DNA of 64,000 bases from Candidatus Multivoradales bacterium (GTDB taxonomy: Bacteria > Acidobacteriota > Thermoanaerobaculia > Multivoradales > Multivoraceae). The translations under genes were made by a program, and so were the position numbers. Position 1 is the first letter of the stretch. Every line of letters starts with the position of its first letter. Of this stretch, positions 1 through 64,000 are shown piece after piece. The stretch is taken from contig CBDCWI010000002.1 of the NCBI GenBank assembly GCA_965223325.1, positions 2,400,001 to 2,464,000 of the forward strand. The letters run 5' to 3'. The notes below the pieces were generated by a model. It was given only the letters and a program-made list of their open reading frames with translations, was not told where the DNA came from and did no database searches.

Positions 1-293
1 CTCCGCCAGCGCCTCTTTCACCAGGCCTTCCTCACCGGGTCGGGCGATCGCCTGGCCAAGCACCAGGTCGAAGTCGGTGCTCACGACCATGCAGATCTCG
101 GGCTGATACGAGTCAGCCCCGCTCCCGACCCTTCCAGGCCCACTCCCACAGCCCACCACCCACTCGCTGCGAACAGCATCTCTAGTTGACGGCCCCTTCT
201 TCTTACGCCTGCTTCGGCGCTTCTGCTGCCGCTTGCGCTGGCGTTGCTGCCGGCGATTCTCTTTCGACTTCTTACCCATTTTTTGAGCTCCTA

Positions 294-911
294 CTACCCA
301 TCGCCCTTCTCCCGGCCACCGCTGCTCCCGGCCCGCGGCTGCACGGCAAGGTCATCAGCTTCGTTGCAGTAGCGAATGGACTCGTGGAGGGGATGCCCTT
401 CGCCGCGTGCGAAACGTTCTTTGGGCGGCCGAGGGTTGTGCGGGAAGGCAATGGTGTTCAGGAGCGCATCAACGTCAAAGCCAACCTCAGCCTCCTCGCC
501 AGGAACCCGCAACATTGCCACGTAGTAGTAGCTGGGAGAGTCCAGAGGGTTGTCCTTCTTGATGATCTCGTCGACCTGAAACCGGGTGCCTGGCGGAAAA
601 TGAGCCAGCAGAGTTCTCCCTCCCCCGACCGCCTTGTTGGGTTCAAAGTCTTCTGGAGACCTGGGACCGCCATTGTGCCCGGGCCTGGTCAGAGACCCCT
701 TCATGACGATCCTAGACTCGCCGCCGGTCGATGGGGGATGAATAGCGTACAGGTCGACCTGTGCTTCGAGGCACTTGCCAACGATGAAGTCGAACATCTC
801 GTTGTCTGCGACGAAGGTGCCTCCGGGATGAACGTTCGGATCCCTCCGCTCGCGGCAGCCCAGCGCGGCCAGGGAAAGCAAGGCGAGGATCATGAAGCGG
901 CGCATCGACAC
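294..911 (-). CDS. Predicted lipoprotein, candidate immunity protein for the upstream lipase-like effector
   Basis: MRRFMILALLSLAALGC: basic N-region, hydrophobic core and lipobox Cys. Begins 12 bp after the stop of 924..2882. Start could be ATG at 905. Confidence 0.65.
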   Translation of the reverse strand: MSMRRFMILALLSLAALGCRERRDPNVHPGGTFVADNEMFDFIVGKCLEAQVDLYAIHPPSTGGESRIVMKGSLTRPGHNGGPRSPEDFEPNKAVGGGRTLLAHFPPGTRFQVDEIIKKDNPLDSPSYYYVAMLRVPGEEAEVGFDVDALLNTIAFPHNPRPPKERFARGEGHPLHESIRYCNEADDLAVQPRAGSSGGREKGDG

Positions 912-923
912 AGTGTAGTTCTC

Positions 924-2882
924 CTAGTCCTGCTGGCGAAGAGCCCGCGCCAACGTCGCCTGCCAACGGCTCGCGTAGGTCTGCCCAAAGCTCCGTCGTT
1001 CCAGGTAGCCATAGACATCGTGACTGTCCTCGAACTTCCCTGCCCGACCGAAATCGACGAACGTCACCCGATAGTCCGGGTCGGAGTAGAGACCATAGCT
1101 ACCGACACCGGGCAGACCACCACCGAGCGCACCAGGAACGACATCCTGCACGTTCACCATGACCTCGAGAGACCTGAGCCCCGGGGGATAGGTAAAAGCG
1201 GCCCCGCCGAAGGAAACGACTTCGAGCTCAGAAAGCTCTTCGGGGTTCAGTTGGTTCAACGCACTTGATGTAATCGCCGCACCCTGGCTATGAGGAAAGA
1301 GCTGCAGCGGCTTCGTCCTCCTGGGGTCTCTCAGGCGCTCGCGAATCGTCTCCACCAGGAGGGCAGTCGACGTATCCACGAGGTTGAGCTTGTTGAGACC
1401 GACCTGCGCTCCGTCGTATAGGAAGTTCTGCGTCGGGTTGTACACCGGTGTCAGGCTACCGCCGAGAAACTTCTGCACATCCTTAGCGATCTCCGACGCT
1501 CGCTCCTCGCTGTTGAGGATCCCGTTGATGAACAGCGCCCGGTTCGGATCATCTTGATCACCAAGAGTCTGTAGCAACTTCGCGCGAGCACTGTAGTCCG
1601 GCGCGTACGACCTGTGTGGATTCGCCTCGTCCAGCTCGCGATTCGCCTCGATCTCTCTTTCGCTGACGAAATCGTCATCACCCACCAGCGTCAAGAGCGC
1701 AGCCGCGCCTGGCCCTTCTCCCCGCAGAGTCCAGCCAACGTACTCACCAGTCAGCTGTGCGGTTGCCTCCTCCATTGCCGCAATGCCATCAGTGACCTGC
1801 TGCGCACCGGCAGCCAGGCCGCGCTCGACTCTTCGAACCGACTCGCTGGCCTGGTAGGCAGCTGGTGAGACGCGAAGGAAGTCGTTGATCTGGGCGGCAT
1901 CGCTCGTCGCGCGCTCGGCGTCTCGACTCCACGAGCCAGTCGCCACATCATCTTCGCCACCTGAGAGTTCGCCACCTGAGAGAACGTCGCGCACCGCGCC
2001 ACCGACCCAACGCCCGGCCTTCTCCAGGTTGTAGTCGACGCCACCCTTCATCTGCTCTGTCCAGACCACGAAGTCCATCGCGCTACCGAGGAGCCGGCCA
2101 CCACTGGAGCCGTAGAGGCTGTCGCCAACACGCTCGATACCGTGGTCCAGCATGTCGTCTGCGAACGGACCGTCTTCCCTGTGGACATCCCAGATGACCT
2201 CGCCGGCCTCGATTGCAGCCTGCTGGACTTCCAGGCCGGTGGTGACAATCGACACCGCGGCGCCAACCGCGGCCTGTCGTGTGGCCGCTGCGGCCTCCAC
2301 CAGAAGACGGGCTTGCTCCGCCTCCTCTGCGACCCACGCCTCTCCGGCTGAGGAGGCAACCGCCACAGCGGTCTCTGCCTGGCGGGCAAACTCCTCGAAA
2401 GCCACGACCGTGCCGTCGCGCGCCTCGACGATCTCGCCCTCCAGAACCTCGGCGCGTTCGCCCAACCAATCTGCCCCGGCGTCGATCGCCTCATCGATTT
2501 CGTTCGCCATGGCGTCGAAACCCTCACGCACGGAAGCAGCGCCAACTTCAAAACTCTCCTGCAGGCCTTCCCAGGTGGTTGCGAACCGGTCAGAAACCTC
2601 CGTCCCGAAACCTGCCGCTACCTCGCCAACCACGCCAAGCCCATCGGAGACCACCTCGGCCGCCTCGGAGAAGGAGTCTGCAGCACCGTTCCACCACTTG
2701 GAGAACAAGCCCTCATCAGCAGGGACCTGTTCATAACTCTCGGTGAGAAAATTCTCGGTCTCGAACAACCCCTCGGAGCCTCCCAGGCTAGTCCCCGAAG
2801 AATCGAAACCCTCGTCGGAATCGACCCCATCGGTCGTAGGAGTCGTGTAGTTGAACCAGGTCGATGGGTTCCAGAAGGACAT
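924..2882 (-). CDS. Alpha/beta-hydrolase (lipase-like) C-terminal domain on a long Ala/Glu-rich helical N-terminus; putative secreted effector
   Basis: 652-aa ORF with motifs FINGILN, PHSQG nucleophile elbow, SFGGA, VNVQDVVP (Asp) and SHD (His). GGAG SD upstream. Confidence 0.7.
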   Translation of the reverse strand: MSFWNPSTWFNYTTPTTDGVDSDEGFDSSGTSLGGSEGLFETENFLTESYEQVPADEGLFSKWWNGAADSFSEAAEVVSDGLGVVGEVAAGFGTEVSDRFATTWEGLQESFEVGAASVREGFDAMANEIDEAIDAGADWLGERAEVLEGEIVEARDGTVVAFEEFARQAETAVAVASSAGEAWVAEEAEQARLLVEAAAATRQAAVGAAVSIVTTGLEVQQAAIEAGEVIWDVHREDGPFADDMLDHGIERVGDSLYGSSGGRLLGSAMDFVVWTEQMKGGVDYNLEKAGRWVGGAVRDVLSGGELSGGEDDVATGSWSRDAERATSDAAQINDFLRVSPAAYQASESVRRVERGLAAGAQQVTDGIAAMEEATAQLTGEYVGWTLRGEGPGAAALLTLVGDDDFVSEREIEANRELDEANPHRSYAPDYSARAKLLQTLGDQDDPNRALFINGILNSEERASEIAKDVQKFLGGSLTPVYNPTQNFLYDGAQVGLNKLNLVDTSTALLVETIRERLRDPRRTKPLQLFPHSQGAAITSSALNQLNPEELSELEVVSFGGAAFTYPPGLRSLEVMVNVQDVVPGALGGGLPGVGSYGLYSDPDYRVTFVDFGRAGKFEDSHDVYGYLERRSFGQTYASRWQATLARALRQQD

Positions 2883-3006
2883 GGAAATCTCCGAAGGTCT
2901 TGAACGTCTGAGTCACCAAGACCTTCCTTGCGGAGATTCAGCTATTTGTTACAAGTGGCCGTCAAACTCAACCCACCTCGTCCCCTGCCCTCCGCCTGGG
3001 CCGCCC

Positions 3007-3110
3007 TCAGCCGTCCCACACTTTCCGCACCTTCACACGCGGCTCCACCTTGCTCACCAGACCGTCAATCGCCATCTCGAGGTTCAGGCGATCGCCGTTC
3101 CACAGCGGCT
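3007..3110 (-). pseudogene. 3' remnant of a DUF222-HNH paralog
   Basis: Encodes PLWNGDRLNLEMAIDGLVSKVEPR, versus PLWNGDRLDLGMAIDGLVGKVEPR at the C-terminus of 5042..6532. Confidence 0.8.
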
Positions 3111-3900
3111 GGGACCAGGTGGACGGGATCAAGCAACGTGCGGTGAAGCGTGGTCTTGCTCGTCGCGAGCTCTCGGTTCCCGAGCACATCGGAATCGACG
3201 AGACGTCGTTTCAGAAGCGCCACGAGTACGTGACCGTGGTCGCCGACACGCAGGCGGACGTCGTCCAGTGGGTGAGCGATGGTCGCGGGAAGGAGTCGCT
3301 GGCTTCCTACTTCGACTGCTTCGAAGAGGCCGATCTGCAAGGGATCTCGAGCGCCACCATGGACATGTGGCCGCCCTTCATCCACACCACGCTCGAGCAT
3401 GTGCCCGACGCGGCTCAGAAGATCGCGTTCGACCGTCGGCAACCGACTCTGGCTCTACCATCCCGAGAAGCTGGCCGGGCGAGCCTCGGAGTCGCGCCTG
3501 CTCGACTTCGACCGCCTGCTTCGTCGCTCGCTGCGAACCGCTCGGGCCTGGCGTCTCAAAGAGCTCCTGATGGAGATCTGGGACATCCGCGATCGCGAGG
3601 CTGCCCGCAGCTTCTTCGACCGCTGGTACTCTTGGGCGATCCGATCACGCTTGGCTCCGATGAAGCGCGTCGCCCAGATGGTCAAGCGACACCTCGATGG
3701 TGTGCTGAACGCCATCGTTCTTGGCGTCACCAACGCCAAGGTCGAAGGCTTCAACACCAAGATCCGGTGGCTCAAGCGATCAGCACGTGGCTACAGAAAC
3801 CGGGACCGATTCCGAACTGACACGAACTGACATCTACTTCCACCTCCGCGGGCTCGACCTCAGGCCTCATGCACTTGCCCACCACGATTCCTGAAGAGCC
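3108..3900 (+). mobile_element. Degenerate ISL3-family IS (5'-truncated, frameshifted transposase and right terminal repeat)
   Basis: Motifs GIDETSF, MDMW, AFDR and TNAKVEGFNTKI..RGYRN split over two frames. 10-bp duplication at 3813-3832. Ends ...ACGATTCCTGAAGAGCC, which reads GGCTCTTC on the minus strand, a typical ISL3 terminus. Confidence 0.85.
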
Positions 3901-3904
3901 CGCA

Positions 3905-4897
3905 ATGAACACGGCCAGACACTCGCTACTCCCGGGACTGCTCCTGATGAGCTGGCTCCTCGCCACTTCAGTCTGGGGCGGCGAACGAACCTTCCAGGGT
4001 GGTGGCGCGCCGTGGCAAGGGCTCGGCGGGGGTACGGCTCATAAGCCACTCTGGACTCGGCCGCCGGTTGGCGACCTTCCGGCCGGCACTGCGCTCTACG
4101 AGCAGACCTCTTTTTACGTCAGCGAGAGCGGGACCTACACCTTTCGCAACGTGGTCGACTCGTACACGGAAGTACCCGAGCCGTTTCCCCGGGCCTTCTA
4201 CCTGTACACCTATCGGTTCGACTCGGCGGAACCCACGCGAGACTTGCTGGCTACGGTTGACGCGTCCGATGGAAGAGACGTCACCGCAGAGTTCATGCTG
4301 TTGGCAAACAACATCTACATCATCGTTCTCTCAACGATCGGCGAAACCCAGACTCCGAACGCTGATGATGTGTTCCCGACTGTCTACTCGACGTTCTCCG
4401 GGCCGGGCGACATTCTGAGCAACTGGTGCAGGTTTGTAGACGACTACTGGTTTGAGGACGGGAGTGGAAATCGCTGGTCGTACGAGGCCCCCATGGCCTT
4501 TCGCAACGGAGCCGAGGAGCTGTGCGTGGCTGCTGGCTGGAAAGACAGGGACGGCGAGTGGCATGAGGCCCGGGTGGCACCACAGCGGACCCGTGACTCG
4601 GTCCACTTCTACTTCTTCAACGAGGACAACTGGGAGATCCACGCCAAGCTTCTGAATGCGTGCAAGATCAACAACCGCTTCTGGTTTCTCGTCTCGGCCT
4701 CGACGGACGTCGAGTTCTGGATCTCGCTGTGGTGGCTGGGGATGGATGCTCGACCCTCGCCGAGCAGTGCGGCCTTTCGCCCGTGGGATCCCAGCAATCC
4801 CGTCTCACAGGGCTACCTGATCTACCGCCATGACGGTGACGGGCCCGCACGATCGATTGTCGACACGGACTCGGTTCTGTGCTCCGAGAGTGAGTAG
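3905..4897 (+). CDS. Secreted hypothetical protein with a C-terminal FYFF..DNWE..K.L..C..N..FW module
   Basis: Signal peptide MNTARHSLLPGLLLMSWLLATSVWG. ATG lies 4 nt after the IS end. Confidence 0.7.
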   Translation: MNTARHSLLPGLLLMSWLLATSVWGGERTFQGGGAPWQGLGGGTAHKPLWTRPPVGDLPAGTALYEQTSFYVSESGTYTFRNVVDSYTEVPEPFPRAFYLYTYRFDSAEPTRDLLATVDASDGRDVTAEFMLLANNIYIIVLSTIGETQTPNADDVFPTVYSTFSGPGDILSNWCRFVDDYWFEDGSGNRWSYEAPMAFRNGAEELCVAAGWKDRDGEWHEARVAPQRTRDSVHFYFFNEDNWEIHAKLLNACKINNRFWFLVSASTDVEFWISLWWLGMDARPSPSSAAFRPWDPSNPVSQGYLIYRHDGDGPARSIVDTDSVLCSESE

Positions 4898-5041
4898 GCC
4901 GTTCGTTGCTGGGTCGGATTGTTCGGTCCCGCGGAACCTTGCCGGCATGACCTGGGCGTCAGAGCATCGAATTCTCTGAACGAAGCGGCCGATCGTGTGG
5001 CTCAGTGGAGTTCGGCCACCGCGAACACCTCTACCTCGCTC

Positions 5042-6532
5042 TCAGCCCTTTCGGGCTCGTCGAGCTCTCTTCCGCGGCTCCACCTTCCCTACCAGGCCAT
5101 CAATCGCCATGCCGAGATCCAAACGATCGCCATTCCACAGCGGCATCGTGTAGCGGTCGATGTGGTGGCCACAGCGCAGGTTGTCGCGACACAGCCGACC
5201 CACGCCACCTCCATCCACCGCAGCGACCGGCGGTGAACTCGGGATCAACTGGCCGTTGGGCCGGTAGAAACTGGCCTGGCCTCCCGAGAATCCCATCGAG
5301 AAGCCGCCTTCGTGGAGGGCACGGTGGTGGAAGCGGCAGAGAAGCACCAGGTTGTCGAGAGACGTCGCACCGCCGTCGGCCCAATGCTCAATGTGATGGG
5401 CCTCGCAGTGCTTCACACCACAACCCGGGAAACAACAGCCGCCATCGCGATGCTCGAGTGCGCGCCGGATCGCCGGTGGAACCGTACGCCGCTTCCGACC
5501 GACATCCAGAACCGAACCGTCAACCCCATGACGCATTTCGACAACGCCGGCGTCGCACGCCAACCGTCGCGACGTTTCCGCGGAAACGCCGGGACCGTTC
5601 TCGATGGTCGACTGGCCGTCGGAACAGCTGGCAAGCACCGGCTCGTCGACGTGCACCACCACCTGGTAGCGGCCAGCCCGCGCCGGCGCACTCTCTGATG
5701 CACGCGCCGACGCGCCACCGCTCAAAGCCCACTCCGCGACCACACCCAGCGCATCAGCCCGTCGCTGAGCCCGACCGACCCGTTCAACCCGCTCCTCGAA
5801 CGCCTCCTCGCGCTTGCGGTCTTCCTCAAACAACGCGTCGCCTGCCGCTTCGAGCGCCTGCAGGAAAGCCGCACCCACCTCCGGCTCCAAACGCGCCCGC
5901 ACAACCAGCATCCCGTCCTCATCCCAAGACGTCGAAAGCTCGCGCGCCTTGCGCCGCACCTCATCGTGCTCGTTCTCGATACGTCGCGAAACTCGCCGCC
6001 AACTCCTGCATACCCGTTCGAGCTGTGCCGCCGTCATCACCCGCGCATAGCCAACCAGCGTAGCCTCCGTTTCGGGAGCCGCCACCCGGGTGATCGCCCG
6101 CACCTTCGAATACGACAACTCACCGCACTCCATCCCCCCCGCCACCAGCGGCAGCTCCCGCAACCGCCGCGCCACCCTTACCTTCTCCCGCGCCGCACCC
6201 AGCCGCAGCCCAATGCGCCAATTGAGCCAGTGCGCACAGGAGCGCCAGTCAGCCCAGCCGCCACGCTCGTCGAACTCGGCGATCATCACCAACAGTCGAT
6301 AGGAAGCCGCCGTGATCTGCGCAGCCAGGTTGGCAATCTGGTTCCCGAGATCTTCGAGATCGTTCTGGACCCGGTTGGAGCCGAGGGGCTTCGGCATGGG
6401 CGGGTGGCCGAGGCAGAGAGGCGGCTCGGCGGGATGCTCTGGGGCGGGGGCAGAGGACGGTTCGTGGGGAGCAGAAACGAGGCCGGCGGTCCGAGGAATG
6501 AGGGCGGTTTCGGCAGCTTGTGGGTGCGTCAT
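5042..6532 (-). CDS. DUF222 (13E12-repeat-like) HNH endonuclease
   Basis: N-terminal FDERGGW..SCAHWL..AREKVRVAR and LSYSKVRAITR; RRLACDA. C-terminal RDGGCCFPGC..EAHHIEHWADGGATSLDNLVLLCRFHH HNH motif. Confidence 0.9.
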   Translation of the reverse strand: MTHPQAAETALIPRTAGLVSAPHEPSSAPAPEHPAEPPLCLGHPPMPKPLGSNRVQNDLEDLGNQIANLAAQITAASYRLLVMIAEFDERGGWADWRSCAHWLNWRIGLRLGAAREKVRVARRLRELPLVAGGMECGELSYSKVRAITRVAAPETEATLVGYARVMTAAQLERVCRSWRRVSRRIENEHDEVRRKARELSTSWDEDGMLVVRARLEPEVGAAFLQALEAAGDALFEEDRKREEAFEERVERVGRAQRRADALGVVAEWALSGGASARASESAPARAGRYQVVVHVDEPVLASCSDGQSTIENGPGVSAETSRRLACDAGVVEMRHGVDGSVLDVGRKRRTVPPAIRRALEHRDGGCCFPGCGVKHCEAHHIEHWADGGATSLDNLVLLCRFHHRALHEGGFSMGFSGGQASFYRPNGQLIPSSPPVAAVDGGGVGRLCRDNLRCGHHIDRYTMPLWNGDRLDLGMAIDGLVGKVEPRKRARRARKG

Positions 6533-6555
6533 GAAAGGCTCCGGCAAGACGTTTC

Positions 6556-6585
6556 TACGTTTTATTTACGCCTATCAAGATAGCA
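6556..6585 (-). promoter_or_regulatory. Extended -10 (TGcTATCTT) of the HNH gene followed by a TACG-N7-TACG box (6556-6570)
   Basis: Plus strand reads TACGttttattTACG, with the same motif and spacing as the boxes on the lexA promoter. Confidence 0.55.
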
Positions 6586-6656
6586 CGGTGCGACTGCAAA
6601 GTCCAGTAAAAACAGGCGTTTGCGGCTGTTTTGAAGATGTCGCGGTGAGTCGAGGA

Positions 6657-6672
6657 CGTTTCCGCGGAAACG
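6657..6672. repeat. Perfect 16-bp palindrome CGTTTCCGCGGAAACG; second copy at 5573-5588
   Basis: 19-bp identity GACGTTTCCGCGGAAACGC at 5571-5589 and 6655-6673. Confidence 0.9.
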
Positions 6673-6724
6673 CGATGGGCGAGATCGGCCTTCTGTGTGA
6701 AAACTCGCGCTTTCGTAGTATTCC

Positions 6725-9700
6725 GTGACCTCGCCTTTGGCGCAGTGCCGCGAATTTCGGCGCTCGAGCCCGCTCCTCCCCCGACCAGTGACCAAGTTCG
6801 ACACCTCAGGCCTCTACGAACTCCTCCTCACCGAGGAGATCAACCGCCGTCTCGAAGCGCTCGAAGGCGTCCTCCTAGAGCGTCATGAACCCGCGTCGGA
6901 GAGTGCAGCCGATTACCTCGCGCGCCACCTGCACGAGCTCGGACTGAAGGTCTTCCGCAGCTTCAAGGGTGCCGACGCGCTGGAGCGCCAGGTGCAACTG
7001 GCCAATTCCGTGATCGCCCTACTCTCGCAAGACTCCGAGGCCGGGGTCGATGACGGCGACCGCGTTCGCGACCCCGCAGGGATCTTGCTCTCGCTTTTCC
7101 GCAGAGCTGAGCAGCGGCTTGGCGATGCCCAGATCGAGCGCCCGAGCTTGCCTCTACGGCAGAGTGACCTGCTTGTCAACGGCCCCCGCGACCAGCGCCT
7201 CGGACATGAACTGAATCGCGAACTCGCATCGGCAGATCGCGTGGACCTCTTGGTGTCTTTCCTCAAGTGGAGCGGACTTCGTGTCATCAAGAACCAGCTC
7301 GACGAGTTTCTAGGACGTCGCCCTGGGCAGCTGCGCGTGCTCACGACGACCTACCTCGGCGCCACGGAGACTCGAGCGCTCGATTGGCTCCAAGAGCGAC
7401 GCGTCGATGTGCGCGTCTCCTACGACACGCGTCGCACTCGACTTCATGCCAAGGCCTGGCTGTTCCACCGCGACTCTGGTTTCTCGACCGGCTTCGTTGG
7501 TTCTTCGAACCTCTCCCACGGCGCCCTGCTCGACGGCTGCGAATGGAACGTGCGCCTTAGCCTTGTCGACAACCGCTCCATCCTGCGCAAGTTTCAGACC
7601 ACGTTCGACCAGTACTGGAGCGACGGTGAGTTCGAGCCCTACGATCGCGAGGCCTTTCTCGAGGCGACAAAGAAGAACAGCGAAGCACTCGACCACCTCG
7701 CCCAGACCAGCGGCCTCCGGCCCTACCCGCATCAGGAGGAGGTGCTCCAGGCCCTCGAACACGAACGCGAGCACGGCCACACCCGCAACCTCGTCGTGGC
7801 AGCCACAGGCACTGGGAAGACTGCAATTGCTGCCTTCGACTATGCCCGCTACCGGAAACGCCATCCCGAAGCGACACTGCTTTTCGTCGCGCATCGCCAT
7901 GAGATCCTGAAACAGAGCCAAGCCACCTTTCGCAACGCGCTCAGAAACGGCAACTTCGGCGAGCTACAGGCGAGAGGCGAGGAGCCCGTTCGCGGCCGTC
8001 ACGTATTTGCCTCGATTCAATCCCTGCGGCCCCGCAGGCTCGATGAGCTTCAACCGCGTGCTTACGACTTCATTGTGGTCGACGAGTTTCACCACGCCGC
8101 CGCCACGACCTATCGCCGACTCCTCGAGCACCTCGAGCCCAGCATCCTCCTCGGCCTCACAGCGACACCCGAGCGAGCCGACGGCCAGTCGATCTTGCAC
8201 TGGTTCAACAATCGCATTGCTGCAGAGACCAGGCTTTGGGATGCCCTCGACCTGGGCCTGCTCGTACCCTTTCAGTACTTTGGTGTTTACGACGGCACCG
8301 ACCTATCGCTTGTCAACTGGCGCTCCGGCCGCTACGACACCGAAGGGCTAGAGAACGTCTATACAGCAGACGACGTCAGAGCTCGTGCCGTCATACGAGC
8401 CGTGAGGGAGCACGTGCGTTCGCCTCGAGACATGCGGGCACTGGGCTTCTGTGTCTCCGTGAAACATGCTCAATACATGGCAGATTTCTTTGAGGGCGAG
8501 GGTATCGCGGCAGTGGCCGTCCACGGTCGAACCCCCACCGCGGAACGTGAGGCTGTGCGGCAACGCCTTGCCACCAAGGAGGTCAACATCGTCTTCACCG
8601 TCGATCTTTTCAACGAAGGGGTTGACCTTCCGTTCGTCGACACCGTGCTCATGCTGCGCCCAACGGAAAGCGCCACGATCTTTCTTCAACAACTCGGCCG
8701 GGGCCTTCGCCTCGCGGAAGGCAAGGACTGCCTCACCGTCCTCGACTTCATCGGGAAAGCGCGCAGAGAGTTCCGTTTCGACCTCCGTTACAAGGCTCTG
8801 ACCGGCGGTACCCGCGCCTCAGTGCGACGAGCCGTCGAGGAGGGCTTCCCGAACCTCCCCGCCGGAACCGAGCTGCTGCTCGATCGCGAAACACAAGAGG
8901 TCGTCCTGGCGAACCTCCGGAACGTTGTCGGTGGAAGAACCCAGGAGCTCGTCGCCGACCTCGTTGCGATGGGTGATGTTTCTCTCGCCGACTTCCTCCA
9001 AGGCATCGATTCGCAACCCGAGGATCTCTACACGGGAGGCCGAACGTTCACACTCCTGCGGCAACACGCGGACCACACAACTAGCCCACCACCCGAGCCC
9101 AACACGGCGAGAGCGTTCGCACGACTCCTTCACGTCGACGACGACGAGAGAATCAACACTTGGAGCAGCTGGCTGGCCGGCCCGAAGCCACCGCCCGCGA
9201 ACCCGGACGACCCGCTGCAGCTCATGCTGTTCGCACTACTCGGCAACGTGCGGCGCCCTGTTATTGAACTCGGGCTCGCATTGCAGGAGTTCTGGAGCCA
9301 CGACGACCTCCGCAACGAGCTCCACCAGCTGCTTCAGATGCTTGCGGATCGAGCCCGCCGCCCAACGCATGGCCTCGATCGCCTACCATTTCGAATCCAT
9401 GGCACCTACAGTCGTGACGAGATCTCCGCAGGTCTCCTACAGACAAGAAAGGGCAAGCTCCTTCGCACCCAGAGCGGCGTTTACAAGGACAATGCATCTC
9501 GTTGCGACGTCCTCTACGTCACACTCGAGAAGAACGCCTCCGAGTTCACCCCCACGACGCTCTACGAGGACTACCCGATCTCAGATACACGCTTCCACTG
9601 GGAATCGCAAGGCGTCACCCGCGCCGACTCGGATACTGGCCAGCGCTACCAAAACCATGAGGCGATGGACTGGCGGATTCTCCTCTTCGTGCGCCGGGCA

Positions 9701-9853
9701 AAGAAGACTCGTTCGTTAACCCAGCCCTACTTGTTCCTCGGCCCGACGCGCTATGTGGAGCACGAAGACGAAAAGCCCATGAGGATCATCTGGGAGTTGG
9801 ACGTACCGATGCCCCCTGGGTTCTATCGCGAGGCAAAGATTGCAGCAGGGTGA
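6725..9853 (+). CDS. PLD-family nuclease + SF2 DEAD/H helicase + DUF3427 protein (restriction or defence-like)
   Basis: LHAKAW..GSSNLS..EWN (PLD); ATGTGKT, DEFHH, LTATPER, EGVD, QQLGRGLR (SF2); C-terminal YEDYPIS..FHWESQ. Start may be GTG at 6788. Confidence 0.9.
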   Translation: MTSPLAQCREFRRSSPLLPRPVTKFDTSGLYELLLTEEINRRLEALEGVLLERHEPASESAADYLARHLHELGLKVFRSFKGADALERQVQLANSVIALLSQDSEAGVDDGDRVRDPAGILLSLFRRAEQRLGDAQIERPSLPLRQSDLLVNGPRDQRLGHELNRELASADRVDLLVSFLKWSGLRVIKNQLDEFLGRRPGQLRVLTTTYLGATETRALDWLQERRVDVRVSYDTRRTRLHAKAWLFHRDSGFSTGFVGSSNLSHGALLDGCEWNVRLSLVDNRSILRKFQTTFDQYWSDGEFEPYDREAFLEATKKNSEALDHLAQTSGLRPYPHQEEVLQALEHEREHGHTRNLVVAATGTGKTAIAAFDYARYRKRHPEATLLFVAHRHEILKQSQATFRNALRNGNFGELQARGEEPVRGRHVFASIQSLRPRRLDELQPRAYDFIVVDEFHHAAATTYRRLLEHLEPSILLGLTATPERADGQSILHWFNNRIAAETRLWDALDLGLLVPFQYFGVYDGTDLSLVNWRSGRYDTEGLENVYTADDVRARAVIRAVREHVRSPRDMRALGFCVSVKHAQYMADFFEGEGIAAVAVHGRTPTAEREAVRQRLATKEVNIVFTVDLFNEGVDLPFVDTVLMLRPTESATIFLQQLGRGLRLAEGKDCLTVLDFIGKARREFRFDLRYKALTGGTRASVRRAVEEGFPNLPAGTELLLDRETQEVVLANLRNVVGGRTQELVADLVAMGDVSLADFLQGIDSQPEDLYTGGRTFTLLRQHADHTTSPPPEPNTARAFARLLHVDDDERINTWSSWLAGPKPPPANPDDPLQLMLFALLGNVRRPVIELGLALQEFWSHDDLRNELHQLLQMLADRARRPTHGLDRLPFRIHGTYSRDEISAGLLQTRKGKLLRTQSGVYKDNASRCDVLYVTLEKNASEFTPTTLYEDYPISDTRFHWESQGVTRADSDTGQRYQNHEAMDWRILLFVRRAKKTRSLTQPYLFLGPTRYVEHEDEKPMRIIWELDVPMPPGFYREAKIAAG

Positions 9854-10266
9854 CGGAGTGGCCCGGTGTGGGCGTCTCGCCAGAGGCAACGTGTTCTTTA
9901 TCAAAGGCACAGCGATGCCCAGCGTCGTGCCCACCAATCCGCTATGGAGCCCCAGGCATGAATAGTGAAATGTGAGAAACACTGATCTTCGATGCAACCT
10001 GGGACATCGCGCAGGCACTGCTCGGCGTGGTGTTCGGAGCGCATCTGCCTGGTGAGCTTCGAGGTCGGCGACGACTCGGTTCGGCGGGTGCGCTCGGTTC
10101 GGCGGGTGCGAATTGTTCTCTATGAGTCGGACAAGCCTTCCGAGGTCTTCACGGACTCCAGCCCGCTCGCCAGAGACCGGTTCCCTGGCTACCTCGTCTA
10201 TCTACTCGCGAAGGATTGATCGCACCGCTGCGCTGTGCGCGGTCGGCGGCACACAGCGTGCGTCAG

Positions 10267-10674
10267 TCAATGGCCAGGCCACATTTCGAAGCCGGCGGCT
10301 CGGAAGTGGCGGTCGAAGCCAAAGACTCGTTTGATGCGCCCGCGCTTCATCAGTGCGAAGGAAACGCAGTCTGTGAAGCTCACGTTCTGATCTGCGAGTC
10401 TTGTGAACCACCGAAGGGCCGCCGTCTCGTCTGTTTCGTCCGGCCGAAGGATCTCCAGCCTTTTCGATGCATAGAGACGCTGGCCCTCCTCGGCCGCGAA
10501 GCGATTGCCCGCTCGGCGCCCGAGCAAGGTCAGGGTCTCATCGAGCACGAAGTTGCTGGTGATGCAGCGCTCCCCGCTTTCGGCGATCTTCTTCCACCCC
10601 GACTGCGCATCGCGATGATACGTATCGCGCGCGATCGATCGCGCCAGAAATGCGCCCGTGTCAACGAAGATCAC
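10267..10674 (-). CDS. vapC: VapC PIN-domain toxin
   Basis: IFVDTGA..VLDET..SFTDCVSFALM..FGFDRHF. GTGA overlap with the antitoxin stop. Confidence 0.9.
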   Translation of the reverse strand: MIFVDTGAFLARSIARDTYHRDAQSGWKKIAESGERCITSNFVLDETLTLLGRRAGNRFAAEEGQRLYASKRLEILRPDETDETAALRWFTRLADQNVSFTDCVSFALMKRGRIKRVFGFDRHFRAAGFEMWPGH

Positions 10675-10916
10675 GCTTCGTTCTCTGGTTCGCCGTAGAG
10701 AAGGGCATCGTGATCGCTCCCGTCGCGGGCGCTTCCCTGATCCTCGAAGACCTCGAATTGGAACAGCGAATCCTCTCGCACTTCGTCGCAGGAAAGAGCT
10801 AGCCGTGATCGAAGTGCGTCTCTTATGAGCTCTCCAAGAGAGATGCCCTGTCGCTCGGCCAGCCGCTGAGCCTCGAGCTTGAGGTCGCCGGGAAGCATGA
10901 TGGTCGTACGGTGCAT
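10671..10916 (-). CDS. vapB: Ribbon-helix-helix (CopG-like) antitoxin
   Basis: MHRTTIMLP..LAERQGISLGELIRDAL with acidic tail; translationally coupled to the PIN gene. Confidence 0.85.
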   Translation of the reverse strand: MHRTTIMLPGDLKLEAQRLAERQGISLGELIRDALRSRLALSCDEVREDSLFQFEVFEDQGSARDGSDHDALLYGEPENEA

Positions 10917-10919
10917 GTG

Positions 10920-10943
10920 GCGCCATAATATCACATATGGCGC
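10920..10943 (-). promoter_or_regulatory. vapBC operator and extended -10 promoter
   Basis: Inverted repeat GCGCCATA-N8-TATGGCGC overlapping TGaTATTAT, 8 nt before the ATG. Confidence 0.6.
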
Positions 10944-11159
10944 TCAGAGTACGCAGGATCTCCCTCCCTCGATTCGCTGAACATATTTCCTTTCAGAATT
11001 TTCTTTTTTTCCCTATTTGACGTAGAAACAAGACAGTGGCCGTCGTGAATATCCACATAGTTCACCCGGCCGGTTTGTTCGCGCCGGGATCTGCGACGTG
11101 ATTGTGACGTTGCAGTTCCCCTCTACCCCTGGCGAGGGAAACTCTACGGAGGGATTTCG

Positions 11160-11834
11160 ATGCTGAGCAGGAAAAGGGTCTCGAGAATAGGTCTTGTGGT
11201 GGCGTTTCTGGCTGTTGCCACTTGGATGAGCAGCGCGCTTGCGGCGCAGTCGCTTGCCCGCGTTAGCGGTGGCGGCACCGGCGACATTGTCATTCCGGAT
11301 TGGGGCTCAGAGACGCAGTTCGGTCTCGGTGGCACGGTCCGAGCGCGTTCGGCAGACTCGACGGAATGTATCGACAAGTTCGTCGCACTCATCGACGATA
11401 CGCCGATCGGGGTCTACGAACAAATCTATCCCGGTCTCGAGCTGATGACGAAGGACGAGATGAAGGACCTCGTCGACAGTTTCCGCGGAAATGACTGGCA
11501 CGATGCGAGTGGCCACTTCATGTGCAAACTGGTCGCGGACGCGCCCCGAGATGTTCGTCCGTCGGAGAAGTACTTCGTTGTCATCAATATGGACCTGGAC
11601 TACGGCCGGGTCGAGGACGACGGGTCGGTGCTTTTCTGCGGCGAGCATCTCGCGATCGACGCTTTCTCGCCCCGGGTCCAACAACTCGAAGGTGTTTCGC
11701 TTCTGCGCGTCTGGAAGGAGAACGGCAAGAAGAAGTTCTGGTACGTCGACAATATAAACGTCGCCTATGGCGGCGATACCGAGGTCGTCGTCTCGGGGAA
11801 TCTGCTGATCAAGCGCGGGAAGGGAAAGCCCTGA
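11160..11834 (+). CDS. Secreted hypothetical protein
   Basis: GGAGG SD; signal peptide MLSRKRVSRIGLVVAFLAVATWMSSALA; 224 aa. Confidence 0.7.
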   Translation: MLSRKRVSRIGLVVAFLAVATWMSSALAAQSLARVSGGGTGDIVIPDWGSETQFGLGGTVRARSADSTECIDKFVALIDDTPIGVYEQIYPGLELMTKDEMKDLVDSFRGNDWHDASGHFMCKLVADAPRDVRPSEKYFVVINMDLDYGRVEDDGSVLFCGEHLAIDAFSPRVQQLEGVSLLRVWKENGKKKFWYVDNINVAYGGDTEVVVSGNLLIKRGKGKP

Positions 11835-11858
11835 ACCTGGAGGGTGGGTGCTGCTGGC

Positions 11859-12450
11859 CTAGAAGATCAGCTGCACCCACTCGCCGTCGACCTCGATCAG
11901 CGTCGAGCGAATGGCGGGGAGGATCGGTGTTTCGAGTAGTCCTTCGTTCCACTCCGCCAGGGCAGCTTCGAGACGGGCCACCACTTCCGGATGCTCGGCC
12001 GCTACGTTCCGGGTCTCGCCTCGGTCGACGTCGAGGTCGTAGAGCAAGGTCAGGTAACCGTGCTCAGGTTCGGTTGGCCAACCGCCTTGTGGCGGTTGCA
12101 GCCGGCCATCAGGGCGGAGGTCGCTAGGCCGCAGGTCGCTCAAAGCGAGCTTGATGAGTTTGTAGCGCGCGCCACGAATGGCAAGTGTCGGCCGAGAACG
12201 CCAGAACAGGTACTCGTGCGGGCGACCGGCCTTTTCACCCGCCAGGTAGGGTGCGAGATCGACGCTGTCTTCGGTCTGGCGGGGTGCGCCAGCGGCAGCG
12301 GTGAAGGTCGCCATGAGGTCGAGCGCTGTCACCGGCGGGCTGTAGACCTGGCCACCGGGGAATCGCTCGGGCCAGGTCAAGAGGAACGGGACCCGCACGC
12401 CCCCCTCGTGGTGGTAGCGCTTGAAACCGCTCAGGGGAGCGTTGGAGCAG
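11859..12450 (-). pseudogene. C-terminal fragment of an arylsulfatase-family protein
   Basis: NAPLSGFK..EGGVRVPF, DLMAT, LYDL.VDRGETRNVA..HPE. The N-terminal CxPxR region is absent. Confidence 0.75.
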
Positions 12451-12560
12451 GCACCCCGGAAGCGGCCTGAGTTGCGTGTAGCATGTCTGGGCAGTCCCCT
12501 CGTTACCGGCCTCAGCTCTGTTGCACTCTCCCGTGGCCACAGCTCTCCAGGAGGTGTCGC

Positions 12561-15500
12561 ATGGTCACCCCTTCCGACAGAGATTCCGACAGAGACGACA
12601 TTCCGACCCAGACGTCGGGTGCACCGCTCCAGCTCCCCGGTGTGCCCTCGCTCGAGACGGGTGTGCAGCTCGGGCACTATGAGATCACTGGCCTGCTGGG
12701 CAAGGGCGGAATGGGGGAGGTCTATCGCGCGCGCGACAGCAACCTCGGCCGTGAGGTTGCCATCAAGGTTCTGCCGCAGGAGTTCGTCGAAAGTCCCGGC
12801 GCACGCGCCCGCTTCGAGCGTGAGGCGCGCGCGATCGCAGCGCTTTCGCATCCGAACATTCTCCACATCTACGACCTCGGGGAGCAGGATGGCGTCCACT
12901 ACGCCGTTATGGAATTGCTCGAGGGCACGACGCTCGGCAAGCGGCTGGATGAGTCAGGGCCGTTCTCGGTCGACGAGACGCTCGCCATTGGCGCCGAGGT
13001 CGCACGTGGTCTCGCTGCCGCCCATCAGGCTGGGTTCACGCATCGCGACATCAAGCCAGACAATCTTTTTCTACGTGACGACGGTCGGGTCACCATCCTC
13101 GACTTCGGGCTTGCTCACTCCGTTGGGCATCCGAAAGGGCACGACAACCAGGAAACCCTGCCGGGCCAGGCGACGAGTCCCGGCACCGTTCTGGGGTCCC
13201 TTGCCTACATGTCGCCTGAGCAAGCCCGCGGAGAACCCGTTGAACCCTCGAGCGACGTGTTCTCGCTGGGCTGCGTGCTCTCTGAAACGCTCACCGGCAA
13301 GAGTCCCTTCCGGCGCAGCAGCGCCGCCGAAACGCTCGCCGCGACCCTCGGAGCTGACCCGCCATCGCTTCTTGAAACGGTGGGCGGGCCTGGCAGCGCA
13401 GGCCTGGTAGGAGTGATCGACCGTTGCCTGGCAAAGGATGCAAGCGCGCGCTATCGGTCAGGAACCGAGCTCGCTTCTGCATTGGAGGAGCTCTCGCAAC
13501 CGGCACCCGGGGTTCTGCCGCGCTCGCTCTTCGGTCGGATGGCCGTCGCTGTGGCGGCTCTCGCCCTGTTGTTCGCCGCCGGCTTCTGGTGGAGCACCCA
13601 TGATCCAGAAGGAACCTGGGCGCGGGAAGAAGGCCTTCCCCGAATCTTCGAACTCACCGAACAAGACGAGTTCTTCGAGGCGTTCAGGATCGCCCGTCGG
13701 GTCGAGGAGGTCCTGCCTGGCGACCCACTGCTCGAGGAGGCCTGGGAGCAGATCGGTGCGAAAGGCACCATTGAAACAGACCCGCCAGGCGCGGAGCTCT
13801 CCATTGCATCGATGACGAGCGACGAATGGGTCAAGTTGGGAACAACGCCGGTCAACACTCATCTTCCCGCGGGAGTCACCCGGGCTCGCCTGGAGCTCGA
13901 GGGGTTCGCGCTCCTCGAAGGGCTTTGCTGCTCGGGCAGCATAGAGCTACCGCTCTTTCCCGTAAGCGCCGTTCCGGCGGGTATGCGCCCCCTTCCGGGT
14001 GGTGCGAATCGGTTGGGCCTGCGCACCGTGCCCTCCCTTCCGGGCAGAAGGGGGAATGCCCTGCTCGGGAAGTTCGAGGTCACCAACAAAGAATTTCTAG
14101 AGTTCGTCGAGGCTGGTGCGTACCAGGACCCGACCGCCTGGCCTTCACCCTTCATCGATGGAGGCCAGACCCTCAGCTTCGAGGAGGCCATGGCGCGCTT
14201 CCGCGACCGCACCGGCCAGGCGGGCCCTGCGAGCTGGGAGTACGGGAGCTTCCTCGAAGGGCAGGATGACTACCCCGTCCAGGGCGTGAGCTGGTACGAA
14301 GCCGAGGCGTATGCGCGCTTTGCGGGCGGCGTGCTGCCCACCGTTTTCCACTGGAGCGCAGCCTCGGGAACACACGTCGCCGGCCCGATCATCGATGCCT
14401 CGAACATCGAGACCGAGTCGGTGCTTCCAGTTGGCAGCACGCGCGGGATCGGCTACTGGGGGCACTACGACATGGCCGGTAACGTTCGCGAGTGGTGCCG
14501 CAACCCCACCCCGGACGGCCGCCGCTTCATTCTCGGAGGCGGCTACTCCGAGCCGCGCTACTCGTTCTTCATTGCCAACGCCGTGACCCCAATGGACCGC
14601 TCGCTGATCAACGGATTGCGCTTGATGCGCGAGATCGACGGACAGCCTTCGGGCCTGGAAGTAGAGCAACCGATCCCGATGGTGGATCTGACCGATGTCG
14701 ACCTCGACGCGCCGGGGCCGGGACCGGAGTTCGTCGAGCAGTGGCGGGAGCGGGTCGCCTACGACTCGCTACCTCTCGAGGCCACCATCCTCGAGCTCCC
14801 CAGGGACCTCGAGGATTGGGCACCGCGAGGCGACAGTGGCTCCTTCGCCGTTGAGCGCGTCTCCTTCAATGCTGCCTACGGCGGAGAACGCATGGAGGCC
14901 TATCTCTTTCTACCTGAGGTGCGGCCGAACCCGCTGCAGGCGATCGTCGTCTTTCCGGGCGAGAACCTCGGCAACCCGAGACAGAGCCCTGGCGGAATCG
15001 ATCGCCAGGAGTTCTACGTTCGCAGCGGGCGTGCCGTTGTGCTGCCAATCTACAAGTCGACCTTCAACCGGCGCGACGGCATGGTCGGGGCGGCTCCTGA
15101 CCCGGCGCGGGCTCAGGACTGGCAGGCGCATGTCGTCATGTGGACACAAGACGTCATGCGGACGGTCGACTACCTGGTGACCCGCAACGACCTGGACCCC
15201 GAGAGAATCGGCTACCACGGCATGAGCTGGGGCCATTGGATGGCTACCTGGGTTCTCCCGGTAGAGAAGAGAATCCGCGCTGCTCTGTTGCGCGACGGCG
15301 GCGCACCGAGTGCCTACGTCCACGGCCTCGTCCCCGGTACCTTTCTGGGGCGCTACCCGAATTCGCACAAGCCTCTTCTGGCCCAGGTCGACATCCCGGT
15401 GCTGATGCTCAACGGTCGTTACGACCACTGGTTTCCATTCGACACAACGCAGAAGCCCTTCTTCGACGCTCTCGGTACACCCGCCGCGAACAAGCGCCAC

Positions 15501-15599
15501 CACATCTTCGAAGACGCCGGCCACTCCAACATGCCGTTGCCCGGAGTCGTCCGGGAGAGCCTGGTGTTTTTCGACCGCTACCTGGGCCCGGTCCAGTAA
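12561..15599 (+). CDS. Ser/Thr kinase - TM - FGE/SUMF1 domain - alpha/beta hydrolase fusion
   Basis: AGGAGG SD; GKGGMGEV, VAIK, HRDIKPDN, DFG, YMSPE; TM helix; EVTN..YDMAGNVREW; GMSWG, GRYD, AGH. Confidence 0.9.
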   Translation: MVTPSDRDSDRDDIPTQTSGAPLQLPGVPSLETGVQLGHYEITGLLGKGGMGEVYRARDSNLGREVAIKVLPQEFVESPGARARFEREARAIAALSHPNILHIYDLGEQDGVHYAVMELLEGTTLGKRLDESGPFSVDETLAIGAEVARGLAAAHQAGFTHRDIKPDNLFLRDDGRVTILDFGLAHSVGHPKGHDNQETLPGQATSPGTVLGSLAYMSPEQARGEPVEPSSDVFSLGCVLSETLTGKSPFRRSSAAETLAATLGADPPSLLETVGGPGSAGLVGVIDRCLAKDASARYRSGTELASALEELSQPAPGVLPRSLFGRMAVAVAALALLFAAGFWWSTHDPEGTWAREEGLPRIFELTEQDEFFEAFRIARRVEEVLPGDPLLEEAWEQIGAKGTIETDPPGAELSIASMTSDEWVKLGTTPVNTHLPAGVTRARLELEGFALLEGLCCSGSIELPLFPVSAVPAGMRPLPGGANRLGLRTVPSLPGRRGNALLGKFEVTNKEFLEFVEAGAYQDPTAWPSPFIDGGQTLSFEEAMARFRDRTGQAGPASWEYGSFLEGQDDYPVQGVSWYEAEAYARFAGGVLPTVFHWSAASGTHVAGPIIDASNIETESVLPVGSTRGIGYWGHYDMAGNVREWCRNPTPDGRRFILGGGYSEPRYSFFIANAVTPMDRSLINGLRLMREIDGQPSGLEVEQPIPMVDLTDVDLDAPGPGPEFVEQWRERVAYDSLPLEATILELPRDLEDWAPRGDSGSFAVERVSFNAAYGGERMEAYLFLPEVRPNPLQAIVVFPGENLGNPRQSPGGIDRQEFYVRSGRAVVLPIYKSTFNRRDGMVGAAPDPARAQDWQAHVVMWTQDVMRTVDYLVTRNDLDPERIGYHGMSWGHWMATWVLPVEKRIRAALLRDGGAPSAYVHGLVPGTFLGRYPNSHKPLLAQVDIPVLMLNGRYDHWFPFDTTQKPFFDALGTPAANKRHHIFEDAGHSNMPLPGVVRESLVFFDRYLGPVQ

Positions 15600-15608
15600 C
15601 GCAGCAGC

Positions 15609-17078
15609 CTAGCCGGCGAGTTTCTGGTTGAGCTCTTTGATGCGCTCCATCAGCTTGTCGATCTTGCCTTGCGCTTCGTGCTTGAGGCGGCTGAAGTCGC
15701 CTTTGAGCTTCTCGCGATCCTCTTCGATGTCCTTGATGCGTTGACGTAGGTCCTCGATGATCCGGTCGCGCTCGGCAACCTTGGAGTTGACGGCTTGAAT
15801 GTCTTCGTCTTTCTGTTGCAGGCGTACCTGGGCCTGGGTTTCCTGGTCGTGGTACATCTTCTTGAACTCCTGGAGCTCGAGAATCTCTGAGAAGTCTGCG
15901 GCACTCATATCGTCACTTTCAATGATTTTGGGGAACATGCTTCGGAGCTTGAGCGAGAGATCGTCTGGGTCGGGCGATTGCTTCTTCGCCTCTTTGTAGG
16001 TGATGACACCGTGAACCAGGAGGGCGATCAGGGACTGGTTGGTCGTCTGCATCCGAAACAGACTCACCGACGACGCAATCTCTTCGTGGATGTCGGCAAC
16101 TTTGCCGCCTTCGATCAGTTTCGAGATCTTGGGGGAGTTGCGCATGATCTCGAGAACCGGAACGCGACCTTTGCCATCGGCCCGCTCGACCAGTTTGATC
16201 GAAATGACCGCTGCCAGAACCTGCGACAGCTGCGAGCGAATCTGTTCTTGCTGCGACGGTGGAAAGGCATCGAGAATACGGTCGATCGTTTGACCAGCAC
16301 TGTTGGTGTGCAGGGTCGAGAAGACGACGTGACCGGTTTCGGCGGCGGTGATGACGGTGGAGATGGTCTCCTGGTCACGCATCTCGCCAACCATGATGAC
16401 GTCTGGATCCTGACGCATGGCGTTGCGCAGGGCCTCGGGGAAACTCGGGGTGTCGGTTCCTACTTCGCGCTGTGAGACCGTCGCCGTGTCGTCACGCAAC
16501 AGGAACTCCATCGGGTCCTCGATGGTGATGACATTGACGGCACGCTCTTCAATGATCTTGCGCAGCATCGCCGCGAGCGTCGTCGACTTACCGCTGCCGG
16601 TTGGGCCGGTGACCAGCACCATGCCGGTCTTCAGTTCGCAGAACTCGTGCAGAACGGCTGGCAGCTCGAGGCTTTCGATGTCCATGACCTCGTAGGGCAC
16701 CAATCGAAACGAGGCTGCGAGGGTGCCGCGCTGCAGGTAGATGTTGCAGCGAAAGCGAGCCAGGCCTGGAACTCCGTAGCCGAGATCGACGGCGAGATCC
16801 TTCTCGAGTCGTGCCTTCTGGTGCGGCTGGAGAATTGCGCCCAGCATGCGGCCGATGTCTTCCGGCTTGAGATCCGGAATGCCATCAAGCGGCAAGATGT
16901 GACCATTGACGCGCAAGAGTGGCGGCCGGCCGGGCTTCAGGTGAAGGTCCGACGCTTCGCGCTCGGTCATGATGCGCAGCAGGTCGTCGACCTGGATGGC
17001 GTTCATCGCTTCCGAAGAAGCTGCCCCAGAAGCCTCCTGAACAGGCGCTTTCTGGGTCGGCGGATCGGTCTGGGTCAT
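15609..17078 (-). CDS. pilT: PilT/PilU-family type IV pilus ATPase with C-terminal coiled coil
   Basis: ASDLHL, GPTGSGKST, TIEDP, RQDPDVIMVGEMRD, AAETGH, TLHT. Confidence 0.85.
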   Translation of the reverse strand: MTQTDPPTQKAPVQEASGAASSEAMNAIQVDDLLRIMTEREASDLHLKPGRPPLLRVNGHILPLDGIPDLKPEDIGRMLGAILQPHQKARLEKDLAVDLGYGVPGLARFRCNIYLQRGTLAASFRLVPYEVMDIESLELPAVLHEFCELKTGMVLVTGPTGSGKSTTLAAMLRKIIEERAVNVITIEDPMEFLLRDDTATVSQREVGTDTPSFPEALRNAMRQDPDVIMVGEMRDQETISTVITAAETGHVVFSTLHTNSAGQTIDRILDAFPPSQQEQIRSQLSQVLAAVISIKLVERADGKGRVPVLEIMRNSPKISKLIEGGKVADIHEEIASSVSLFRMQTTNQSLIALLVHGVITYKEAKKQSPDPDDLSLKLRSMFPKIIESDDMSAADFSEILELQEFKKMYHDQETQAQVRLQQKDEDIQAVNSKVAERDRIIEDLRQRIKDIEEDREKLKGDFSRLKHEAQGKIDKLMERIKELNQKLAG

Positions 17079-17172
17079 GGGAAATCTCGCAGCTCTGGAT
17101 CGGAACGTGAAGACGCCAGGGGAGGCGAAAGGACGTCGGCCAGTCTAGCAGGATTTCGAAGAAAACGCAGAA

Positions 17173-18426
17173 TCACGACGCCCTGCGCGAGTACCCCTTC
17201 CGAGTGCCGTTTTGGCCCTTCTCGCCGGCATGATCCGCGCAACCAGCAGCCCCCAGAACCAGCGTCCGAAAGGCCTCGCGACTGCTTTCGGTGGGCAGAT
17301 TGGAGCCACCCACAGCCCGTGGGGCTTCGGCCGTCTTCTCCATGGCTCTCGCCAGGCCATGTTCGACCTCTCGGAGCGGCCCGACCGGCACGACAGAGAC
17401 AAGATCCGGTTCGAGGGCACTCTCGGCGATGGTGCGCGCGCCGCCCACGCCGAGCACGATGACCCGCTTCCCCATCGCCATCGCCTCTGCCAACGACAGG
17501 CCACCCTCCTCGCGCAGGCCGGTGAAGATCGCTCCTGACGAGCGCGCCACCAGATCGAAGTACTCGTCGCGTGGAATGCGACCCAGAAAGTCGACCCGGT
17601 CTTCAATACCGAGCTGGCTGGCCTGTCGACGCGCGGCCTTCTCGAGCGGGCCGGAGTTTGGAATCTTGAGTCGCAAGCTCTCTGTCTTCGCCAGGGCACA
17701 CAGTGCAACCGAAACGCCCTTGCGCCACTCGAGCGCACTTGGGAAGACCAGGTACGGCTCGGGCTCCACCTGGCTGGGCTCGGGAAGCTGCATGAGAAGC
17801 GTGTGGTTGAGAAGCTCTGTCTCGACTTGTAGCTCGCTGGGAAGCCTGGCGAGGGTTTCTTCGTTCTGCACCACCCGCACTGTCGCCTCTTGCCAGGTGC
17901 GCCGCGTCGACGGCAGGAGACTCATCATCTTGACTGCGAACTCGTCGAGCCACTCGTCGAGCAGGCCGTGGAGGTGATACACCGGCCGCAAGGGGCGCGG
18001 CGTTGTAACACCGCCCCCCACCGGACCCCAGACACTGGGCACGCCCAGGTCAACCACCGGGCTCGGCAGCCAGTAGGTCGAAAAGGTCGCGTGAACCGCC
18101 ACATCGAAGGAGTGCTCCCTCTGCAGTTGGCGCGCTCTCTTCCGCGCCCGCCCCAGCCACATGAAGTAATTGACAAACCAGGGCACCCGATGCCACTTCG
18201 TAAGCCGCCCCCAGAAAGGTTCCTGCACCTCGACCCACTCGAAGCCCCCCGGCCGGCCGCTCGCGTCGAGCCACTCCTCGACGCCCTCGGTGTGCTCCGG
18301 TCCGCCGATCACGACACAGTCGAACGCCGGCGCCAGAGTTTCAACCAGCGCCCAGCCTGCCCCCGGCTCGGAACCACGACCAGGTTCAGCCGAGTAGGCG
18401 ATCACCAGCGCCTTGGGACGACCCAT
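17173..18426 (-). CDS. Glycosyltransferase family 4
   Basis: AYSAEPGRGSEPGAGW, VWGPVGGG, WRKG, EEGGLSLAEAMAMG. Confidence 0.85.
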   Translation of the reverse strand: MGRPKALVIAYSAEPGRGSEPGAGWALVETLAPAFDCVVIGGPEHTEGVEEWLDASGRPGGFEWVEVQEPFWGRLTKWHRVPWFVNYFMWLGRARKRARQLQREHSFDVAVHATFSTYWLPSPVVDLGVPSVWGPVGGGVTTPRPLRPVYHLHGLLDEWLDEFAVKMMSLLPSTRRTWQEATVRVVQNEETLARLPSELQVETELLNHTLLMQLPEPSQVEPEPYLVFPSALEWRKGVSVALCALAKTESLRLKIPNSGPLEKAARRQASQLGIEDRVDFLGRIPRDEYFDLVARSSGAIFTGLREEGGLSLAEAMAMGKRVIVLGVGGARTIAESALEPDLVSVVPVGPLREVEHGLARAMEKTAEAPRAVGGSNLPTESSREAFRTLVLGAAGCADHAGEKGQNGTRKGYSRRAS

Positions 18427-18427
18427 C

Positions 18428-19558
18428 TCACCCGTCATGGAGAAACTCACCAAGCGCCTGTTCATAGTCCTCTGCAACCTGATGCCAGCCATACGAGGCG
18501 GCCAGCGCTCGCGCCTTCTCTCGCCGCCCGGCCCAGTCCAGAGGAGTGAGCGCACTAAGTCGCTCGAGCATTCCGCCGGCAGCTTCGGGCGGCGAGACCC
18601 ACCCCGCATCACCAAGATCGATAGTCAAAGCGACGGTCGGACTGACCAATGCCGGCGTGCCGCACGCCAACGCTTCGAGCAATGACATCGACAGCCCTTC
18701 ACTGCGCGACAGCAGCATCAGTAGATCGGCCTCTCGATAGAGCGACCACAAGGAGTCGCCATAGAGCGGATCGAGCACCGTAACCCGCTCGGCGACGCCA
18801 AGTTCAGCGGCCAGCGATTCGAGAGTGGAACGACTCTCTCCCCAATCGACCCCGGCAAATGCCAGGTGCCAGTCGCTGGTAATAGCAATGGCCTTGACCA
18901 TTTGATCGAGGCGTTTGTAGTCGACTTCGAGACGCCCGGCGTAGAGCGCCAGCCTGGCGCCTGCTGGAACGCCCAACTTCTCTCGCCACGCCACCTCCAC
19001 CTCTGCAGGCGAATCGCCCCGTTGCAGGTCGACCCCATTCGCGACCCGTCGCACCGGACCGTCGAAGCCGTACCAACGGACGTCGCGCTCTTCCTTCTCA
19101 TTGAGCGCCATGACACCCAGCGCACCGGCGAGCATTGGTCGCCCGGCCGCCAGCCGGTAGATGCTCTTGAGAACGCGCTTACGTTTTGCCATCTCGGGAG
19201 CGCAGGTGCCATGCGGCGACACGACGTATGACTGCCCCGCCGCTCGCAGGCTGCGGGCCAGAAACAGGTTGCGCGGGGTGAGCACGTTGTGGAGGTGCAC
19301 CACCACATCGTCGGCGTCTCTGAGCCGGGCGACGGCCTTTTTCCAGTCTTTTCCGCGCCCCGACGGAAGCTGATGGGCCACCACACCGCGCCGTTCGACG
19401 GCCGCCTGGCTCCAGTCTCCGCGCCCCGGCCATTCGTCGAAGAACCAGGCTTCGACCTTCTGACCGCGCTCGGCAAGGGCGACTGCGAGTCCCAGGATTG
19501 CTGGGACCGCGCCAGAGCAGGGGCTTACCCCCTCGGGCAGGACATGGACTATCGTCAT
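18428..19558 (-). CDS. Glycosyltransferase family 4
   Basis: VVSPHG, NGVD, YAGRL..KRLD, SRSEGLSMSLLEALACGTP. Confidence 0.9.
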   Translation of the reverse strand: MTIVHVLPEGVSPCSGAVPAILGLAVALAERGQKVEAWFFDEWPGRGDWSQAAVERRGVVAHQLPSGRGKDWKKAVARLRDADDVVVHLHNVLTPRNLFLARSLRAAGQSYVVSPHGTCAPEMAKRKRVLKSIYRLAAGRPMLAGALGVMALNEKEERDVRWYGFDGPVRRVANGVDLQRGDSPAEVEVAWREKLGVPAGARLALYAGRLEVDYKRLDQMVKAIAITSDWHLAFAGVDWGESRSTLESLAAELGVAERVTVLDPLYGDSLWSLYREADLLMLLSRSEGLSMSLLEALACGTPALVSPTVALTIDLGDAGWVSPPEAAGGMLERLSALTPLDWAGRREKARALAASYGWHQVAEDYEQALGEFLHDG

Positions 19559-19699
19559 AGGCGCAAATCGACAGAAAGCCCGGCCGAGAGTCCGGGTTTC
19601 CAAGGAAAACTGCGAGGAGCCCAGCTCCAGTTTAGAGATAGATGGATTGGAACGCAACAGACGGCGAAGTCGGGCGACTGCGCCCGGAGTGCCACCTGG

Positions 19700-20629
19700 A
19701 TGGGTGAGCTCGTTGCGGTGGGCAGACGCGGCCTTCGTTTCGCCCTCGCCTGGCGGCCGCTGGAAGCCCTCGTCCACCGCCGGGCCGCAAGGGCCGGGAA
19801 ATCGCTGATCCTCGTTTATCACCGAATCGGCCCGGCCCAGCTCGAGGAGATCGTGCCGTCGGTGCCCGCAGAGCGCTTCGAGTTTCAGCTCACTACCCTG
19901 GCCCACCTGGGGCACGTTCTGCCCCTTGAACAACTCCTCGACTTCGCGCCCGGGCACAGACCCCGATTCGCCATCACCTTCGATGACGACTATCGAGGGC
20001 ACCTCGCCGCTGCGCTTCCGATTGCCCGGAAGCACGGGATTGAACCAACATTCTTTCTCAACGGGCGCGAGTTCTTTGGCGACGGCCCCTACTGGTGGCA
20101 ACACCTCGAGGCGGCGATTCGCCGCGACGGACTCGCAGCCGTCGCCGAGGCTACGAATGAGCGCGGAGCGTCAACTCGCTTCGAACTCGCCGCCCGCCTC
20201 GAGGTCAACGGGCGGGGCGATGAGCTGCTCCGACCGTTTATCGACCTGCCGACAGACCCTCTCCTCGACTCTGCCCAACTCGCACAGCTCGCTCGCTCCG
20301 CGCGGGTCGGCTTTCACACGCGTCACCATCCCCTGCTCGTCGGCAGGAGCAATGCGACAGTCGAGAGCGCCCTCGTCGAAGGGTGCCCGGAGCTCGCCCG
20401 ACACCTCCAACAGCCACTGGACCAGTTGGCCTACCCCCACGGCAAGATCGACGACGCGGCGCTGGCGGTGGTTCGCCAGCACGGCAACCTGCGGCACGCC
20501 TTCACCGGCGCCGCGCGCACCTGCACGCGACGCTCAGACCCGTTTCAGCTGGCGCGCTGGGACCCGAGCTTCATAACCCAGGGCTTTCGCCGAGAGCTCG
20601 CCCTACGCCTCTTCTTTCGCGCGCTCTGA
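19700..20629 (+). CDS. Polysaccharide deacetylase (CE4/NodB)
   Basis: LVYHRI, ITFDDDY, GFHTRHHP, AYPHG. Start uncertain. Confidence 0.85.
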   Translation: MGELVAVGRRGLRFALAWRPLEALVHRRAARAGKSLILVYHRIGPAQLEEIVPSVPAERFEFQLTTLAHLGHVLPLEQLLDFAPGHRPRFAITFDDDYRGHLAAALPIARKHGIEPTFFLNGREFFGDGPYWWQHLEAAIRRDGLAAVAEATNERGASTRFELAARLEVNGRGDELLRPFIDLPTDPLLDSAQLAQLARSARVGFHTRHHPLLVGRSNATVESALVEGCPELARHLQQPLDQLAYPHGKIDDAALAVVRQHGNLRHAFTGAARTCTRRSDPFQLARWDPSFITQGFRRELALRLFFRAL

Positions 20630-21340
20630 GACAACGTCGGCGTCGTTGCGCACCGCCTCTACCACCCAGAGGGCCGGTCGACCCACTCCAGGCAACACCA
20701 GATCGAGCAATAACCCGAGGATGTTGGTGAGCCACGCCACTGCGGGTACCAGGTAGCGAAGAACGCGCACCCGACGTGCGGTGCCTGCGACGATCCGCCC
20801 GAGGTTGTAGGCAAGAGCGGTTCCGCGACCGCCAACGCCACGAATCGAAAGGGAGAACCCTGACCCAAAGAGCGCCGCCAGCTCCTCCCGGGAGTAGTCC
20901 CGCTCATGCGGTAGCTCCTTTCGCTGGCCACAAGGGACCGTCACGATCGCACACCCACCGGGGCGCAAGACTCGCGCCATCTCGCCCACCAGCCGCTGGT
21001 CGTTGGAGACCTGGTAGAGCGCCTGCGTACAAAGCACCAGGCCCAACGATTGATCGGCGAACGGCAGCGCCTCGCGAGCCAGCACCGAAGGCGTTGTGAA
21101 ATGGCAGTCGATATCGAGCGACCAAAGAGGTCTGGCATCCACCAGCTCAGCGTAGGGACGGGTACCGCAGAACAGATCGAGCACTGGCTTGAGATCGCTG
21201 CCGGCCTCCTCGAGCGCCCCCTCGACTGCCGCAGCCAGCTCGCGCAACTGCAGCGCGTCGGTCTGGAAAAGCGTGGGCGACCGCTTCTCTCGAGCGACTT
21301 CTTCACACCAGGCGCGCGGCATTGGGCTTCTAAGGGTCAC
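20603..21340 (-). CDS. Class I SAM-dependent methyltransferase
   Basis: VLDLFCG, LPFADQS, EMARVLRPGG..TVP. Confidence 0.8.
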   Translation of the reverse strand: MTLRSPMPRAWCEEVAREKRSPTLFQTDALQLRELAAAVEGALEEAGSDLKPVLDLFCGTRPYAELVDARPLWSLDIDCHFTTPSVLAREALPFADQSLGLVLCTQALYQVSNDQRLVGEMARVLRPGGCAIVTVPCGQRKELPHERDYSREELAALFGSGFSLSIRGVGGRGTALAYNLGRIVAGTARRVRVLRYLVPAVAWLTNILGLLLDLVLPGVGRPALWVVEAVRNDADVVSERAKEEA

Positions 21341-21346
21341 GCCGGT

Positions 21347-22381
21347 TTAGTCCCGATCACCGGCCCGTAGCGCGGCCAGCCAGGGCTCAGCACGCGCTCC
21401 CCAGGCATCCGAGCTGCCGGGGTCGGGGCGCCGGGAGATTCCCAGGAGCGCCGCGAACCAGCGCGCTACTGAAGACCTATCGCCCTCGCGCACACAGTCT
21501 CGGTAGAGCTTCATCGCCCCGCGGCGGTCACCGCGGGCCAGTCGATGCCAGGCGATCCAGCGATAGACGAAGGCCCGGTCGACTTTCCCCCCGACCAGCC
21601 GGTGACGGTGGCGCTCTTCGATGCGCAACATCTCCCCCTGCACTCCCTCGGGGTCGAGCGACATGTTGCTGTCGTGTCGCAGGTACCCGACGTCTGGCTC
21701 ATCGATCATCGCCGGCGCTCCGAGCTCGAGCAGGCGGATCCACAGGTCCCAGTCCGCCATGTGATGAAGGCCCCGATCAAAACCTCCCAGGCGCTCGAAC
21801 TCCACGCGGCGCATGAAGACATTCGATGATCCCGCCGGCACCACATTGCGCCGGAGCAAGGTCGTCTCCACCGACGAAGCGGGCGGTGGGCGCGAAACGC
21901 CGAGCACCTCGAGATCCGGATCGATCCACACCGACCCGGAGAAACCCCACGACCGATCGAGCGCGCTCGCGGCCTCGATCTGGCGACTGAGTTTCGCGGG
22001 CGACCAGAGGTCATCGTCGTCGAGAAACGCCAGCCAGGTCCCGGAGGCAGCTGCAGCTCCCCGGTTGCGCGCTGCGGCCACACCGGTCGCGTGCTTCTCG
22101 ACCACCAGGCGGGCGGTCTCGAAGCCCTCGACGATCTCGGCGTTCTGTGCGGCATTGCCAGGCTCTGAGCCGTCGTCGGACACGACGATCTCAACCTCGA
22201 CGCCGATCTGCGCGGCAACGCAGGCAACCGAACGCGCCAGGTATCGCGGACGGTTGTGCGTCGGAATGACGACCGAGACCTCTGGCGGTACGCCCGCTGC
22301 GCCGTGTGAGTCTGCCTGGTTCAAGGAAAGGACGCTCCAAATCGTGCGAGTCCATCGCTCACGGTGCACATGCCGTGCCAC
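21347..22381 (-). CDS. Glycosyltransferase family 2
   Basis: VSVVIPTHNR, DDGS, AARN.G, FLDDDD, DWDLW. Confidence 0.9.
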   Translation of the reverse strand: MARHVHRERWTRTIWSVLSLNQADSHGAAGVPPEVSVVIPTHNRPRYLARSVACVAAQIGVEVEIVVSDDGSEPGNAAQNAEIVEGFETARLVVEKHATGVAAARNRGAAAASGTWLAFLDDDDLWSPAKLSRQIEAASALDRSWGFSGSVWIDPDLEVLGVSRPPPASSVETTLLRRNVVPAGSSNVFMRRVEFERLGGFDRGLHHMADWDLWIRLLELGAPAMIDEPDVGYLRHDSNMSLDPEGVQGEMLRIEERHRHRLVGGKVDRAFVYRWIAWHRLARGDRRGAMKLYRDCVREGDRSSVARWFAALLGISRRPDPGSSDAWGARAEPWLAALRAGDRD

Positions 22382-22515
22382 GCTGGGACGGCTCGCCTCG
22401 TCGCAGCCAACGCCAGAGGGGCTCCTCGTCGGGCATCGGACTTGCTTGACAAAGTGTTCGAATGAGTACGAAGGGGTTCGAATCGCTTCGAATGGTCCGA
22501 ATGATCCGGTAAGAC

Positions 22516-24258
22516 ATGACCACGCAGCTACCAGAACGTCGCAACAACCCCGCGAAACCCGCCGCCAGTCTGGTCGTCCCGACCTTCGAGCGTCGCGAGA
22601 CGGTGGTCAATCTTCTGCGGCACCTCGAGCGGCAAACGACCACCCAGCCCTTCGAGGTCGTGGTCTCGGTCGACGGCTCGTCCGACGGCACCCTGGGAGC
22701 GCTCGCGGAGGTCGACGCGAGCTTCCCAGTGCGGGTGCTCTTTCATCCCAACCACGGTCTGTCGTTTACCCGCAACCGCGGTGCCCGGCGGGCCAGGGCA
22801 CCGGTGATCATCTTTCTCGACGACGACATGACGCCCGATGCTGCCCTGATCGAAGAGCACCTCGCCAGTCACCTGCGCGGTGCAGATGTCGTCCTCGGAG
22901 CGATGCCCCTGGATCCGACGTCGCCCGACAACCTGTTGGCGCGAGGGGTCGGCGTGTGGGGTGATGATCTCGCCGCCCGTCTGCTCGAGAACCCACCGAC
23001 CTGGCGTGATGTGTTCGGCGGCCATCTCTCGGTCAAGAAGGCGGTCTTCGACGCGTTGGGCGGCTTCGACGAGCGCTTTACTCGCCGCGGCACCTACGGG
23101 CACGAGGATCTGGACTTTGGCTACCGGCTGCATGAGCGAGGCCACCGGGTGGTCTTCAACCCCAAGGCCAAGGCCTCGCAGCTGTTCCTCAACAGCGCCG
23201 CGACAGTTCTCTGCCAGTCGTTCGAGAGCGGGCGTGCCGACGTTCATCTGGCCCGCAAACACCCGGCGCTAGTCCCCGAGATCTTCGACCAGGACGACTC
23301 CGAACTCTCGCGCACTGCTCGCTGGCTCGTCGACTTGGCCCCGCCAGTGGCCGCTCTCGTGGTCAGGCTGGCCGGCCCAGCCACCGCGAGCCTGATCGAC
23401 CGCACGAAAAGCGGCGGACTGCGGGCACGATGGTTTCATTTCCTGCGGGCGATCAGACGCTGGCAAGGCGTTCGTCACGCCGGCGGGCGTCCTCGACAGA
23501 ATCCGTTTCGCATCCTCTGCTATCACGCCGTAGAAGACCTCGGCGAGTGCCCGGTGCTCGCCGAGTACGGAATACCGGCGGCCCAACTCGATCGTCACCT
23601 CACCCTGCTCGAAGAGAGCGGCCATCAGATTCTCGATCCTGACGAGGCGCTCGAAGCCCTACTTGGGCGGCGCGGTCTTCCAGAACGCGGGGTTCTCCTG
23701 ACGTTCGACGACTGCTACCGAAGCCTGTCGGAGCACGGGGCCGCCGTCCTCGCCGAGCACGCCGTGCGCGCGCTCGCGTTCGTGGTCACTGGCGAAGTTG
23801 GCGGCTCCAACACCTGGGACGAGAGGCACAACGCCAAGAAGCTAACCCTCATGGACGAGGAGCAGCTTCGGGCCTGGACCGGAGCGGGTCACGCGCTGGG
23901 AGCGCATTCGCGGAGCCACCCTTTGCTCCCGGGTCTCGGAGGCCAACTGAGCTCTGAAGTCGACGGGGCCCTCGATGACCTCGAGGCTCTCGACCTCGGC
24001 GCGAGACGGGTGTTTGCCTACCCACACGGCGGTTACGACCAGCGGGTGCTGGAGCGATGCCGAAAAGCGAAGGTCGAACTCGCATTCAGCGTCGAACCCG
24101 GCCGCGCGCGGCCCGGGAAGCAGCTCCTGCGCGTCCCACGGACAGAGATCATGCGGAGCGCAAGCGACTTCCAGTTCCTCAACTCGGTCAGAGGCCGCGG
24201 CGAAGGTTGGTCACTCGCCAAGGTTCACCTCAAGAGATTCCTACGACGAGGGGTCTGA
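22516..24258 (+). CDS. GT2 glycosyltransferase fused to polysaccharide deacetylase
   Basis: VVPTF, DGSSD, FLDDD, GGFDE..ED; then CYH, LTFDDCY, HSRSHP, FAYPHG. Confidence 0.9.
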   Translation: MTTQLPERRNNPAKPAASLVVPTFERRETVVNLLRHLERQTTTQPFEVVVSVDGSSDGTLGALAEVDASFPVRVLFHPNHGLSFTRNRGARRARAPVIIFLDDDMTPDAALIEEHLASHLRGADVVLGAMPLDPTSPDNLLARGVGVWGDDLAARLLENPPTWRDVFGGHLSVKKAVFDALGGFDERFTRRGTYGHEDLDFGYRLHERGHRVVFNPKAKASQLFLNSAATVLCQSFESGRADVHLARKHPALVPEIFDQDDSELSRTARWLVDLAPPVAALVVRLAGPATASLIDRTKSGGLRARWFHFLRAIRRWQGVRHAGGRPRQNPFRILCYHAVEDLGECPVLAEYGIPAAQLDRHLTLLEESGHQILDPDEALEALLGRRGLPERGVLLTFDDCYRSLSEHGAAVLAEHAVRALAFVVTGEVGGSNTWDERHNAKKLTLMDEEQLRAWTGAGHALGAHSRSHPLLPGLGGQLSSEVDGALDDLEALDLGARRVFAYPHGGYDQRVLERCRKAKVELAFSVEPGRARPGKQLLRVPRTEIMRSASDFQFLNSVRGRGEGWSLAKVHLKRFLRRGV

Positions 24259-25758
24259 CCCCAACCAGTCGAGCGCATCGCGCCTCATCTGTCGACCGCG
24301 TAATGAAACGTCGAGCGACCACCACAGGACGGCAGAAACCAGAAGCCCGCTGGCAAGACAGACGGCAAGCTGCCCGAGGCCAGCAACCGAAGCTTCGAAG
24401 CTTGGGTTGCCGCCGGCCGTTCCATCGATCTCGAAGACCCGCGCCGCCAGCAACCAGGCCACCGCAGAACCACCGAGAGCAGCAGCCGCTACGACCGAAA
24501 GATCTGCCAGGAGGGGCCTCCTCATCACAGCCGTTCGACGATGCGCCAGGTAGCTCCCGGCAGCAGCCGACGCCAGGCCACCGAATAGAAACGCCACCGT
24601 TGGACCGAGCAGGCCCCAGGTCCCGATCAGAGCGACCCCGAGAGCAACGATCACGCCGGCGCGAAGAAGCTGCGCCACCATCTCGGCGCGCGTGTTGTCA
24701 CGCGCACGCAAGGTCGGCACGGCGACATCGGTGGCCAGGCCAATCCACCCCTCGAAGAGCAACAGCGGTAGGAGCGGCAGAATCGGCAACCACGTCGCGC
24801 CGAGCACCAGGAGCACGAGAGGCCCAGCGAGAACGGCGAGCAGCAGGGAGGCCGGGGTAAGAGCCGACCAACCCAGAACCAGCGCGCGCGCCACCGATCG
24901 AGCCGCTAGCTCTGGCTTCGCTGCCAGCCGTGATTGTTCGCTCATCACCACCGAGGAGATCGGGTCGCCAATCAACTCGTTGGGGAGCTGGCCGATGCGC
25001 CGAGCCATGAAGAAAACGCCCAGCGCCCCTGCGCCCAGCGTGCGCGAAACCAGCGACTGAAGGAAGGCGTCGGCTGCTACACCAGCGATCGTCGCCAGCA
25101 GGATGTAACGCCCAAAGCCAACGAACGAGCGCGCCACCTCTCGATCGAAGCGCAGTCGAGGCCAGAGGGGAGCGAGAACGTAGGACGCAGCGATCGCCCC
25201 GAGCCGACCACCCAGGGCGCCCCAGACCAGCGCCCAGGCACCCAGCGACCGGGCCAGAGCGACCGCGATCACGATGTCGAGAACGCTTTCCGAAAGTGCA
25301 GTGAGCACCGTGGGTCGGAAGTCCATCACTCGCCTTCGAAGCACCAGGCCGACGCTCTGAAGCGAAGTCAGAAAGGGGGCGAGCGCAAAAACCGCGATCA
25401 GCGGTTCCGCGTCGGGCTCACCAAACAGGTGGGCGGCAGCCGGTGCAGTGACGACGCCCACCAGCGAGACCAACGCACCGCGGGTCACACCGAGCGTCCA
25501 GGCCACCTGGCCGCGCCGGTCATCGGCGGTCTCCGACTGGACGAGCGCAGCATCGAAACCGAAGTGAGACAGGGCCTCGAAAAGCGAGATAGTGACCACG
25601 GCGGCCGAGAAGAGGCCGAAATCCCTCGGCGCCAACAATCGGGCGAGCACCAGGGTCCTCAAGAGTGAGATTCCGCGCGCCGAAAGCACTCGGCCCATCG
25701 TCCAGGCGAGCCCGCGGCGAACCGTCGAGGGCCGAGCGGGCGGGTTCTCTGTCGTCAT
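24241..25758 (-). CDS. Wzx-type (MOP superfamily) oligosaccharide flippase
   Basis: LARLLAPRDFGL, GFDAALVQ, GAWALV; many hydrophobic helices. Confidence 0.85.
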   Translation of the reverse strand: MTTENPPARPSTVRRGLAWTMGRVLSARGISLLRTLVLARLLAPRDFGLFSAAVVTISLFEALSHFGFDAALVQSETADDRRGQVAWTLGVTRGALVSLVGVVTAPAAAHLFGEPDAEPLIAVFALAPFLTSLQSVGLVLRRRVMDFRPTVLTALSESVLDIVIAVALARSLGAWALVWGALGGRLGAIAASYVLAPLWPRLRFDREVARSFVGFGRYILLATIAGVAADAFLQSLVSRTLGAGALGVFFMARRIGQLPNELIGDPISSVVMSEQSRLAAKPELAARSVARALVLGWSALTPASLLLAVLAGPLVLLVLGATWLPILPLLPLLLFEGWIGLATDVAVPTLRARDNTRAEMVAQLLRAGVIVALGVALIGTWGLLGPTVAFLFGGLASAAAGSYLAHRRTAVMRRPLLADLSVVAAAALGGSAVAWLLAARVFEIDGTAGGNPSFEASVAGLGQLAVCLASGLLVSAVLWWSLDVSLRGRQMRRDALDWLGSDPSS

Positions 25759-25775
25759 GCGGTAGTTCTTGCCGT

Positions 25776-26660
25776 CTAGAGCCACGCCGGCGGCGGTGTT
25801 CCTTCCGCCCTCAGACCGCTCAAGACACCATAGGGCAGGTAGCGCAGGTAGTTCTTGCCCAGCCGTTGGAGCTCCTGGTTGCGGCTCCCGAAACCGCGCA
25901 GCAGAAACCAGGGCGCACGCAGGAGGTCGAGGAACGTGCGGCGAGCGATCACTCCATCGAGCTTTCGCAGATACTTGCCGTAGACCACGCCGAGGCAGAA
26001 GGCATAGCCGCGATAGGTCTCGTCGAGCTCGTCGTGGTCACGCCAGCTCTCATGCCAGACCATGACTGACGGCTCGTAGCGAATCGTGACCCCGTGGCTC
26101 AACAGGCGGTGGCTGAACTCACAGTCTTCTGCCAGGTAGAGCCGCGGATCCTCGTCGAACAACCCAACCTTCTCGAGTACCGACATAGGCATCGCCGAAT
26201 TGTTGCCGAAGTAGGGATCAGAACGCACGCTCGGATGGTCAAACACCTGCGGCTCGAGAGCTGAGCGAGTCGACGGAGCGCTACCGTCGCCGGCCGCTAG
26301 CACGCGACCCGAAACCACGCAGCCATGCTCGAGGAGCAGCTCACGCACGTTGATCGCCCAGCGAGAGTCGACTCGACAGTCGTCGTGGGTAATCGCGACA
26401 AACCGCGTCGACACCTGCGCCAGGGCGCGATTGGTTGCCGTCGCACAGCCCCGTTCGTCGTAGGAGAGGTGCTCGACCACCATCCCGGCCTCGCGCAGCC
26501 GCTCAATCCAGACCGCCGGTTCCCTTCGGGAGCCCTGCTCTGAAACCACCAGGCGTTCGGGCCAGTAGTCGCCCTCGAGAATGGACTCCAAACACCCCTC
26601 GAGCAGCGGCCGACCAAGCGTCGGCAGCACTACCGTCAGGTCGGAAAGAACAGGTTTCAT
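25776..26660 (-). CDS. Glycosyltransferase family 2
   Basis: TVVLPTLGR, THDDC, VGLFDE..AEDCE. Confidence 0.85.
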   Translation of the reverse strand: MKPVLSDLTVVLPTLGRPLLEGCLESILEGDYWPERLVVSEQGSRREPAVWIERLREAGMVVEHLSYDERGCATATNRALAQVSTRFVAITHDDCRVDSRWAINVRELLLEHGCVVSGRVLAAGDGSAPSTRSALEPQVFDHPSVRSDPYFGNNSAMPMSVLEKVGLFDEDPRLYLAEDCEFSHRLLSHGVTIRYEPSVMVWHESWRDHDELDETYRGYAFCLGVVYGKYLRKLDGVIARRTFLDLLRAPWFLLRGFGSRNQELQRLGKNYLRYLPYGVLSGLRAEGTPPPAWL

Positions 26661-26879
26661 CGGCCCAGGGTCCTACGAAGATGGGATCAAAACGAAACAG
26701 ATCCCATTCTCAGTGCACCGACGGTGCCAGAGCGCCAGAGGAGCCACGGAATACCAGGCTTTCCGGCGGCACGCGACGGCCGATCGAAGTCGAAGGGCGC
26801 ACCAGCAGGGCGAACGCCATTGAAAACGGCCCGCCCAGCAGACCGCTTGCGCCGCAAAGGTGATGCTAGTGAGGCCTCA

Positions 26880-27518
26880 CTAGTATTTTCGGAGCAGGCC
26901 CACCACAACGCCCTGGATCTGTAGCTTGTCGGCATCGACGTAGATCGGATCCATCTCCCGGTTCGACGGCTGGAGCCGCACGCGCCGCCCCTCAGGGAAG
27001 AAGCGCTTGAGGGTGACCTCGCTCTCGACCAGAGCGACCACCATCTCACCCTTCTCACCAACTTCACGACTCTGTACGACCACAAAGTCACCGTCGTGAA
27101 TGCCCTCGTCGATCATCGAATCGCCAGCCACCCGCAAGATGTAGTGCTGCTCGGGCTTACCAGCCAGGAGATCCAGCGGTACGCCGAGCGACTCATGACC
27201 ACTGAGCGCCTCGATCGGCCGACCGGCAGCGATTCGCCCGAGAAAGGGCAGGTCCGCTACTCCACCAGCCGCAGCAGAATCCGGCTCCCGCGCGCTCTCC
27301 TGCTCCACCAGCTCGATGCCGCGCTTCTGATGCTGGACCCGGCGCAGGTACCCCTTCTCGCGCAGTAGCTTCAGGTGCTTGTGGACGGTGCCATAGGAGG
27401 AGTAGCCAAACCGCTCGCAGATCTCGCGATGGGTGGGGGCGATTCCGCGCTGGGACTGGAAGTCTTCAATGAAGTCGAGGATCTGGCGCTGGCGTTCGGT
27501 GAGAAAGGAAGGACTCAT
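26880..27518 (-). CDS. lexA: LexA repressor
   Basis: LTERQ..PT.REI wHTH; GRIAAGRP Ala-Gly cleavage site; GDSM (Ser) and TLKR (Lys) catalytic dyad; AGGAG SD. Confidence 0.95.
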   Translation of the reverse strand: MSPSFLTERQRQILDFIEDFQSQRGIAPTHREICERFGYSSYGTVHKHLKLLREKGYLRRVQHQKRGIELVEQESAREPDSAAAGGVADLPFLGRIAAGRPIEALSGHESLGVPLDLLAGKPEQHYILRVAGDSMIDEGIHDGDFVVVQSREVGEKGEMVVALVESEVTLKRFFPEGRRVRLQPSNREMDPIYVDADKLQIQGVVVGLLRKY

Positions 27519-27540
27519 GGCGGGGATCTCCTTAGGAAGA

Positions 27541-27577
27541 TACGCCTACTCTACGCCGTAAGAAAAGCGTAAGTCAA
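27541..27577 (-). promoter_or_regulatory. lexA promoter (TTGACT-N18-TAGAGT) covered by two oppositely oriented TACG-N7-TACG repeats
   Basis: TACGcctactcTACG at 27541-27555 and CGTAagaaaagCGTA at 27557-27571. Confidence 0.7.
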
Positions 27578-27614
27578 CCGCGGTACGAGGTTGCGCGGTC
27601 TGGCTGACCTGTCG

Positions 27615-28970
27615 TCAGGTGACCGGCGTCATTCGGGTCACCGGACCGATCGCCTCGAGCTGGCCTTCCAACTCGGCGGCGGGTCCGACGATGACGATAT
27701 GGATCTGGTCGGGATGAATGTGCTTCTGGGCGGCGGCCTGGATATCGGCTTTGGTCACGGCACGCATGCGGTCGTTCATGCCGTCGTAGTAGTCGTGTGG
27801 CAGGTCATGGACGATGAGGGTCTCGAGGCGATTGGCGACGCCTTGCAGGGTTTGCAGGGTGTAGGGGAAGACTCCCAGGACGTAGCTTCGGGCGTCTTCT
27901 AGTTCTTCGGCCTCGACGGGCTCATCGCGGATTCTGTGGAGCTCTTTGAGGGTCTCCCGAACGGCCTGGCCGGCGGACTCTGTTTCGACGGCAGCGCCAA
28001 CGAGGAACGGTCCCGGGCCGCGGCGATCGACAAAGCGACTCGATGCGCCGTAGGTGAAGCCGTGTTCTTCGCGCAGGTTGAGGTTGATGCGGCTGGTGAA
28101 CTTGCCGCCGAGAATGGCGTTTAGAAGGATGCGGGCCTCGCGACCGGGTTCGTTGCGGGTTGGCCCCGGGTGACCGATGCGCATTTCGGTCTGCTGTGCC
28201 TGGGGGCGGTCGACGAGGGTGATCTGGATGCCGTCCGGTCGCTCGGCGCAGATCGCTGGACGTGCAGGCGGCTCCTGGTCGACGAACCCCGCTAGAGCGT
28301 TTCCGAGTCGATCGGCGATTTCGTCGAAGTCTGCTCCGCCGGCGGCGATGACCTTGGTGCCGGCGCTTCGCATCGTGCGACGGTAGAAGGCAAGGAGCTC
28401 GGCCGGGTCGACGCTCTCGAGGTCGGCGCGTGTGCCCAGCAGCGAGTGGCCGTAGATCCCGTCGCCGTAAAGTGTTTGCGAGAAGGCAATGCCGGCGATC
28501 GATCCGGGGTCGGCAGCCCGTCTTTCGATCTCGGCGAGGCGCTGCTTGCGAATGCGGTCGATGTCGTCGGCGGGAAAATCGGGCTGGGTCGCGACGTCGA
28601 TGAAGACCGGAAGCACGGCGGCGATGTGTTCGGTGAGGATGTCCAACGAGATTTCTGAGGCGTCCCAGTCGGCGCCGCTCGAGATGCCGCCGCCGTACTT
28701 CTCGACGGCCCGCGCGAGCTCGGTGGAGCTCTGGCCTGCGGCCCCCTCATCGAGACTGGCGGCAGACATGGAAGCGAGCCAGGCTTGTCCGCGGGGCGCG
28801 TAAGAAGCACCACCGGGTGCCAAAAGGCGAAGGGCGGTAAGTCCCTCATGGTTCGAGCGCACGGTGAACATCTGAAGACCGGAATCGATCTCCCGAACCT
28901 CGAAGTCTGGAAAGCTGAACGCACGAGGTTCACCAGCAGCCGGTGGGTTGCGACGATCGACGGTACTCAT
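27615..28970 (-). CDS. M16 (insulinase/pitrilysin) peptidase, non-catalytic subunit
   Basis: ILGGKFTSRINLNLREEHGFTYG; no HxxEH motif; 4-bp overlap with its partner. Confidence 0.9.
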   Translation of the reverse strand: MSTVDRRNPPAAGEPRAFSFPDFEVREIDSGLQMFTVRSNHEGLTALRLLAPGGASYAPRGQAWLASMSAASLDEGAAGQSSTELARAVEKYGGGISSGADWDASEISLDILTEHIAAVLPVFIDVATQPDFPADDIDRIRKQRLAEIERRAADPGSIAGIAFSQTLYGDGIYGHSLLGTRADLESVDPAELLAFYRRTMRSAGTKVIAAGGADFDEIADRLGNALAGFVDQEPPARPAICAERPDGIQITLVDRPQAQQTEMRIGHPGPTRNEPGREARILLNAILGGKFTSRINLNLREEHGFTYGASSRFVDRRGPGPFLVGAAVETESAGQAVRETLKELHRIRDEPVEAEELEDARSYVLGVFPYTLQTLQGVANRLETLIVHDLPHDYYDGMNDRMRAVTKADIQAAAQKHIHPDQIHIVIVGPAAELEGQLEAIGPVTRMTPVT

Positions 28971-30238
28971 GCTCCTTCTCCCGCGGCTGCCCGGGGTTCT
29001 ACGCGCACTGTTGCGGCGCGCGAGAAGTCGGCGTGGTCGCGCGCCACGTCGAGGCAGTCCTCCGCAGTGATTTCGGCTATACGCTCGGGAATTCTGGTGA
29101 CTGCCTCCGGGTCATCGAAGTAGGTGGTCATCTGGGAGATCAGGTCGGCCCGGCTGTCGTAGCTCTGCAGTTCGTTCCAGATCCCGGCCAGGAGGCGCGC
29201 TCTCGACTGCTCGAGGATGGCCTCGTCGAGCGGTTCCGTACGCACCCGCCGCATCCAGTCGTCCACTGCCGCCTCGAGCTCGTCGGGGTCGGCGTCGTTG
29301 CGGGCAGTCGCCAGGACGCCGAAGGTGGCGCATTCTTCGGTCGGCATCACCCAGGCAGCGACGTTCTGCGCCAGCTGGCGCTCGAGGACCAGGTCTTCGA
29401 CCATCAAGCTCGACTTGCCGCTGGCCAGTGCCTCGGCAAGCACCTGCGCCGCCTGCCATGCGCGGCTGCCGAAGCCGGGCACCACAGTCGCCATGTAGAG
29501 CCTGGTCAAAGCGACGTCATCTTCGATGACCTCGCGCGCTGGGCCGGTCGACTCCGGTAGGCCGCCGCCGATCAAACCAGGCGTTTCGCCCGCCGCTTTG
29601 ATGTCACCAAACCAGCGTTCGGCGAGGTCGAAGCCGCGCTCCGTTTCAACGTCGCCCGCGAGGGTCAAAACGGCGTTGTCGGGGCCATACCAGGTGCGGA
29701 AGAAGGTCTCGATCTGCTCGAGCTTGGCGGCTTCGATGTCTTTCATGTAGCCGATGACGGGCCAGCGATAGGGATGCCCTTCGTGGTACAGGAGCTCGTT
29801 CAGTCTCTCCATCGCCTGGCCGTAGGGCTGGTTGTCGACGCGCTGCCGACGCTCGTTCATCACGACCGAACGCTGGTTCTCGAGCTTCTCCGAGGTCATC
29901 GCCGGGAGCAAGAAGCCCATGCGATCGGACTCGAGCCAGAGCCCGAGCTCCAGGCAATGGCTGGGAAGTGTCTCGTAGTAGTTGGTTCGGTCGTACCAGG
30001 TCGATCCGTTGGCCACCCCGCCTACCTGCTGGACGTAGCGGAAGTGATCGTTGGCCGGGATGTTCTCAGAGCCCTGAAAGAGCATGTGCTCAAAGAGGTG
30101 GGCGAAGCCGGTCAGGCCCGGGCGCTCGTTCTTGGAGCCGACGTGGTACCAGACGTTGACGGCGCACAGAGGCAGGGAGTTGTCTTGATGGACGATGACT
30201 TTCAGGCCATTGTCGAGGGTGCGACGCTGGATTTGCAT
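28967..30238 (-). CDS. M16 peptidase, catalytic subunit
   Basis: YHVGSKNE..GFAHLFEHMLF (HxxEH), LESDRM, VVMNERRQ. Confidence 0.93.
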   Translation of the reverse strand: MQIQRRTLDNGLKVIVHQDNSLPLCAVNVWYHVGSKNERPGLTGFAHLFEHMLFQGSENIPANDHFRYVQQVGGVANGSTWYDRTNYYETLPSHCLELGLWLESDRMGFLLPAMTSEKLENQRSVVMNERRQRVDNQPYGQAMERLNELLYHEGHPYRWPVIGYMKDIEAAKLEQIETFFRTWYGPDNAVLTLAGDVETERGFDLAERWFGDIKAAGETPGLIGGGLPESTGPAREVIEDDVALTRLYMATVVPGFGSRAWQAAQVLAEALASGKSSLMVEDLVLERQLAQNVAAWVMPTEECATFGVLATARNDADPDELEAAVDDWMRRVRTEPLDEAILEQSRARLLAGIWNELQSYDSRADLISQMTTYFDDPEAVTRIPERIAEITAEDCLDVARDHADFSRAATVRVEPRAAAGEGA

Positions 30239-30516
30239 TCTTGCGGTGCTTTCGGTGGTGAGGGCTCGAGGAGACCTGGCGGTCGGCGGTGGGCGGCGGG
30301 CGCGTGGGTGGTAGGCGCGTGGTGGTGGGCGTTGATCATATGTGAGGGGTGGGACTGTGCCGCTGGGGGCCAGCGGGCGCAGGGCCTGCGGGCACGGCGA
30401 CGCTTCTTGTGCCTGCTAGGGGGCTGGCGCCGCCTGCGCTTTCCGGCCGCTCGTCGTTGGTTGACTGCGTTGGACCTCGTGGTGCGGCCGGAAAGAGCAC
30501 CCTCGGCCCCGCGCCC

Positions 30517-30755
30517 GCCGTCCCCCAGCTCGGGACCGGCCGCGCCGTCAAACCGGGGGGTGGTGAGGGGGGTGGGTGGGGACTGCGTGGGGAGGACTGC
30601 AAGGGGGGACTGCGAGGGGGGACTGCGAGGTGGTGGGCGGCGGCCGTCCCCCAGCTCGGGACCGGCCGCGCCGTCAAACCGGGGGGTGGTGAGGGGGATG
30701 GGTGGGGACAGCGAGGGGGGGACTGTGGGTGGGGACTGTGGGTGGGACTCTGGGG
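30517..30755. repeat. 67-bp direct repeat x2 (30517-30583, 30643-30709) interleaved with G-rich GGGG(GG)ACTG units
   Basis: GCCGTCCCCCAGCTCGGGACCGGCCGCGCCGTCAAACCGGGGGGTGGTGAGGGGGRTGGGTGGGGAC, period 126. Confidence 0.9.
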
Positions 30756-30917
30756 TGCCGACTGCTCGGAAACGCTGTCCGCCGGCTACCACGTCTCGGA
30801 TCAGTCCTGTATATTCGAAGACCCGCTAGTCACAAGAAAAACTGCCTGACGCCGCCCATTTGGCGGTCTCGTAGCCCCGGGGCGCGGCGTCTCGCCTGAG
30901 TGGAGGATGCGTCCAGA

Positions 30918-32990
30918 ATGCAGATCGAAAACTCCGATCTCCTGAGGAACGTCGCAGTCGTTGGCCACAACGACACCGGGAAGACAACCCTGGTGAGCGC
31001 GATTCTCCACTCGTCAGGTATTGCCAACCGCTTGAACCGTCCCGAAGACGGGAACGCGGTCACCGACTTCGACCCCGAGGAGATCGAACGCGGCATTTCG
31101 ATCAACCTGGCACCGGCCTTTGGAACCTGGGAAGGCCACAAGATCAATCTGATCGACAGTCCTGGCTACGGCATCTTCATGAACGAAATCCGTTCCGCCA
31201 TGCGCGCTGCCGACTCGACGCTCCTCTGCATCGACGCACTCTCGGGGCCGCAGGTGACGTCGGAACGCTCTTGGAACTTCGGCGAGCGCATCGGCCAACC
31301 TGTTGCGTTCCTCCTGACGCGAAGCGATCGCGAGAACGCCGACTTCGAACGGGCCGTTACGGCGATTCAGGAAGCCTTCAACCGCAACGCCATGCCGGTC
31401 CAGATTCCAATCGGCAGTGAAGGCGACTTCGAAGGAGTCGTCGATCTCGTGAGCCAGAAAGCGTTTCGCTACAAGCGGGACGGCGACGGCAAAGCCAAGG
31501 CAGAGGAGATTCCCGCCGAGTTGGCGGACATGGCCAGTGAATGGCACTCGCGCCTGGTCGAAGCAGTTGCCGAGTCAGACGAAGAGCTGATGGAGAAGTA
31601 CTTCGAGGAGGGCGATCTCGACGCCGAAAGCCTCGCAGCCGGTCTCAAGAAGGCGTTTCTCACTCGTGAGGTCTTCCCGATCCTGATTTCGGCAGCCGGG
31701 CACGGCATTGGCACGTCTGCGCTGCTCGATTCGATCGTCACCTTCTTCCCAAGTCCGACCGAAGTGTCCTACCCGGCTTCCGACATCGGCGGCGAGGAGG
31801 TAGCGCTCGACAGCAGTCACACCGCCGCCGTCGTCATCAAGACGCTTTCGGATCCCTTCACCGGCAAGATCTCGATTCTGCGCATCGTGCAGGGAGAACT
31901 CTCCGCCACCCCGCTATGGAACGCCAACACCGAGGAGGCCGAAAAAGTCGGCAGCCTCATGTTGATGCAGGGCAAGACCGGAACCGCCACCAGCAAAGCT
32001 GTCGCTGGCGACATCGTTGGCATCGCCAAACTCAAGAACACCCACACGGGCGACACCCTGACCAGCAAGGACAAACCGGTCCGCCTCGGCTGGATCGACC
32101 CACCGGTGTCGGCGATGTCGTTTGCCATCGAGCCCAGGTCGAAGGGCGACGAAGAGAAGATCGGCGACGCGATCCTGCGCCTCGTCGAGGAAGATCCGAG
32201 TCTGCGCGCCGGGCGTGATCCCCAAACCGGTGAATACCTTCTCACCGGCACCAGCCAGCTGCACGTCGAGATCGCGGTGGCGCGGCTGAAGAATCGCTAC
32301 AAGGTCGAGGTCATCCTGCATCCGCCCAAGGTTCCCTACCGCGAAACCATCAAGCGTGCCGCCGACGGCCACGGGCGCCACAAGAAGCAGTCGGGCGGGC
32401 GTGGCCAGTTCGCCGACTGCAAGATCAAGATGGAGCCGCGCGAAAGCGGTGCCGGTTTCGAGTTTGCCGATGAGATCTTCGGCGGTTCGATTCCCCAGGG
32501 GTATCGCCCGGCGGTTGAGAAAGGCATCGTGGAAGCAGCCGAGCGCGGCTTCCTCGCCGGCTACCCGATGGTCGACTTCCGCGTGCGGCTGCTCGACGGC
32601 CAGTACCACGACGTGGATTCGTCGGAAATGGCGTTCAAGATCGCTGGCTCGTTGGCCTACAAAGACGCGATGACGAACGCTGCACCAACCATTCTCGAAC
32701 CGATCATGGCGGTCGAAATCAACACCACCGAAGAGTTCATGGGCGACGTGATGGGCGATCTCTCGCAGCGTCGAGGCCGCCCGCAAGGCATGGACACCAA
32801 GGGCAACAAGCAGGTGGTCAAAGCGACCGTGCCGCTTGCCGAGATGCTCGACTACGCAACCGCTCTGCGGTCGATGACCCAGGGGCGGGCCAACTTCTCG
32901 ATGGACTTCTCGCACTACGACGAGGTGCCGCGCAACATCCAGGAGCGCATCATCGCCGAGGCGCAGCGCGAACAGGCTGAGGCGTCCTAG
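30918..32990 (+). CDS. Elongation factor G paralog (EF-G2-like)
   Basis: [40 protein letters not shown]; GGAGG SD. The canonical fusA lies elsewhere in this window. Confidence 0.92.
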   Translation: MQIENSDLLRNVAVVGHNDTGKTTLVSAILHSSGIANRLNRPEDGNAVTDFDPEEIERGISINLAPAFGTWEGHKINLIDSPGYGIFMNEIRSAMRAADSTLLCIDALSGPQVTSERSWNFGERIGQPVAFLLTRSDRENADFERAVTAIQEAFNRNAMPVQIPIGSEGDFEGVVDLVSQKAFRYKRDGDGKAKAEEIPAELADMASEWHSRLVEAVAESDEELMEKYFEEGDLDAESLAAGLKKAFLTREVFPILISAAGHGIGTSALLDSIVTFFPSPTEVSYPASDIGGEEVALDSSHTAAVVIKTLSDPFTGKISILRIVQGELSATPLWNANTEEAEKVGSLMLMQGKTGTATSKAVAGDIVGIAKLKNTHTGDTLTSKDKPVRLGWIDPPVSAMSFAIEPRSKGDEEKIGDAILRLVEEDPSLRAGRDPQTGEYLLTGTSQLHVEIAVARLKNRYKVEVILHPPKVPYRETIKRAADGHGRHKKQSGGRGQFADCKIKMEPRESGAGFEFADEIFGGSIPQGYRPAVEKGIVEAAERGFLAGYPMVDFRVRLLDGQYHDVDSSEMAFKIAGSLAYKDAMTNAAPTILEPIMAVEINTTEEFMGDVMGDLSQRRGRPQGMDTKGNKQVVKATVPLAEMLDYATALRSMTQGRANFSMDFSHYDEVPRNIQERIIAEAQREQAEAS

Positions 32991-33179
32991 CTGAGGCTTC
33001 GTTGCGCACCGACCCGCGCTGAGGCATCGTCGGGTCGACCCTCTGGGGCGGGAAGGCTTCGCTCTGCCCTCTCTTCTTTCACCCTGCTCCTGCTTGCAGC
33101 GACCAGCGCGGGGGCGGCACCGCGCGCGCGCATCGAGGGCCGTGTTCTGACCATCGAAGCACCGCTCGAGTACGGCGGT

Positions 33180-34034
33180 TTGCTGGCGAGTCTCGAACCA
33201 GACGTCGACCGGCTGGTCGAGGTCGTCGAGCGCGACCTCGACCTACACGCCGCCGGACCAATCCGGATCTACCTCATTCCACCCGTGCTCGACGACCCGG
33301 AGCTACGCGCGATCAACGGCCGGGCTCCCGAGTGGGCGGCTGGTTTCATGCTGCCGCAAGAACGAATTGGTGCGGTGCGACTTTCCCAGGTCAACACCTA
33401 CCCTCATGACGGCCTGCGCATGGTCCTCGCTCACGAAGTCACCCACCAGCTGGTTTACGACGGGGTCGGGCACGAGCTTCCGCAGTGGCTCAGCGAGGGT
33501 GTTGCCACCTGGGAAGGCAGGCGGCGAGGACTCCGTGACTGGTTCGTCGCGTCGTCAGTCATTGTGCCCGGCGGCTTGCCGACGTTGCGCGAGCTCGATC
33601 GCGATTTCGGCCGCACCGCCGGTCATACCCGTCGCGCCTACGCGCTCAGTTTCGACTTCGTCGACTGGAGCGTCGATCGCTACGGGCAACAGTTCCTGCC
33701 CGACCTTCTCGACCAGATACCGCGCACCTCCTCGATCGAGGAAGCCTGGCAGCGCGCGGGTGGCGAAGATCTGGCGCTCGCTGAGGGCAAGTGGCGTCGC
33801 AGCACTCTCTTGCTCCATCGCTGGCTACCGCTTCTCTCGGGCTCTGGCTCGCTGTGGATTCTGGTCACTCTGATCGCTCTTTTGGCCGGCGTTGGCAGGC
33901 GACGAAAGACGCGGGTTATCGAAGCGAAGTGGGCCGCAGAGGCTGCGGCACTCGAAGGCCAGACCTGGGACGACACCCTGCCCACTGGCTCGGAAGATGG
34001 CGAAAGTGGGAACAACAGCGAGTGGGTCAACTAA
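33180..34034 (+). CDS. Peptidase MA-like (gluzincin) membrane-anchored protein; true start probably further upstream
   Basis: LAHEVTH..PQWLSEGVA; C-terminal TM helix; frame is open back to 32991. Confidence 0.8.
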   Translation: MLASLEPDVDRLVEVVERDLDLHAAGPIRIYLIPPVLDDPELRAINGRAPEWAAGFMLPQERIGAVRLSQVNTYPHDGLRMVLAHEVTHQLVYDGVGHELPQWLSEGVATWEGRRRGLRDWFVASSVIVPGGLPTLRELDRDFGRTAGHTRRAYALSFDFVDWSVDRYGQQFLPDLLDQIPRTSSIEEAWQRAGGEDLALAEGKWRRSTLLLHRWLPLLSGSGSLWILVTLIALLAGVGRRRKTRVIEAKWAAEAAALEGQTWDDTLPTGSEDGESGNNSEWVN

Positions 34035-34205
34035 CCGGTGACCGGCGGCCACCCGGAGCACGATTACCTAATACCCATATGGCGAGGCACGGGCTACAAT
34101 CAACCGGCTAGCAACAGTTGTTTGAAGGCCGCGAAAGCCAGCCATCGTCCGAGCGGCGAAGGCCGGGAGGCCTGTTACCCCACGAACCAGCGATAGGAGA
34201 CTCCG

Positions 34206-34535
34206 ATGAGCGACGAGATTTTTGACAAAGCCAAAGCTGACCTCGACAAGTACGGCGGTGGTGACGAAGCCGTCCTGAAGGGCATCATCAAGCATCTCGG
34301 TATCGCCGTGCGCAGCAAAGATGCAAGCCTCGTTTCGGTCTCCGACCCGAGTGAGCTCGAGCGGGTTCGCGAAAGCTTCCTCAAGAAGAAGCTCGGCCTC
34401 GACTCCAGCGACGCAGAGCTCGACGGCGAGATCCAGAAGGTCGCTGAAGAGATGAAGGGCGATCACAACAAGCAGCGCACGACCTTCTACTACCTGCTGG
34501 CCAAGAACCTTGGCCGCACAGGAGACTTCGCGTAG
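34206..34535 (+). CDS. DUF2853-family small protein
   Basis: DASLVS.SD..EL.RVRESFLKKKLGL..K.RTTFYYLLA; AGGAG SD. Confidence 0.8.
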   Translation: MSDEIFDKAKADLDKYGGGDEAVLKGIIKHLGIAVRSKDASLVSVSDPSELERVRESFLKKKLGLDSSDAELDGEIQKVAEEMKGDHNKQRTTFYYLLAKNLGRTGDFA

Positions 34536-34572
34536 AGGCCCCCGCCGCCGGAGTTCTTCCGGCCGGAAACAC

Positions 34573-34599
34573 AAAGGCGAGCCCAGCGGGCTCGCCTTT
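34573..34599. terminator. Bidirectional intrinsic terminator
   Basis: AAAGGCGAGCCC-agc-GGGCTCGCCTTT between convergent genes. Confidence 0.75.
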
Positions 34600-34632
34600 C
34601 TTCATTCCGAGGGCGAAGACCGCTCGGCGCTG

Positions 34633-34998
34633 CTAGCTCGGATCGTAGTCGACGAACTCGAGAATCGCTTCTTCGGCGCCGTCTCCACGACGGGGGCCGA
34701 GCTTGACGATTCGAAGGTACCCACCGGGGCGATCGCTGAAACGCGGCGCGATGTCATCAAAGAGTCTCTTGACGATGTCACGGTCTGCGATCCAACGCCG
34801 CACCATCCGGCGTGAGTGCACGCTGTCGTCACGACTGCGGGTTACCAGCTTCTCGGCCACCGGCCGCAGCTCCTTCGCCTTCGGCAAGGTGGTGCGAATC
34901 CGCTCGTGCTGGAACAGAGAAGCCAACTGATTGCGGAACATCGCCCGCCGATGGGAGGACGTCCGTCCAAGTTTCCTGTGCTTCATTCCGTGACGCAT
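34633..34998 (-). CDS. rplQ: 50S ribosomal protein L17
   Basis: MRHG..RKLGRTSSHRRA, RPGGYLRI. Confidence 0.97.
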   Translation of the reverse strand: MRHGMKHRKLGRTSSHRRAMFRNQLASLFQHERIRTTLPKAKELRPVAEKLVTRSRDDSVHSRRMVRRWIADRDIVKRLFDDIAPRFSDRPGGYLRIVKLGPRRGDGAEEAILEFVDYDPS

Positions 34999-35047
34999 TT
35001 CTTACTCCAAGAGGGCTCCTCTCCCATAGGAGGAAGGCCCGTAACAC

Positions 35048-36028
35048 CTAAAGGCCGGCTGCTGGGCGCTCGGGGACGTCCATGCCGAAGGAAAGACCAA
35101 GAGCCGCAAGGATGTCCGAGATCTCCTCGAGCGACTTCTTGCCGAAGTTCTTGGTCTCCAACATTTCGCGCTCGCTACGCCGCACCAGCTCGCGCAGGGT
35201 GGTGATCTCCGCGTTCTTGAGACAGTTGGCGGAGCGCACCGAGAGGTCCAACTCGTCGATGCTGCGCTCGAGCACCGCGTCGAGACCGGTGAGCTCCTCG
35301 GGAACGGTACGCTCCGGCCCAGCGTGGATGCTCTCCTCAGCTTCAATGAAGATCGTGAGGTGATCCTTGAGCAGCATCGAAGCGCGCGACAGGGCATGTT
35401 CCGGAGCGATCGTGCCGTTGGTCCAGACCTCGAGAGTCAGGCGCTCATAGTCGGTGGCGCGACCCAGGCGTGCAGACTCGACGCTGTAGTTGACCTTGCG
35501 CACCGGGGTGTGAACGGAATCCAGCGGAATCCAGCCGATACCCATGGTCTCGTCGAAGTTCTTGTCGGCGCTCACGTACCCACGACCGTTCGAGACCCGC
35601 GCTTCCAGGCGAAGGTTGCCCTCCTCGTTCAAGGTCGCGATGCGCACGTCCGGGTCGCAAATTTCGACCGATGGGTCCGCCTGGATGTCGGCCGCGGTCA
35701 CAACCGCCGGCCCCTTGACGTCGATCGTCACGATGCGTGGTTCTTCGCCTTCGTAGCGAATCGGAACCTGCTTGAGGTTGAGAATCAGGTCGGTGACGTC
35801 GTCGACAACACCGGTGAGCGAGGAGAACTCGTGGAGTACACCTTCGATCTGAACAGCGGTGACCGCTGCTCCTTCGATCGAAGAAAGCAGGCTGCGACGC
35901 AGAGCGTTGCCCACCGTCGTGCCAAAGCCCCGCTCGAAGGGCTGGGCGGTGAACTTGCCATAGTTTGGCGTGAGCGAGTCATGATCTGCCTCAACCCGCT
36001 TGGGGCGCTGAAAGCCTTTCCAAAGCAT
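35048..36028 (-). CDS. rpoA: RNA polymerase alpha subunit
   Basis: PFERGFGTTVGNALRR, LSVRSANCL, NFGKKSL. Confidence 0.98.
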   Translation of the reverse strand: MLWKGFQRPKRVEADHDSLTPNYGKFTAQPFERGFGTTVGNALRRSLLSSIEGAAVTAVQIEGVLHEFSSLTGVVDDVTDLILNLKQVPIRYEGEEPRIVTIDVKGPAVVTAADIQADPSVEICDPDVRIATLNEEGNLRLEARVSNGRGYVSADKNFDETMGIGWIPLDSVHTPVRKVNYSVESARLGRATDYERLTLEVWTNGTIAPEHALSRASMLLKDHLTIFIEAEESIHAGPERTVPEELTGLDAVLERSIDELDLSVRSANCLKNAEITTLRELVRRSEREMLETKNFGKKSLEEISDILAALGLSFGMDVPERPAAGL

Positions 36029-36194
36029 TGTCGTATCGACTCCTTTCCTGGGCACGGCTACCGGTTGGTAGAACGGCTTCGAATGCTGGGAGAGATCTCG
36101 AAAGCGAGAACTCAGAGGGTGATGAACGGAAACTGATCAGCGCGACCTCGACGGTCGCTGGTGTCTGCCCTCTCGGGCAAGAACAAAGGGGCGT

Positions 36195-36584
36195 TCAGAC
36201 GCGGCGACGCTTGCGTGGGCGGCAGCCGTTGTGGGGAATCGGGGTCACGTCGCGGATGGACTTGACACTCAGACCAGTGGCCTGGAGTGCGCGCACGGCC
36301 GATTCTCGACCGCCACCCGGGCCCTTGACCTGCACATCGATGGTGCGCACGCCCATGTCCTTGGCCTGGTAACCACAGTTCTGGGCGGCGATCTGGGCGG
36401 CGTAGGGCGTGCCCTTGCGCGACCCTTTGAAACCCGCGCGACCAGCGGAAGACCAGGTCAGGACGTTGCCTTCGGGATCGCTGATGGTGATCTGCGTGTT
36501 GTTGAAGGTGGCACGCACGCTGGCCAGGGCGTGAGACGGTGCATCACGCTTCTTGTTCTTTTTGTCAGTGTTGGGCTTTGCCAT
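36195..36584 (-). CDS. rpsK: 30S ribosomal protein S11
   Basis: [22 protein letters not shown]. Confidence 0.98.
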
Positions 36585-36615
36585 CTTCTTCTATCTCCTG
36601 AACGCCGTGCGTTCT

Positions 36616-36996
36616 CTACTTCTTGACCTTCTTCTTGCCGGCGACGGTAGCGCGACGGGGACCCTTACGGGTACGGGCGTTGGTGCTCGTGCGTTGACCG
36701 CGAACCGGCAGCCCGCGGCTGTGGCGAACGCCGCGGTAGCAACCGATCTCCTGGAGTCTCTTGATGTTCTGGATGACGTCCTTGCGCAGGTCACCCTCGA
36801 CTCCGCCTTCCTCCTGGATGATCTCGCGAATGCGGCGGGCTTCCTCCTCGGTAAGGTCTTTGACTTTGACAGTGGGCTCGACCTCGGCCTTCTCGAGGAT
36901 GTTGTACGAGCGCGTCTTGCCAATACCGTAGATGTAGGTCAAGCCGACCCAGACCTGTTTCGGCTGCGGAAGATCGATACCAGCGATACGTGCCAT
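36616..36996 (-). CDS. rpsM: 30S ribosomal protein S13
   Basis: [26 protein letters not shown]. Confidence 0.98.
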
Positions 36997-36998
36997 GC

Positions 36999-37112
36999 CT
37001 AGCCCTGCCTCTGCTTGTGCTTGGGGTTCTCGCAAAGGACGCGCACAACACCCCTACGACGCACGACTTTGCACTTGTCGCACATTCTCTTGACTGACGC
37101 TCTTACCTTCAT
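36999..37112 (-). CDS. rpmJ: 50S ribosomal protein L36 (Zn-ribbon form; not in the ORF track)
   Basis: Manual translation [37 protein letters not shown]. Confidence 0.95.
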
Positions 37113-37130
37113 GACTCTCTCTTTTCCCTC

Positions 37131-37355
37131 TTAGGTACGCAGCCTGTAGACGATGCGGCCGCGCTCGGGGTCGTATGGCGACAGCTCGACGCGCACCCGA
37201 TCGCCGGGCAGGATCCGAATGAAGTGCTTGCGCATCTTTCCGGAGATGTGGGTCAACGCTAGATGGCCGTTTTCCAGTTCCACGCGGAACATCGCGTTCG
37301 GCAGTGTTTCCACAACCGTCGCTTCGACCTCGATTCCTTCTTCTTTTTCTGACAA
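37131..37355 (-). CDS. infA: Translation initiation factor IF-1
   Basis: [26 protein letters not shown]. Confidence 0.98.
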
Positions 37356-37447
37356 ACCTGAATGCCTCTCTTGTGACCCGATCCGTAAGTGAACTGCGGG
37401 GAGGGGAAGAACCTCTTTCGGACCTTGGAAATTCCGTCCCTGCCGTA

Positions 37448-38227
37448 TCAGCTGGCGACTCCCAGAACACGTGGACCGTCTTCGGTGACGGCGATCGAGT
37501 ACTCAAAGTGGGCGGAAAGTGAACCGTCGCTGGTGCGTGCGGTCCAACCATCTGCATCGACTGAAACGTCTGGCGAACCTACGTTGACCATCGGCTCGAT
37601 CGCGAGAACCAGCCCCACGTCGAGCTTACGGCCGCGCCCCGGTTCACCATAGTTCGGAACCTGCGGCGCCTCGTGCAAGCTGGTGCCCACACCGTGACCG
37701 ACGAACTCTCGAACCACCGAGAAACCGTGCTCCTCGACATGGCTCTGCACCGCATGCCCGATATCGGACAGGCGCGCCCCGGGCTGCGCCGCGCGAACAG
37801 CATGTTCGAGCGACTCCTGGGTCACCCGCAGCAGACGATCAGCGTCGGACGAAACGTCTCCCACCCGGAAGGTGCGAGCCGAGTCACCGTAGTAGCCCTT
37901 GTAGAGAACGCCGCAGTCAAAGCCAACTATATCGCCTTCAACGAGCGCCTTATCATCTGGAATGCCATGCACGATCACATCGTTGATCGCGGTACAAAGG
38001 GTGGCGGGAAATCCCCGATATCCTAGAAATGCGGGAACCCCTCCAGCGTCGCGGATCAACCCCTCGGCCCAGGCATCGAGCTCCGCCGTGGTGACTCCCG
38101 GCTGCACGCGTTCGCCCAGACCCGCCAGAACACGCTGCACGATGACGTTGGCCTCGTGCATGAGCTCGATCTCACCAGCGGTCTTCAGGTGCACGCCGTC
38201 CTTCTTGCGAGCCAGCCAACCCTTCAT
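37448..38227 (-). CDS. map: Methionine aminopeptidase type I
   Basis: VHGIP, GDSART, GHGVG..LHE, AIEPM, SAHFE. Confidence 0.96.
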
Positions 38228-38859
38228 CAGCTGGCCTCCTGCTCGCCGCCGGTGCCAGGCGCGTCGCAGCCACAGTCGCAGCCAAAGTCACAGCCGATGG
38301 CCAACAAGATCGCAGCCGAGACTTCATCGATGGCCTGGTTGCCGTCAATGCGGCGCAACAGGCCTTCGGCACGGTAGCGCTCGATCAGGGGAGCAGTCTC
38401 ACTGTCGTAGACATCGAGCCGGTCCGCCACGACCGCCTCGGTGTCGTCAGCGCGGCCACGACTCAACAGGCGTTTCATCAGCTCCGCTCGCGGCACATCG
38501 ATGAGCAGAACGTGATCGATGCTGGCCTGGCGGCGGACAAGGATTTCCACCATCTTTTCGGCCTGCGGAGCGGTCCGGGGGTAACCGTCGAGAAGATAGC
38601 CACCTTCTGTATCTGGAGCGGTCAGGCGTTCTGAGACGACGCCTGCCATCAGTTCGTCGCTGACCAGGCCGCCCTCAGCCATCACACCCTTGACCTCGAG
38701 CCCCAGCTCGGTTTCGGCGGCGACCGCCTCACGCAACATATCCCCCGTCGAGATCGCCGGCACGCCCAGCCGCTCGGCCAGGATCGCTGCCTGCGTTCCC
38801 TTACCAGACCCCGGAGGGCCTAGGAAAATGATGCGAATCGGCTGCTTAGCGTCGGCCAC
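38227..38859 (-). CDS. adk: Adenylate kinase (short LID)
   Basis: GPPGSGKGTQ, STGDMLR, LDGYPRT. Confidence 0.96.
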   Translation of the reverse strand: MADAKQPIRIIFLGPPGSGKGTQAAILAERLGVPAISTGDMLREAVAAETELGLEVKGVMAEGGLVSDELMAGVVSERLTAPDTEGGYLLDGYPRTAPQAEKMVEILVRRQASIDHVLLIDVPRAELMKRLLSRGRADDTEAVVADRLDVYDSETAPLIERYRAEGLLRRIDGNQAIDEVSAAILLAIGCDFGCDCGCDAPGTGGEQEAS

Positions 38860-40225
38860 GAAGTCGCCCCTTCTTCATGAAGCCTTCATAGTTGCGCATC
38901 ACCAGCTGCGATTCGATCTGCTGCAGCAAGTCCATGGCAACGCCAACCACGATGAGTAGCGAGGTACCGCCGAAATAGAAGTTGATCCCCAGCCCCTCGG
39001 TGAACCAGGTGGGCGCAAAGTTCTCGAGCTGCGGCCCAACGAAAGGCAAGCCGCCGACCTTGAAGCCCGACAAGAGGAACTCCGGCAGCACCGACACAGC
39101 TGCCAGGTAGAGCGCGCCGACGAGGGTGATGCGGGTCAAGATCTTGTCGATGTACTCGGCGGTTCGTTTGCCCGAGCGAATGCCGGGAATGAAACCACCG
39201 TACTTGCGCATGTTCTCCGCGAGATCAGCCGGGTTGAAAATGATCGACACGTAGAAGAAGCAGAAGAAGATGATCGCCGCCACGTAGAGCAGGTAGTAGA
39301 TCGGCTGCCCCCACTGAATCGTCTCGGCAATGCGCTGAACCCAGGGCAGCTGCACCATGCCACCGATGGTGGCCGGCACGGTCACGATCGAGCTTGCAAA
39401 GATGACGGGGATCACCCCGCCGGTGTTGACCTTGAGCGGCAAGTAGGTGCTCTGCCCGCCGGCCATGCGGCGGCCCACGACGCGCTTGGCGTACTGCACC
39501 GGGATGCGGCGTTGCGCCTTCTCCATATAGACGATGAAGGCAGTGACCAACAGCATGAAGACCACCAGGATCAGCACCGTGATGACGCTCAGCGAGCCGT
39601 TCTGAACCGAGTTGAGGGTGTCGAGCGTGGCCGGAACCAGGCCGACGACAATGCCCGCGAAGATGATCAGCGAGATGCCGTTCCCGATTCCACGCTCGGT
39701 GATCTGCTCGCCGAGCCACATGACGAAGGCGCAACCGGTCGTGAGAGACAAGACGGTCATCAGCACGAAACCAACGCCCGGTTCGGGCACCAGCTGACTA
39801 CCACCCTCGGTGGTCACCCGTTGCAACCAGATCGCGATACCGGTGGACTGGATGACCGAGATCAGAACCGTTCCGTAGCGGGTGTACTGAGTGATCTTCT
39901 TGCGGCCAGCTTCACCTTCCTTCGAGAGCTTCTCGAGGGCGGGAGAGACAACGGTCAGCAGCTGCAGAATGATCGAGGCCGTAATGTACGGCATGATGCC
40001 GAGCGCAAACACGGCGACACGACCGAGCGCCCCACCACTGAAGGTGTTGACGAACCCGACGAGGGTCCCCTCCATCGCGGTCATGAACTCGAGCAGCGCA
40101 GCCGGATCGATTCCTGGCGTCGGAATCTGGCACCCCAACCGGTAGACCGCCAACATGGCGAACATGAAAAGCAGGCGATTCCGGAGATCCGGAATCGCGA
40201 ACATGTTGCGAAAACTCTCGATCAC
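38846..40225 (-). CDS. secY: Preprotein translocase SecY
   Basis: [34 protein letters not shown]. Confidence 0.98.
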
Positions 40226-40659
40226 TTCGAGATCTCCTCGCAACTACCACCGGCACCCTCGATCTTCTCGCGAGCGCTCTTGCTGAACTTGTGCGCCCGA
40301 ACGTGCACAGCCTTGGACAGGTCGCCGTCACCGAGGATCTTCACCTTGCGGTTGCGGCGTACAAGATGAGCCGCCGCAAGGCTCTCCGGAGTGATCGGAT
40401 TCTCGAGGTCTGCGAGGGCGCCAACATTGAGAACCGAGTACTCGGTTCTGAAGATGTTGGTGAACCCTCGCTTCGGCACACGGCGAACCAGTGGCATCTG
40501 GCCACCCTCGAAGCCAGGGCGCCGGCTGAAGCCGGAACGGGAGCGCTGCCCCTTGTTGCCACGACCGGCAGTGACGCCATTGCCCGAGCCAGGGCCACGC
40601 CCCACGCGCTTGCGCTTCTTGCGGCTTCCCTTGGCGGGTTTCAGGTCATGCAGTTTCAT
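40222..40659 (-). CDS. rplO: 50S ribosomal protein L15
   Basis: [26 protein letters not shown]. Confidence 0.98.
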
Positions 40660-40763
40660 GGTTCGAATCCTCGTTGGCTCTCTGGCTGTCTGGTATTGGG
40701 CTGGCTGGTCTGGGAAGGAAAGTGTTAAGTCTTGGTTCAGTCTTGGTTGGTCGCCGGCAAGGC

Positions 40764-40958
40764 TCAGTCTTCGACCAGGCGCACGAGGTGCGGGATCTTC
40801 TTGATCATGCCGCGCACCGCCGGCGTGTCTTCACGCTCAACGACGTGACGAATGCGGCGCAGGCCGAGGCCGCGCAGCGTGTCGCGCTGCTTCTGGGTGC
40901 GACCGATAGGACTGCGGTACTGCTCGATCTTGATGGTTGCCTTCTTCTTCTTGGCCAT
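40764..40958 (-). CDS. rpmD: 50S ribosomal protein L30
   Basis: [24 protein letters not shown]. Confidence 0.95.
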
Positions 40959-41506
40959 TACGAAGCTTCTCCTGCGACCTCCGGCCCGCCGGCGGGCTGC
41001 GGCGCGACCTCGTCGGTAACCAGTGGCAGGCCGCGAAGCTGCCGCACCTGATTCTGGCTGCGCAGCGAAACGAGGGCTGCAAAGGTCGCCTTGACGACGT
41101 TCTGCGGGTTGGTGGTGCCGAGCGACTTGGTGAGGATGTCCTGGACGCCGGCACATTCGATGACCGCACGCACCGGTCCGCCGGCAATGACGCCGGTACC
41201 TTGCGAGGCTGGCTTGAGCATCACGCGGCCGGCCGAGAAAACGCCGGTGACTTCGTGCGGAATCGTAGTCCCCGACATCGGCACGCGAATCAGGTTCTTC
41301 TTGGCGGACTCGATTCCCTTACGAATCGCCACCGGAACCTCCTTCGCCTTACCCGAGCCGTAGCCCACGCGCCCACGCCCGTCACCAATGACAACAAGTG
41401 CCGAGAACGAAAAGTTCTTACCACCCTTGACTACCTTGGTGACGCGATTGATGTGGACGACTTGCTCGAAGAAGTCTCGATCTAGTCGGTTGATTTCCCT
41501 GGCCAT
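40958..41506 (-). CDS. rpsE: 30S ribosomal protein S5
   Basis: [24 protein letters not shown]. Confidence 0.98.
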
Positions 41507-41971
41507 GTTCTAGTTCCTGTTCTTTGTCTCTTCTGAGCCGCACGGCGAAGCCGTGCTTGGCGGGAAGCTCCCTGGCTGGGAGCATGATCCTCATCATGCT
41601 TCTAGCCAGGAATGTGGACGACTTGCTCGAAGAAGTCTCGATCTAGTCGGTTGATTTCCCTGGCCATGTTCTAGTTCCTGTTCTTTGTCTCTTCTGAGCC
41701 GCACGGCGAAGCCGTGCTTGGCGGAAGGCTCCCTGGCTGGGAGCATGATCCTCATCATGCTTCTAGCCAGGAATGTGGACGACTTGCTCGAAGAAGTCTC
41801 GATCTAGTCGGTTGATTTCCCTGGCCATGTCTTAGTTCCTATCTCTTTCTTGGCTCCCACCTGAGCCTGGTCCCACCTGAGCCGCACGGCGAAGCCGTGC
41901 TTGGCGGGAAGCTCCCTGGCTTGGAGCATGATCCTCATCATGCTTCTAGCCAGGATCCCTGGCCATGTCTT
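41451..41971 (-). repeat. Tandem array of RBS + first 56 nt of rpsE + hairpin element (units 41451-41611, 41612-41772, 41773-41955, partial 41956-41971)
   Basis: Direct reading: period 161 bp; units 1 and 2 differ at 2 nt; unit 3 has a different linker. Confidence 0.95.
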
Positions 41972-41990
41972 GTTGAGGCGAAACCGCACA

Positions 41991-42377
41991 TCAGAATTCG
42001 AGCCCGCCTTCTCTCGCCGCATCGGCGAGGGCTTTGATCTTGCCGTGGTAGACGAACCCACCGCGGTCGAACACCACCTTCTTGACGCCCTTATCGAGAG
42101 CGCGCTCGGCAACCAGCTTGCCCACCGCTTCGGCCGCACCCTTGTTCGAGGTACCACCGGAGACCTGCGAACGCACCGCAGACTCCAGGGAGTTCGCCTG
42201 CGCGAGGGTGGTGCCATCGGCATCGTTGATCACCTGAGCATAGATGTACCTGAGGCTCTTGCTAACGGACAGACGCGGGCGCTCTTCGGTACCGGTCACC
42301 CGGTGACGAATGTGGTAGCGCTTGCGCTGTCGACGGTTCTGTCTGAGCAGGGTTCTCCTGCGTCCTATGGAGCTCAT
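41991..42377 (-). CDS. rplR: 50S ribosomal protein L18
   Basis: [34 protein letters not shown]. Confidence 0.97.
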
Positions 42378-42392
42378 TCTCTAAACACCTTT

Positions 42393-42938
42393 CTAGGCAG
42401 GACCGGTCGCAGCGGCCTTGCCGACCTTGAGCTTGAGCTGTTCGTCGGCGTACTTGATGCCCTTGCCCTTGTAGGCATCGGGGGGCCGCAGCGCGCGCAA
42501 TTCCGCCGCCACCTGGCCGACCTGCTGCTTATCGAAGCCGGTCACCGAAATCTTGTTGTTGTCAATCGCAACCGTGACGTTCTCCGGAACCTTGTAGATG
42601 ACCGGGTGGGAGAAGCCGAGAGCCAGGTGCACTTCCTTGCCTTTGACTTCGCCGCGGTAGCCAACGCCGTTGATCTCGAGCTCCTTGCTAAAGCCCTCTG
42701 TGACGCCGGTGACAGCGTTGTTGAGCAGCGACCGCAGAAGACCTTGCTTGGCGCGCGCCGTGGGCGCTTCGGAATCCGTCGTGACCGTGACCACGCCGTC
42801 CTCGAGCTCAACCCCGAGCCCTCCGAGAATCTCTTGCTCGAGCTTGCCCTTTGGGCCCTCGACCACAAACTTCCCGTCAGCGATTTGGATCTTGGCGCCA
42901 TCCGGTACCGGAATCGGCGCTCTACCCACTCGTGACAT
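42393..42938 (-). CDS. rplF: 50S ribosomal protein L6
   Basis: MSRVGRAPI, GVGYR, RPPDAYKGKGI. Confidence 0.98.
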   Translation of the reverse strand: MSRVGRAPIPVPDGAKIQIADGKFVVEGPKGKLEQEILGGLGVELEDGVVTVTTDSEAPTARAKQGLLRSLLNNAVTGVTEGFSKELEINGVGYRGEVKGKEVHLALGFSHPVIYKVPENVTVAIDNNKISVTGFDKQQVGQVAAELRALRPPDAYKGKGIKYADEQLKLKVGKAAATGPA

Positions 42939-42970
42939 GTCGAAACTCCTTCTCTTCCCTTAGCTCGTGA

Positions 42971-43369
42971 TCAGTAGATCTCGCAGATGACCTCGCCACC
43001 GACGCGACGCTCACGCGCCTCATGGTCGGTGAGAAGCCCCTGAGATGTTGAAAGCACTGCAGTGCCAATGCCGTTCAAGACGGGGCGCAGTTCGTCTGCC
43101 CCTTTGTATACGCGGCGACCCGGCTTCGAGACGCGCTTCACCTTAGTGATTGCTGGCGTGCCCTCCGCGGAGTAACGCAACAAGATGTCGACTCGCTTGC
43201 CTGGCGGATCCTCTTCGACGCGGTAGCTCTGGATGTAGCCCTCGCGCTCGAGAATCCGGCAAATCGCCAGCTTCGCCTTCGACGACGGCACGCTGACGCG
43301 GTCGTGCTTGGCGATGATCGCGTTGCGAATCCGTGTCAACAGATCGGCGATGGGGTCCGTCATGGTCAT
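42971..43369 (-). CDS. rpsH: 30S ribosomal protein S8
   Basis: TDPIADLLTRIRNA, SKPGRRVY. Confidence 0.98.
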   Translation of the reverse strand: MTMTDPIADLLTRIRNAIIAKHDRVSVPSSKAKLAICRILEREGYIQSYRVEEDPPGKRVDILLRYSAEGTPAITKVKRVSKPGRRVYKGADELRPVLNGIGTAVLSTSQGLLTDHEARERRVGGEVICEIY

Positions 43370-43400
43370 CTGGGTTTTCCTTCTCTCTCTATCTTGAAAC

Positions 43401-43985
43401 TCAGGAGGCTTGCTTCATGCGATCGAGATCGCGGAATGGCAGGCCGAGCTCCTTGAGCAGAAAAAGCGCCTGCTCGTCGTTGGGAGCCGAGGTGACGATG
43501 GTGATGTTCATTCCTTTGGCGCCATCGGTCTTGTGGTAGTCGACCTCCGGGAAGATCAGATGATCACGGACCCCGAGGGTGTAGCTGCCGCGACCATCGA
43601 AGGCCCGCGGGCTGATGCCCCGGAAGTCACGGACGCGCGGAAGCGCTACTGAGATCAAACGATCGATAAACTCCCAAGCGCGGTTTCTTCGCAGGGTCAC
43701 GCGACAACCGATTGGCACGCCTTCACGCAGCTTGAAGGCCGCAATCGACTTGCGCGCACGGGTAATCGCCGGGCGCTGGCCAGCGATTGCCGCCAGCTCC
43801 TCTACCGCACTCTCGAGAATCTTGATGTTCCGGCTCGCTTCGCCGAGGCCCATGTTCAGCACGACCTTGTCGACGCGTGGCACCGCCATCTGGCTACTGA
43901 TGCCGAACTCCTTCTGGAGCTTCGGCGCGACCTCTTCGTCGTAGAGAGCCTTCAGGCGCGGCGTGTATGTGTTTTCTTCGGACAT
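43401..43985 (-). CDS. rplE: 50S ribosomal protein L5
   Basis: [23 protein letters not shown]. Confidence 0.98.
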
Positions 43986-44041
43986 CTTTCTTCCTCGATG
44001 CGTAGCTTCTGAATCTAGAGAGGGTTCGATCTGGTGGCCTT

Positions 44042-44365
44042 CTAGCTGAGGGTTGCGCCGCTGCGCTTGGCAACTCGGGCGCCCTTGCCGTCGGCCAGGC
44101 GCTTGCGACCAATCCGGGTGGGCTTGCCAGAGTCCGGATCGATCACCATCAGGTTGGAGGCGTGAATCGGCGCTTCGCGCTCGAGCACGCCGCCTTGAAT
44201 CTGTTGCTGGGGGTTGGGCCGCGTATGCCGTTTCATCATGTTGACGCCCTCGACAACGGCTCGACCGGTCGAAGGGATAACGCGCAGGACCTTGCCTTCA
44301 CGGCCCTTGTCCTTGCCAGCCAGCACCAGCACCTTGTCGTTCTTCTTGACGTGGAGTTTCGGCAT
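44042..44365 (-). CDS. rplX: 50S ribosomal protein L24
   Basis: KOW motif [15 protein letters not shown]. Confidence 0.98.
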
Positions 44366-44366
44366 C

Positions 44367-44735
44367 TCAGATCACCTCGGGGGCGAGCGACACAATACGC
44401 ATGAAGCGCCGTTCGCGGAGTTCACGAGCCACCGGGCCGAACACGCGGGTCCCGACGGGCTCTTTGGCTTCGTTGATAATCACCGCGGCGTTCTCGTCGA
44501 AGCGGATGTAGCTGCCATCACGACGGCGACGCTCCTTGCGAACCCGCACGATGACGGCCTGGACAACCTGGCCCTTCTTGACGGTGCCGTCAGGCGTGGC
44601 CTCTTTTACGGAGGCTGTGATGATGTCGCCGAGCGAACCGTAGCGACCGCTCGATCCGCCCTTCAAGTGAATGCAGGCGATTCGTTTGGCACCCGAGTTG
44701 TCGGCAACCTGGAGAACAGTTCCCATCTGAATCAT
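44367..44735 (-). CDS. rplN: 50S ribosomal protein L14
   Basis: [21 protein letters not shown]. Confidence 0.98.
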
Positions 44736-44746
44736 TCTTCGACCCC

Positions 44747-45022
44747 TTAGCCTCTAGCGCGTTCGACGACGCGGCGCACGCGCCAGCGCTTGGTCTTGGA
44801 AAGGGGACGCGTCGACACGATCTCGACCAGATCGCCTTCTTTGCAATCGTTGGCCTCGTCATGGGCACGGAACTTCGACGAACGGGAGAGCTGGCGCTTG
44901 TACAGCTTGTGCATGACGGTCTTGGGAACCTGCACCACTACTGTCTTATCCATCTTGGCGCTGATGACCTTGCCGGTCTTCACCTGCTGAGGCGCGCGTT
45001 CCTGGGTGGTTTGTTCAGACAT
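44747..45022 (-). CDS. rpsQ: 30S ribosomal protein S17
   Basis: [23 protein letters not shown]. Confidence 0.97.
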
Positions 45023-45103
45023 CGTTTTTCCTCTAAGGGAGTCTTCCTGTAGCGGAGGGCTCAGGGGCTCGCAGCCTCGATGAGACGCTCACTACTCCTC
45101 AAG

Positions 45104-45310
45104 TCACTCGTTTCCGTCGGCGGCGTTCAACTTCTCGCGCAGAACCGTCAGCACCCGCGCCAGATCCTTCTTGGTGTTCTTCACACGGGCAGGGCTGTCG
45201 AGCTGCCCCGTGACGCGCTGAATCCGCATGTCCCGCAGCTGCACGGAGAGGCTTTCTTCTCGCTCGCGCAAGGCGGCGACGGTCTCTTCCCTCAGTTCAC
45301 TGGCTTTCAT
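45104..45310 (-). CDS. rpmC: 50S ribosomal protein L29
   Basis: MKASELRE..GQL..KKDLARVLT; operon position. Confidence 0.95.
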   Translation of the reverse strand: MKASELREETVAALREREESLSVQLRDMRIQRVTGQLDSPARVKNTKKDLARVLTVLREKLNAADGNE

Positions 45311-45417
45311 GGTCTTGGGTCTCTTGGTCTAGCTGTGTGCGGTCTTGGTTGTTCTAACGTCTTCTTGTTGTCTGCTCTTGCGGGGCCTGGTACCGGGAGC
45401 CGCAGTTGCCGATCTTC

Positions 45418-45837
45418 CTAGCCGTGACTACCGTGACGGGTCACAAAACGCGTCTTGATCGGCAGCTTGTGCGAGGCTAGGCGCATGGCCTCTTTCGCCA
45501 GATCTTCTGGAACACCTTCGAGTTCGTAGAGGATGCGGCCTGGTTTGATCACCGCGACCCAGGCTTCTGGTGGCCCCTTGCCCTTGCCCATACGCATCTC
45601 GAGCGGCTTCTTGGTAATCGGCTTGTCGGGAAAGAGCCGGATCCAGACCTTGCCGGAGCGCTTGATGTGACGGGTCACAGCAATACGGGCGGCTTCGATC
45701 TGGCGCGCTGTGATCCAACCGACCTCCATTGCCTGGAGACCGTAGTCGCCAAACGCGATGTAGTCACCGCCCTTGGCACGCCCGGCACGGCGACCGCGGT
45801 GCATCTTGCGGTATTTGACTTTCTTCGGCATCAACAT
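45418..45837 (-). CDS. rplP: 50S ribosomal protein L16
   Basis: [18 protein letters not shown]. Confidence 0.98.
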
Positions 45838-45895
45838 GGTGGATTCACTCCTGGAACGGGTCTACTTCTATTCGAAATCTTGTTTGGGTAAGTGC

Positions 45896-45960
45896 GCGAT
45901 CGCACCTCAGGCGATCGCACCTCAGGCAATCGCACCTCAGGCGATCGCACCTCAGGCAAT
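45896..45960 (-). repeat. 15-bp tandem repeat x4 (TGAGGTGCGATYGCC) starting at the rpsC stop codon
   Basis: GCRATCGCACCTCAG repeated four times on the plus strand. Confidence 0.95.
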
Positions 45961-46605
45961 GGCTCTATGGCCCTTCTCGCGCAACAGGTCGCCCTTGTAG
46001 ATCCACACCTTGACCCCGATGGTGCCGTAGGTGGTGTGAGACTCGGCAAGCCCGTAGTCGATGTCAGCTTTCAAGGTATGCAGGGGTAGGCGGCCGTCCT
46101 GATACCACTCGGTCCGTGCGATCTCGGTCCCGCCAAGGCGGCCCGAAACCTGAATCTTGACCCCTTTGGCGCCGAAGCGGAACGCCGACTCCATGGCCTT
46201 CTTCATCGCCCGCCTGAAAGCAACACGACGGAGCAGCTGATGGGCGATGTTCTCTGCAACCAACTGAGCGTCGAGTTCGGGGCGCTGGATCTCCTGGATG
46301 TTGATATGCACCTCGCGACCGAGACGGCGCGTGAGGTCGTCGCGCAGCTTGTCGACCTCGGTTCCCTTGCGACCGATGATGATGCCCGGACGCGAGGTGT
46401 AGATCGTCACCCGGAACTTGTCGCCCGTGCGCTCGATGTCGATCTCACTCACGCCGGCATGGTGCAAACGCTTCTTGAGCTGGTTACGCAGCTTCAGATC
46501 TTCATGCAACCGGTCGCGGTACTGAGAGCCCTCGGCGTACCAACGCGACTTCCAGGTCTTGTTGTAGACCAGACGGAAACCATAGGGATGTACTTTTTGA
46601 CCCAA
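45952..46605 (-). CDS. rpsC: 30S ribosomal protein S3
   Basis: [27 protein letters not shown]. Confidence 0.98.
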
Positions 46606-46616
46606 CGTTCTTCTCC

Positions 46617-46973
46617 TTAGGCTTCGTCGCCGTCTTCGGGGCGGGTATCCAACTTGATCGTGATGTGGCTCTGCCGCTTGAGGATGCGGAAGGCACGACC
46701 CTGGGGCGCAGGGCGCAACCGCTTGAGGCTCGGCCCGCCATCGACGAAGATCTCCTTGACATAGAGACGATCGATGTCGATGGCCTGGTCTCCATTCTCG
46801 GCGTTGGCAACGGCCGATGTCAGAAGCTTGCGCAGCGGTAGAGCCGCATACTTCTTGGTGAGGAGAAGGATGTTCGATGCTTCCTCAACGCCCTTTCCGC
46901 GAATCATGTCCGCGACCAGGCGAACCTTCTGCGGCGAGCCCTGGTGATAGCGCAGTCGTGCGGTGAATTCCAT
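46617..46973 (-). CDS. rplV: 50S ribosomal protein L22
   Basis: [28 protein letters not shown]. Confidence 0.97.
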
Positions 46974-46999
46974 GTCGTTCTTTCCCTACCAGGGACGCG

Positions 47000-47284
47000 C
47001 TAGCGCGCCCGACCCTTCTTCTCGCGGCCACCGGCATGGCTGCGGAAGGTGCGCGTTTGCGCAAACTCGCCGAGCTTGTGGCCGACCATGTTTTCCGACA
47101 CAAAGACCGGAATGAACTTCTGCCCGTTGTGCACGGCGATCGTTTGACCCACCATTTCGGGGATGACCGTCGATCGGCGCGACCAGGTCTTGATCACCTG
47201 CTTGGAGCCCGATTCGACGTGCTTGTGCACCTTCTCCAACAGGTGGTGATCAATGAAGAAACCCTTCTTGAGTGAGCGTGGCAT
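47000..47284 (-). CDS. rpsS: 30S ribosomal protein S19
   Basis: [22 protein letters not shown]. Confidence 0.98.
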
Positions 47285-47316
47285 CGCGTGTCCTCTTTAT
47301 CTACTTCCCGAAATTC

Positions 47317-48147
47317 CTACTTCTTCTTGCGGCCGCGCACGATCATGCTCGACGTGCGCTTGTTGCGACGGGTCTTGGCGCCTTTGGTCTTCTTGCCCCA
47401 GGGCGTCGTGGGGTGGCGACCGCCACTCGACTTACCTTCACCACCACCCATGGGATGGTCGACCGGGTTCATCGAAACACCACGGTTGTGAGGACGGCGC
47501 CCCAGCCAACGGCTGCGACCGGCCTTACCGAGCGAAGCGTTGTTGTGCTCTGAGAAGCCCACCTCACCAAGGGTCGCTCGACAGTTGAGATGAACCTTGC
47601 GCACCTCGCCGGAAGGGAGACGAATCTGCGCCCACGCGCCCTCCTTCGCCATCACCTGCGCCGAGTTGCCGGCGCTGCGTACCATCTGGCCGCCCTTGCC
47701 GATCTTGAGCTCGATGTTGTGGACCTGACTACCGAGCGGGATGTGGCGCAGCGGCAGGCAGTTGCCGACGTTGACCTCGGCGCCCTCGCCGGACATGACC
47801 GTGTCACCGACCTTCAGCCCCTTGGGCCACAGGATGTAGCGCTTCTCGCCGTCGGCGTAGTTGAGGAGCGCAATGCGCGCCGACCGGTTCGGGTCGTACT
47901 CGACAGTGGCAACCTTGGCAGGAACGCCGTCCTTGTCGCGCCGAAAGTCAACCTGGCGGTAGCGGCGTTTGTGACCACCACCGCGGAACCAGATCGTCTG
48001 GTGACCCTTGTTGTTACGGCCGCCGATACGCTTCTTACCTTTGGTAAGCGGCTTGTGGGGCGTGTTCTTCGTCGTCAGCTCTTTGAAGTCGGCAAACTCC
48101 TGGTAGCGGCTTGCCGGATTCGTTGGCTTTCTCTTCTTGACAGCCAT
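47317..48147 (-). CDS. rplB: 50S ribosomal protein L2
   Basis: [23 protein letters not shown]. Confidence 0.98.
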
Positions 48148-48149
48148 CT

Positions 48150-48434
48150 CTACATGCCCTCGAACAGGTTGATCTCGCCGGAGGCAAGGCGGACGTACGC
48201 CTTCTTCCAGTCTGGAAGATGGCCGACGTAGCGACCCTGGCGACGTTCTTTGCCGTGCATCGTTGCAACCCGCACCTCGGCCACGACCACCTTGGGGTAC
48301 GTCGCCTCGACGGCGCGCTTGATCTCGATCTTGTTGGCCCGCCGGTCGACTTCGAAAGCGACGATGTTCGCCTCTCCCTGAGCAGTGCTCTTCTCAGTGA
48401 TCAGCGGCCGGCGAATGATGTCGTGAATCCTCAT
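48150..48434 (-). CDS. rplW: 50S ribosomal protein L23
   Basis: PLITEK, ANKIEIK.AVE, WKKAYV. Confidence 0.97.
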
Positions 48435-49063
48435 GACGCTTCCTTGTGGAGCACACCAACGAGACGACCGAGGGCCTCCTCGCTGATCAGGACGTGTTCG
48501 CGATCGACCACGTCGTAGACGTTGACGCCGAGGGCGTCCACCGCCTTGACCTGTGCCAGGTTGCGCGAAGCAAGGCCCAGCTTTTCGTTGTGGTAGTTGT
48601 CGACGATGAGCGCCTTGCCGTCGACACCGAGTGCGTCGAGCGTGGCGAGAAAGTCTTGCGTACGGTGGCTCTCGAGCTCGAAGTTCTCGATCACGAAGAG
48701 CTTCTCTTCGGCAAGCTTCCTCGACAGCGCTGAGCGCAGAGCGTTCTTCTTCTCACGTACGGAGAGCTTGTCTTTGTAGCTGCGCGGCCTGGGGCCGTGA
48801 GCCGCACCGCCACCACGACGAATCGGGCTGGCTGCCGGGCCAACACGGGCACGACCGGTGCCCTTCTGCCGGTAGAGCTTGCGGCCCGAACCAACGACCT
48901 GGTTGCGATTCTTGGCGGAGTGCGTTCCCGAGCGCTGTGCGTTGCGATAGGAGACGACGGCCTGGTGGATCAAGTGCTCGTTGTAAGGGTACGAGAAGAC
49001 CTCATCGGGCACCTCGACCTTACGCAGAGCCTTGTTCGCCTGGCTTTTGACCTGGAGTTTCAT
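48431..49063 (-). CDS. rplD: 50S ribosomal protein L4
   Basis: RQKGTGRAR, GGG.AHGPRPR. Confidence 0.97.
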   Translation of the reverse strand: MKLQVKSQANKALRKVEVPDEVFSYPYNEHLIHQAVVSYRNAQRSGTHSAKNRNQVVGSGRKLYRQKGTGRARVGPAASPIRRGGGAAHGPRPRSYKDKLSVREKKNALRSALSRKLAEEKLFVIENFELESHRTQDFLATLDALGVDGKALIVDNYHNEKLGLASRNLAQVKAVDALGVNVYDVVDREHVLISEEALGRLVGVLHKEAS

Positions 49064-49081
49064 GACGTTCGTGCCTCTTCT

Positions 49082-49900
49082 CTACTCGTCGTCCGCCTGA
49101 GCGGTCTCGTCAGTGCTCGCAGCAGCCTCTTCCGCGGCCTCTTCTGGGGCTTCACCCGCAGGTTCTTCCGCGGCAGCCGCCTCGACGGTCTCCTCGACGA
49201 CTTCTTCAGCTGCCTCCTCGACCGGCGCTGTGACCTCTTCGATTTCGCCCGGTGCAGCTTCGCGTTCCCCGCGGCCCTTCCAAGATCGCTCGATGAGCAC
49301 CAGACCGTTGCGACCACCGGGAACCGAACCGCGCACGAAGAGCAGGTTCTCTTCAGGAATCACGCGAACGACCTCGAGGTTGCGGGTCAAGGTGCGCGCG
49401 TTGCCCGTCTGGCCCGGCAGGCGAACGCCAGGGAAAACACGCGACGGCGAGGCGGACTGACCAACGGAACCGGGGGCGCGATGAAACATCGAACCGTGCG
49501 TCGCGCGACCGCCACCGAAACCGTAACGCTTCATAACGCCCTGGAACCCCTTACCCTTGCTGGTACCTACGACGTTGACGAACCGGTCGTTGACGAAGAT
49601 TCCGACCTTGACCTGATCTCCAGGCTGGGGATCGGCGTCTTCCGCGATAGGCACCTCGGCGGTCTTGCGCATCGGCTGCACTCCAGCCTTGGCAAAGTGG
49701 CCCTTCATTGCCTTGGTGACCTTCTTCGGAGCCACGCGGTCAATGAGCCCGATCTGAGCAGCCTCGTACCCGTCCTTCTCGGTGGTCCGTCGTTGCACAA
49801 CGACGCACGGGCCAGCCTTGATGACGGTGCACGGAATCGCGCGGCCGTCGTCGGCGTAGACCTGGGTCATACCGATTTTCCTACCCAGCAACCCATCCAT
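49082..49900 (-). CDS. rplC: 50S ribosomal protein L3 with acidic C-terminal extension
   Basis: GRKIGMTQ, KGKGFQGVMKR, HRAPGS. Confidence 0.97.
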   Translation of the reverse strand: MDGLLGRKIGMTQVYADDGRAIPCTVIKAGPCVVVQRRTTEKDGYEAAQIGLIDRVAPKKVTKAMKGHFAKAGVQPMRKTAEVPIAEDADPQPGDQVKVGIFVNDRFVNVVGTSKGKGFQGVMKRYGFGGGRATHGSMFHRAPGSVGQSASPSRVFPGVRLPGQTGNARTLTRNLEVVRVIPEENLLFVRGSVPGGRNGLVLIERSWKGRGEREAAPGEIEEVTAPVEEAAEEVVEETVEAAAAEEPAGEAPEEAAEEAAASTDETAQADDE

Positions 49901-49982
49901 TTTCTTTAGTGCTCCGTGCTCTCTGCTTGTACTGGTGAAGTCAAAACGAACATCGACTCGGCGACGAGCCGAGCGCAGTTCT

Positions 49983-50300
<318 letters not shown>

Positions 50301-50398
50301 TTCTGCAGTCTCACCAGAGTTCCGCTAACGGATTCGTTGTTCTTGGACACAAGGGTTCTTGCCTAGTTGCGACCGGCATCTTCTGAAGTCTTCGATGC

Positions 50399-51586
50399 CT
50401 ACTCGTGAATCTCGGTGACAGTTCCGGCCCCGACGGTGCGGCCGCCTTCGCGAATCGCAAAGCGCACACCCTTCTCCATGGCGATCGGAGCGATCAGCTC
50501 CACGTCGAGCGACACGTTGTCGCCAGGCATCACCATCTCGGTGCCCTCAGGAAGCTCCGCGATACCCGTCACATCGGTGGTGCGGAAGTAGAACTGGGGA
50601 CGGTAGCCCTTGAAGAACGGAGTGTGGCGACCACCCTCCTCCTTCGTCAGGATGTAGACCTCGCCCTTGAACTTCGTATGCGGAGTGATCGAACCGGGCT
50701 TCGCCAGGCACTGACCACGCTCGACCTCGTCCTTCTTCGTGCCACGAAGAAGAACACCGACGTTGTCACCCGCCTCACCGCGATCGAGAAGCTTGCGGAA
50801 CATCTCCACACCCGTCACCGTCGTCTTCGACGTGTCACGAATACCAACGATCTCCACCTCGTCACCGACGTTGACCACACCACGCTCCACGCGGCCGGTC
50901 ACCACGGTGCCACGACCCTGGATCGTGAAAATGTCCTCGATCGGCATCAGGAAGTCCTTGTCCACGTCGCGCGTCGGGTTCGGAACGTAAGAGTCCACCG
51001 AGTCCATCAACTCCACGACCTTCTCGGCCCACTCCGAAGCCGGGTCCTCGAGAGCCTTCAAGGCCGAACCGCGAATGATCGGGATGTCGTCGCCAGGGAA
51101 CTCGTAGTACGTCAAAAGCTCACGAAGCTCGAGCTCGACCAGGTCGAGAAGCTCTTCGTCGTCGACCGTGTCGCACTTGTTCATGAAAACGACGATGTAT
51201 GGAACACCGACCTGCCGAGCCAACAGAATGTGCTCACGCGTCTGAGGCATCGGACCATCAGCAGCCGACACCACCAGGATCGCGCCGTCCATCTGCGCGG
51301 CGCCCGTGATCATGTTCTTGACGTAGTCAGCATGGCCGGGGCAGTCGACGTGAGCGTAGTGACGGTTCTCCGTCTCGTACTCGACGTGAGCGGTCGCGAT
51401 CGTGATGCCGCGCTCGCGCTCCTCAGGCGCCTTGTCGATCTGGTCGAAGGCGACCGCCTCGGCGCCACCCTTCGCGGCCAGAACCGCGGTGATCGCTGCC
51501 GTCAACGTCGTCTTACCGTGATCGACGTGACCAATCGTCCCCACGTTCAGGTGGGGTTTGGTGCGTTCAAACTTTTCCTTGGCCAT
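50399..51586 (-). CDS. tuf: Elongation factor Tu
   Basis: [21 protein letters not shown]. Confidence 0.99.
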
Positions 51587-51663
51587 CGCTACATTCCTTC
51601 CAATCGGCTCTCTGACTTATTGGTTTCAGGTTTCGTTTTCTTTGACTGACGTTTCTATCGGGT

Positions 51664-53745
51664 TCAGGTCGCGGCCTGACCAACGACTTCATCGACGACG
51701 CTCTTGGGCGCCGCCTCGTACGAGTGGAACTGCATGGTCGAAGTGGCGCGCCCTTGAGTCAGGGAGCGCAGGTCGGTGGTGTAGCCGAACATCTGTGCCA
51801 GCGGCACCAAGCAGTTGATGACCTGCGCGTTGCCGCGCGCCTCCATACCCTGCACACGGCCACGGCGTGAGTTGATGTCGCCCACGACGTCACCGAGGTA
51901 CTCCTCTGGCGTGACGACCTCGACCGACATGATTGGCTCGAGCAGCTGAAGCTTCGCCTTCTTGGCGGCGTCTTGCCAGGCCATCGAACCAGCGATCTTG
52001 AAGGCGACTTCCGAGGAGTCGACCTCATGGTAGTTGCCGTCGTAGAGATCGACCTGGACGTCGACGACCGGAAAGCCGGCCAGAGGACCGGATTCGAAAG
52101 CCTCTTCGATGCCCTGGAAGACGTTCTTGATGAACTCGCGCGGAATCGCACCACCGGTGACCTGGTCCTGGAAAATCTGATCTTCCTCGCCGGTCGAGTG
52201 GAACGGCCGCACGCGAATCTTGGCGTGACCGAACTGACCACGACCACCCGACTGGCGCTTGAACAGGCCATCGCCCTCGGCCTCCTGGAGGATGGTCTCC
52301 TTGTAGGCGACCTGCGGGCGACCAACCGTCGCGCCGACGTTGAACTCGCGCACCAGGCGATCGGTGATGATCTCGAGATGGAGCTCGCCCATGCCCGAGA
52401 TGAGGACCTGGTTGGTGTCGGGGTCGGTGTGAACGCGAAACGTCGGGTCTTCCTTCATCAGCTTGCCGAGGGCGACCGAGAGCTTCTCCTGGTCGGCCTT
52501 GGTCTTGGGCTCGATCGAAACCGAGATCACCGGCTCTGGGAAGGTCATCGACTCGAGGACGATGGGATCCTTCTCAGCACAGATCGTGTCGCCAGTGGTC
52601 GCATTCTTGAGGCCAACCGCCGCACAAATGTCGCCGGCCGAAACCCGTTCGAGCTCCTCGCGCTTGTTGGCGTGCATCTGCAGCAGCCGACCAACGCGCT
52701 CCTTCTTGCCGCTCGTCGAGTTGAGAACCGACGAACCGGCCTCGAGTGAACCCGAGTAGACGCGGAAGTAGGCGAGCTGGCCAATGAAGGGGTCGGTCAT
52801 GATCTTGAAGACCAGGGCGGAGAACGGAGCATCGTCCTCCGGCTTACGGACGGCCACCTCTTCGGAACGCGGCAGGGTACCCTCGATCGCTGGCACGTCG
52901 AGCGGCGACGGCAGGTAGTCGATGACTGCGTCGAGCAGCGGCTGGACGCCTTTGTTCTTGAACGCTGAGCCGCACAGAACCGGCTGCAGCTTGCTGTCGA
53001 TGGTAGCTTGGCGGAGCGCCTTCTTCAGGTCGTCTTCGGTGACCTCTTCTCCACCGAGGTACTTCTCGAGCAGATCGTCGTCGGTCTCGGCGATCGCCTC
53101 GACCATCTTCTCGCGCGCCTCCTGAGCCTCGTCCATCATCTCGGCCGGGATCTCAGCGACCTCGTACTCGGCGCCCATCGTCTCGTCTTTGTAGTAGATG
53201 CCGCGCATCCCCATGAGATCGATGACGCCCTTGAGGTTTTCCTCGGCGCCCCAGGGAAGTTGAATGACACACGGCGACGCACCGAGGCGCGAAACCATCA
53301 TGTCGACGCAGCGCCGGAAGTCGGCACCAACGCGATCCATCTTGTTGACAAAGGCCATGCGCGGAACCCGGTACTTGTCGGCCTGGCGCCACACCGTCTC
53401 CGACTGCGGCTCGACACCGGCGACCGCATCGAACACCGCAACCGCACCGTCGAGCACCCGCAGTGAGCGCTCGACCTCGACCGTGAAGTCGACGTGACCC
53501 GGGGTGTCGATGATGTTGATCCGGTTCTCGTTCCAGAAACAGGTCGTCGCGGCAGACGTGATGGTGATGCCGCGTTCCTGCTCCTGAACCATCCAATCCA
53601 TCGTCGCGGTGCCTTCGTGCACCTCGCCGATCTTGTAGTTCACACCCGTATAGAAGAGGACACGCTCGGTGGTCGTCGTCTTACCGGCATCGATGTGGGC
53701 CATGATGCCGATGTTGCGGGTTTTTCGTAGGGATACCTTGGCCAT
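51664..53745 (-). CDS. fusA: Elongation factor G
   Basis: [26 protein letters not shown]. Confidence 0.99.
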
Positions 53746-53871
53746 GATCTGGTCTCTCGAGCGAACCCCGAAAGGGGGCGCTGGAACTAGCGGGGCTTCT
53801 TGGATTGGGCTTTCTAGCTTGGGTGAGTGTCGCCCGAACGACGACCGTGTGCTGGCTGAGCGCCTCTGCTC

Positions 53872-54342
53872 CTACCAGCGGTAATGGGCGTACGCCTTGT
53901 TGGCGTCGGCCATGCGATGGGTGTCTTCTCTCTTCTTGACCGCAGCGCCGCGGCCTTCGGCCGCCTCGATCAGCTCGCCGGCGAGCTTCTCGCGCATGGT
54001 CTTCTCGTGCCGCTTCTGCGCCGCCTGGATGATCCAGCGCATCGAAAGCGCCAGCTTGCGCCCCGGATGCACTTCGATCGGCACCTGATAGGTGGAGCCA
54101 CCTACGCGCCGAGACTTGACCTCGACGGCAGGCTTGACGTTGTCAACGGCCTTCTTGAATGTCTTGAGTGGATCTTCCTCGCCCCGCTCTTTGATCATCG
54201 CGAGCGCGTCATAAAGGATGCGCTCGGCGACAGTCTTCTTGCCATCCTCCATCACGACGTTGATGAACTTGCTCACCAACTGGGAGTCGTACAGGGGATC
54301 CGGAAGGATCTCTCTCTTGGGTACTTCGCGGCGTCTCGGCAT
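53872..54342 (-). CDS. rpsG: 30S ribosomal protein S7
   Basis: [29 protein letters not shown]. Confidence 0.98.
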
Positions 54343-54543
54343 TTCGTTCTCTCTTGCGGAAACTTTTCAGGTCGTGGTCGGAAGATCGTTGGAATGGCTT
54401 TGCTAGAAGGTGGTGCGGCGAGCTCACGCGCTCGCTTGCGCCGTCTCGTTCTCCCCTTCGGTGGGGCGACCCCTCTAGCGGGGGCTGGATGTCAAAGATC
54501 GTGGGGTTCGGTTCGTAGCTCGGCCGGGGTGCTCGAGGTGGCG

Positions 54544-54918
54544 CTAGCCCTTGGGGCGTTTGGCGCCGTACTTCGAGCGACTCTGGCGTCGAGACTCAAC
54601 TCCTACGGCATCGAGTGTGCCGCGAATGACGTGATAGCGGACCCCCGGCAGATCCTTCACACGACCACCGCGAATGAGCACAATCGAGTGCTCCTGGAGG
54701 TTGTGGCCAACGCCGGGGATGTAGGTGGTGACTTCGATGCCGTTGGTCAATCGAACACGAGCCACCTTGCGAAGCGCCGAGTTCGGCTTCTTCGGCGTCT
54801 GGGTGTACACGCGAACACAGACTCCACGCTTCTGAGGGCAAGCCTGCAGAGCGGGACTCTTGGTCTTTGACTTCTGCTTCACGCGGCCCTTACGGACCAG
54901 CTGGCGAATTGTCGGCAT
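54544..54918 (-). CDS. rpsL: 30S ribosomal protein S12
   Basis: [21 protein letters not shown]. Confidence 0.99.
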
Positions 54919-55311
54919 TCTTCTCTCTTCTCTTGCTTCTCAGACTCGACGAACAACTGAACTCATGCTCTGCAGTGACTCCACCAAACAGCGAAACGGC
55001 GTCTGCCACCACACCCGGAAAACGATCAGCGCGTGTGGTGAGGGCGACGTTCCGAGTGCGACCTGGAACCATCCGGACCCAACAACCTCAATCACGAAAA
55101 GAGGAGGCCGGGCGGGTCGCTCGTCCGGTAGTCATAACCGACTGACACTGGCAACGATCGGGCGCCCCGAAGGGGCCCGGTGCCGAACTATGAGCTCGTG
55201 CTCAGAGCTGCTGCGCTAGTGCTGTCGGAACGGAGATGGAGCCGAAGGAATCCACTTACGACGAGGTGCTCGACGTACGAAACCAACGACAAATCACTGC
55301 CAAACCAGGGG

Positions 55312-55340
55312 ACCTTAGCAAAGGGTAGGAGACGGGTCAA
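55312..55340 (-). promoter_or_regulatory. Candidate sigma70 promoter of the str operon
   Basis: Minus strand TTGACC-N17-TAAGGT with a TG extension. Confidence 0.5.
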
Positions 55341-55484
55341 CAGAAAGCTGGTCGGAACGCTTCAGCGATTTCCGCGGGTCTCCGCCCTCCGAGTTGACAA
55401 ACAAGGTCGAGACGGTTTCGTCCAAAACGGCTGCATCCGGGCCCCGACCTAAACCTCCTGATGACCTTCATTTTCTATTTATTC

Positions 55485-55493
55485 TGGTATAAC
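55485..55493 (+). promoter_or_regulatory. Candidate extended -10 promoter of wzm
   Basis: TGgTATAAC preceded by an AT-rich tract. Confidence 0.45.
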
Positions 55494-55582
55494 CTGAGGG
55501 GGTTCGGTCGCCCTCCCCGTCCAATCGTCTGCCTCGCTCCGCTCCACGCTCGCCTCCACCTGCCCGCGACACCCCGAATCCA

Positions 55583-56479
55583 ATGCTCCATCCTCCTTCG
55601 ACCGCCGAGCCCGGAGAGCTGACTCTTCCTGTTCAGCCCCCCGTGTCTGACGATCCCACCCAGAGGATCACTGTGATCCGCCCCACCAAAGGGTGGCTCG
55701 CAATCGACCTGCAGGAGATGTGGCGGTACCGGGAGCTACTGTTCTTCCTCGCCTGGCGCGACGTGAAGATCCGCTACAAGCAGACAGTTTTTGGCGTCGG
55801 ATGGGCCGTCATCCAGCCAGTCATGACCATGGTCGTGTTCTCCTTGTTCTTCGGCAAACTGGCCTCCATCCCGTCCGACGGCGTGCCCTATCCGGTCTTC
55901 AGCCTCGCGGCGCTCGTTCCGTGGACGTTCTTCGCGTCCGGCATCACGCAGTCGGCGAATAGCCTCGTGGGAAGCCAACACCTGATCAAGAAAGTCTACT
56001 TTCCGCGCCTGATCATCCCGTTGTCGAACATCTTCACCGGCCTGGTGGACTTCGGAATCGCCTTTCTCGTGCTGATCGGCATGTGTCTGGCCTTCCACAT
56101 CGAACCGACCAGAGACCTCCTGTGGCTACCCCTCTTCCTCGTCCTGGCGCTGGTGACCGCACTGGGAACAGGCCTGTGGCTCTCGGCCCTTAACGTCCAG
56201 TTCCGCGACGTTCGCTACACCCTGCCGTTCCTGACTCAGCTCTGGCTCTTCGCCACACCAATTGCCTATCCGAGCAGCCTCGTCCCGGAGAAGTGGCAGG
56301 TCGTCTATGCCCTCAATCCGATGGTCGGAGTCGTCGAAGGGTTTCGCTGGGCGTTGCTAGGCACCGAAACGGCGCCCGGCCCCATGGTTCTGGTCTCGAG
56401 CATCGTCGCCCTCACGCTTCTTGCCACCGGCATCGCATTCTTTCGGCGCATGGAGAAGACGTTCGCCGACGTCCTCTAG
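55583..56479 (+). CDS. wzm: ABC-2 polysaccharide export permease (Wzm/TagG-like)
   Basis: RDVKIRYKQT..G..W..IQP, KKVYFPR, TPIAYP, LNPM. Confidence 0.93.
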   Translation: MLHPPSTAEPGELTLPVQPPVSDDPTQRITVIRPTKGWLAIDLQEMWRYRELLFFLAWRDVKIRYKQTVFGVGWAVIQPVMTMVVFSLFFGKLASIPSDGVPYPVFSLAALVPWTFFASGITQSANSLVGSQHLIKKVYFPRLIIPLSNIFTGLVDFGIAFLVLIGMCLAFHIEPTRDLLWLPLFLVLALVTALGTGLWLSALNVQFRDVRYTLPFLTQLWLFATPIAYPSSLVPEKWQVVYALNPMVGVVEGFRWALLGTETAPGPMVLVSSIVALTLLATGIAFFRRMEKTFADVL

Positions 56480-56487
56480 ATCTGACA

Positions 56488-57750
56488 ATGACTTCAGCTA
56501 TTTCGGTCGACGGCCTGTCGAAGTGCTACAACATCGGCACCCTCAAGGCGCAGACCAACGACATTCGCGATGCGATCACCGACTCAGTGACCCGCCCCTT
56601 CAAGAAGGTCGCCGGTCTTTTACGGGGCCACGCCAGCGCCGCCGCCGATCTCAACGAAGAACTGTGGGCCCTCGACGATGTCAGCTTCCAGATCGAAGCA
56701 GGCGAAGCCGTAGGGATTGTGGGGCACAACGGTGCGGGGAAGAGTACGCTGCTCAAGATTCTCTCGCGAATCACCGAGCCAACCCTGGGCGAGGCAAGGC
56801 TGCGCGGTCGCGTCGGCAGCCTGCTCGAGGTCGGCACGGGATTTCACCCCGAACTCAGTGGGCGCGAGAACATCTACCTGAACGGTGCGATCCTCGGCAT
56901 GGGACGTCATGAGATTCAGGGCAAGCTCGACCGTATCGTCGAGTTCGCGGGTGTCGAGCGCTTTCTTGATACCCCGGTCAAGCACTACTCGAGCGGCATG
57001 TACCTGCGTCTCGCCTTCTCGGTAGCCGCCCACCTCGAGCCGGAGATCCTGATCGTCGACGAGGTACTGGCAGTCGGCGACCAGGCGTTTCAGGAGCGTT
57101 CGATTGGGCGCATGAAGGAGGTTGCAAACGAAGGACGGACTGTTCTGTTCGTCACTCACAACCTCTCGGCCGTGTCCACCCTGACGGAGCGGTCCATCCT
57201 TCTTCAACACGGAAAGGTGGTCCGAGACGGCCCCACCGAGGACATCGTGGAGCATTACCTGGGCACGATCGACCAACTCTACGGCGCCGCCGACAGCTCA
57301 GCGTTGGGAGAGGATTCCGTGATTCGATCCCTGCGAGTCGTCCAAGGAGGGGATGGAAGCCAGACAGCGATGACTGGCGAGCCGCTCGAACTGAGAATGG
57401 AGTTCGACTCGCCAGAGCCGCTCGTCGAACCTGACCTCGACATTTCGATTGACCACTTGCAGTTCGGCCGTGTGCTCACCACCAGCAGTCGGATTCAGGG
57501 TGTCCACGGAGTCGACGGTAGTGCACCCGTCCGGCGAGGCACGTTCGTTTGTCGGATCGACAAGCTACATCTCAACCAGGGCCAGTACATCCTCACCCTC
57601 CGCATCGGCGACCGCAGCGGACCGATCGAGGTCCACAAACGAGCTCTGACGATGAGGATCGTGCCCAACGCGGTGAAGGGATCTCAGAGCTTCGCAGACC
57701 TCGGCCGACCGTTGATCTATGAGGACTTCCAGTGGCGCTACGAACCGTGA
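56488..57750 (+). CDS. wzt: ABC polysaccharide export ATPase (Wzt) with C-terminal domain
   Basis: GHNGAGKST, YSSGM, VDEVLAVGD; beta-rich C-terminal extension. Confidence 0.93.
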   Translation: MTSAISVDGLSKCYNIGTLKAQTNDIRDAITDSVTRPFKKVAGLLRGHASAAADLNEELWALDDVSFQIEAGEAVGIVGHNGAGKSTLLKILSRITEPTLGEARLRGRVGSLLEVGTGFHPELSGRENIYLNGAILGMGRHEIQGKLDRIVEFAGVERFLDTPVKHYSSGMYLRLAFSVAAHLEPEILIVDEVLAVGDQAFQERSIGRMKEVANEGRTVLFVTHNLSAVSTLTERSILLQHGKVVRDGPTEDIVEHYLGTIDQLYGAADSSALGEDSVIRSLRVVQGGDGSQTAMTGEPLELRMEFDSPEPLVEPDLDISIDHLQFGRVLTTSSRIQGVHGVDGSAPVRRGTFVCRIDKLHLNQGQYILTLRIGDRSGPIEVHKRALTMRIVPNAVKGSQSFADLGRPLIYEDFQWRYEP

Positions 57751-57765
57751 GCGGAGGCGCCGTAG

Positions 57766-58560
57766 ATGTCTGAGCCGTGGGGCAACCGTCGTCGCCACGT
57801 GATCGGTGAGAGACTGGCCTGGTTCTCCGAGCCCGCCACGGAAGAATTCTGGGAAAGGTACTTCGACCGCCAACTCGAGCCCAGCGCCATCGAGGCACGC
57901 TCCCGCTGGGACTGTCGCAGAGACAAGCTAGGTCGCCTACTGCTCGCGAACCTGCCAACCGATGGACGACACCTCGAGGCCGGGTGTGGCGCAGGGCAGT
58001 ACGTTTTCGGACTCCGACTTCGGGGACTCAACGTCGAGGGTGTCGACTACTCGGAGAAAGTCGTCAGACGAATCAAGGAGCTGGTTCCCGCTGCGCCGAT
58101 CCGGTCAGGCGATGTGCTTGCACTGGACGCCGCCGACGGATCCTACGACTCCTACCTGTCGTTCGGCGTCGTCGAACACCGCCGCGAGGGCCCCGAGCCC
58201 TTCCTGACCGAAGCACGGAGGGTCCTCCGGCCAGGTGGCGTTCTCGCGCTTTCAGTTCCCTACTTTGGGCCCGTTCGCCGACTTCGGGCCGCGCTTGGCG
58301 CATACGAACCGTCTGAACCCGACGTCCCCTTCTACCAATGGGCCTTTTGCCGAGAGGACCTTTGCGCTCGCATCGAGGCGGCTGGATTCGCCATTGACGC
58401 CCTTCATCCCCTGGGTGCGAATCGACTGCTCGAAGAAGAAAGTTCGTTGTACCGCTTCCTGGCGCAGAAGCGCGGCGAGACCTACCTTCGCCGCCTCGTC
58501 GACTTCCTGCTCGGGCGCCTTGACGGTCACACGATCCTGGTCCTGGCTCACGCTGTTTGA
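57766..58560 (+). CDS. Class I SAM-dependent methyltransferase
   Basis: LEAGCGAG, GVDYS, GVVEH, RVLRPGG..SVP. Confidence 0.88.
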   Translation: MSEPWGNRRRHVIGERLAWFSEPATEEFWERYFDRQLEPSAIEARSRWDCRRDKLGRLLLANLPTDGRHLEAGCGAGQYVFGLRLRGLNVEGVDYSEKVVRRIKELVPAAPIRSGDVLALDAADGSYDSYLSFGVVEHRREGPEPFLTEARRVLRPGGVLALSVPYFGPVRRLRAALGAYEPSEPDVPFYQWAFCREDLCARIEAAGFAIDALHPLGANRLLEEESSLYRFLAQKRGETYLRRLVDFLLGRLDGHTILVLAHAV

Positions 58561-58574
58561 CACGAGGAAGCAGG

Positions 58575-58600
58575 CGGGCCGGGGCTCGCACCCCGGCTCG
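58575..58600. terminator. GC-rich hairpin between the convergent methyltransferase gene and rpoC
   Basis: CGGGCCGGGG-ctcgca-CCCCGGCTCG; no U-tract. Confidence 0.4.
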
Positions 58601-58641
58601 TCACAGATTCGTCTGACGCCCTTGCGCCAGACGCGCTACTG

Positions 58642-61600
58642 TCAGTCGCTCTCGAAGATCCCCGAGGGCAGGCTGCGGATCTCTTCTTCGCCGAAGTCGA
58701 AGAAGAGTTCCTCGGTGGTCTCTTCGACCGGCTGATAGGGCTCTTCCATGTGGAAGTCGTGATAGACGTGCATGCCGGTACCGGCCGGGATCAAGCGACC
58801 CACGGTGACGTTCTCTTTGAGCCCACGCAGGAAGTCCACCTTGCCGCTGATGGCGGCTTCGGTGAGCACCCGGGTGGTTTCCTGGAAGGAAGCCGCCGAG
58901 ACCCAGCTCTCGGTCGAGAGCGAGGCCTTGGTGATGCCGAGCAGGAGCGGACGGCCGATGGCGGGTTGGCCGCCGGCGGCGATGACGCGCTCGTTCTCTT
59001 CCTGGAAGGCCCAACGATGCACCTGCTCGTCGATCAGGAAATCGGTGTCGCCGACATCTTGGATCTTCACCGAGCGCATCATCTGGCGCACGATGACTTC
59101 GATGTGCTTGTCGTTGATGGCAACCGACTGCGAACGGTACACCTCCTGGATCTTGTCGACCAGGTAGCGCTGCAGCTCCTTCTCACCCAGAACCTGCAGA
59201 ACGTCGTGCGGATCGATCTGACCGTCGATCAGCTGATCGCCGGCGTGAACCCGCTCGCCTTCCTGCACGTTGACGTGGATGTGACGCGGAATCTGGTACT
59301 CGCGACCCTCGCCATCGTCTGAGACGACGGTGACGATGCGATTGCCCTTGACGATGTCGCCGAGCGCGACCGTACCGTCGATCTCCGAGATGATCGCCGG
59401 GTTCTTCGGCTTGCGGGCCTCGAAGAGTTCCTGGACGCGCGGCAAACCACCGGTAATGTCCTTGGTCTTCGTTGTCTCGCGCGGAATCTTCGCCAGGGTG
59501 TCGCCAGGATGAATCACATCGCCGTCGTTGACAACCAGATGCGAACCGGTCGGCAAGAGGTAACGACGGTCGTCGCCACTCTTGGCCTTGACCACCATCG
59601 CCGGAATGCGCTTCTCGTTCTGCGACGCCTCGACGATGATGCGCTGCGAAAGACCGGTGACCTTGTCGGTGTCCTCGCGAACGTTCTCACCCTCGATGAG
59701 GTCCTGGAACTCGACCTTGCCGCCAACCTCCGAAAGGATGACCGAGGTGAAGGGGTCCCACTCGAGGAGCTCGGTGCCGGGCTCGATCTCCTGCCCCTCG
59801 CTGACCAGCAGATGTGAGCCGTAGGTGAGCGCGTAGCGCTCCTTCTCGCGACCCTGCTTGTCCATGATGAGCAGCTTGCCGTTGCGGTTGACGACCACCA
59901 GGTCTTTGTCTTTCGAATCGACCGTGGTGACGTTGAGGAACTTGACCGTGCCGCCGTTGCGTGAGGTGTGCTTCGACTGCTCGGAGACGCGGCTCGCCGT
60001 ACCACCGAAATGGAAGGTACGCATGGTGAGCTGAGTCCCGGGCTCGCCGATCGACTGGGCTGCGATGACGCCGACCGCTTCGCCGATCTCGACGATGCGC
60101 CCGACAGCCAGGTTGCGGCCGTAGCACTTGATGCAAACCCCGCGACGGGTGCCGCAGGTGAGAACCGAGCGAATCTTGACGCGTTCGATACCGGCGGCCT
60201 GAATTGCGTTGGCGACCGGCTCGGTGACTTCCTGGCCCATTTCGACAAGCGCCTCGCCGGTCATCGGGTCGTAGATGTCGTCCTGGGCCGTACGGCCAAC
60301 GATGCGGTCGCGCAGGTTCTCGAGGATGTCGCCACCCTCCATGATCGCCGTCACGGTGATGCCATCGGTGGTTTCGCAGTCTTCCTCGGTGACGATGACG
60401 TCTTGCGAAACATCGACCAGACGACGGGTCAGGTACCCCGAGTCGGCGGTCTTGAGAGCGGTGTCGGCAAGACCCTTGCGCGCGCCATGCGTCGAAATGA
60501 AGTACTGCAAAACCGAAAGACCCTCGCGGAAGTTCGCGGTGATCGGGGTTTCCATGACTTCGCCACTCGGCTTCGACATCAGACCGCGCATACCGGCCAG
60601 CTGGCGAACCTGCTCGCGCGAACCACGCGCGCCAGAATCTGCCATCAGGTTGATCGGGTTGTAGACCTTGGTGGTCTCCTCGTGGTCGGTCATCGCTTTG
60701 AACATCTCCTCCGAGACCTTCTCGGTGGCGCGATGCCAGATGTCGATGATCTTGTTGTGACGCTCACCCGCGGTGATGACGCCCGCCGAACGCTGGCTCT
60801 CGATCTCGAGCACCGATTCACGCGCGCTGCCCAGGAGCTTGACCTTGGTCTCCGGAATGACCATGTCGTCAACACCGAAGGAGATGCCGGCAAGGGTGGC
60901 GTGCTTGAAACACACCTTCTTCATCTCATCGAGCATCTTGACGGTCAACTCGTTGCCCGACTTGATGTACGAGAACCCGACGAGATCTTGAAGACCACGC
61001 TTCTTGAGCAGGCCGTTCACGAACGGCATCTGCTCCGGAAGACTCTGGTTGAAGATCACACGCCCGACTGTGGTGTCGATGACTTTGCCGTCGAGAACTT
61101 CGATCTCGGCATGCACGACGTCCTGCGAGTCGTTCTCGGCCTCGAGGTTGATGTACTCGCCCTCGAGACGCATCCGAATCGGGGTCTGGGTCTCGATGAG
61201 CCCGGCCTGAAGAGCCATGAGGACCTCGTCGGCACTGCCGAAGACGCGCCCTTCGCCCTTCGCGCCAGGGCGCGAAAGCGTCAACCAGTAGCCGCCGAGC
61301 ACCATGTCCTGCGAGGGCACGGCCAACGGACGACCATGCGCCGGTGACAACAGGTTGCGCGACGACATCATCAAGACGTGGCTCTCGATCTGCGCCTTCG
61401 GAGACAGCGGCAGGTGAACAGCCATCTGGTCACCGTCGAAGTCGGCGTTGAACGCCGCACAGACGAGTGGGTGAATCTGGATCGCCTTACCTTCGATCAA
61501 GACAGGCTGGAAGGCCTGAATGCCAAGGCGGTGCAAAGTCGGTGCGCGGTTGAGCAGCACCGGGTGGTCTTGGATGACCTCTTCGAGCGCGTCCCAGACG

Positions 61601-62820
61601 ACGTCCTCTTCACGCTCGACCATCTCTTTGGCGGCCTTGATGGTGCCGCAGTACTCGCGTTCCTCGAGCCAGTTGTAGATGAAGGGTTTGAACAGCTCGA
61701 GCGCCATCTTCTTCGGCAACCCGCACTGATTGAGCTTGAGCTCGGGACCAACGACAATGACCGAACGGCCTGAGTAGTCGACGCGCTTACCAAGCAGGTT
61801 CTGGCGGAAGCGACCTTGCTTGCCCTTCAGGGTGTCGGAGAGCGACTTGAGCGGTCGGTTGTTCGAGCCCTTGAGAACACGACCGCGGCGACCGTTGTCG
61901 AACAGGGCGTCGACCGCTTCTTGAAGCATGCGCTTCTCGTTGCGCACGATGACCTCGGGCGCCCGCAGCTCGAGCAACTTCTTGAGGCGGTTGTTGCGGT
62001 TGATCACACGCCGGTAGAGGTCGTTCAGGTCAGAGGTCGCAAAGCGGCCACCATCGAGAGGCACCAGCGGGCGCAGCTCGGGGGGAATGACCGGAATGAC
62101 TTCGAGGATCATCCACTCGGGGCGATGACCACTGCGGCGGAAGGCGTTGACCACCTTGAGGCGCTTTGCCGCCTTGAGCCGGCGAATCTGGCTCGTGTCG
62201 GTGCGCATGACGATGCGCAGCTCTTCGGCGAGCTCCTCGACCTCGATCCGCGACAGCATTTCCTTGATCGCCTCGGCACCCATGCGAGCGTCGAAGTTCT
62301 CTTCACCGACCTCATCGCGCAGCTCCCGATACTGCTCTTCGGTGAGGAGTTCCTTCTCTTCGAGCTCGGTCTCACCGGGGTCGATGACGACGTAGCTCTC
62401 GAAGTAGAGGATGCGCTCGAGGTTGCGCAGGCTCAAATCGAGAAGGTGACCGATACGGCTCGGCAGGCCCTTGAAGAACCAGACGTGGCTCACCGGGCTG
62501 GCGAGCTCGATGTGGCCCATGCGCTCACGGCGCACGCGCGAACGGGTCACCTCGACGCCGCACTTGTCGCATACGACGCCGCGATGTTTCATGCGCTTGT
62601 ACTTACCGCACAGGCACTCCCAGTCGGTGATCGGGCCAAAAATCTTGGCGCAAAAGAGACCGTCACGTTCGGGCTTGAACGTTCGGTAGTTGATCGTCTC
62701 CGCCTTAGTGACCTCGCCAAAGCTCCACGACCGGATTTTTTCCGGCGAAGCGATCGAGATCTTGAGGGCGTTGAAGTCCCTGCTTGCCTGCTGCTTATCG
62801 AGAGTCGCGATCGGCTGCAA
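58642..62820 (-). CDS. rpoC: RNA polymerase beta' subunit
   Basis: [25 protein letters not shown]; TTG start with AGGAGG SD. Confidence 0.99.
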
Positions 62821-62973
62821 AGGGGAGCCTCCTTGTTCCTATTGGGTCGAACGGGTAAGGGTCGTTCGAGGATGTCTGGGATGAGATTGGTTCGAGGTCG
62901 AAAGAGTGGCTGTTTAAAGGCCGATGGTCGAGAGAGCTTGTTGCCCGAAAGGGCAGTACCGGGTTCCAGGCCC

Positions 62974-64000
<1,027 letters not shown>

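Follow-up and report, generated by a model that had tools for sequence, protein, structure and literature searches.

False starts of rpsE alternating with a truncated REP-like hairpin element in the spc operon of a Multivoradales bacterium: a likely tolerated duplication scar

How does an essential ribosomal protein gene come to be preceded by several copies of its own beginning, and do these copies serve it? The question is raised by the rplR-rpsE junction of Candidatus Multivoradales bacterium, on the minus strand of a 64,000-nucleotide stretch of the genome (the window), where decoy starts of rpsE alternate with a hairpin-forming element. The first-pass annotation of the window offered two answers, active insertion of a REP/MITE-like element that regenerates the 5' end of the gene it enters, or an attenuator in which decoy starts tune the output of S5, L30, L15 and SecY. 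Our analysis favours another one: the array is most likely a tolerated and neutral scar, left by the reiteration of a REP-like cluster that took in the rpsE start. Even the interior of the highly conserved spc operon can evidently absorb about 455 nt of selfish repeat and three decoy starts without loss of the gene, and the locus offers a natural test case for the effect of decoy starts and structured spacers on translation inside an operon.

Anatomy of the array

The array is flanked upstream by rplR, encoding ribosomal protein L18 (42377-41991, minus strand, stop codon TGA at 41993-41991; taken from the list of open reading frames, Pfam Ribosomal_L18p E 1e-42), and downstream by an intact rpsE, encoding ribosomal protein S5 (40958-41506, minus strand; Pfam Ribosomal_S5 E 4e-30, S5_C E 1e-29); L6, L18, S5, L15 and SecY were all confirmed by Pfam at the locus. 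Between the two genes three units stand in tandem, in each of which a hairpin element of 79 nt is followed by a purine-rich RBS and then by nt 1-56 of rpsE, and TRF reported a period of 161 with 3.0 copies and 91% matches at 41451-41955. All features that follow lie on the minus strand. The rplR stop is followed by a 24-nt spacer (41967-41990), devoid of a purine-rich SD, which ends in AAGAC directly before the first ATG. This ATG opens decoy ORF 0 (41946-41966), encoding MARDPG*, in which an 11-nt remnant of the rpsE start (ATGGCCAGGGA, 41966-41956) is joined to the left end of the first element copy (junction J1). That copy, E1 (41955-41877), comprises hairpin H1 and the conserved core hairpin and was recognised by BLAST, nhmmer and DNA folding. 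It is followed by the 48-nt unit-1 spacer (41829-41876) and by decoy ORF 1 (41763-41828), in which the first 56 nt of rpsE pass through junction J2 into the next element and stop at the TAG of copy E2 (41694-41772; BLAST, nhmmer and unit alignment). A purine-rich 26-nt RBS spacer (unit 2, 41668-41693) leads to decoy ORF 2 (41602-41667), built in the same way from the first 56 nt of rpsE and junction J2 and stopping at the TAG of copy E3 (41533-41611), whose H1 stem-loop spans 41610-41571 and whose core hairpin with its flanks spans 41568-41529. The real rpsE is reached through a 26-nt RBS spacer (41507-41532) with the same sequence as that of unit 2.

The succession of rplR, element, false starts and full rpsE that the first-pass annotation had read from the letters is borne out by the minus-strand sequence, TRF and the unit alignment, and translation returned its false-start peptides, MARDPG once and one and the same 21-residue peptide from decoy ORFs 1 and 2. 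Every decoy ORF terminates at the TAG in the left end of an element. The distance from a decoy stop to the next ATG is 95 nt for the stops in units 2 and 3 and 117 nt for decoy ORF 0, and in the unit alignment the complete decoys and the real gene agree in RBS and start context. A tblastn search with S5 residues 1-19 gave three matches at the rplR-rpsE locus. Gene callers may choose a false rpsE start here or call the 21-codon ORFs.

The units are close copies, probably of unequal age. Between units 2 and 3, 2 of 161 positions vary, between E1 and E3 1 of 79 (BLAST identity 98.7% over 79 nt), and the 56 nt of rpsE are invariant throughout the array. In unit 1 the spacer has 22 nt more than in the other units and has diverged by several indels; it contains a 16-nt internal tandem duplication, then 12 nt matching the right arm of the repeat family described below (by comparison with family copy L026), then the purine-rich RBS. 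CTAG lies 3 nt 5' of each ATG, with CTAA in its place in unit 1. Given element bodies that are 98.7-100% identical next to a diverged unit-1 spacer, constraint or gene conversion could be acting on the element. The complementarity noticed earlier between the TCCTGGC arm and rpsE codons 2-3 is also present, GCCAGG (codons 2-3) and CCTGGC (element left end) being inverted repeats; in decoy ORF 0 they face each other as GCCAGG-GAT-CCTGGC, a 6-bp inverted repeat with a 3-nt loop.

A family of structured, CTAG-bounded repeats

The first-pass annotation had proposed a genome-wide BLASTN search with the element. In the 6.69-Mb genome its only significant matches were the three local copies, and foreign full-length copies used as queries likewise found only these three at significant E. 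Related copies surfaced through a profile and a covariance model, and only through these: covariance model R1 of the core revealed at least 19 cores at at least 8 loci among the 150 scored of about 12,900 rough candidates, training sequences matching by construction. In a DNA search of 40 relatives the element core was a dispersed repeat in three, and the family is present in 4 of 57 genomes of the same taxonomic family. An exact-pattern scan of a species-representative collection found 27 loci in three records, titled as Thermoanaerobaculia or Acidobacteriota MAGs.

We built the family profile from 19 copies of two other genomes only, and nhmmer matched all three rpsE copies to it (E3 at E 1.3e-10, E2 at 4.4e-9, E1 at 5.2e-8). 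The match covers positions 11-80 of 140 and leaves 81-140 unmatched, hence the rpsE copies lack the third hairpin, H3, and the right end. Full copies measure 137-185 nt, are bounded by CTAG on both sides and consist of the left hairpin H1, the conserved core hairpin and the right hairpin H3 with a conserved loop. Among the 19 aligned full copies the left end is CTAG in 18 and CTAA in one, the right end CTAG in 18 and CCAG in one; the rpsE copies carry the left CTAG. The family is modular: in some genomes H1, a palindrome flanked by CTAG on both sides, also stands by itself. The helix of the core, made up of three pairs, an AA bulge and seven pairs, is 99.4% paired over 16 sequences from five subfamilies, both sides change in 5 of its 10 pairs, and none of 500 shuffles reached its covariation score.

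To judge by sequence and predicted structure, then, the rpsE element is a truncated member of a structured, CTAG-bounded REP/MITE-like repeat family from Thermoanaerobaculia, which is new and unnamed and is documented here together with its habit of hugging stop codons. The REP/MITE-like nature suggested at first sight agrees with profile E-values of 1e-10 to 5e-8, with dispersal in three related genomes and with covariation in the core. By eye, the 24-nt spacer 3' of rplR looks like the loop of the family's third hairpin; nhmmer gave no significant family match in this spacer, and the rpsE 5' region compared with the third module of the family scored E 0.46 and -1.7 bits in a 571-nt search, which is not significant.

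Rfam returned no matches at E up to 10 for the region in the window and chance-level eukaryotic matches only for six element-bearing loci, ruling out a known RNA family and in particular a hammerhead, despite CTGATGA-like words in some copies. A metagenome scan with the 20-nt inner palindrome gave four matches, all in unrelated coding sequence and none a second instance of the subfamily.

Tandem arrays make up 6 of the 8 core loci found in this genome: rpsE with three copies, C2:90912-91687 with four, directly 3' of a stop codon, C2:1640895-1641514 with three, and three further arrays on C1, where subfamilies with the same core have GTAG...CTAC hairpins. Part of the unit at C2:1640895-1641514 is a copy of the 13 nt that close the upstream gene, so there too the reiteration took in gene sequence from the flank.

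Positions of the family copies

We examined 31 cores, kept the 26 whose left CTAG could be recognised (one of them begins a contig and has no upstream sequence) and left out the other five. In 16 of the 26 copies the TAG of the left CTAG closes a same-strand open frame of at least 60 codons, and the open frame ending there has a median length of 146 codons; in the other two frames the medians are 51 and 35. Where this genome has an orthologue, the gene closes with TAC-TAG or TTC-TGA and no element follows. Some copies (L047, L066) stand head to tail and share one CTAG. The copies in other genomes adjoin stop codons, not duplicated starts. Empty sites compared between this genome (G000) and G001 are about 72-79% identical, too diverged to prove a 4-bp target duplication.

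The family also tells where the sequence at the array junctions comes from. TCCTGGC stands directly 3' of GGCTCAGAAG in three copies of the same-genus genome, and the closest foreign copy ends in TCCTGG where others end in TTCTAG, which shows that the six bases derive from the element and not from rplR or rpsE. A tandem-inversion-duplication, suggested by the inverted matches to the gene start, was rejected, the hairpin arms coming from the family consensus and not from rpsE.

Relatives and other gene-start arrays

Comparison of the rplR-rpsE spacers of relatives, proposed in the first-pass annotation, showed the arrangement to be absent from those examined: neither the element nor a second S5 start was found at this junction in any of 19 relatives, the same genus included. 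S5 residues 1-19 gave one tblastn match in each of the 19, whose spacers measure 13-198 nt (gap count); that of the same-genus genome, about 194 nt, is unrelated.

False starts are found elsewhere in this genome. It contains 82 tandem arrays whose period is 60 or more and whose copy number is 1.9 or more; 73 arrays have at least 88% matches, and in 11 of these an open frame runs out of the array into a likely gene, as defined by a crude GC3-based gene caller, three of these 11 candidates having been verified. The verified gene-start arrays are those of rpsE, of a gene for an EngB-like GTPase (134 nt, 5.3 copies) and of tmk (98 nt, 3.3 copies). The filler that separates the starts in the engB-like and tmk arrays occurs nowhere else in the genome and is unrelated to the element; false-start arrays therefore arise in this genome without it.

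Origin of the array

With such arrays at the engB-like gene and tmk, tandem reiteration suffices to explain the false starts, and no special property need be ascribed to the element. Position would account for their being tolerated, because a duplication across the 5' boundary of a gene keeps one intact copy of that gene at the downstream end, while a duplication wholly inside a gene destroys it, so that arrays touching genes contain only starts or ends. In the order of events that we infer, a copy of the CTAG-tagged multi-hairpin repeat would first have settled at the rplR-rpsE junction. Local DNA would then have been reiterated in tandem, the unit taking in the rpsE RBS and the first 56 nt of the gene, and the upstream copies would have become decoy starts, short ORFs that run into the TAG of the element. 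Units 2 and 3, two differences apart, would be the youngest, and unit 1, with its remodelled spacer, older.

The junctions place a constraint on this scheme. Both novel junctions, after nt 11 and after nt 56 of rpsE, resume at one and the same base, the T of TCCTGG at the foot of H1. A shared left end is not expected from random tandem duplication and calls for a breakpoint directed by the hairpin or by an enzyme, or for a secondary deletion. The 11-nt remnant is probably a unit that lost a 45-nt loop between the inverted repeats GCCAGG and CCTGGC: the two lie 3 nt apart in the remnant and 48 nt apart in a full decoy, as expected from the loss of 45 nt of hairpin loop. Alternatively, the hairpin foot or the tag may be a preferred site of breakage or nicking. 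The founding event cannot be written as one simple contiguous duplication, since the spacer that precedes the first ATG is unlike the RBS spacers of the units. That 24-nt spacer may be a remnant of the right part of an older element, AAGAC also preceding the right terminus of family copies.

Comparison with known systems

The closest parallels to the family and to its presumed behaviour at rpsE are REP sequences. In passages of PMC3733652, REP termini are described as often supplying the TAG stop of flanking ORFs, and REP clusters as reiterated in tandem with flanking DNA of variable length; mobilisation of GTAG-tagged REP/BIME clusters and REPINs by RAYT (Y1/HUH) transposases is treated in PMC3116915, PMC2817692 and PMC8266576. 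The present family shares both of the former habits, since its terminus provides the TAG stop of an upstream ORF in 16 of 26 copies and its clusters are reiterated with flanking DNA in the rpsE and C2:1640895 arrays. Further likenesses are the GC-rich stem-loops, the conserved tetranucleotide tag at the hairpin foot and the intergenic position in the same orientation as the genes. It differs from REPs in that the tag is CTAG, GTAG being found only in the sister subfamilies; in its compound unit of three hairpin modules over 137-185 nt; in its low copy number, at least 19 cores at at least 8 loci here against about 100 or more REP copies per genome; and in that no RAYT-like gene flanked by copies was found. 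Moreover, unlike in REP clusters, the flanking DNA taken in here is the start of an essential ribosomal protein gene.

Mycobacterial interspersed repetitive units (MIRUs), whose original paper reportedly dates from 1997, likewise form non-coding tandem repeats in operons, where they separate genes of one orientation; every unit holds a short ORF, so that the downstream gene is still expressed. Their ORFs are coupled to the next start by a -4 nt overlap, according to a review (PMC12548453), whereas the decoy ORFs stop at least 95 nt before the next ATG and have an RBS each. The rpsE unit, in contrast to a MIRU, also takes in genuine sequence of the downstream gene; it is unrelated to MIRUs in sequence and belongs to another phylum.

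CTAG at both ends of the family copies recalls CTAG-targeting MITEs derived from IS5/IS1182. Unlike in those, the left and right ends share only CTAG, without an element-long terminal inverted repeat, and no DDE partner was found: PF01609 had no match in two genomes (G000, G001), and PF13359 and PF13751 had none in three (G000, G001, G002), whereas as controls the three models matched in 9, 1 and 2 of 14 genomes, respectively.

IS608 and ISDra2 have subterminal hairpins, no terminal inverted repeats, a fixed tetranucleotide at their ends and orientation-specific insertion. The present family resembles IS200/IS605 elements in its subterminal hairpins, its want of terminal inverted repeats, its orientation-specific insertion and the fixed tetranucleotide that precedes the left end on the 5' side and recurs at the right end; it is set apart by the fact that no TnpA/TnpB gene carries these ends and that the rpsE copies are without the right one. 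Finally, e14 in icd and the islands in tRNA genes are integrating elements that bring a replacement gene end. As there, a duplicated gene end lies beside foreign DNA and the gene is kept intact; unlike there, the array has no integrase, its insert is about 80 nt, the 5' and not the 3' end is duplicated, and there were several tandem rounds.

Active insertion and a mobilising enzyme

Active insertion into rpsE with a regenerated 5' end, the first of the two early proposals, is not supported here. The copies lack the 3' hairpin module and the right terminus, no transposase partner was found beside any copy, and the start arrays of the engB-like gene and tmk use unrelated, unique filler. A self-regenerating integrative element would look different from the rpsE element, which is 79 nt long, non-coding and without a linked recombinase.

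A more specific form of the idea replaces insertion by enzyme-driven reiteration. A nickase acting at the hairpin foot or tag would copy from the fixed left end a variable distance into rpsE, and the product would re-insert beside the same end, so that the element would effectively regenerate the gene start each time. The candidate would be an HUH/Y1 transposase, working as in REP-RAYT systems, in IS200/IS605 elements, from which palindrome-associated elements derive (PMC6006769), or in one-ended rolling-circle transposition. We regard this mechanism as unlikely, although it would account for a left end that is constant at both junction types while the right ends vary (nt 11, nt 56), for the tetranucleotide tag beside the hairpin feet and for the GTAG...CTAC hairpins of the sister subfamilies. 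The genome also contains 28 Y1_Tnp open frames, 25 of them above the Pfam cut-off, compared with 6 in the same-genus genome and 13 in G007. None of the 28, however, has element sequence within 2.5 kb, and G002 (genome completeness 91%) has at least 21 element copies and no Y1_Tnp match. Furthermore, the two right-hand breakpoints are without a common motif, the right hairpin of the family is absent from the rpsE copies, and the tmk and engB-like arrays formed without the element.

The fold of the single-stranded element bears on the same mechanism. E3 is predicted to fold as DNA at -25.8 kcal/mol on the mRNA-sense strand and at -29.0 kcal/mol on the plus strand, where G-T pairs complete a continuous 18-bp stem (z -5.5 and -6.1, respectively; none of 200 shuffles as good), and a hairpin better formed on the plus strand would suit an enzyme of this kind. 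The two strands of E1 are equal (-28.6 vs -28.2 kcal/mol), so that the plus-strand advantage claimed earlier for the long stem stands for E3 and fails for E1; over the element copies, DNA folds have z from -4.7 to -6.1. The core loop on the plus strand also fits the GCGN(N)AGC DNA mini-hairpin motif as described in the abstract of PMC13037366, a further point for the enzyme.

Regulation

The second early proposal was a decoy-start attenuator, in which the decoys and the structured element would titrate or pace ribosomes and thereby tune synthesis of S5, L30, L15 and SecY, element sequence complementary to the rpsE start switching between H1 and sequestration of the start site. Such a role we hold to be quite improbable. 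Several features look suited to it. The complete decoys match the real gene in RBS and start context, and RNA minimum-free-energy folds, stronger than those of shuffles (z -3.9 to -4.9), are predicted to pair the element with the next AUG-GCCAGGGAA. All decoy ORFs, moreover, stop in frame at the TAG of the element. Against these stand the absence of the arrangement from all 19 relatives examined, the same genus included, with spacers that are unrelated, a result that leaves the proposal unsupported, and the fact that the complementary motif is part of the family consensus throughout, also in copies remote from any rpsE. In two of three frames a stop is reached within the first 18 nt of the element, so that in-frame termination is weak evidence and no strong sign of design. 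There is also no Rfam family match and no promoter- or terminator-like site on the mRNA strand. Pairing of the downstream start (GGCCAGGGAA) with the element, as predicted by the RNA folds, could affect translation but does not indicate a function.

A bolder combination of both ideas has hairpin-anchored reiteration, possibly started at hairpin feet by a Y1/HUH enzyme, run again and again over the 5' boundaries of rpsE, the engB-like gene and tmk and build decoy-start arrays of variable copy number, which would serve as heritable and reversible translation dials. It would amount to a VNTR-type contingency mechanism acting on core housekeeping genes, and we give it a slim chance.

Read support

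Logan short-read contigs from three samples of one study were compared with positions 41200-42300; the samples may be the genome assembly's own source, in which case their support is not independent of the assembly. A flank contig ends at 41480 in each of the three samples, and short-read assemblies can be expected to break at the rplR-rpsE array in this way. The contigs seen stop short of spanning the array, so the number of its units rests on the assembly. An array produced entirely as a repeat echo of a long-read assembler is, even so, highly improbable: no single contig or read spans the array, 41644-41925 are without contig cover and units 2 and 3 do not appear as separate contigs distinguished by their two differences, but in all three samples short-read contigs contain both junctions, the depth of the 161-nt unit is about double that of the flanks and unit 1 is set apart from the others by indels.

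The junction between rplR and the array is contained in a contig covering 41926-42300, which runs from rplR through the 11-nt start as far as nt 30 of E1 and was found in all three samples with 0 differences. The junction from a decoy start into the element is crossed by a 60-nt contig (41582-41641), again in three samples. A 161-nt contig corresponding to 41451-41611 has depths of 22.2, 59.7 and 19.8 in the three samples, where the flanks have 10.7-12.1, 26.1-28 and 9-12, so that the depth of the unit is about twice theirs. The reads thus attest at least a duplication, together with both junction types. The argument of the first-pass annotation that differing units speak against a simple assembly echo agrees with these read junctions and with the indels of unit 1.

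Results and Discussion

The spacer between rplR and rpsE measures ~194 nt in one relative (L002:1705-1898) and ~176 nt in another (L013:1347-1522), and both spacers hold unrelated, hairpin-rich sequence. The junction seems to be a repeated collector of insertions within this bacterial family. An empty CTAG site was identified 14 kb from rpsE, at the gene located at 26881-27256 of the window: its orthologue in the same-genus genome carries an element of the CTAG family behind the stop codon, while the gene itself ends in TAC-TAG with no element.

Tandem arrays were also found at the starts of two further genes of the window's genome. At the start of a gene encoding an EngB-like GTPase (Pfam MMR_HSR1), a 134-nt unit is repeated 5.3 times (L087:727-1452, corresponding to C2:2521526-2522251). 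Each unit contains the first 30 nt of the gene, along with a hairpin filler that is unique and a 13-nt sequence that repeats codons 6-10 perfectly in inverted orientation. This array parallels that of rpsE, but lacks the CTAG element. The thymidylate kinase start is reiterated in 3.3 copies of a 98-nt unit that are 99% identical (L088:151-475, C2:3846150-3846474). Since the start context of the first copy differs from that of the later ones, the founding event again looks like a combination of filler and a 27-nt duplication.

At gene 3' ends, a sister subfamily of the element forms a run of four 194-nt copies arranged head to tail (L080:213-988, C2:90912-91687), which starts exactly on the TAG of the upstream gene and has a single CTAG common to both copies at each junction. 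In another array, of 3 x 209 nt (L082:46-665, C2:1640895-1641514), the unit reiterates the last 13 nt of the upstream gene plus its stop, a 3'-end counterpart of the decoy starts.

Read opposite to the strand of the upstream gene, the core loop of the element is GCGAAGC, GCGCAGC, GCGTAGC or GCGCTAGC (41545-41553 of the window, plus strand, and the cores of loci L041, L044 and L023). One report (PMC13037366) describes GCGN(N)AGC as a "mini-hairpin DNA" motif, and all these loops fit it. Because our search pattern partly forced this fit, the match offers no more than a lead to a possible role as single-stranded DNA.

Regarding a mobilising enzyme, Y1_Tnp (IS200-like) open frames of ~320-360 codons are densely clustered at C2:4455510-4486968 and C1:2126128-2143849. 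RAYTs are typically single copy, a number far exceeded by the 28 Y1_Tnp frames of this genome.

Finally, a sequencing run from a different study (X5) yielded a 175-nt contig (depth 3) identical to rpsE (41276-41450 of the window) and ending exactly at the array boundary, 41450; the organism may also be present in that study.
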